A DNA stretch of 58,984 nt, filler included, from Sluysia triapertura (Eukaryota), in the NCBI GenBank assembly GCA_046118255.1. It is 5 parts of 5 records of this genome, joined end to end, with 100 filler letters (N's around TTAATTAATTAA, not from the genome) between each part and the next. Parts side by side here need not be neighbours in the genome. Positions count along the whole stretch, not along the records: positions 47,818 to 58,984 come from JBJNIA010188000.1; 4 more parts are not named here. One strand, 5' to 3'. The stretch's first letter is position 1. Each line of letters opens with the position of its first letter. The translations under genes were made by a program, and so were the position numbers. Positions 1 through 58,984 of the stretch are shown here, in pieces. The notes beneath the pieces are model-generated. The model ran no database searches. It worked only from the letters and a program-made list of their open reading frames with translations, and was not told the origin of the DNA.

Positions 1-12850: not shown

Positions 12851-14769
12851 TAAAAAATATAATGATTGCAAAAAAATATACTTAAACGTAATAATTTTCT
12901 TTGATTTATTTTAAAATATATTTTTCTCAACACTATTTATTTTACGTTGATTTTGCAACAAATAAATGTAGTTTAACTTAACAAAAAATTGACTAACGTG
13001 ACTTTGATAACTGGAATTATGGAAATTTATATCTGGAAAGATGACTGTCGTAGGTAAAGAAACTTGTCTGAGAGAATATGGTTAAACGTGTACAATAAGT
13101 ATTAAGGCTACGATCTGTTGTTGCTTTTTTTATATTATTTATTTGACGTGTCAATTAAAACAAAATTGAAATATTTAATTTTAAAAGTTTGTAATAATTT
13201 TAAAAACAGTCAATTTTTTGTCACTTTTTTATTTTATTAAAAAATTAAAAAAATAGTATTTAGTAAAGTTATAGAAAACAAAGATATTAAACATTGTACT
13301 AACATTAATGATTACTATTTTGATTTTATTATATTTTAATAAATAATTTTTTGATTTTTGAAGATATTTCAAACAGTATAATAATAATAAAAGATAAAAT
13401 TTACAACATTTAAGTTGCTTTTGATAAATATGTATATATGTAAATTATAAATTATAAATTATAATTTTAAAATGTAAAATGTCATCAATATAATTAATTT
13501 TTTAAATTAAGTACTTAAATAAATAAATTAAGTATTATTAAAAAACTGATTGTAATAGGAAACATTTTAAGTGTACTTGTTAAAAGCATTAACTTATGAA
13601 CAATGTCTAATTAAATTATATTTTAGAGATTTATTTATTTATTAAATTAAAATTATAGTTTTAGAATAATTTAGGTAAAATGAAAATATAGATTATTTTT
13701 AAATTATTTTAATTTCTGCAGAAATTTAATATTGTATTAGTAATTGTTATAAATTATGAAAATGTAAAATAATTGTTTAATTGTTTATTTATTTAAATTA
13801 TAATTTACTTTTAAAAAATAAATCAGTAACTGATAATTTTAATTTACATCAGATTTTTTTAGATAATTGTTTATTTTAAGACTAGTTTAATAACAGTTTA
13901 CTAGAATTTATAATTGCATTATTATCTGTAAATTAATTTAAATTAAAAAAGAAGAAACACGTAATAATAATGATAATAATAAAAATAATAATAAAGTTTA
14001 ACTAAGCTTTTTATATTATGATTTAATTCTTTATTTAATAAAGTATTAAATAATTTAAAACGGGAATTGGATGAAGAATAAATTTTAAGTTTTAATAATT
14101 CCGCTTATAATAATATAAAACATTTTTGAAAATTTACATTAAAAGTTAAATTATATTTGTAAGGTATTTGAAATTAATTAACCGTAAATTAAAGTAATAA
14201 TAATAGGAAAAAATTTAAAAAATGAAATAAATCTAAAAAATTTTAATTTACAAAATGAAATTAAAATATTGTCGAATGTAGATGGAAATTTCCACCCTAA
14301 GCCCTCCCAACTCCCGGGATTAGGGGGAAGTTGGTTTACTCAGACACGTTTAATGTGAAATGGTGTATATTATTGGTTAAAGTGAATATTATATTAAATG
14401 TGAATCTGGTGTCAATTAAACAGAAATTGAATTTTTAGTTTTTATTTATATGATGTTTATTGTATCTGCCTATGTATGGATCTTATTGTACTTGTAGGGT
14501 ATTTGCACGAGTTTTATTCTAAGTTCTAAAAATCGATTTTAATGGTCAGCTAATCTATTGAAGATATTTAGTATGCAAGGATTCGTCAGAATTATCGTTA
14601 GTTTAAATTCATTTAAGTTTGACGAAAGTTTTAACTTCGTTGCAAAATAGACTTAAATTTTATCCATCTTTTAATTATATTGAAGCAAATTTCGTTATAA
14701 ATTTAAGCTATATTAATAACCATAAAGGTTGTAATCTTGAAATATATTTGTTTTCTTTTAATTTAAATT

Positions 14770-15120
14770 TATTAATTTATTTTTTGTTGAATATAAATAA
14801 GTTAATCATATTATTTTATTAAAAGTTAATAAATTGATCGCTTTATCGTAGCATTAATTTATATAGTTTAAATTTCATCTAAAATCTACCCGTTATTACT
14901 GAATTAAATATTGAATCTTACATATCCTACTTAATTGGAATCACACGCAAAATCATTATTCAAAAGATCTTCATTGCAGGAAGACAAAAAATAAATTATT
15001 GACAATGGACATTAACCTCTAAAAAATTAGAAGAATTTATCAACCCTAATAAATAATCTTATTTTATACGTCAGTTACGTGTTAGCTCTTAACTGAGTAA
15101 GACTAACATCGTAAGGAACT
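14770..15120 (-). repeat. Right arm of the inverted duplication
   Basis: attttatacgtcagttacgtgttagctcttaactgagtaagactaacatcgtaagg; see the left arm. Confidence 0.75.
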
Positions 15121-16046
15121 AAGTTAAATTTATCCATTTTTATTAAAAAAGAGAAAAATTTTATAATAAGATTACCTAACTTTTGGATATGGAATAAGTA
15201 AAATGGACGTGTGAAATAAAGTTGGTACAAAACAATAGACAAAACATTACTGAAGTAAGAATGATGAAGATAAAAGCATTTATAGTTATATTAAGAATAT
15301 TTTGAGATCATTTATATTATTTTGAAAACGCTTTTAGTCAAATTTTAAATAAATATTAAATTTTTCATATTCAAAATGAGAAAATGAAAATTATTTGAAT
15401 ATTTAGATTACTTCTATGAAAGAGAATAATTTAGAAATGAATTTGAATGATAATGTAATGTTTTTTGTGAGAATAAAAGCTTTAAAAGTTTTTCATTAAA
15501 AAATTGAGTGTGAATAACGGAAAATCAATCAAATTCTAAAAAAGACTAAATTCATTATTTTAACAGTAATAATTGCTATTTTAGAGTGATGTAAAGTTTT
15601 GAAGTTAAAAGTAATGTAACGTTTTGAAGTTAAAAGTTTAAAGTTCAAGTCCGAAAATTAGTTCTAAGTCTAAAATTAATGAACATAAAACTGATAAACA
15701 TAAATTTAATTAAACATAAATTTAAAACTAATTATTTATTTCAAATTTTAAAATAATATTTTATTGGAAAATTAAATATTTCATTATTTTATTGGAAATT
15801 AAATATTTTATGTCATCTTCCAAATCAGTAAGTTTAGATTATTTCTAATATTTTATTTTATGAAATTTTTATTATTATTTTAACATTTATTATTTCTATA
15901 TAGAAATTATTTATTATAAAATTATTATCAAATCTAATTTATAAATTATCATAAATTTAAAAGTAATTTTTCTATTTTGTTTAAATAAACTGACCCTAAC
16001 AAACAAACAAAAACTAGTATAAATAGGTTAACATTTTTACAAACAA

Positions 16047-16102
16047 GACACAATATTCTGATACAATATTTTGACACAATATTTTTACACAATATTTTGA
16101 CA
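16047..16102. repeat. 13-bp tandem repeat (gacacaatatttt, ~4 copies) downstream of TATAAATA
   Basis: Direct reading. Confidence 0.85.
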
Positions 16103-18989
16103 AAGTTTTTTCAAAACTATTATTACGTTTTCGGCTACGAATTCTTTTTCAAGAGAAGATTTTCAAACAGTACTAGAAGTCCACGATTGTTCAAACATTA
16201 AATTATTGAGGAATCACAAAAGATTTGTTTGTTACCGTTAGTTTCTTATTATTAAGTTAATTGCAATTCTTTATTAATTGCTGAGCAAATTTTACTCAAA
16301 ATACAATTTGATAAATTGGGCTTTCTTTTATTGAAAGCCGAGCAAAATCCTTTTAAATTATATATAAAGATTATCGTTATTATAATCTGTTTCAAATCCG
16401 TTATTAGTTTTTATATATTTGAATACTTTAATTTTAAAATACGCATTTGATTAATATAATTTAGATATTTTAGTTGTTTTTAATTTGATTGTTCAGGTTC
16501 TAGAACGAACCTTAGTAAAATCGTTAAATTTGATAAGGGTTCATTTAATTTGAACCCAAGTAAACTATTCATTAACGGTTTGTATATTCAAACCAAAGAA
16601 AAATCAAAAACATTATAGGTTTTTAAAATATCATTAAAATCAAATATAAAATTCATTTCCCCTAACTTACTACTGATATTATTATTAAATTATTAAATTG
16701 ATATTTTATTTGATTTTTTGATTCGAATAACATTTAAATCCTCCTTAAATCTCAACTTCAACTATCAATATTCAATTGAGCTTTGTGACCTCCATTTTAC
16801 TTTTTACATTAGGAAAATCCAACGGTTGGCCATTCAGTCCAATACGTTGGTGGACTCACTAGTTTTAAGTTTTATTCTCTATTCTTACACTTTTCCTACA
16901 TAGTTATAAAAATATAAATTTTAAAATATAAAGACTCAGGATTTCTCCTGGATAAAATAAACTTTGGATTTTGAGTAAGATTTTGACTCAGGCGAATGCT
17001 TGAGTTTTTTAAAATAAATTAATGATTTTAAGGCAAGATATTTATGCTAAGACCTTACAAAAATTAACATACTTATTCATAGAAAATTTCTTGATCATGT
17101 ATTTCTTCAAACGAATAGTCTTGGTTAATTAGTAATCCCTGAATATATTTATTGTCGATTATAGTTGATTCCACTAAAGAATTTCCAGTAACTCCAAACG
17201 AATTAGTATCAATGTAAAATAACCTTCCTAGTTGTTGCGGTTATTGTTGTGTCCCCTCGTTACAATATTAAACCTTTTTGGTTTGTTGGTTGTTACCACT
17301 GAGATGACACTGATTATTTATTCCGTTTTTTCTGATGAATAATGTAATGTTTAAAGTTTTTTCCGTTGTAATTATTTATTTAAAATAATATAATAATATA
17401 TAATCCATTTTCGTAAACGATTTTTTGACTGAATAAATATTTATTCAAAGTTTTTTTTCGATAAAATAAATAATATTATTAAGTTATTTTAATGTAAATT
17501 TTAAAGTCTAAAATTAATTATTAATTAAATTTATATTTTCAATTTAATTTAATAATTACAAAAATTTTCAAATTAAATTTACATATTTACAAAATATTTT
17601 CGAATCAAATTTTCATATTTACAGGTCGATCATCTAAATAGCTATGTGCCAGTTTTGTGCTACGAGAGATCTTCGCTATATTTCATTAATTAGATATCGT
17701 AAGTTTTATTTAGTAAGTTCCACCATTAGTTAAACTAATGAATAAAATCAAACTCCAAATCTCAATTTGTTTTTGCGCTAGATTAATTCTAGCCATAAAA
17801 TCATTATTAAAATTTAAAGTTAACTAATAGGAATTTAAACTTAGCTAAGAGTAATCCTAGAGCAGCGCTTTCTATAGGAATATAAAACGTTGGCTTTAGG
17901 CGAATTCTGAGATGCAATATTATTTAAGAGTTAGACAAGATAAGATGCACTTGTGCTATTTAATTAAAATCTTACGACTCTATTAAAAATGAGTCTTTGA
18001 AAACGTAAAAGTTGATTTTTCATATTTCAAAAAATTTTGAAAAAATTTAAATAATCCTTTGGATTGTACAAGTCTCTTAAAATCAATATACTAATTAATA
18101 TTTCCAATTAGAATATTTACAATTTAGAATATTTACATAATATACAGGGATGAATAGTGTAAATATTTATCAAATTAAAGACAATAGCTTCAGTTGTATT
18201 ACTTTGATTTTTATGAATATTTTACGAGTATCTTTAAAATGCCTCTTGAAAATCAATTATTACAAAGATTTGACTGAGCTTTTTAAAATGTGCTTCTTAG
18301 TAATAAACGAACCTAACAGAAGTTTGTTATAAATGATCAATAATATTGCTCCTTGATACAATGGGATGAATAAAAATAATAAATTTATTGTCGTTCAAGA
18401 TACATATATTTTGGAAAACTTTTCAAATATTTAAACCGAATAAAAATTCCTAACTTCAATTATTCGTGTTAAAATCTTGTCACTGTAATGATTTAATTTT
18501 AAACTCTTCGTCTGTTGAATAGAAATGTAGTTATGCATCTATTGGTAAAATATCGCTCTAATTCTCACTATGAATATCGCTTTATGAGTCAATCGATTGT
18601 ATTATTAATTAAAAATGTGGCATTAATGGGCTTAAATCCAAGCTTATTGATGCGATATGCATCTTCGTTTTCTAGTTTTTGCTTATGACTTTATATGTCA
18701 TTTTATTTAGTCTCACGTCGGTTTTCGACTTTAATTAGTATTGAAATTTAATCTTTTACTGATAATTCTTTTTCTTAATAAGTTTAATTTTTATTTAAAC
18801 TAATAAATTAATAGCTACACAATTAAATTAAATTGTATATTTCTTGGCTTAAAACCAATTAAATTTGAATTCAATTTTCATAGATTAATTATATACAATT
18901 TTTATAATTTAAACTTACGTTATTGTGCTTATTAAAAATATTTTTATTCTGTAAAGTTCAATATTAAAAAACAAAAAAACAAACAAATT

Positions 18990-21915
18990 AATCAAATGCC
19001 ATTAAACGCCATTAAACGCCATTAAAGATCTCAAGTTATTATATGTACTAATAAATCTGACCTTCATTTAATACAGTTTCAAGATAGCAATTGTGATGTC
19101 TAAAGAAGATTTTCCTATTTTGCGTGAATCATATATATGAAAATTCTAGTGATTTATTATAAATTATCACTTGGATTTTGTAGTGAAGTTTTATCAAGCA
19201 TAACTCACATACCTCTGGTTTAAATTGTTTCTAAAACAGCTGGATCTTTATGTGAACTTTGGATAAGTTTTGGAGGCGTCGAATAATTAATTCACAGTCC
19301 ATCCACATGTTACTATTATTAATGTTGTACAGCTCTTTTATAATTCACCATGAGTTTCTAAGCAATTGCACGAAAAATATAAATTATAATAAATCATTCA
19401 AAACATTATATATTCTAATTAATCTAGAGCAACAAATCGAAGTTTACATATTGCTTTCATTCATTTACATGTACCTTGTAAAAATATCGATGTTAACGTT
19501 CATTCGATCAAATCTGAATCAAGAAATTATTGTTAAAAATATAATTAAAAGCTTTGGAAATATTATTATCTGAGTCATCAGAAAGTTTCCTACAAATAGT
19601 TTCCAGATCTTTAAATAGAGTGTTGAATTTTTTGAATACCACTTAAGTACTTCTGAACTACAACTTACAAGAAGACTTCCAGTAATTTTAATTTAAATTA
19701 ATTTTAGAAAAATGTGTAAATTTAGAGGTGTTTAATCTTGATAATCTAAATGAAGCTTACGAAGTATCAAAATGTAATAAATTAAAATTAAAACTATCAA
19801 CAAAATCCGTTATTATACTAACTATTGAACAAAATGTCTAAGTTTTCATCTAAGTAAAACGAATTTTCAATAAACTTCGATATCAATTTAAACTTATTAT
19901 TCAATTTGGTTACTTCAGATTAAATCTCTAAAGCCAAATAATTTAACAGATCTAATACAGTATAAGTTATGTATATATCAATTAAGTCTAGGTCGATTGT
20001 AAAAAGGTTAGAATCAAATACAAGACAATTGTTGTAACAAGACCTGATCATTTGATACATTCTATTTTCCGGTTTTTTCAACAGTTTAGTGAGTTTTTTT
20101 ATTTAAACTGTATAAAAATCACGTAAAAATTAATAATTTAACTTGAGGGGTAGATCATATCCTATTCAAATTAAAATACAAAAGTTTTTGTGTATGTTTA
20201 CGTTTAATAATAAAATTACGATTATTTTTAAAGTAATGTTATGATCATTCCTGCCATTTTCGACTAACTAGTATTAGGGTTGAAATAAACCTTCACTATT
20301 CTTTAAAACTAGATAAATATTAACAGAATTTATCTATACAACAATCGAAAATAGATTAATAAATATCACTTAACTATTAACATTTAAGAATCTTCATCAC
20401 AAAGCGATCAACGATCATTATAACTTAGACCAAAGATACGCTGGATATAAGGTTAAATCCAACAACTTCAAAGTTTTATGACTTATAATAGTAATAGTTT
20501 TGTTGTAAGCTTCGAACGCTCCATAAATGAGATTGCTTCAGGTTCAAAGATATCTATTAGGTTTAATTTCAAATTATCGCATAATTTAACATCAATTGTA
20601 TATAATTTGGCCATGTATTGATATTCAATGTATTCTTAAAATTATTATTTCCCTTGATGTCGGACTCTTTTCTGATGAATTCGTATTGCAGAATTTATCT
20701 TATTTAAATGAAGTATTTCTTGTTTTGAGTCCGCCTATAGTGAGCGGCTTAAATAGGAAAATTTTCTTAAATAAAGAAGGGTCTAAATCGATTTTAATAA
20801 TTTAGTGTAAATGATTTAATACTGCTTTGTGATTTATTAACTGAATTAATAATTTTAGGAAAATATTAACAATTAACTTGAAAAAGATTTTTAAAGGTTT
20901 TTCAATAATAATTTTGACAAATTTATAAACAATATACATGGATTAAGAAAATTAGAAGGTAACTCATATAAATTATTGATTGATAATATATTATCTTAAT
21001 ATATTAAAATTATTTGTTAAATCTTGTGAATAATCAACAATTTTATGGTCAGATAAGTTTAATTTAGTAACTATTTGTATTTTAATAAAACATTTTTTCT
21101 TCAGATAGTATATTTAAAGCCAAAACTATGTAACATGTTTAATTCATGTAAATTTAATAATTTTAGTAACTATAGTAGGAAAATCGTTAATAACCTAAGT
21201 GATAAATCAAATCTAACCATATAGAAATATTCATAAATTTGACTTGATATGAATTTTAATTTATGACGACTTAAATGTATATGTTTAAAATTTTAAAAAT
21301 GTCATAGGTAAATGATTCAAATTGTTATTCGTGCAAATGCAGCTTTCAAACACTTCTAAGTTATGATGAGAATTCGGAAAAAGATTTAAATGTATATTAC
21401 TACAATAAATTTCTATAAAATTTTTAATATTAACTAAGCTTTCATTAATAAATTTTATTCTATCGAAGAAAATATTTAAATAAATTAATCTAATAAAATT
21501 AAATATAAATATATGAATTAAATTCTTTAACATTATGACTAAATATTTTTTGATAAATCAGATTCGAGAGATTTGATAATTCAGTTACACTTGATTTTAA
21601 TTTATTATGAAATAAATCCAGTCACTAAAAATTTTGAAAATAGTAAACATTTATCAAATGTGGTTACAATGTTATTAAAAAATAAATACTTAAGATAGGT
21701 TAAAACAATTAAATCACTTGGAAGGTTTTTTGATTTGTTATTAATTAACTTTAGTGCTTCTGAGCTACTTTGTCTCTCTAGGTTCTGTTTAATAAATATT
21801 AATATACCATTTCCGTGATATGTAAAAATAATTACATTCTTTGACACCAAAATATTATTAAATTCATACCATTCATTAGCGTTTATAACAAGATCAATAA
21901 TTTCACCATTAGTAC
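18990..21915 (-). pseudogene. Long decayed intronless coding region; possible endogenous negative-strand RNA virus (bunya-like) L polymerase fragment
   Basis: Chain of minus-strand ORF fragments without splice structure. Weak colinear motif resemblances: SKFLVTGFIS..SSVTELI, IHLSRHK..ISSQIYEY, LSDHKIVDYSQDL, KPLTIGGL. Catalytic SDD not found. Confidence 0.3.
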
Positions 21916-23212
21916 TTTAATTAATTAATAATGTATAATAATTATAACTATAATAATAATATTCATAGACAATAATAGCGATAAAAAGTAATAATAATAA
22001 AATAATAGTAAAAACATAATCATAAGACTTATAATAATATCCTACTTACAATTGTAAATAGGTAATTATTATTAAAAATTGTTTTTTGAAAAAAATAATA
22101 TTAATTATAAATACTAATCGTGTTAATACAAATAATAAAGTACTAGAAGTTTTAGAAATATTACAATGCATGGATTATTTCCTTACTTTCAACATCTGTT
22201 CGTGTTTGGCAGTATGTGATAAGTATAAATAACACCTAAGATTAGTGATAGCTCAAAAAATATTTAAATCGAAAGCATTTTAACAAAAATTATATTCATC
22301 TACATTCATATACAACACGAATATAAATAATAAGAATAATATTGAGTATAAACAATAATAATAGAGATAAAATGCGAAGATAAAATAATAATAATAAAAT
22401 ATGAAAAAGAATGGAAAGATTTAAATATGTAGTATTCGTATTCGAACAATAAAACAGATTTGAAAGCTACTACAAAATTGAGAAAATTCTACCTGTAAGC
22501 AAGGAATCTTACAAAAATAAACTTACGTAAAATTATAAAAGTGAAATCTCGAAAGATTCGCTTGTTGCATCCAAAATTAAATAAACCAATTTCTCAATAA
22601 ACTGGACGAAAGACGAAAATTTGTAGTGTACGATCAAAACTGGAGTAGCTCGTACGTAACTCGTGATTAACAACAGAATATTTACTAGGTTGAAGTTGAG
22701 ACTCGCAAACAGCGATTGAAATACCACTGATCAGAAACGAAAAATGAATAGTGACGCATATCGAGTAGAGTTTATAATTTTTCTTTGAGATATATTTATT
22801 AAATCAAATTTGTTTTCGTTGTGAAAAGTGTTAATAACATGCTAATATGCCAAAATTTTTTAAATTAAGCATGGCGTGTTGTTTAATAAAGAATCACGGG
22901 AATATGTCATAAAAATAATATTTTCATTTTGTATTATTATTGGCGCATACGCCCTAAATAAAAATACAATGAATTATGGGCACACGCCTTTAAAACGAAT
23001 TATTATTTTACAGTCATTTTATTCTATTTTACAGATCTGGCTGTAAGTATCATAATCGTAGGATCAAAGGTTTATTCGGTAGAAACTTCTGTCGGTAGAT
23101 TTATAATTTACAATGTTTTATATTTTCTGATTTTAATAATTTCAAAATTAAATCTTTTGTATGCTATCTAACTATTAGTCATAGCCTACTGGACCCAACG
23201 AATGAATAATTA

Positions 23213-23213
<1 letters not shown>

Positions 23214-23270
<57 letters not shown>

Positions 23271-23289
23271 GCTACTACTACTACTACTA
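23214..23289. repeat. (CTA)n microsatellite at scaffold end
   Basis: Direct reading. Confidence 0.95.
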
Positions 23290-23389
23290 NNNNNNNNNNN
23301 NNNNNNNNNNNNNNNNNNNNNNNNNNNNNNNNNTTAATTAATTAANNNNNNNNNNNNNNNNNNNNNNNNNNNNNNNNNNNNNNNNNNNN
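23290..23389. other. Artificial scaffold spacer
   Basis: 44N-TTAATTAATTAA-44N. Confidence 0.97.
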
Positions 23390-23465
23390 TAATTTTTAAA
23401 CTGTGCCGCCAAATTTTGAAATCTTTAAAATAGTGCCGCAACAAAAAAAAGGCTGAGAATCACTG
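23390..23465. mobile_element. hAT (Charlie/SPIN-like) terminus
   Basis: Subterminal gtgccgc repeats and the end aaaaaggctgagaatcactg are typical of Charlie-type TIRs. Confidence 0.6.
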
Positions 23466-24964
23466 ATCTAGATAATGAACGATATTTTGCATTAATATAG
23501 TGATTTTTCCGTTTTATTTATTATGGCCATTAGCATAATAACCATAGTAACATTCTATTTTTCTATAACAATAACATAAATATATGTATGTATTATTCGT
23601 CAGAGAAACATGACTGAGAAATTTTTTCCATTTTCTATAGTAATTTCTATATAATTCTTTTGTTATGGCCACTATTCCTTATGTATTTTATTCCATGTAT
23701 TACATTATCTACAATTTTTTTCAATGTGCATTTCATTTCCATGACAACTTAGCAAGATTGTGTATTCTTCCTCCATTTTATGATTACTATTATTCGTGAA
23801 TTGAGTTTATTCGCTTTTCTTAAAATTTTCATTTTCATTTTCATTTATATTTATTTTAAATAACATTTTTATTTGTAATTTGTATATTTTATTGAAATTT
23901 AAATATTATTATTCAAATCTATTCAAATCTATCATTATATAATTTTTTTAATTTCAATTTTATAAGAATCCTATAAAATACGTATTGTGAAAAATAATAG
24001 CAATAATTGAATTTACAGATTTATGAAAATGTTTCTATTTTTATACATTTAAATAATCATGAATAATTTTAAATAATTTTAATGTGCCATCATCGTGAAG
24101 ATCGAAGAGTGTGAAAAAATATTTTTATCGCACAGTGTGTCAGCATCGTTTTGATATATATTTCTCTACTATTTACATTAAATTTTATACGCTAAAAGTG
24201 ATAGTAATATAAATAATAAGCGAATTAATTTATATAAATATTCTCAATCTTTAGTACGTGAAATTAAAGTAAAAGTGGCTATTCTACTAAAGTTTAGATA
24301 ATTAATAAGAAAAGATGCCACACCTTAAAAATATTAAATATAAACTAATATGTAATATGTAATTTTTAAAAATAATAAATTTTAAGTTTATTGGAACAAA
24401 TATGTTTATATTATTCGCACTTTGTTACATATCTGAATATTATATGAATTTTAATGATATCGACAATTTAGACTAATTCATGAATTTTCACTTAATTGGT
24501 CATGAAGTTTTAATTTTCAATCTAACTATTTTTCTTAATCATTTGGGAAATAAAGAATAAATCTAAATTAAATAAAATATTCGAAATAGATTAATCCGAA
24601 TGATTTTAACCTAAATATTAAAAAACGTTTATGTTAATTGCAAAATAGAAATATTTATTATTACACTATAATATCAGGAAAAGAAGGTATTATTTTGATA
24701 TGATTTATGATAACGACAACGGAAAATATAAATAATTTCGATATAACATCTTATGTTATAATAATAATAGTAATAATAATAATAATAAGATAATTGATAG
24801 CTTTGTAGCTTAACGTTTTCTAAATACACAAAGAATTTCAATGCACTGGAGCTTATGACGTATTTAAATTGAAAATAAAACTCATTCTGATTAAGATATA
24901 TTAAGACGAATACTATGTAATAAATGCCTTTGAATATTTATTTCGTTGCATATATTGACGCCGA

Positions 24965-25008
<44 letters not shown>

Positions 25009-25640
25009 CTTTAAATAATACGAATTTTTTAAATTTAAAGTAACCCCCTACTTAAACGAAATAAAACGAATAGTTATAATTCATCTTCAGACAATAATAA
25101 AGCAAATTTATAAGTTATTATTGTTAAATGTCAAATTTAAAGTTGTAAATATTAATAAATTTGAAATGTCTGTAAGTACCAATTATGTATAATATATTTT
25201 TAAGTGTGACCAGTTGTCATTAAAAATTGTTTACTGTAAACAGATGTGTTATCTTTTATTTTTAAACTTTTTTCTATAATTGTTTATATATATATAATAA
25301 TAATTATATATATATATATAATAATTTTATGTTTTTTGTTATCTTTATTAATATATTTTAATAAAACATGAATTTAATTCCCAGTAATAGCGACAAAATA
25401 ATTGTGTCTTGTGAGTGAGTGAAGAAAAATTAGAAAATGTTTTAATGGAAATGGAAATTATAAGATTTGTTACAAACAAACAATTATAATATTTGATATC
25501 ACATTCATTGAATATGCCATTTTAGGTTTAACATTAATCAAACTTTGATTTATATGTAAAATTAATATTTTCTCACGACCTGACATGACAAAAATTAAAA
25601 TAATAACAATTATAATTAAAATGAAAATAATTAGTTAAAT

Positions 25641-25645
<5 letters not shown>

Positions 25646-25706
<61 letters not shown>

Positions 25707-25833
25707 TAATAATAACAATATAAAAATATAAAAACAACTAATATATAATGACAAAACTTATTATTAAAAAAGAAATTTACTTAATAATAATAATAATAAA
25801 AGTGATAATAAAAATAATGTTAATAACAATAAT

Positions 25834-25864
<31 letters not shown>

Positions 25865-25920
25865 GTTAATAATAATAATAAATAATAATAATAATAAAAT
25901 AATAATAATAATAATAATAA
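25646..25920. repeat. (AAT)n-rich intronic tract
   Basis: Direct reading. Confidence 0.9.
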
Positions 25921-25921
25921 C

Positions 25922-26002
25922 AGTATAATATTTCAGTTGTGCATGGATTTCTGATAAAATTGGGTTTCCTTTCATAAATTCTTTTACTTTTGTGTTAATT
26001 TC
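25922..26002 (-). CDS. DNAH5: Axonemal dynein heavy chain exon (EINTKVKEFMKGNPILSEIHAQLKYYT)
   Basis: ttattcag| acceptor, |gttatt donor, phase 0/0. Resembles the DNAH5/8 tail segment F...NP.LSE...Q..Y. DNAH5 vs DNAH8 is not resolvable. Confidence 0.75.
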
Positions 26003-26917
26003 CTGAATAATATATTTATTATAATGATAATAATAATATTAATATTAAATTTTGTAAAAATGTGTATTAGTTTGTGCTTGTTAAAATTAATTTTTCACTT
26101 CTATTATAATGAAAAGAAGATATTTACAGAAAACATTTATGCTGATTTAAAAATTGAGTATCTCAAATTTTAACAATGTTTTAACAAATAAGTCATATCC
26201 GTCTCTTACACAGCTTTTAGATGTTTTATGATAAAATTTATTTTCGACTATACATTTCTTTTAGAATTTTATGCTGTTTTCGAAAGTACATCCAGAGCCT
26301 ATAAGCTTTGAAGTGGTTCCAAGTAACTGCTCTTTACAAAATCGACATAGATTGGATGACCTGAGAACAAGAAAATGATGCTCTTCAAAAACTCTTTAAA
26401 TCAAATCAAAAACAGTCTTAGGAAATACTTGGTGTTTGAGTTACACACAATTTGGGATTAGAGTAGAAGCTTCTAAGAGTCTCAAATATAAAACCAAGAT
26501 GTGCACTTTATGTTAATAAAATGTTGCCCCAAAAACAGTGATTTTCTATGAATCAACCAGCTAAACTAAAGCTTTTTTATTTTCGGAATATCGTCTTAAG
26601 CGAAGAAAATGTTGTAAGTTCGACCAGCATTGATCAAAGATGCAATTTTGTTTTATGACTATACAAGACCATATGAAACTGCAGAACTCCAGTTACAGTT
26701 CCAGATACCGTTCCACCAGATTATGGAAGATAGTTTTTAAAAAACTTTTTCGAAACTAATATTTCTAGTAAGTACGTCTTCGAGCTAGTAAGTCCGATTT
26801 ACGTTTCTTCTGCTTACTTTTTGATTTCAGAACATTATTACTCTTGTTTTTATATTTACTAATATATTTTAGATTTTATTTTCAGATTATACAAAATTAA
26901 AAATTAAAGAAAAAAAC

Positions 26918-27130
26918 CTCTTTCCACAAGCCCGAATATTTCGATAAGCTCTGTATAAGTTCCTGTTGATCAACTTTAAAAGTATTCATTATTCCACTTA
27001 ATTGCGATACAATTTTTGCCACATCTTTGTGATCAGTGATAATTTTACTTAAGGATTTTATTGTTGTAGCAGTAGTACCACTGGTACCTTTATTATCATC
27101 ATTGTTTTCCTCTGCCAATCGTTCCATTTC
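26918..27130 (-). CDS. DNAH5: Axonemal dynein heavy chain exon (EMERLAEE...IITDHKDVAKIVSQLSG...YSGLWKE)
   Basis: AG/GT boundaries in phase 0. K.I.DHKDV.K.V..LS is characteristic of the outer-arm gamma-type heavy chain tail. Confidence 0.85.
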
Positions 27131-27271
27131 CTAGTTTGTAAATAATTAGATAATGATAAATAGATAGTTATTTAATAAATTATTCAGATCTAATATAAAT
27201 AAATCTAATATAAAACTGAACATGCACAGGTGAAGCTGTTTATAGTTGATTGATCATGCAATGTGTTCAGT

Positions 27272-27887
27272 CAGTGTTTCCCAAACTACTATTTACTGAT
27301 ACCAATCAAATCGATATATCGATTTTACATAAATCAATAAGTAACTGATTTAATACATTGTACTTTTATGTTTTTCGCAGATTGTCATAAAAATATGTAT
27401 TTCGTAGATTTGTACTGTTTGTGTTGTTAGGCAACGCTTTGCATCGTTTCTTCCCAGCATTAGTCGAGTTAATCGGTTTGCGAGATACACTAAAAAATGT
27501 CCGCTCCACGCATATGTTTTAAGGCATACTGACATCATGTTCTTATTTAACCGACAAAATTATCCACACATATTTTCCAAACAAATATAGACGAAAATTA
27601 ACAGAGTAACAATACAAACACTTACTTCAGTCCATGAAAATCACTTCATACATTACCGATTTTCTTCTTTAAATTTGAATTTGCAAAACCAATACATAAT
27701 TTACGCATGTTTCACAAAAAGAAACCAAACAACTCTTCAAAAAATATAGTTATTAAGAATATATTATTGTATATTGAAAAAAATTGACGCTTCTTTGTAT
27801 AATACAAAGTGTTAAAAGTACTTTCAAAATAGAATCCCTACGATAATTCTGATGATTATTTCGCTAAGAAAAGTTTGGGAAACCCTG
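27272..27887. mobile_element. Non-autonomous hAT (Charlie/SPIN-like) element in dynein intron
   Basis: TIR pair cagtgtttcccaaact ... agtttgggaaaccctg. No clear 8-bp TSD retained. Confidence 0.8.
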
Positions 27888-28214
27888 TAAAATTTATTAT
27901 TATTATCATTATTATTATCATTATTAATTATTATATTATCATCATTATTATTATCATTATTATCACTATTATTATTNNNNNNNNNNNNNNNNNNNNNNNN
28001 NNNNNNNNNNNNNNNNNNNNNNNNNNNNNNNNNNNNNNNNNNNNNNNNNNNNNNNNNNNNNNNNNNNNNNNNNNNNNNNNNNNNNNNNNNNNNNNNNNNN
28101 NNNNNNNNNNNNNNNNGCTAATTTCTAAAACCAAATAATTGAATAATCATTATTAAATGTAAAAATCACTGATAATATATTTACTATAAAAACCAGAATT
28201 ATAAATAATATTAC

Positions 28215-28471
28215 TTGTTTATGATGCAAATGCATATGAGCCCATTGTTCGATATTTTCGGACATTTTCAAAATAATTTTTACGCCTTTATTAAGTGCAT
28301 GTTGTATTTCATCTAAATTTGGTTTACTGACAATATTTGGTATTTGAAGAACAAGTTGTGTTTGAAACAAAGCTGGTCGATGTCTATCTTCGTATGGATT
28401 GGTTTCTTTCATAAATTTTGTGGTATTTGTTTGTAGACGACGTTTAATTGTATCTAAAGTAAGCCGAGTAC
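28215..28471 (-). CDS. DNAH5: Axonemal dynein heavy chain exon (TRLTLDTIKRRL...LVLQIPNIVSKPNLDEIQHALNK...QW)
   Basis: tttatctag| acceptor, |gtaata donor. L.IPNIV..P.LDEIQ..LNK motif of DNAH5/8. Confidence 0.88.
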
Positions 28472-28939
28472 CTAGATAAAATAAATGTGTAAAGAAACAT
28501 GAAAAGTTTATATTATTAATCGATAACTCATAGAGAAAAATTGATAACTTCTCTATTTATTCTGCATGTTAAATAGCACGAGAATATGAAGTAGTATTGA
28601 CAAGAATTAAATCTAGTAGGGAGTGATAATTAGTACAATAAAATATTAGAAAATATAAATTTGAATATTATTTAATATTCCAATAATGAATAATGAAGGA
28701 TTATTAACTTAGAAGCATAGAAGGGCAAAAATTTATTGATAAAATAGATTGGTAAACGTTATAAGCGAAGGATCATCGAATAATAGGGCGATTTTGGTGT
28801 ACCTAAAATTACTTCAATATATTTATGCCTGACTTTGAATGTGATAAAAAGATTAAAATAAAATTACTTAAAACAATCATTTACTTCGATTAAATGAAAA
28901 TTATACAGTACCAGCAAAAAAGTTCAAAAAACGTAAGGA

Positions 28940-29340
28940 AACACTATTTGCTTCACAAATATCTATATTTATAAATTTAAGTGTCTTTTTATTTACAAAA
29001 ACGAAACATTTGCTTCATCAAAATATTTTCCTCGATTTTTAAAATCTGCAGCACAAATTTATTGTGTAAGACTAGTTGATTGTCCAATATGTTTCAGAGC
29101 ACATTTTTAGAGGTTGGTCATTCTTTCCTCACCTTTCTGTCGAGCTCAACTTACAACAACTCGACAGGATTGAGGTGGCTATTTCATAAGTTTTAATTCT
29201 TCTAAATAATTTTTGCACATTTTATTTGTTTGTTCAGGATCATTATCTTGCATAAGCACAAACTTTCCTGGAAATAATCTTTCTGCAGATTGCTACAAAC
29301 TTTTTGTCGGTACAATTATTCCATAAAGCATTAAAATTTT
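28940..29340 (-). mobile_element. Tc1-like transposase remnant
   Basis: Minus-strand QSAERLFPGKFVLMQDNDP...PPQS, matching the Tc1 QDNDPKH and WPPQSPDL motifs. Confidence 0.75.
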
Positions 29341-31554
29341 ACCTGAGTTTTCAGTGACCTATTTGTCTAGAACATATTATTGTAACAACCTCATAATGCC
29401 ATTATAAATTTTCATTGCTACATTTATAATGATTGTAAATAAAATCATTTTAAATAAAATAATATAAAATTATAAATGTACTTACTTTACAACATCAAAA
29501 TATCCACTTTATATTTCAGAATTTGCAAACAGTGTTTAAAATAGTCAAGATATACTTCCAGAAACACCTTTAAACAATGTGGAGGTTGAAAACACGAAGA
29601 AGGAAGACATTGCGGACCAAACACAGATGCCGATAAAACATGCAAAATCCTCTAAAAAGTGAAAACTAACAGACACAAACCAATACTAACTAGAATGATA
29701 GATATAATTGAATGAAGTACGTAGTTAGCATTATAAAGTCCATTAACTAATTTATAGAGAAAACAGCTAAAGTATTAAATTGATTGGCTAGTAGAATAAT
29801 GAATTAGAGGGATGCAAATTAAATTAAATAGTTCTGAGAAAGAAAATAAACAACATATGAAAATCAGAAATGTGAATTTACAAGTTGTAGTTGGACGAGA
29901 GCATATTTGTTGAAAGAGATTTTACTTTCATTGAATATTTATAAAAAAAAGATCACTCACACAACATGGTTCATTGTTTTAATATATAATGTAAGATCCT
30001 AATATTTCTCTAGATGAAGTGTGTTCTCAAAAATATTCTAGTTTAATATCAAAAAAGATAAGTGTTCCTTGAAATGCTGAAATGCGGACTGAAAAGATTG
30101 AAGATACAAATAGAACATATAAGATTATTTCATGATAATTGAATTAGTCGTTAGATTGTTCGAAAATTTTGTTGCAGTCTTACAGTAAGATGGTCAATTC
30201 ACGCGATTATTCCAGCATTTGTATGAAGCTAAAATTGAATATCTTTATCGATCTAGAAACAAGAGGACATCTTTATTGGCATTGTCTATATTGTCATTAA
30301 CAATAAAGTATTCCAAAGTTTTCAGAATTCCTTGTTTAATTTGCAAAGACGTTTATTGACTAAATAACATATGAGGACTAATAATAAAATTCTTGTCATA
30401 GTTTTCATTCTAAAATTATTGAAAACCTTCAGTCACATTATGGACGTGTCAGGTGCACTTGTTGCCGAGGCCTGTCGGGGGCCCTTAGAGGTCCGACAAG
30501 TGAATACATTGCTTCCGCCGAAAATTTATGTATGTTGACGATATTCTTATAATCGTTTTCTAATCCATGAATTTGGTTTTTATTGTATATATACTTTTTA
30601 AATATCCATACTGTTCGTTACAAATATAATGTAAAACTTCTTTTATTTCTTCAGAAATTTTTGGTAGTGAGGAAATGCTAGATGTTTTTGTAAACAGTTA
30701 TTTTCCTTCGATAAAAATATAAACCAAGAATTTGAAAATGTTTATTTTAAAAAAATGGGGTGGGAATTTTTAAAATATTGGAAAATAAAAGAAGTTTTAC
30801 AGTAATTTTGCGTTATACGTATAGGTCTCATTATTAAGAAAGTACATGTGAAATAATCTCGGCCAGACTAAATAAGTACATAATCGTTTCAATTCATATT
30901 CTCAGTTGATTGAGACATGAAGTGCATTTTTAAAATGTCATATTTATTAAATAAAACCTATTTTCAAACATAATAACATCATAACTAATAAACTAATCAT
31001 AGATAATGTGATATTACACTCTTGTATCTTTCCGAAACTCTTTGACAAAAACAAAACAAAAAAACCGTAATAAAAATTCAGTGAATTGAAAAGTTATTAT
31101 TTGATAGTTTTAAAACTGTTTTTAGTTAGAAAACCAATAAAAAAGTACACTGCTTTTTGGTTAGTCGATAGAATAAATAAACATTTAATCAATATAAAAT
31201 TATTATTATTACTAAAAATTAGCTAAAAGATGTTTAACAATGCTGCATAAAGTAAAAGTACGTGGTACCGGCTCTCATTAAGTAGTAAGCCTACTAATAA
31301 AAGAAAACTAAGAAATTGTTTTTTAAGAGGAAATTTGTAATAGTACTAATTAAGTTAAATATATATATCTGATAAAGAAAGAAGCAGAATTAAGCAATGA
31401 AACGAACAGATGGAATAAAGAATTTCTTGGAAGAACAGAAATTAATGTTTATTGTTAAGAAATACTTTGAAGAATTTCTATAGTATAGATTGTTCTAAAT
31501 ATACCAGGAATCTTATTTCTAAGTTATGCTACTACTTAATGAATCTAGCATATG

Positions 31555-32087
31555 CAGTGGTGGCCAAATTATTATACCAAAACAAGAAAAATATGTATTT
31601 CTTTGGTTTTCTTAATATTTGATACTCCGGCTTGACATGAATTCCATAGAAATCTGTGGGACATTGTCAAAAGGAGAGTTTCTACCCATAAACAAACCAC
31701 CAGGACGGAACTTATTGAAACCCTGATAAAACTATGGCATCATGATGACGAGATCAAAGACTTGCGCCCAAAACTCATCCGTGGCATATGCCTTTAAGGA
31801 TCAGGAAATTCTTGGATAACAAAGGAGGGAAAACTGATACAACAGTTTGTACATATTGTGTTATAATTCTAGATGAATAAAATTTCTGTATGTTTTGGAT
31901 CTCAGTATTTTTATCTATTATTTTACTTTCACCAGAATATTTTGAAGAAAGTAGTTATTTTCCAACATTTTACATTTTCCGAGACAATGTTGTTATACAC
32001 TTTTGATTAATCGTTTCATAGTATCCTTGAAAAATGTTGAATTTTATCACAAAAATGGTCTTTGGTCTAATAATTTGGCTACCACTG
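31555..32087 (+). mobile_element. Internally deleted Tc1-like element with both TIRs
   Basis: cagtggtggccaaattatta ... taataatttggctaccactg. Internal DMNSIENLWDIVKRRV...ELIETLIKLW...NKGGKT. Confidence 0.9.
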
Positions 32088-32269
32088 TAAATACAAATAA
32101 CTAACATTGATCAGTAACACTAAGTACAATTAATGTTTAGTAAATTAATTCATTCATTATTACTCTTATTTTCTGATTTACATCAAGTCCACTTTTATGT
32201 TTATTTTATTGACTTAAGAGCTATCAAATAGGTTTGATTCCGCTTTTATATGGTTGTTTGTGAAGATAG

Positions 32270-32560
32270 AAAAATACCACGTGAAATTCGTTATTATTAA
32301 GTTCTCTAAGACAGTAGACATGTTAATAAATATTTTAATGTCGGTGAAACAGTGATTATTGTGAGATTTAAATGATAAAATAAAATTCTTTAAGGTACTA
32401 CGACGAAGAAGTAAGAGCACACTATTCTTTGACAAGTCATCATCATCAATGAGACATCATCAATCTATAAACTGGAAGAGATTAGTAGCATAATTGATTG
32501 AGAATTATTCAGGATGAGAATCACACATTCTTCAAATCAGGCTTAAATTATTATCGAAAT
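32270..32560 (+). mobile_element. Possible Penelope-like GIY-YIG remnant
   Basis: Decayed VIxKFS..C..KY..VGET...RLN fragments, followed by an (ATT)n tract. Confidence 0.3.
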
Positions 32561-32592
32561 CCTTGTCCAAATAATAAAAATATTTTACTAAG

Positions 32593-32670
<78 letters not shown>

Positions 32671-33601
32671 TATATTGATCTCTAATTCGGAGATACTATT
32701 AAAATTACCAAATCAATATTGTGATGATTTGATTGGTACGCATTCCAGAAGACGTCATAGAATCTGTATTACAATCATGTACATCAAAGAAGTGGCGCTT
32801 TATAAAGTTAACTTACTTTACGAACACCCTGTGTAATAGATAATTAATTTTCATTTTTTACATTTTTGTGATCAGCAAAGAGAGGAAATATATTTATAGA
32901 AAGTGTACTTCTTAAAGTTTGATATGACATTATTACTATTATTATTATTATTATTGAAGATCTATCTTAAATAAAATTAATTCGAATTAATCAGACTTTA
33001 AGAAGCTTTCTATATATCAGTTATAGAGATTGACTTTACTTTGATACCAGGCTGAAAAACAGAAATTAAATAAACAATTAAAACTTAATTATTTTGTATT
33101 TGTAATAATAATCATAATGAATAATAATGATAATAATAATGAATATTAATAATAATAAATGATAATGTTTTTTAGTTGTTTAATTGCAAATATCAGTTAT
33201 GATACTGTCTTTTTTCTGTGTCATAATAATAATTTTTATTACAATAAATTTATTACGTATAAGTAGTATAAGTAGTATAGTTGTAAATCAATATTCAACC
33301 GAGATTTATCAATGCGGTTTGTGAGATTTCCAATTTCCGTTACAATATTTCCATATGAATCAAAAGTATATGACACCCCCCTATTTTTGCTGTATACACA
33401 AACACAATTTATATTATAACAAATTAACAATACTATATTTAATAAATAAAACACCAATAAACACTATTACTTATTTATAGTTTCCAATTTTAATTACTAT
33501 ATTGCATTTAGTTAAATAAATTTCGTTTCAAAGTATAGGACATTTTTATTATATTAGGACTTTCCTCCATGATATTTATATTGTTTTAATATTTACCGTA
33601 T

Positions 33602-33905
33602 AATGGCGCGTGGATTTAAACTTAGTGAATACGAAAAGGGAAAATTTGATGCATATTCCAAAAAAGGGAAAAGTAATGCAAGTATTGCCAAAAAAAGTTA
33701 AACAAATCAAGACATGCGATATCCAATTATTCGGATAATATAATTAGAAAAAGCAATGGCAACAAATGGATCGTTCTAATCGGCAGAAAAGGAGTTTACA
33801 ACTCGCATAATACCAGATTTAGAGCTAAACTGCAGGAAAAACAACAGTATGGAGAATATTAAAAAATAGTGGTGAGGTCGAATTCATTAAACCTCCACTT
33901 ACTGA
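33602..33905 (+). mobile_element. Tc3-like transposase N-terminal remnant (related fragment at ~50990-51080)
   Basis: MARGFKLSEYEKGKFDAYSKKGKSNASIAKK..KSRHAISNY resembles the Tc3 paired-like HTH. Confidence 0.75.
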
Positions 33906-34249
33906 TGCCGGCTTTCTTATTCTTTTAAATAACAATGTATTAGACACTAAAAGTATTCTGAAAGACTTGTGAAGTATGAAGGCTTCACAAGTAATAATTT
34001 GCAGTTACTGATTTTAAAAGAACAAAACTGGGAAAATTTTGGCATTTATTTTATATTCTACCTTTTTACATTTTTATTGCGACGAAAATAAATGTAACCA
34101 TATGTAGGTCAAACCTGAAATATATATATATATATTATAACCGAACCGCAAACTTAAATAAAAATGAGATATGTAATTTTTTCTTTTATGTCATTTTATG
34201 TTATATTCGCTACTATTCATTTTCTCATCACATAAATGATGAATCACCA

Positions 34250-34710
34250 GATTTGCAGTTTGCATCTTATGGAGTGATGAAACTTGCTTCCAACTGAGTT
34301 ATGTATGTTAATAGGCAGACATAATTGTGTTTATTGTAAGCTTCGTATTATTGAAGCGGAAGTCAATGTTCCTGGAGTCACAGTTTGAGCTAGAATCGGC
34401 AGCACTCTCCTAGTTGGCCCATTCTTCTTTGAAGGAACTGTTAATGGTGAGCGTTACCTTGATATGATGAAGACTAAATTGTTTTCTATTGTTATTGAGT
34501 TCCCCCATTTCGGTGATCTTCATTTTCAACAAGATGTGGCACCAGCGCACTACATGAAAGATGTTCGACAATGCCTAAGACAATTGATCAACTAAAACAA
34601 AGTATTCAGCACGAATGGAACCAAATTTTATGGGAAACTTTCTAGAAAGTATGTTGCAGTGTTGTCAAAAGATGTGGTTGTATTGAAGTGAACATTTTGA
34701 ACAATTTTAA
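34250..34710 (+). mobile_element. Tc1/mariner-superfamily (rosa/DD41D-like) transposase remnant
   Basis: WSDETCFQL, PGVTV, VGPFFFEGTVNGERYLDMM, HFQQDVAPAHY. Confidence 0.82.
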
Positions 34711-35147
34711 ATACTAAATATTAAATTTGTCAGTTTTGATATCTAATTTTTATTTAAGTTTATTCTTGTAACTTTTATCTTCGGCAAGTATGAAATTTAA
34801 TGTTCTCACGCCATTTTAATATATTTTAATGGGTTCTCAGTTGACTTATTATTTAAAATAAACTTTTTACATAAATAACAATTTAATTGTAATAATTATA
34901 GATTGAATGATGTAAATCTAGAATAAAAATAAATGATATCCTGTATTCATTTAAACAAATTATTAATAAAAATGTTAGGGACACCATTAAATCTTTTAGA
35001 ATAAGAAAACTATCTCTTTCTTATTTAAGCTAAGGTAAACTAAACAGTGATAGTGTGAATAAGGTTAATTTTAATGTACTTTTAAATCAATCAATTAAAA
35101 ACAAATGAGTTACACCAAATAATAACTTTTATACAAATAAAGTTTTA

Positions 35148-35222
<75 letters not shown>

Positions 35223-35322
35223 NNNNNNNNNNNNNNNNNNNNNNNNNNNNNNNNNNNNNNNNNNNNTTAATTAATTAANNNNNNNNNNNNNNNNNNNNNN
35301 NNNNNNNNNNNNNNNNNNNNNN
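35223..35322. other. Artificial scaffold spacer
   Basis: 44N-TTAATTAATTAA-44N. Confidence 0.97.
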
Positions 35323-35446
35323 TACCAGATAATGTCAAATTGCTGGAAGATTATGAAATATTTAAGAAAAAGGCAAAGTTCTTTCTGTTTCAGAAATATC
35401 ATAGTGAATGATTTACATTAAGCGCCTTTGAGTACTTCCTTTACAG
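35323..35446 (+). mobile_element. 3' end of a CR1/L2-like LINE ORF2
   Basis: PDNVKLLEDYEIFKKKAKFFL resembles the terminal WNxLPxx(V)K....FKxxLKxFL motif. Confidence 0.6.
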
Positions 35447-38425
35447 NNNNNNNNNNNNNNNNNNNNNNNNNNNNNNNNNNNNNNNNNNNNNNNNNNNNNN
35501 NNNNNNNNNNNNNNNNNNNNNNNNNNNNNNNNNNNNNNNNNNNNNNNNNNNNNNNNNNNNNNNNNNNNNNNNNNNNAATAATTTTTTTACTGTAGAAGTA
35601 TATTTTACGATAATAAAATTAAATTTATAATTATAATTTTTACACTTTATTGAATAATACAATCATAATCTAATTTGATGGTCAAAAAAATTAATATGAA
35701 AATCGATATATTAATTTTATATACATTTATTTCTTAATTATTATTCGAAGTGACAAATAATAATTATATACGAAATAAAAACATTTAATATCAAAAATAG
35801 TAATTTCTGTTAACTGTGCTTAATAAATTATCAATTGATAAAGAAATTGTTAAATATATTTTGTTTTTGTGGTTTTTTTACTCAAAGTTTTACAAATAAA
35901 ACATATTAAATTACACAAAAATGAATAATAAAAATAACAATAATAATAATATGCATTTTTTTATTTATTAAATGTATAAATAATTTTATAAAATTTATTG
36001 ATTTTTTCAAAATAATTTATACACTAACTTCAGTCTTTGTATAAATCGACAATAATTAGTCTAATTAAAAAATCGATAAATAGTTTTAAATAAACCTTTT
36101 GAAAATTGAAAAATGAAAAAAGTGTAACCAATTTAATACACTAAAGCTTTAAATCATTGCCTAACAAATATCATGATATTATTTTATTATTAGTTCATCT
36201 ACTATATAATAGTGAGATTACAGAGTTAAATCTTAAAATAATATTTTTCGATTTATTTGATTCATTAAGATATTAATGTGATGCATTTATGTTACTGCTA
36301 TTTCGAAATTTATTATCAGTGTATATTAACGAGTTTAATGCAGACATCTTATGAAAGTGAGAATGTTGATGAAAACATTTAATAATCATTTTGAGAATTG
36401 AGTATTTTGAAGTTACAGAGATCCCAAGAACATTGAGGAAGTCTGAGACTGGCTTTTATGCTTTTAAGAGATTTTGAAATCTTTAAAATATTTGTGAAAT
36501 GTTCACATAGAGAAGAAGGAAAAGGAGTCAAAGTGGTGAAAGTGAAGATATCTTTTAATTTCCCACGAAGTCCTAAATAACTTCATACATCCTTTAAGCA
36601 TAAAAAACAATAAAGTGTGAAATAGATTAATTAATTAAAATCTTAATTAACTCAATTAAGAAAAAAATGTTTTTATAAATAGCATTTGAATTTGGAAGGA
36701 TTCGACCTTTTTAAGAATAAATTAATATTGAGCAAAATCAAATTTTAATTAAATCTCAATTATAAAATGTCAAATTATTCAAATTTAGAATGATGAAAAG
36801 ATAATGAATTGAATAGAAGACGCTTGCTATGAAAAAGGAGAATCTAGAAATAAATTTGAAATATATAAAATGGAGTGTGAATAACAGAAAATTAATTGAA
36901 TTCAAAAAAATAAATTTAAATTCATTATTCTTATATATGTTGCTAATTCTAATGATTGTAGAATAGAGAAAGATAATAGTTGATCATTAATCAAGTTATT
37001 GTGCTGTGTATGTAATAAAGTCTAACAAGAAGTACCATATAATTGTCAGGGCTGTCACTATCGACTCGAATCTCAAATGATGTTCATATGATTTGTATAA
37101 GAAAATGTTTGATTGTAAAAAATTATTCACACAATTTTTCAAGATTCACGAAAAAGTAATTATTTATTTTATTATTATTTTAAATTAAAAATTATTATAA
37201 TTTAATTTGATTTTGTATTATAAATTTTTTGTTATTTTTAGTGATTTGATTATGTTTTATTTTAAATGCTTTTTATTAGTTCGTTTTTGGTTATCATCCT
37301 TGGTGAATTGTGTAATTTTAGATTATTAGTACTCTATTAATTTAATTGTAACTAAATCATTATTGAACTTGTAATTTATCATTTGTTGGTTATAATATTT
37401 ATTGGAGATAAATATTAATTGAATAGTATGAAGTATTTGTTTTCAAAAAAATTTCTAGACTCGTAAAAAACTTATCTGACAGTTGAATGTATCTTACGTC
37501 AATGTAATTCGACTGGTAAATATACTTGTTAATTCTTTTTCTCAATCTATATCAAGAGATCGGAACTCTTATACTCGTTCCGATGTTGACTTATCAAAAA
37601 GAAACTCTTTTATAGCAATTCTATCCTCAATTTACTCGAAATAACAAAACAAACAAATTAACTAAACTATTTATTAATGTATTACAATATATTTAACGTA
37701 TAAAGATAAGAAATTTTGTTATAAAATTTAATCCAAAATAAAATTACTCACTTTTTTACAATCAATTGTAGGAAAAAATGAATTTATTATATGAATTTAT
37801 CACTGTCAATATAAATAACCGGATCTCCAGTGGACGTTCTGTTATTTTCCAAATTAATCCGAAAAGCAATTAATACGATGAGCAAATATCAAGTCGTATC
37901 AGTTCTATTAATTCTCTTTCGATTGTGGTGGTTGTGATTTTATGTAAATCCTTTTATACTAATATTCCATATAATAATAGTAATTTAAATTCATGCACGA
38001 TAGTAATAATATCCAATAGTTAATAATTTAAATAACAACGATAATAATAATAATATATAATAATTCCACTATATAATTTTTCTAATAAATAACGCACACT
38101 AAAATAATTTTCTATACAATTTTTTATAGTATACAGTAGAAAATTTTTCATAACAACAATAATATCTTCAAAATAATAATAATAGTACATTCAATTTTCA
38201 TTAATAGTAACAATAATAATAATAATAATAATAAAAGTAATTATTTTTATTTTGGATCGAATTTTATATTTATTTTATTTTAATAATAATGAATAATTTT
38301 ATTTTATTAATAATGAATAATTTTAACAAATAATTTTAATAATAAATTACTTAATAATAAGTGAATATTATGTTACATAATAATAAAGATGTTAATAATA
38401 CAATAATAGTAACAATAAAATAATA

Positions 38426-39140
38426 TTGGGTTGTTCAAAAAGTAATTTAGTTTTTCCAAACAGAGAATCTAATTGTATTTTTTCACAGCTAACATCAAAC
38501 CTAAGCCGCATAATCATTATATATTTTGACAGCTGATATAGTAAGGCTTGTTTGTTAAAATTTCAATAGTTTTTGATGCAATATCAAAGATGGAAATTCG
38601 AAAGCAGCATTTTCAACATATTGACTTTTTTACTATCGAAAAAGTAAAAATACAGTTCCGAACGACAATGCCAAAATTGGTTTGCAAAATTTCGATGTTG
38701 AAGATGCACCACGTTCTAGAAGGCCCGGTGAAGCCGATGAAGACAAAATAAAGGCACTGTTAGATGCAAACCGCTGAGAGATTAAATTTGTCGATTTCGA
38801 CCGCTCATGATCAAGTGAAACGACTTGGTTTAATTTCAAAATATGATGTATGGGTTCCTTACAGAGCGAAATTTGCTTAGTCGCATTAATGACTGTGATT
38901 TACTTCTCAAAAGTCAAGAAAATGATCCATTTTTGAAACGAGAAATGGTTATTTACAAAAATGTTAAGAGCAAGAAATCATGAAGTAAAAAAGATGAACC
39001 AGCTCAAACCACTTCGAAGGATGATATTATATTATCTATTTGGTGGGATTTCAAGGAGATCGTTTAGTGTACTGTGATTAACTGGACAAATTGAATGATT
39101 AACTCAAGCAGAAAAGGCCAGAATTGGTCAATAGAAAAGA
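38426..39140 (+). mobile_element. mariner (mellifera-type) 5' half, decayed
   Basis: TA followed by TIR ttgggttgttcaaaaagtaa. Fragments MEIRKQHFQHI..FYYRK.KN, FDVEDAPRS, DVWVP, ENDPFLKR, LSIWWDFK, KRPELVNRK. Confidence 0.92.
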
Positions 39141-39142
39141 TA

Positions 39143-41005
<1,863 letters not shown>

Positions 41006-41041
41006 TAATAATTAATCTTAAATTAATTTTATTTATTTAAG

Positions 41042-41138
41042 GCAAGTTTGAATAAAATCCAAATAAAGAATCAAAGTCAAATAATTATTTGTACAATGGA
41101 ATTCACTGACAATCATTTGTTTAATAAATGGAGAGCTG
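41042..41138 (+). CDS. Exon of a probable PH-domain-containing protein (ASLNKIQIKNQSQIIICTMEFTDNHLFNKWRA)
   Basis: AG acceptor and strong |gtaagt donor. Splices in phase to 43351 to give KWRAALLDIIEY, like the PH C-terminal W..AL helix. Not in the ORF track. Confidence 0.65.
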
Positions 41139-41218
41139 GTAAGTTTGGTTTAAGTGTGCTTTATAGCTTCAAATAATATAATAATTTGTGTTGTTAATTA
41201 CATTGCTGTAAATAATTT

Positions 41219-41353
41219 TTAACTTTCTGCTTATTAGTCGAACCTAATGGACTCATCTGTTTATTGAAAAAATTAACTTTGTTATTTTATGGGTCCAATG
41301 GACCCCCATGGTATGCAATGCGTTTATGTTTTTTTGGGTAGGCAGAAGGTTAA
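41219..41353. mobile_element. 135-bp piggyBac-type MITE
   Basis: ttaa-ctttctgc ... gcagaagg-ttaa with an internal gggtccaatggaccc palindrome. Confidence 0.7.
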
Positions 41354-41970
41354 TATATTTACTAAATTCTAGTTATTGTACTACTTTTTGTTGGACAAAA
41401 TAGTATGCTGTTTCATAAGTTTATAATTTAAACATTGTAAATTAAATTATGTTTACTTTTTCGAAAATTTAAAATATATTTCTATCAATAACTAATTAAA
41501 AATGGTTTAAAATGAAAATTTTGGGCTAATAACTATGAACAAAAATTTAAATAGTTTTAATTTTCAAAAATGATAAAAGTTTTACAAAAAAATTTACTAT
41601 CACCAAACATTATTTTACTAAGTAATGCTCAGAAATCGGAATAGTTCATAATTTAGTACTTTAGTGCTGTTTTAATCTTAGAAAACTGCTGCAAATATTC
41701 TAATGTCCGTTTAGGATTTAGTTTATTTTTTATTTCAAGTTGTACTGTATGTTCGGGTATAGCATAAAAACGGTTAAATCCGTTAAATCTCTGGTCAGGG
41801 AAGGGGATTAAATTAACTCAAATGGGATAAAAGTGAAATTTGGATGAAGTAATAACAAAATTATTAAATCATATTGGGTAGTGGAGGAACAAATAAAAAT
41901 AATATTAGTGGGTTAAGGCCCAAAGCGCCATTTAGAATAATGATAGTATAATTGAGTATAATAAAAAAAT

Positions 41971-42027
41971 TGTAGGACGGAGCTGATAGCTTAGTGGTCA
42001 GAACATCGAAATCTGGTCAGTCCATTT
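41971..42027 (+). mobile_element. tRNA-Ala-like element copy B (internally deleted)
   Basis: tgtaggacggagctgatagcttagtggtcagaacatcgaa...ctggtcagtccattt: 5' terminus, A box, acceptor 3' strand. Confidence 0.75.
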
Positions 42028-42582
42028 AATAGCATCTTATTTAAATGAGGTGAATACATTTTATGTGGAGGATATATTAACAAATTTAGAAACAATATTC
42101 AAAAAGAATTTTCTGACATGTTTTGATTGGTTTATCAAAAATAAAACTGAAGTTTTAGCGTCGTTTATAAAAGAAGCACGAATTTAGCTATAGTAATAAT
42201 AATAAACGAATAATAATAGTTGTTAAATGAGCAGTCATAATACGTTTAAACTGTTATGTATTAGTAAAATGGAGAATATAGGCAATATTCTTTTAAACGT
42301 TTAATGTAAAATTTGTAAAGAATATATAAATCTTAATTATCAATATTATGAAAAATAAAAATTCATATAAAACCGACAGTATTGAATATTTTCTGTTATC
42401 TTTTCTAGAACAGTTAGATGCAGAAAATTAGTATCAATTATATGTTGTATAATTTTAAAAATATGTCAGAATTTGTTATTAATTTCTTTAACGGTTAGAG
42501 GAAGTTGTACAACTGCGTAGATCTAATGCTTCATTTTTGATCTTTTTTCTGTTAGATTTTAATAAATATTTTTGATTTATTG

Positions 42583-43169
42583 TTAACCCTTTAAAATTAA
42601 AGCTGCTCTAGGTAAAAAAGCAAAAAATAAAAATTATTTATTTTGTTTTAGAACAATATTTTAGCAAGAATAAAATTTAAAACACATTTTTCTTACATTT
42701 AGAACGAAATATATTATCCTTCTCTAAGTTGATCTTCTTGCAATTTGAAGTTGTTATTATGTCTATTTTTGGTGTAAAATGACAATTTCAATTGGAGCTT
42801 TGCGCAAAATGTTTCATTGTACAATAATATTTTCTCTAACTTAATTATTTTTGGTACGGAATAGAAATTCGACTTACGAAGATGTATATTTCTATATTTC
42901 ATATTTTTGCCTCTAAAATAAAATACATTGTCTACCTTCTTCCATAAGTTGAAATTCTTCAAATTTGAAATCTTATCAATACTTATTTTAAGTATAAAAT
43001 GGAAATAATTCTTTATAATTAGATCAAATAGTAACAAATTACGTGAGTTTCTATGTCTTGTGCGTCTAAGTGAAATCAGATATATTCATAAAATAAATAA
43101 GCAATTCATCAGATCACTTATTGATGACAGCCGTTTCTCACAAAAATTTCTCTGAAGTTATAGGGTTAA
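42583..43169. mobile_element. piggyBac-type non-autonomous element
   Basis: ttaa-cccttta ... tataggg-ttaa termini. Confidence 0.6.
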
Positions 43170-43350
43170 ACAATTGCAAAATCTATGGAATCTTTAATAT
43201 TATTGATGTTATCATAATTATTAATAATTATTAATAATTTACCAGGTGCATTATCAGTGATGTAAACTAAGTAGAATTAAATAAATCATAAAATATAAAT
43301 TCAACTTAAATTTTATTGTTATAAATTCATTATTTTATTGAATAATTTAG

Positions 43351-43499
43351 CTCTACTTGATATTATCGAATATACGGGATCTGAAAGCAATGCAAGTGTG
43401 CGAGCTGCTATGAAACGAAGTTTTCTTAGACAAGAAAAACGTAATCAATTAAAAAAAAGCAGATTATCTATTGAAAGAAAAATTGAGGATGAAAGAATG
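43351..43499 (+). CDS. Next exon of the same gene (ALLDIIEYTGSESNASVRAAMKRSFLRQEKR...EDERM)
   Basis: aatttag| acceptor, |gtagtt donor, open frame; overlaps ORF 43338-43550. Confidence 0.7.
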
Positions 43500-43568
43500 G
43501 TAGTTAATTTTTTTTGGAATTATTATTTACTTATAATACTCAATAAATAATTTTTGCATTTTAATTAG

Positions 43569-43589
43569 ACAAAAACTGAAACCATTTAA
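43569..43589 (+). CDS. Probable terminal coding exon (TKTETI*)
   Basis: 69-bp intron with ttaattag| acceptor, in-frame TAA. Confidence 0.45.
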   Translation, partial: TKTETI

Positions 43590-44439
43590 AAGAATAAGTG
43601 AAAATAGTACAAATTAAAGAATTAATATTTTGTGATTTTATCATTATTTAATTTTTGCTATAGAAAGTGACAAAAATAATTTTTCATATTAGCGAATGTG
43701 ACAAATGATATAATGTATTTAATCTATTAAGCTTTGAGTAATCTGGTGTTGTCTAGTTCTTTTTCTTAACTTAATCGAATTTTATTTGTTAATTGCCTAT
43801 CATCATATTTCAGATACATATTCGAAGTTTTAAACAATATATCGAAAATTTTGATTTTTAGGAACCTGTAAAATACTAATATATAACATTTTTTGGAATG
43901 ATCGTTAAAAAATTAATCTTTTAAGACTTATTAGTCATAAATGAATGAATTTTATTAGAGAATTTGAGTGAAACGGTAATATTTTTATTATGAAAAATTT
44001 CTTATCTTATGAAAGATGTAATTTTTGTTTTTAATATTAAAAACTTATTTTATGAAATTAATACCTAAGAATATTCGAGATACCAATTTTGGGAAGTAAT
44101 ATGTTTGATTAATGAATTCGAATGTTTAGTTATAGTACTTGATATCTATATTATGACTGAAATAATGTTGAGCCGAATGGAGATGGAATTGAAATTGATA
44201 TGATAGTTGACTTACATAGTCATTGAAGGTGTATTGAATACTTTTAATATTGTCAAATTCATGTTCTAGATACTACTCGAAATTACTTTTACATGTATTC
44301 CATTGAAGAAAACTTGTATCATTACTACTTATAATTGAAATCGTTTCTTGTAATTGTTATCCTTTTTGATAGCGTTCATAAAGATAACCATATATTTTGT
44401 TCAATTCGAAAACCGGGTCTTGATACTTGAGGAGAGTTT

Positions 44440-45080
44440 ATTTCAACACCCATCCTGCATTTAACTTTATCGGAATTTACTATTAAATTTATTTGATCGT
44501 TTCTGTTCATTTTTTGCTATTTCTTGAATTTGAGAGCACAATAAAAATATTTATATTAATGGGAAAATTATCCACCCTATAATGGCAATAAAAACAACGA
44601 ACATTAATTAACGAATAACGCAAATAAGTATTATAAAAACATTAAACATGCTTAGAGAGTTCTTTTTATAATCCATCACTCGATAAGCCAAAAATGTTTT
44701 GTTTACCATTAAACAATGACTTTCATTAATCACTGTGCCAACATACAACATTCGTAGCTCTGCCTTCAACCTTAAAATTAAGCATAACTTCTGGTGCCAG
44801 ATACAACAGAACTGTTGTATATTCAGTCTTCATATCCATGCTAATTCGAAATTGCATTTCTCGAGATCAAAATTATAGTCAACTAATAAAATTTGAAGCC
44901 ATAGTGCCGAATGAATTTATTTTAATATCAAATATTTCAAAAAACTAGATTATTTGGAAGAATCTTCATCTAATTCAATTAAATTTTCTACCATGCTGCT
45001 ACAATTTATTTTTAGGCAATATTATATTCGACGTATTAGGTTTTAAACAGAAAAAATCGTGACAAAAACTATTTCTATCC
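44440..45080 (-). pseudogene. Decayed intronless Ser/Thr kinase (CAMK/MARK-like) pseudogene
   Basis: Colinear fragments KILPNNLVF (catalytic loop-like), DIKINSFG (DFG-like) and LYLAPEVMLNFKVEGRATNV (YxAPE...GxxxDVW). Many frameshifts. Confidence 0.5.
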
Positions 45081-46949
45081 ACCTTAAATACAAGAATGAA
45101 GTCTTCCTGATTAAATTCATTCCAAATATTCAAAAAATTTAGTTTCATGTTTAATGATGAATTCAGAAACTGTGTTTAGATTTAACTGATAGGACTTTAA
45201 ATGGTTTAAATAACATTAAGACTGACAGTGATGGTAATAATTCATAAAAATTGGTAAAATAATGAGGTAATTCAGAAATTTATTTTTCATTACTTTGAAA
45301 TAATCCTGATTGGTATATAACAGTTGAGTGTTACAAATAAATCTCATAATTAATTGAAACTCGAAATATTTTTCTAAAATATCAGAAATTTAAAGTTATT
45401 TTAATCTATTCTAATTCCAATTTTCTAACTGCCATTTTTAATTTTCATTTTTTCAACTACTCTAATTTTAGCATACAAATTGTTGTTATGTTTGCTCCAA
45501 CGATATTCATATTTCATTGATTAGTCAGAAAAATTCTAATTGAAAACATTATGTAATCACAAATCCATCGTTTTGTCACGATTTGTGATTGCATAATTTA
45601 GATGGCGAAATTATTATTATTATTTTTTCTTTAACTTCGTTGAATTCCTATAACTCACATGATCTTGCATAAATAACATATTATATCTTATCTAGATCTG
45701 ATATAGAATGGTTTGCTAAATAAAGTTATGAGTTGAATGGATGAGATTTTGTTTATAGAATAAAGTAAAACTTATAGGAGAGTCCAACAACGTACTAGGT
45801 TTACCGGTCAGGGCTAGTCGTTGGATTTTAATTAAGAGTTTTATTTGAAGGTTAAAACTTTTTGATGCTCACTGTTGACTTAGTTACAAAGTGCTTTTAG
45901 CTTAATGAAATGAAATCTGGAGGTTACAAAATTTTTATAACTTTATTATAGGTTATACGAGAATCCTATGAAAAATATTTATATAAATTGATTTTTCGAA
46001 TCAGAATGAAATTCTGATAAAACTTCTATGCGTGAGCTATTTTAGGATTTTTGAAACTGTGGAAATTATTATTTAAAATTTAGAACACTCAAAAGTTGTT
46101 AACTTTATATTTCAAAAAACGAACAACACAAGATAAAAATTAATGACAAAAATTTAGTAATAATAATAATAGATAATTAATTTACAAAAATTAACTGTTA
46201 GTTAATTTAATTTAATTTAGTTTACGTGGAAGCCATTAAACGGTTCCAAATATTATTAGAAATTGATTTTACCTGTATTTTTCGGATGATACTTACAAGT
46301 ATCAACCTTACACAAATAAACTAAAATTTTGTTTAGCAAAATAGATGAGCAGATTGTTGGATTTTAACTGTTTTATGTCTACGCGGTGATAGAAAACTAT
46401 GTCCAGAGAGATCGAAATAAAAATTGAGTTGTGTTCAAAATTGTAAGAATATTTATAGGTCTTTTTGTTGACCTTGAATGTGTAAAACAAAAATTTTTGA
46501 TTTCGAAATTGTTTTTTCAAAAATTATAATTTTTAATTATTTATAAAATTGATTATAAAAATTAATAAAAACTATTTACCTTTTAACTAATAAAATTCCA
46601 CAATTAATATTTTTACAAAAATCAATCTTTAAAATGGACACAAATAAATCAATATTATATCAATATTTGTACAAATTATTTTATTACAAGTTATAACAGG
46701 TATAAATTTTGGCTTGCCATTTGAATCCAACTTGCTAATATGTGATGTCACATCTTTGTTCGTATATGCATGATAATGTTTCTTGATTTTCTTTGATTAA
46801 ATAAGGACGTTTTGCTGAATTTTGACACCTAAAAAACTATTTTAAGAACATAAAAAATCATTTTAATTTGTAACAGCAACAAAATGTATTATATATTAAT
46901 AAAAATTTACTAATTTATTTTCGTTGTATTTAAAAATAGAAACAAAACT

Positions 46950-47300
46950 AAATTCGCGAGAAGTTAGAAGTTAATGATGATGAGATGATGTTGATGCTGG
47001 ATGGTTTGAAGTAGAATAATATAAGAACGAATTAGTTTAATGAATGATGTGAGTTGTTTGACTGTTAAATTGATTATATTCCGAGTTTATAAAAAAACTA
47101 TTTGATGATTTATTTCAGGTAGTTATGGTTAAAGGTTTTACTGTTAAGTCTTCTTGTTTGAAATTTAGTGAATTTAGTAAATAAATTGAATTTTATTTTG
47201 TGAAATGGTGTTATTTGATGATCATAAAGCATATACATTTGAAGTTATTTTGTAAATTAGATTACGTTATTAAAATTAAGGGTTATGTTAAATGGTTTAT
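46950..47300 (-). mobile_element. Possible Penelope-like RT remnant
   Basis: QEDLTVKP and FLYYSTSNHP resemble the Penelope IxIKPADKG and YLxxxSxHP motifs. A similar weak fragment lies at ~45690-45900. Confidence 0.3.
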
Positions 47301-47717
47301 GAATAGTAACGGTTAAGATTCGAAATTATATTATGTGTTTTATGAATTCTGGAGTGTTCACGTAATTTTCGAGCCATTGATGGAGAAGACGTAAACTGAG
47401 CTATCACATTTTATACATTTATTATTATCGCTTCTAAATTGGCCATTTATTTTATAAAATTATTAAATGCAAGAAAATCAACATTTAGCTATTTTGGTAC
47501 TGTTTAGAGAGCTTATCTAAAATATTTAATAAAATCCTGTATAATAATAATATAAGGTAAAATAAAATTATTGTTTTAAAAATCAAAAATTATTTAAAAA
47601 TTAAAAAGTAACAATAAAAATAAAAATATTAGAATTAATAATTGCAATTATAGAATAATTAATATTAATCTCATGATTGGCGACTAAATGATAACTAGTA
47701 GAAATTGACGGAATTAA

Positions 47718-47817
47718 NNNNNNNNNNNNNNNNNNNNNNNNNNNNNNNNNNNNNNNNNNNNTTAATTAATTAANNNNNNNNNNNNNNNNNNNNNNNNNNN
47801 NNNNNNNNNNNNNNNNN
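47718..47817. other. Artificial scaffold spacer
   Basis: 44N-TTAATTAATTAA-44N. Confidence 0.97.
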
Positions 47818-48359
47818 ATATTATATGATATCATATAAATCACTGATATGAAGACAACTAATTGCCATTCTTATATATAAGTGTTGTGATTTCGATGATT
47901 TTCTGTAATTATTTAGTAATTTTTGAAATTAGATGGCATCAACATCATTACAATATTAGGTTGCTATCTTTGGATGCTGAGTTTGAGTGGTACTCATTTT
48001 TTATTGTTTAAATAAGTTTCTCTGATCGCGATGAGATTTCTTTGGGTAATATTCATCACCAAAGTGTTGGCTGATGCCCATAGTTTCTTCGCATGTATAA
48101 CCATGGTAACCACAGTATTGTAGGTATGCAAAACAATATTATATATGAATTATACAAGTAGGGTCGATTTTCTGATTAAGTGATGCAACTTATATACGCC
48201 GCGATGATATTTCTGAAGTCTAATTTATACATCGCAAATACCCTAAATATAATAGGCTCATTCCCACCAATCAAAGCTAATTATTAAAAACAATTTCCAT
48301 TTACTAATACTAGTAGATACGAATATGTAATATTATTCACAATACAGTTCGAATCTAAC

Positions 48360-48513
48360 CTCTCCAAGGACATCCCAGAAGTGCAAATCTAAGGCACACT
48401 TCCATTTTTCGATGCGGGCTACTCGATAAAGGATAGAGTCGAAATTTTTCTACAATTATTGTCTTTATGTTTATTCGATTCTGACTTCTGGCATCTTGGT
48501 TAGCTTCCAGGAT
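48360..48513 (-). CDS. DDR: Discoidin domain exon (ILEANQD...FRLYP...VCLRFALLGCPWR)
   Basis: AG/GT boundaries; matches DDR VCLRVELYGCxW. Not in the ORF track. Confidence 0.9.
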
Positions 48514-49252
48514 CTGAATAAATTAATTACTGTTTACATCGTAAGAAGAAATGACAACTCTTTTCCTAGTCGTCGTCAGTGAATAAAGATCAAATATGAC
48601 AACCTTTCTTAATTGTTCTCACAACCTCTTCATCGAAATAAATGCGTTGTCAAACAAGCTTTATAATTATAATTATTTGCAATAAACATATTTTACATGC
48701 AGCATATTTTTCAAGTCAATAAGCTCCACACAGACACTAACCCTACAGCTTTGGCAGTACGAATATAGCAAAACGTGATTTTTGAGATTGTCCAAAGATA
48801 TTACACAGATTTTATTGGTTTCGATTTATCCAATAAAATCTGTAAATTTTAGAATTTTCCAATGAAAAATTGAATAATTTATTTAATATTCACAGTCACA
48901 AATTTAGAATTTCGAAAAAAATGATTGACGAAGGTTTATAATATAGAGCGATTATTGTAAACAATACAATGGAAATAGGATCCATATGTATTGTTGTATT
49001 CAAAGTATCATAATTCTAAAATTCGATATGCATGTTTGTGTTATCGAAATTAGTGCGGCTCACAGTTGATTGATAAGATATTCTGTTGTGCTTGTTCAAC
49101 ATGAAAATGTGAGCCCAAATCATTATGTTGTTGCATTGCGGATGTTAATCATTGATTGATTCACAAGTTTGTACAGTAACAACTAATTTATATTAACAAC
49201 TAGACATGTGTGCGTGTTGTGTCATGTCGCTCAACTAAACTATTAAACTAAC

Positions 49253-49330
49253 CGACACATTGTTGTTAATGTAATCTATCCAATGACCATCGCGGAAGTA
49301 TTTGATTTTCAATTTCGGTGTGTACAGGTC
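49253..49330 (-). CDS. DDR: Discoidin domain exon (DLYTPKLKIKYFRDGHWIDYINNNVS)
   Basis: AG/GT, phase 0/0; YxRDGxxW motif. Not in the ORF track. Confidence 0.88.
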
Positions 49331-49518
49331 CTGAATCGAATAGTAAATTTAATAAAGAGACACTTGTTGACTCGACTAATCTAATGAATACTACAGAATA
49401 TATTACTACTACGACTACTACTACCACCACCACTACCATCTTACCACTACCATCTTATTCTTATTCGTATTAGTATGCATTCGATTTTGAGTAAGTTTCA
49501 AAGTGAAATATTGCTTAC

Positions 49519-49805
49519 CGAAGAAGAGGACCCTTTTCCAGCCGTGAATAGCAGCTCAATCATCATGAGACGTTTCAGAAAATCAATCTCAATCCATTCG
49601 CTGCCGGACATACTCACAGAAACATTAGGACACCACGCCCCGGTCCCGCTTCCTTCGGACTGATACATAGGATTCATGAAGTCGGTAATCAGGCCGTAGA
49701 TTGGACCTGTACGAGGGTTTAAATAACTACTGGCATCCAAACTGTACTGGCAATCTGTGCATGTAGCACTACTCAACAAGCTGTCCTTGCAGTTATCTCG
49801 AACAT
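49519..49805 (-). CDS. DDR: Discoidin (F5/8 type C) domain exon, DDR-like receptor
   Basis: ttgtttag| acceptor, |gtaagc donor. VRDNCKDSL...LDASS...GTGAWCP...EWIEIDF...FTAGK; GxGAWCP is the DDR-type signature. Symbol is family-level only. Confidence 0.88.
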
Positions 49806-49838
49806 CTAAACAAGAAATAAATCATTAAAAATTTATTA

Positions 49839-49893
<55 letters not shown>

Positions 49894-51959
49894 TATAAAA
49901 ATCTTTATTTAAATATCAATATTATTATCCACATCGCGTATTGCCTTCTTTATATTTTCGAAATTCACCAGCCGACTAGTAATTATTGCTCTCTCATTCG
50001 ACACTACTAATTTGGTGAATTCCGACAGAAAGGTCGGACGATCAGAAGAGATTTTCAGTTAATTATAAAGATAAATAATCGTGTTTCGGAATGCAGCATC
50101 TTTTTTCATGGTCATACTATTTTCAAGGGCATCGTTAATAAGAATAAAGATGAATTAATAATTTTATGAACAATCGACATCGGTAATTGTGTACTCGATT
50201 TTAAATGATCGATTTTTTGATCTGTGTTAAACACAATAAGCAGAAATGTTGCGCGTGCATCAGTAAAATTCATGATGACGTAAGCTAAGTAAATATTTAT
50301 TCATTCTTCAAATTGAATACGAAATTGTTAATAAGTAATATACTGAGACAAATGTTTTGGTGTGTCATAGCAGCTAATAATAACGATAATAATAATGTGA
50401 GAAATTTTTAAATTTAAAATAAATCTAAAATATCTTGGTATTACTGAAGGTTCAAGAGGAAGAGCTTAAATTAAAACACAACATAAAAAGAAGCCAAAAA
50501 CACGTAGTGATCTACAGCACTTAATTAACAGGTGGAAAATGTTGCGAATTAAACTGATGCAATGTAATAATGAAGAAAGGTACGATGTTAGTAGAATTCA
50601 ACAAACCAATGATAATTACATATTCCATGCGGTCTCTCTGAGACTATTCGTAATTATTTACACGGTCTGCTCATAAAAGAAGTGTTTCATATTTGTGTGT
50701 CACGAACTTACTAGAACTAACTCTGGCTTCAGAAACGAGTTCAGCATTAACTTGGGCCATACAGACACTGATGCGACCTGTTTACAGCGAGGTACCACAG
50801 TAACACTGCATCTACAAGTAAGAGGCTTAGGTTGATTGTCGCCAGTTGAAGTTTAAATAGATAAATTTTTATTACAGTACATAAAATTGTAATATAAAAT
50901 ATAAATTTAGTATTTTATTGATTTTCTGAGTTTTTCAATACCTCTACACATTTCAATCTTTCCCAAGTATCCAATACTGTATTTTTTAACTCAAAAAATG
51001 GAAAAGTATTGCCAAAAAGTTAACAGATCAAGACATGTGATATCCAATTATTTGGATAATAGTTATAAAAAGCAACGGAAACAGGTTTATTCGATACATT
51101 TATAAATTCTAGCTCACTTCGATTAACAAGGAATGTGGCAACGAATTTTTTACATTCATTGTTTTTTGAGATTTTATAAATTAAAATCGATCATTTTTCA
51201 TGAGGCATCGATATTTTTAGCGAGCAATAAATTTTTTTCTTTAATAATATCAAATAAAGGTCACAACGTGCTAATTATTTTAATTAATTTTAAAAAATTA
51301 ATTTAATTAATTATGTTATTGAATTTTTGACAAATAACATTACATAAAATCTTGTATGTCACATGTATGAAAGAGGAATAGCATAACTTATCAAAGTTCT
51401 CGTCAAACTTCAAATACGTTATTCCACATGTTGTATCGCTTGTAAGTAAATAACTAATGTATTATTTTTTAAATAAATTTTTTACACAGTTCTTTATTGT
51501 GTAATTTTGATTTTTTGTCTTTTTTACTATTTTTTAATTCTCAGTAAATTTGTACATTCTTGTATGAAATGGCTCTGGACTGATTGGGTAAATAAAATCA
51601 TTTTAATATTGGCTAAATGTTAAAGATAATAAAGGATAATAAATATATAGTCTATAAAGTATAGTCTATACACTGAATCCTTCGAATTAAAAAAGTTTTC
51701 GAGAATGGCTCATTTTTTAAACAAGAGCACCTTTAATAACATCGGCGACGTAAAAATGGCTATGAAAAACTATGCTTTGAAAATTTTCTAAAAAGAATTT
51801 TATTAAAAGAAAAAAGAAAGATGACAATTAACGCCCAAGAAAAACGCAGAAGAAGGAACAATGTAATTTTGATAATAATTCCAAATATTTTAGCATTATT
51901 TTTAGAACAATGCTATTATTTTTGTGTTTGACATTTTTTCATCATCAAACTTCATAAGT

Positions 51960-52482
51960 TATACTTTATTATTGTAAGATCATTTGGAATTCAAAAATGT
52001 GTTTTTCTTTGGCTTTATTAATATTTGCTAGCCTGGCAGCTTGGAAACTCTCCAGATATGAATCCCATAGAAAATCTGTGAGAGATTGTCAAAAGGAAAG
52101 TTTCAACCACCAGGACAGAACTTATTGAAACCCTGATAAAAGTATGGCATCACGATGACGAGATCAAAGACTTGTGCTCCAAGCTGATTCGTGGCATGTC
52201 TTTAAGGATCAGGAAATTATTGGATAACAAAGTACTGACACAACAGTTTGTACATATTTGATTTGTAGTAAATTGTGTTATCACATTCTACATAAATAAA
52301 ATTTATCTATGTTTTGGATCTCAGTATTTTATCTATTATTTTACTGTCACCAGAATTTGTTGGATGAAGTAGTAATTATATGTTTTATACACTTTGATTA
52401 ATAGTTTCATAGTTTGCTTGGAATATGTTGAATTTTATCACAAAATGTTAGTCTGTAGTCTAATAATTTGGCCACTACTCTA
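51960..52482 (+). mobile_element. Tc1-like 3' fragment, same family as 31555-32087
   Basis: GNSPDMNPIENL..IVK; shared 3' UTR and TIR taataatttggccact. Confidence 0.88.
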
Positions 52483-52807
52483 CAGTAAGGTGTATTCATA
52501 GAAAATTAGGTCGAAAAACAATTGACCCAATATTGACCAATGGAGTTTCTAGAAGCTGACTGTGCATCAGAAATTGAATATCATTGGCGAATCGATTTGC
52601 ACAAGTCAGAACATTATTTTTAATGAATAAAATTCTGCTGATTACATTCCATTCAGAAAACAACATACATTTTTCATTTGAAAATAAAAGAATAAGAAAA
52701 AATACAAAAAAATATACAAAATACAAAATAAAAACAAGAAGATAAAAAGATGACTGAGAACAACCTGAGTAGGATATAATAATAATATGATATAATAATA
52801 ATAATAA

Positions 52808-52838
<31 letters not shown>

Positions 52839-53144
52839 AATATATTAGTGATTCATTTTTCAGTGCACACATGCACGATCTCCTCCATTATTCTGCCAGT
52901 GTGTTCCGTAGCCATTCCAATATTGGCGAGTAAATTAATAACGATTTAAAATGATAACTTTGAATATTGAAGTAAAGATGAAAGAACGATATTATTATGA
53001 GATTCAGGAGATCTATTTTATTGAGAGGCTTTACTCGTTTCTTTATGACTCATTTTACTTTAATAAATCATCCAATCAGAAATAACAATTATTGATATAG
53101 TTAATTTTTCAAATTTTAAAATTATTCACTTTCAATCTACATTT

Positions 53145-53460
53145 ATTAATATTATTATCATTATTATGATTATAATTATTATTTATTATCATTATTATTA
53201 TAAATATTATCATTATTAATATCGTTATTGTCATTATTATTATTATTATTATCATTACTATTATCAATATTATCATTACTATTATTAATATTATCACTAT
53301 TATTATCATTATTATTACCATTATCAATATATTATCATTATTATCATCATTATTATTATTACCATTATCATTATTATCATCACTATTATTATCATTATTA
53401 TCATCACTATTATTATCATTATTATTATTATCATTATTATCATTACTATCATCATCATTT
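53145..53460. repeat. (ATT/ATC)n low-complexity tract
   Basis: Direct reading; source of spurious poly-I/L/Y/H ORFs. Confidence 0.92.
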
Positions 53461-54933
53461 TACAATTCATAAATTCTTATGATTCTAATAATCTGAGAAA
53501 TCCAAATCGTCATCATCAATGATCACACACAGCTAATACAATAGCATGTCCATGAATGTTATATATACAAGTATTCCTAGTCCCCAATATCAATCCATGC
53601 ACACTGATATCTCCATGTAAACACGACATATACACACCACAAGCACGTGTTCGAATCAAATCGATCAAACTGAATTCCGAAGTGCTATGTGGACATCATT
53701 TAAAATATCAATACACTAGTCATTTATAATATATGTTTGAGATGATTGATGTTATTTTCAATATTTACATGGTGCACCTCGTCACCTCACACAGGAACCG
53801 CATCCTGTGTGCATGTCATTGTATTTCTAGTTTTGTGTGGCTCAAATAATTAATTATTAAATAGTGGACAAATCTTGCAATACAAAAATTCGATTCAGTC
53901 CAGAAAATACGAGTGGCGCAACAGAAAATATATATTATGTGGTAAGAGTAAAGAACGAAGAAAAAGTCAGTGTTCATGACTAGAATGATTCATAGATATT
54001 TGACTTCACGGAAGCCATGAAGGACTGACAAATGAAATTCTGCAATTAATTGAGTGGACAAAAACATGAAGAGTGTTTAGAAATGATTGAGAACCATTGA
54101 AATAGTGAAACAGGTTGCCAGGGTGTCAAGAAAATATATTGTTCTTAGTATTTCAAAAATAATTCAACGAGTACAACTTGGACTCGAAATTGGTAGCGCG
54201 ACGGAATGCTGTGTTGTGTTGTGTTGCGTCACACATGCATGATTGCGTCAGAAAAGTGCTCGATCTAGATTGTGTGTGTCTTCTTGGAAATTCGAAAAAA
54301 AAGCGAAATATATTATAAATTCACATTTATTTACAACCAGCTGAACGATATTCTACAGAAATCAGTCATAATGCGAACTCGCACTTGAGAGTAATATCAT
54401 CATAGAAAATTTTTATGTTTACCACCGCACCGCACCACACCACAATCGCAACATCAATTCATTTATTCACAACTGTGTTTGTTTACATAAACAATCATGT
54501 TTTATTTGTTTACTTACTTCTTTGATTATCTGCAGCAAAAAGTTATGTTTACCCATTCATATTCGAAATTATTATCATTAGTAATGATCGGTACAACATT
54601 TAAATATTGAAGATGTAATTAAAATAATTGTTTCAGAAATTAATCTACCATCATGCCTTTATTTAAATATATTATTGAGGACAACGGAAATTGGATTTAC
54701 AGCAATACAAGAAAATGGGTCATATACTTTCGTGTAATAATTAATTATGTTTCATTGTCTTCNNNNNNNNNNNNNNNNNNNNNNNNNNNNNNNNNNNNNN
54801 NNNNNNNNNNNNNNNNNNNNNNNNNNNNNNNNNNNNNNNNNNNNNNNNNNNNNNNNNNNNNNNNNNNNNNNNNNNNNNNNNNNNNNNNNNNNGAGGTGCC
54901 ACTTGGTATGGTTGACTATTCTAATCTGAAAAT

Positions 54934-55020
54934 TATTAGACGAGGCTGATAGAGCATTCGAACTGCGCACGAGAGGTCCCGGGTTCGATCCCCGATCAGT
55001 CCATTTTATGAAGTCTAACA
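54934..55020 (+). mobile_element. tRNA-Ala-like element copy C (D-loop deleted)
   Basis: tattagacgaggctgatagagcattcgaactgcgcacgagaggtcccgggttcgatccccgatcagtccattttatgaagtctaaca. Confidence 0.85.
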
Positions 55021-56383
55021 TCATCATCACCATCATTTTCATCAACTCATTCTTTTACCATCATCATCACAATTATCACCATTATTATCATTATCGTCAT
55101 CATTATCATCATAACACTTATTATTACCATCATCATCATCATCAAATTAGACTTGTCTCTATGACACGTTTTTACTGAATCACAATTTAATACACTTTCC
55201 AGTGTAATAGCGCAACCATGTGGCCGTGAACCTTCTCTTTAATAGTCTAATGTATCTTGTGTCAATTATTAGACCATGTTTGTTTGTACAGCAGAATTAA
55301 AAATAAAATTTCAAGTCAGTACCAAATGTATTTATTTTCGCACGATCTTCAGTGTCACAACAATTTGTGCAACTCAAACTGATCGTAATCACATAATCGC
55401 TTTACAAAACATTACTTTAATGATGACGACGATCATGGCAACAACAATAACAGCAACAATGATGATGATGATGATAATAATAATGTTAGTGATAATGATA
55501 ATATGAAGAAGATGATATTGATGATAATAATGATGGTAATGACGATGATGATGATAATTAAGATGATAATGATGATGATAATGACGACGACAATGGTGAC
55601 AATAATGTACAAGTATTATATTTTTTAGAAAATCATATGCAGTTATAACAGTTTAATCCCAACAAGTGTGTCAGACCTTATTCCTTATAAATAAGACAAA
55701 TAATTCCTTAGTAAACATGAATTCAAATACGAAGATTAATAATCTGTTTCTTACCAGTAGCCTTGGCTACAACTAATTATGAAATTCTCAATCAAAACAC
55801 ACACACAGACACAATTCATCAAATACTTTGCATTCGTTCCAGATATTTAAAATCAAATCAATATTAAATGTGAATTAGCATATCTCTGTGTATATGTTTC
55901 AATATCCAAGTGAAAATACTGAGTAAAGCATTTTGTCCGCAAANNNNNNNNNNNNNNNNNNNNNNNNNNNNNNNNNNNNNNNNNNNNNNNNNNNNNNNNN
56001 NNNNNNNNNNNNNNNNNNNNNNNNNNNNNNNNNNNNNNNNNNNNNNNNNNNNNNNNNNNNNNNNNNNNNNNNNNNNNNNNNNNNNNNNNNNNNNNNNNNN
56101 NNNNNNNNNNNNNNNNNNNNNNNNNNNNNNNNNNNNNNNNNNTTATTATGATAATATTGTCGTTGTGTATTGAAAGTGTGTTGCACCTATCCATTCACAG
56201 TGTTTCTTGATTTTATTATTACTAAAAATTAATTCTGTTATACGGTGGAATAGTTTGTTTTCATTATAATTCAGCTCGTTTGTTGAGAACTTTAATTTCA
56301 TTTCGAATGTCAAAAATATCTGCATATTACTGTTGGGGTACAGGCCTAACAATGACGAATAATTGACTACAATAAAACAAATT

Positions 56384-56467
56384 TGTTAGATAGCTCAGTG
56401 GTCAGAGAATCGAACTGCACAGCTATGAAGCGAGAAATGCTGGGTTCGATTCCCGGTCAGTCTAACA
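56384..56467 (+). mobile_element. tRNA-Ala-like element copy D (diverged)
   Basis: tgttagatagctcagtggtcagagaatcgaactgcac...gggttcgattcccggtcagtctaaca: A box, B box, and both TGTTAGA/TCTAACA termini. Confidence 0.82.
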
Positions 56468-58909
56468 ATAATATTAGTAGAATGATCATAGTATATTAAT
56501 AATAATTTAATAATATAAATTGTTTTCAAGCCATTTTTAAACAAAATGAAAGTTCATTATTTCATGTAATCAGTAAATAAAAATATCTGGTCAAACACAT
56601 ACACAAAAATAAAAATATAATAACGAATAATATGTAAAATATTTAAAATCTATTCGTAAAATCATCATCATCGAGTTTGGCTGCTTATATTGAAAATGAT
56701 ACATTGTCACAAATAATGTTGCATAGTGAAAATGTTACTGAGTTGATTTCAATCATTCAAATCATAATTTAATAAAATTATGCATTTTCGAAAATTCGAA
56801 ACTTTATTTTTGAAAATACAATTTTTGAATTAAAATAAATAAAACTATTCTCAAAAAAATGAATGCAATTTAATCGATTGTCTATGTAAAGTAAATTTCA
56901 TTGCCTCGGTTTTCATTGTTACAGTTTTCTACTTTAAAATAAGTAAGTTACAATTACATTTTGTTAAACATATAAAATAAAATTATTTATAAACATTAAA
57001 AATTAATTTTCATCAATGTACACTCTTTTTAGATCGAATTTGGAGCTAATATTCAGATAACAATGAAGAACTCCAGTTAAATTTAAATAAAGAACTTATT
57101 CTTGTGACACGAGACCAGAACTATGTAGATAAATTGATTTATTTCGATCAGTATTATGTTTTTTTTCGTATCTGTTGTTCAATATTCGTAAAAGATAGTA
57201 GCGTAAATAATAATACATCTTAGAAATTAATAAGACACTAATAAGGTTTCAGATATTGCAATATTTTAATAAAAAATAATAACTTACTGACAACATCAGA
57301 TGAAACAAATCCAATAATAAATAGGTAGAACAACATATTCAAAAAAGTAAAATTCATAACACTTTCATCATATTTTGAACACTAAATCGATCCCTACGCG
57401 ATATCACCAGTCAACTATTTTGGAATTGTGAAATGTAATTACGAATATTCAAAAATAGTGTTGCAAAAAACGACTTCGAATAGAATAATCGAATTAACCA
57501 ATCAGACTTTAAATTTGTATTATTATTAATCAAAAAATGTTTCATACTACATTGTGATGTGTATTTAGCATAGTAAAATATAAACACATTTTAAACATAA
57601 TAATAATATTAATAATAATAATAATAAAAATAATAATAATAATAAAGATAGAATAATAATAATTATTATAATACATTAATTCTTTATAAATATTACTATT
57701 ATTATTAATGAACATATAAACGACAGAATTATAATAACAATTTTATACATTATTCGAGTTGTAATTTCTTGTTCTATATATGTACAAGAAAACATATTTA
57801 TTATTATGATTTTACAAACAACCTTGATCTAAATATTGAGTTCTACTTTTACTACTACTGCAATTACGAGTACTACAAATTTACATTATGACTATAATAT
57901 TTGTCATTCAGCAATTGTGTTCATGTAAACATATAACTATAATGTTTTGGTTTTGAATTTAATTTTAATTATACATGAAAATGAGATCGTATATTACTTA
58001 TAGTCATTACTTATAATAATGAATGAAAAAGCGAATATTTTCTGAAATATTTAAACAAAATTTTGCACCATTTTTAATTATTCTTACTTATTTTTAAAAT
58101 ATTTAATTAATTGTATAATATTTCTAAATTACAATTTATGTATATGTAAATTATTTTTTAAAACATTTTTTACCTCCGATGTATACTCTTTTTTACAATT
58201 AACGCTTATTGAAATAAAAACTTTTACTTATTACTATAGTAGCACCGTTCAACACTCATGAAACACATCAAGTACGAAATCTCTCCGGAAACGCACCTGG
58301 AAATGGCTCGTTTAACTAATACTTTTGGTAGTAGCCTTATAACAGTTTATAAATTTGTATATTACTTACGACTAATATCCTAAATTATTATTTTTGACTT
58401 CATTGAAGTAAAATTTAAAAAAAGTTTGTTTAAAATTTGTTTGTCCCCAAATAACTTTTAGTTATTTCATTTTGATTTGTTTGTTTACATTTTTTTGTGA
58501 TCGTTGAACATAGGAAGACGTTGATCAAATTAATAAAAATTACATTAGTCACACCTTTATGAAATTTTCGACGTTGCTATTATACGAGCATGTGTAACTT
58601 AAATAATAAAGGAAATATGGAAAGATAGTATAGGATTTAAGCGGACCAGAATGAAATATTTTTGCAAACTAACTCTCAGTCTCATAAAATTGATAATTCT
58701 ATGAAATTTTTTTAATTGTCGAACTTTCAATTTCATTTGGATCATCTAATGTATTTCTAATTTGGAAATTTTTATTAACTTGAGGTTCTTTAGAAACTTT
58801 AGTAGTGTTTTGTTTAGCGTGTTCAAATTGTAGAAAAAAAGGATAAAGTGTAGAAGCAGAGTATGGACGCTTAAGAGAGAAAAAAGATTGCATTTTGTAG
58901 AAATGCAAT

Positions 58910-58910
<1 letters not shown>

Positions 58911-58968
<58 letters not shown>
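58911..58968. repeat. (TAA)n microsatellite
   Basis: Direct reading. Confidence 0.95.
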
Positions 58969-58969
<1 letters not shown>

Positions 58970-58984
58970 TATTAATTTATATTG

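What the first reader, a model, noticed from the sequence alone, without database searches (positions are those of the whole stretch)
54934..55020. ~100-bp mobile tRNA-Ala-like cassette enclosed by TGTTAGAC...GTCTAACA inverted termini (4 copies on 3 unlinked scaffolds)
Seen: copies at 11736-11801, 41971-42027, 54934-55020 and 56384-56467 give the consensus TGTTAGAC-GGGCTGA TA GCTC AGTGGTCA GAGC A TTCGA ACTGCGC ACGAG AGGTC CCGGG TTCGATC CCYGG TCAGTCC A-TTTT-AYGAA-GTCTAACA. That is a whole cloverleaf with A and B boxes, followed at once by a TTTT Pol III terminator, inside an 8-bp TG...CA inverted repeat. No single copy is complete. Established: SINEs begin near the Pol III start and end in a tail; TG...CA short inverted ends mark LTRs and TGT-ended DNA transposons such as Ginger; plant Cassandra TRIMs carry 5S sequence in their LTRs. 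Inference: both termini lie outside the predicted Pol III transcript, so simple SINE retroposition does not readily explain the copies. The element looks like a tRNA-bearing MITE, or the solo LTR of a tRNA-promoter TRIM, in an animal. I could not see clean TSDs.
Basis: partly seen in the sequence, partly recalled or inferred. Interest (0 to 1): 0.85.

Follow-up and report, generated by a model that had tools for sequence, protein, structure and literature searches.

The report
High-copy tRNA-Ala-derived short repeat
Two decayed copies of a very abundant ~100-base repeat derived from an alanine tRNA gene sit here; its ends do form an 8-base inverted repeat, but whether it spreads as a SINE, a tiny LTR or a MITE cannot be settled from this piece.

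Summary
The observation largely holds. Two same-strand copies (54934-55020, 56384-56467) are pseudo-tRNAs below Rfam's tRNA threshold. Copy 1 shows G3:U70, A73 and anticodon TGC, which points to tRNA-Ala(UGC).

Contigs of one public run show a huge family:
- 4757 contigs match.
- Summed depth is about 1.3 million over the last 50 bases, against about 18 for the single-copy flank.
- At least 550 contigs lose similarity exactly after GTCTAACA.
- The majority letter restores TGTTAGAC at the 5' end, so the inverted termini are a family trait.

The mechanism stays open.
- **SINE (about 0.45).** Prior for tRNA-derived repeats. Both copies have triplet-periodic or AT-rich DNA on the 3' side only. Copy 2 has a weak 13-base flanking direct repeat.
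- **Against SINE.** The flush TG...CA inverted ends, a conserved internal TTTT, and an amplified subfamily without box A.
- **Rivals.** A minimal Helenus-like tRNA LTR (known in animals since 2024) or a MITE, about 0.2 each. No PBS, G-rich PPT or 4-5-bp TSD was seen.

Roughly 1-2% of copies carry a further repeated 41-base module upstream. I rate this moderately interesting and see it as a variant of a known kind.

The parts
54934..55020 (+). Cassette copy 1 (D-arm/box-A-less subfamily): TATTAGAC, pseudo-tRNA, TTTT, ATGAA, GTCTAACA
   Evidence: Sequence. Its 3' 50 bases match the family majority except at one site with an 8% minority variant. Several other contigs share its D-arm deletion (records 4-7).
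54943..55003 (+). tRNA-like core of copy 1. Acceptor 54943-54949 pairs with 54996-55002, with G3:U70 and A73. Anticodon TGC is at 54964-54966 and box B at 54982-54992.
   Evidence: Rfam tRNA 18.2 bits, E 0.15, below the gathering score of 29. Pairing was read from the sequence.
55004..55007 (+). TTTT run (Pol III terminator-like) directly after the discriminator base, 13 bases before the repeat's end
   Evidence: No variant of 5% or more across the family.
55013..55020 (+). 3' terminal octamer GTCTAACA, the sharp end of the family
   Evidence: 362 + 188 contigs lose similarity at 55020/55021 and continue into unrelated AT-rich DNA. Summed depth falls about 1000-fold.
54893..54933 (+). Module R: a separate repeated 41-base stretch adjoining the 5' end of copy 1, cut on its left by an N run
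   Evidence: Summed depth 8.5-20 thousand; 92 contigs read A at 54928. Not similar to copy 2's upstream flank or to the cassette.
55019..55144 (+). Imperfect (CAT)n array starting in the last two bases of copy 1; a possible simple-repeat tail
   Evidence: TRF: period 3, 41.7 copies. Period-3 self-match is in the top 8% of windows in the piece.
56384..56467 (+). Cassette copy 2 (older): TGTTAGAT, box A, D-arm, 8-base insertion, box B, GTCTAACA. It lacks the 5' acceptor strand and the TTTT segment.
   Evidence: Sequence. Alignment to copy 1. Rfam tRNA 21.7 bits, E 0.018.
56468..56508 (+). Very AT-rich, triplet-periodic stretch after copy 2; tail-like
   Evidence: 5 G+C in the first 50 bases, which only 4.8% of windows match or beat. 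Period-3 score in the top 8.4%. The upstream flank is ordinary.
56371..56383 (+). Candidate direct repeat (left), AATAAAACAAATT, matching 56509-56521 at 11 of 13 positions
   Evidence: empirical P 0.035, uncorrected for the several lengths tried. Weak.
56509..56521 (+). Candidate direct repeat (right), AATAATATAAATT

Best explanation
**Shown.** The two stretches are dead, internally deleted copies of a very abundant short interspersed repeat derived from a tRNA-Ala(UGC) gene.

**Structure (inferred).** The full unit is about 100 bases:
- a 9-base leader beginning TGTTAGAC;
- a 73-base tRNA-like core with Pol III boxes A and B;
- TTTT;
- a 13-base end, ATGAAGTCTAACA.

**Most likely mechanism (inferred).** It is a simple tRNA-type SINE.
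- Pol III starts in the leader and reads through the weak T4.
- The RNA is copied into AT-rich DNA by the reverse transcriptase of a partner LINE.
- This leaves a variable AT-rich or triplet-repeat tail and variable target duplications.
- The leader/end complementarity would then be an RNA stem extending the acceptor stem.

**Composite subfamily.** A minority carry an extra upstream module (R).
For: **Family and abundance**
- 4757 contigs match.
- Summed depth is about 1.1-1.3 million at 54982-55003. The locus's own contig has depth 17.7. That suggests on the order of 10^4-10^5 copies, a rough figure only.
- At least 550 contigs run into different flanks.

**tRNA ancestry**
- Rfam alignments cover 54943-55003 and 56384-56464.
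- G3:U70, A73 and anticodon TGC are read directly from the sequence.
- Box A is present in copy 2 and box B in both copies.

**Features that fit a SINE**
- A sharp 3' end is combined with a heterogeneous 5' side.
- Copy 1 is followed at once by a 125-base (CAT)n array.
- Copy 2 is followed by 50 bases with only 5 G+C, while its upstream flank is ordinary.
- Both downstream flanks are in the top 8% for period-3 repetition, a joint probability of about 0.007. The upstream flanks are not.
- An 11/13 direct repeat brackets copy 2 plus its tail, P 0.035.
- The family's downstream consensus is pure A/T with short AAT/TTA runs.

**Prior (my own knowledge).** Nearly all high-copy tRNA-like repeats in animals are SINEs.
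Against: - An 8-base inverted repeat flush with both ends is not a SINE feature. By chance it would occur at roughly 10^-3 to 10^-4.
- TTTT is conserved 13 bases inside the 3' end. A terminated Pol III transcript would lack that end.
- A subfamily without box A and the D-arm has multiplied. Copy 1 and contig records 4-7 share the deletion, with summed depth of about 6 thousand across the junction.
- There is no poly(A) or fixed tail across the family. Downstream consensus agreement is only 0.42-0.43.
- Only about 0.1% of the depth continues into copy 1's (CAT)n.
- The tail and TSD evidence rests on two copies and on tests chosen after looking.
- Module R upstream of copy 1 is not expected for a plain SINE.
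Confidence: 0.45

Rival explanations
1. Minimal LTR of a Helenus-like TRIM (TRIMp3), mostly present as solo LTRs. TGTTAGAC(G) would be a tiny U3 with the integrase site. The tRNA unit from Pol III start to TTTT would be R. ATGAAGTCTAACA would be U5. Strand transfers during reverse transcription would rebuild both termini even though they lie outside the RNA. An LTR-retrotransposon integrase would insert the DNA copy.
For: - TGT...ACA termini are flush with the repeat, as in published Helenus LTR sequences.
- This model explains why the ends lie outside the Pol III unit and why TTTT is conserved at that position.
- Helenus occurs in six animal phyla. LTRs go down to 104 bp and internal parts down to 43 bp (PMC10886601).
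- Module R, next to the 5' side of the cassette in about 10^3 copy-equivalents, could be an internal region.
- An assembly gap lies just upstream of R.
Against: - No TGG-type PBS follows either copy.
- R ends ...CTAATCTGAAAAT (family majority A at 54928), not in a G-rich tract like the Helenus internal ends seen.
- No 4-5-bp duplication flanks either copy.
- The ratio of cassette 3' ends to R is about 60:1, and the copy number is far above the largest reported Helenus family, which has 5575 LTRs.
- The two local copies belong to different subtypes, so they are not a pair.
- The box-A-less subfamily and the 3'-only tails are unexplained.
- A unit of about 100 bases is below the published LTR range.
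Confidence: 0.2
2. MITE born from a tRNA-Ala gene whose flanks happened to form TG...CA inverted ends. It would move as DNA, driven by an integrase-like DDE transposase (for example Ginger-type), independently of its Pol III promoter.
For: - The family-level 8-base terminal inverted repeat sits at the ends of the unit.
- Internally deleted forms that keep both termini have multiplied, as in the box-A-less subfamily. Copy 2 also keeps both ends despite two deletions.
- Very high copy number and AT-rich flanks are common for MITEs (my own knowledge).
- The internal TTTT is irrelevant to DNA transposition.
Against: - I know of no described MITE that consists of a whole tRNA unit, so the prior is low.
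- The inverted repeat is short.
- No TSD is visible at either copy, including copy 1, whose 3' half equals the family majority.
- Simple or AT-rich DNA lies on the 3' side only.
- The 5' terminus is documented in far fewer contigs than the 3' terminus. Part of that is an alignment artefact of copy 1's deletions.
Confidence: 0.2
3. The cassette is not an independent element. It would be only the 3' portion of a longer repeat that includes R and whatever lies in the gap, for example a dimeric Twin-like SINE or a nested composite. The short copies would be truncations.
For: - R is conserved and adjoins the cassette in at least three listed contigs. It accounts for about half of the depth crossing 54928 to 54935.
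- R occurs with both D-arm-less and D-arm-bearing cassettes (records 1 and 3 carry 10-11 extra bases).
Against: - R has only about 1-2% of the depth of the cassette's 3' core.
- Copy 2 has no R.
- Records 4 and 5 begin at 54929 and 54932, next to TGTTAGAC.
Confidence: 0.1

Closest known systems
tRNA-derived SINEs (SINE2), especially 'simple' ones such as rodent ID elements, which derive from tRNA-Ala (my own knowledge)
   Same: A tRNA-like head with boxes A and B, a length of about 100 bases, very high copy number, dispersed AT-rich insertion sites and a 3'-anchored family structure.
   Different: It has flush 8-base TG...CA inverted termini, a conserved TTTT inside the unit and no poly(A) or fixed tail. 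A box-A-less subfamily has amplified.
Helenus (TRIMp3), non-autonomous LTR retrotransposons with a tRNA-like sequence in the LTR (Kojima 2024, PMC10886601)
   Same: TGT...ACA ends and a tRNA-like Pol III unit filling most of the repeat. Helenus is found in animals, has small LTRs (104 bp and up) and includes solo LTRs.
   Different: Here no PBS, no G-rich PPT and no 4-bp TSD is seen. The unit is shorter than any listed LTR. The copy number is more than 10 times that of the largest reported family.
Cassandra, plant TRIMs with 5S rRNA-derived LTRs (as summarised in PMC10886601)
   Same: The same idea of a Pol III gene unit inside a terminal repeat.
   Different: Cassandra is derived from 5S rRNA, not tRNA, and occurs in plants. 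It has a clear LTR-PBS-PPT-LTR structure, which is not shown here.
MITEs of integrase-like DNA transposons with TGT...ACA ends, such as Ginger (my own knowledge)
   Same: Short size, TG...CA inverted ends, and deletion derivatives that keep both ends.
   Different: Ginger inverted repeats are much longer and give 4-5-bp TSDs. Neither is seen here, and such elements have no tRNA content.
Twin SINE of Culex, two tRNA-related units joined by a 39-bp spacer (my own knowledge)
   Same: Possible parallel for the R-bearing subfamily: a 41-base module directly upstream of a box-A-less tRNA-like unit.
   Different: What lies upstream of R is hidden by an N run, so a left monomer is not shown.

Membership tests
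SINE2 (tRNA-derived SINE) | Internal Pol III promoter: box A and box B in a tRNA-related head | tested here: met
   Copy 2 has TAGCTCAGTGG and GGTTCGATTCC. Copy 1 has box B only. Rfam tRNA alignments support this. Soft-clipped contigs show the D-loop in the main family.
SINE2 (tRNA-derived SINE) | 3' tail (A-rich or simple repeat) after the unit | tested here: inconclusive
   Copy 1 is followed by (CAT)n. Copy 2 is followed by an AT-rich, period-3 stretch. The family-wide downstream consensus has no fixed tail, with agreement 0.42-0.43.
SINE2 (tRNA-derived SINE) | Variable-length target site duplications around the unit plus its tail | tested here: inconclusive
   Copy 2 has an 11/13 repeat, P 0.035. 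Copy 1 has none.
SINE2 (tRNA-derived SINE) | Partner LINE sharing or recognising the 3' end | not testable with these tools
   No further DNA of this genome could be fetched.
Helenus / TRIMp3 | tRNA-like sequence inside a terminal repeat with TG...CA ends | tested here: met
   Compare the published LTRs.
Helenus / TRIMp3 | Two direct LTRs enclosing a PBS next to the 5' LTR | tested here: not met
   The DNA after both copies starts TCATCATC / ATAATATT, with no TGG-type site. The two copies are of different subtypes and lie 1363 bases apart. A 5' LTR hidden in the N run cannot be excluded.
Helenus / TRIMp3 | Polypurine tract just upstream of the 3' LTR | tested here: not met
   Upstream of copy 1 is ...CTAATCTGAAAAT and upstream of copy 2 is ...AAAACAAATT. 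The Helenus internal ends seen are G-rich.
Helenus / TRIMp3 | 4-bp TSD in animals | tested here: not met
   Copy 1: AAAT versus TCAT. Copy 2: AATT versus ATAA. Copy 2 is old, and copy 1's left neighbour is a repeat.
MITE | Terminal inverted repeats at the exact ends of the repeated unit | tested here: met
   7 of 8 bases in each copy. The family majority gives 8 of 8. The 3' end is sharp. The 5' end is supported by copy 2, by records 4 and 5, and by the depth halving between 54928 and 54935.
MITE | Fixed-length TSD directly flanking the inverted repeats | tested here: not met
   None at either copy. With only two copies this is weak evidence.
MITE | Autonomous transposon with matching termini | not testable with these tools
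   No other DNA from this genome was accessible.
Functional tRNA-Ala gene | Intact cloverleaf scoring above the model threshold | tested here: not met
   ARAGORN finds none. Rfam scores are 18.2 and 21.7 bits, below 29. The folds are no better than shuffles.

The most novel reading that the evidence does not exclude
The unit is the smallest possible Pol III-driven terminal repeat. A complete tRNA-Ala transcription unit, from start site to TTTT, would act as 'R'. It would be bracketed only by 8-13-base integrase-type TG...CA attachment sites.

It would be mobilised through those ends, either as a Helenus-like mini-LTR or as a tRNA-born MITE, and not by a LINE. It would have amplified to 10^4-10^5 copies, far beyond any described TRIMp3 family.
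Probability: 0.35. Interest if true: 0.6.

Novelty: new variant of a known kind. Interest (0 to 1): 0.4.

Why it matters
If the TG...CA ends are what the mobilising enzyme recognises, this family would show how a bare tRNA gene can become a mobile element with almost no added sequence.

It would also be the most prolific Pol III-promoter element that is not moved by a LINE. Tens of thousands of copies would add TFIIIC/Pol III binding sites across the genome.

In either case the family inflates and confuses tRNA-gene prediction and SINE/MITE/LTR classification in this genome. If it is a plain SINE with a leader-trailer stem, it is a routine repeat with an odd detail.

Tried and rejected
**Attempts to fetch more copies (all failed)**
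- Exact-pattern scans of metagenome contigs, viral contigs and prokaryote genomes gave 0 hits.
- A protein-word search with the open frame across copy 1 (22) and with a nearby exon (28) found no candidates.
- Exact look-ups of three window ORFs found nothing on record.
- A phmmer search of 1.8 billion representatives gave two unrelated repeat proteins.
- A full-text search for six sequence strings gave 0 papers.

**Ideas rejected**
- Upstream homology between the two copies, suggested by MAFFT, is not above chance: P 0.47 (23).
- R is not a degenerate cassette half: P 0.46 (45). R also gave no Rfam 5S match.
- The 12-mer AAATTATTAGAC occurs three times, but the contexts share nothing else. It is probably low-complexity.
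- A TIR-TIR mini-palindrome at 52446-52465 is within chance.
- Copies 1 and 2 as the LTR pair of one element: different subtypes, no PBS or PPT.
- Functional tRNA genes: rejected.
- No further copies exist in the piece.

**Not done**
- I did not read or infer the N runs.
- I built no family consensus.

Full report
**What is in the window.** The piece (47818-58984) is AT-rich animal DNA with 28% G+C and two N runs (54763-54892 and 55946-56142). It holds two same-strand copies of the reported unit.

- Copy 1 (54934-55020) reads TATTAGAC, then G, then an acceptor strand, then ...AGCATTCGAACTGCGCACGAGAGG. Box B follows at 54982-54992, then the 3' acceptor strand, A, TTTT (55004-55007), ATGAA and GTCTAACA. 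It has no D-arm.
- Copy 2 (56384-56467) reads TGTTAGAT, then box A and the D-arm, an 8-base insertion, box B and GTCTAACA. It lacks the 5' acceptor strand and the CATTTTATGAAGT segment (alignment).
- A 20-base T-arm/acceptor pattern finds only these two sites, against none in 100 shuffles.
- No other copy exists in the piece.

**They are tRNA relics, not genes.** ARAGORN finds nothing. Rfam's tRNA model aligns 54943-55003 at 18.2 bits and 56384-56464 at 21.7 bits, below the gathering score of 29. Neither copy folds better than shuffled sequence. In copy 1 the acceptor pairing shows G3:U70 with discriminator A73, and the anticodon position reads TGC. These are the identity marks of tRNA-Ala(UGC), as I know them.

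**Family-level evidence.** One public run (coded X1, kept as contigs) holds 92% of the sampled words of this locus. It may be the sample the window was assembled from, so it is not independent support. I laid its contigs on 54894-55200 at 80% likeness.

- 4757 contigs matched.
- Summed contig depth is 1.09-1.33 million over 54982-55003. The locus's own contig (record 8) has depth 17.7. Depth of this kind is not a copy number, but it points to roughly 10^4-10^5 copies of the 3' core.
- 362 contigs lose similarity at 55020 and 188 at 55021. They continue for a median of 217-255 bases into unrelated A/T-rich sequence (consensus agreement 0.42-0.43).
- Depth drops about 1000-fold within 15 bases. 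The 3' end at GTCTAACA is therefore sharp, and the family is dispersed rather than tandem.
- Within the last 50 bases only one site (54990) has a variant above 5%. The TTTT and the terminal octamer are family-wide.
- At the 5' side, 71 contigs read G at 54935, which gives TGTTAGAC. 35 contigs read G at 54943.

The 8-base inverted termini are therefore a property of the family, not a coincidence in single copies.

**The 5' side is heterogeneous.**

- At least 628 contigs were soft-clipped at 54970-54975. Their clipped parts read ...(A)GTGGTAGAGCAT(T)CGAACTGCGCAG. The main family thus keeps the D-loop and differs from copy 1 by small indels.
- Because of this, the 30-fold depth step at 54971 is largely an alignment artefact. 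It is not proof of 5' truncation.
- Contig records 4-7 align across copy 1's D-arm deletion without a large gap, and summed depth there is about 6 thousand. A subfamily without box A has therefore itself multiplied.
- The 41 bases upstream of copy 1 (module R, 54893-54933) are also repeated: depth is 8.5-20 thousand, and 92 contigs read A at 54928.
- About half of that depth continues into TGTTAGAC. Three listed contigs span R plus the cassette.
- R resembles neither copy 2's upstream flank (P 0.47) nor the cassette (P 0.46).
- Copy 2, and records 4 and 5 (which start at 54929 and 54932), lack R.

TGTTAGAC therefore marks a real module boundary. In roughly 1-2% of copies the cassette is the 3' part of a longer unit, whose left side is hidden here by N.

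**Flanks.**

- Neither copy has a 2-8-bp direct repeat directly abutting its termini.
- Copy 1 runs straight into a 125-base imperfect (CAT)n array that begins in its last two bases.
- Copy 2 is followed by 50 bases with 5 G+C, a level reached by 4.8% of windows. Its upstream flank is ordinary.
- Both downstream flanks are in the top 8% of the piece for period-3 self-similarity, a joint probability of about 0.007. The upstream flanks are not.
- An 11/13 direct repeat (56371-56383 and 56509-56521) brackets copy 2 plus its tail-like stretch. Its P is 0.035, uncorrected.

They rest on only two copies and on tests chosen after looking.

**Weighing the mechanisms.**

- *SINE.* The prior favours it, as do the 3'-only tails, the candidate variable TSD and the 3'-anchored family structure. 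A 9-base leader is compatible with a Pol III start, and T4 followed by A is a weak terminator, perhaps weaker still in so AT-rich a genome (my own knowledge). Against it stand the flush TG...CA inverted repeat, the conserved TTTT 13 bases from the end, and the box-A-less subfamily.
- *LTR.* This reading fits the anatomy well. U3 would be the 8-9-base attachment site, R the tRNA unit from start to terminator, and U5 the last 13 bases. It also explains termini that lie outside the transcript. However, I see no PBS, no G-rich PPT and no 4-bp TSD. The unit is shorter than any Helenus LTR, and the copy number is far higher.
- *MITE.* This explains the termini and the promoter-less derivatives. It has no precedent I know of, no TSD here, and does not explain the one-sided tails.

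My odds are SINE 0.45, Helenus-like LTR 0.2, MITE 0.2, and merely part of a longer repeat 0.1.

**Comparison with what is known.** Kojima (2024, PMC10886601) named such elements Helenus. They occur in six animal phyla with 4-bp TSDs, LTRs of 104-323 bp and internal parts of 43-621 bp. Together with Cassandra and Ajax they form the group TRIMp3. None of the published Helenus sequences contains this family's diagnostic strings. I could not query Repbase or Dfam, so the family may already be catalogued.

**Limits.**

- Only two copies were visible, and only one reads call was available. Copy 1's own deletions blunt that call's view of the 5' end.
- The organism is coded.
- The N runs were not read or inferred.
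- I built no consensus. Only majority letters reported by the tool are quoted.

Noticed in passing
window 54893-54933: A 41-base module (R) next to copy 1 is itself a conserved repeat. Its summed contig depth is 8-20 thousand against about 18 for single-copy DNA. It is unrelated to the cassette, and its left side is cut by an N run.
   Followed up: partly
window 55019-55144 and 55459-55584: An imperfect (CAT)n array and an (ATG)n array of equal length (126 bases each) lie in inverted orientation around a 314-base spacer. They could form a large foldback.
   Followed up: no
window 49501-49779 (-): A likely coding exon. The protein-language-model search places it with F5/8 type C (discoidin) domains at scores of 0.93-0.94. 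Pfam and the word-based homologue search found nothing.
   Followed up: partly
window 47997-48131 (-): In another frame of this strand, by my own untested reading, the stretch gives an EGF-like ...GYHGYTCEE... motif. It may be a neighbouring exon of the same gene. The listed 45-aa ORF of this interval gave no Pfam hit; the EGF-like frame itself was not searched.
   Followed up: partly
window 52022-52258 (+): A remnant of a Tc1/mariner-type transposase C-terminus. By eye it reads ...SPDMNPIENL*EIVKRKV...ELIETLIKVWHH..., with a stop at 52079-52081. The 59-residue piece gave no Pfam hit.
   Followed up: partly
window 52458-52469 (-), 54930-54941 (+), 55263-55274 (+): The 12-mer AAATTATTAGAC, which forms copy 1's 5' edge, recurs three times against 0.45 expected. 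The contexts share nothing else. It is probably an (ATT)n-related low-complexity effect.
   Followed up: yes
window 52446-52465: TGTTAGTC-TGTA-GTCTAATA: both terminal octamers of the cassette (one mismatch each) lie 4 bases apart, like an element with its interior deleted. By my estimate this is within chance.
   Followed up: partly
window 56424-56430 versus 55008-55014: Copy 2's 8-base insertion in the anticodon region (CTATGAAG) contains the same TATGAAG that follows TTTT in copy 1, a segment that copy 2 lacks at its 3' end. One contig of the run also joins 55021 back to 54970. This hints at rearranged or tandem half-units.
   Followed up: no
window 54763-54892 and 55946-56142: The only two N runs of the piece lie 41 and 241 bases upstream of the two cassette copies. 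This is consistent with assembly breaks at this high-copy repeat. Their letters were not looked up.
   Followed up: no
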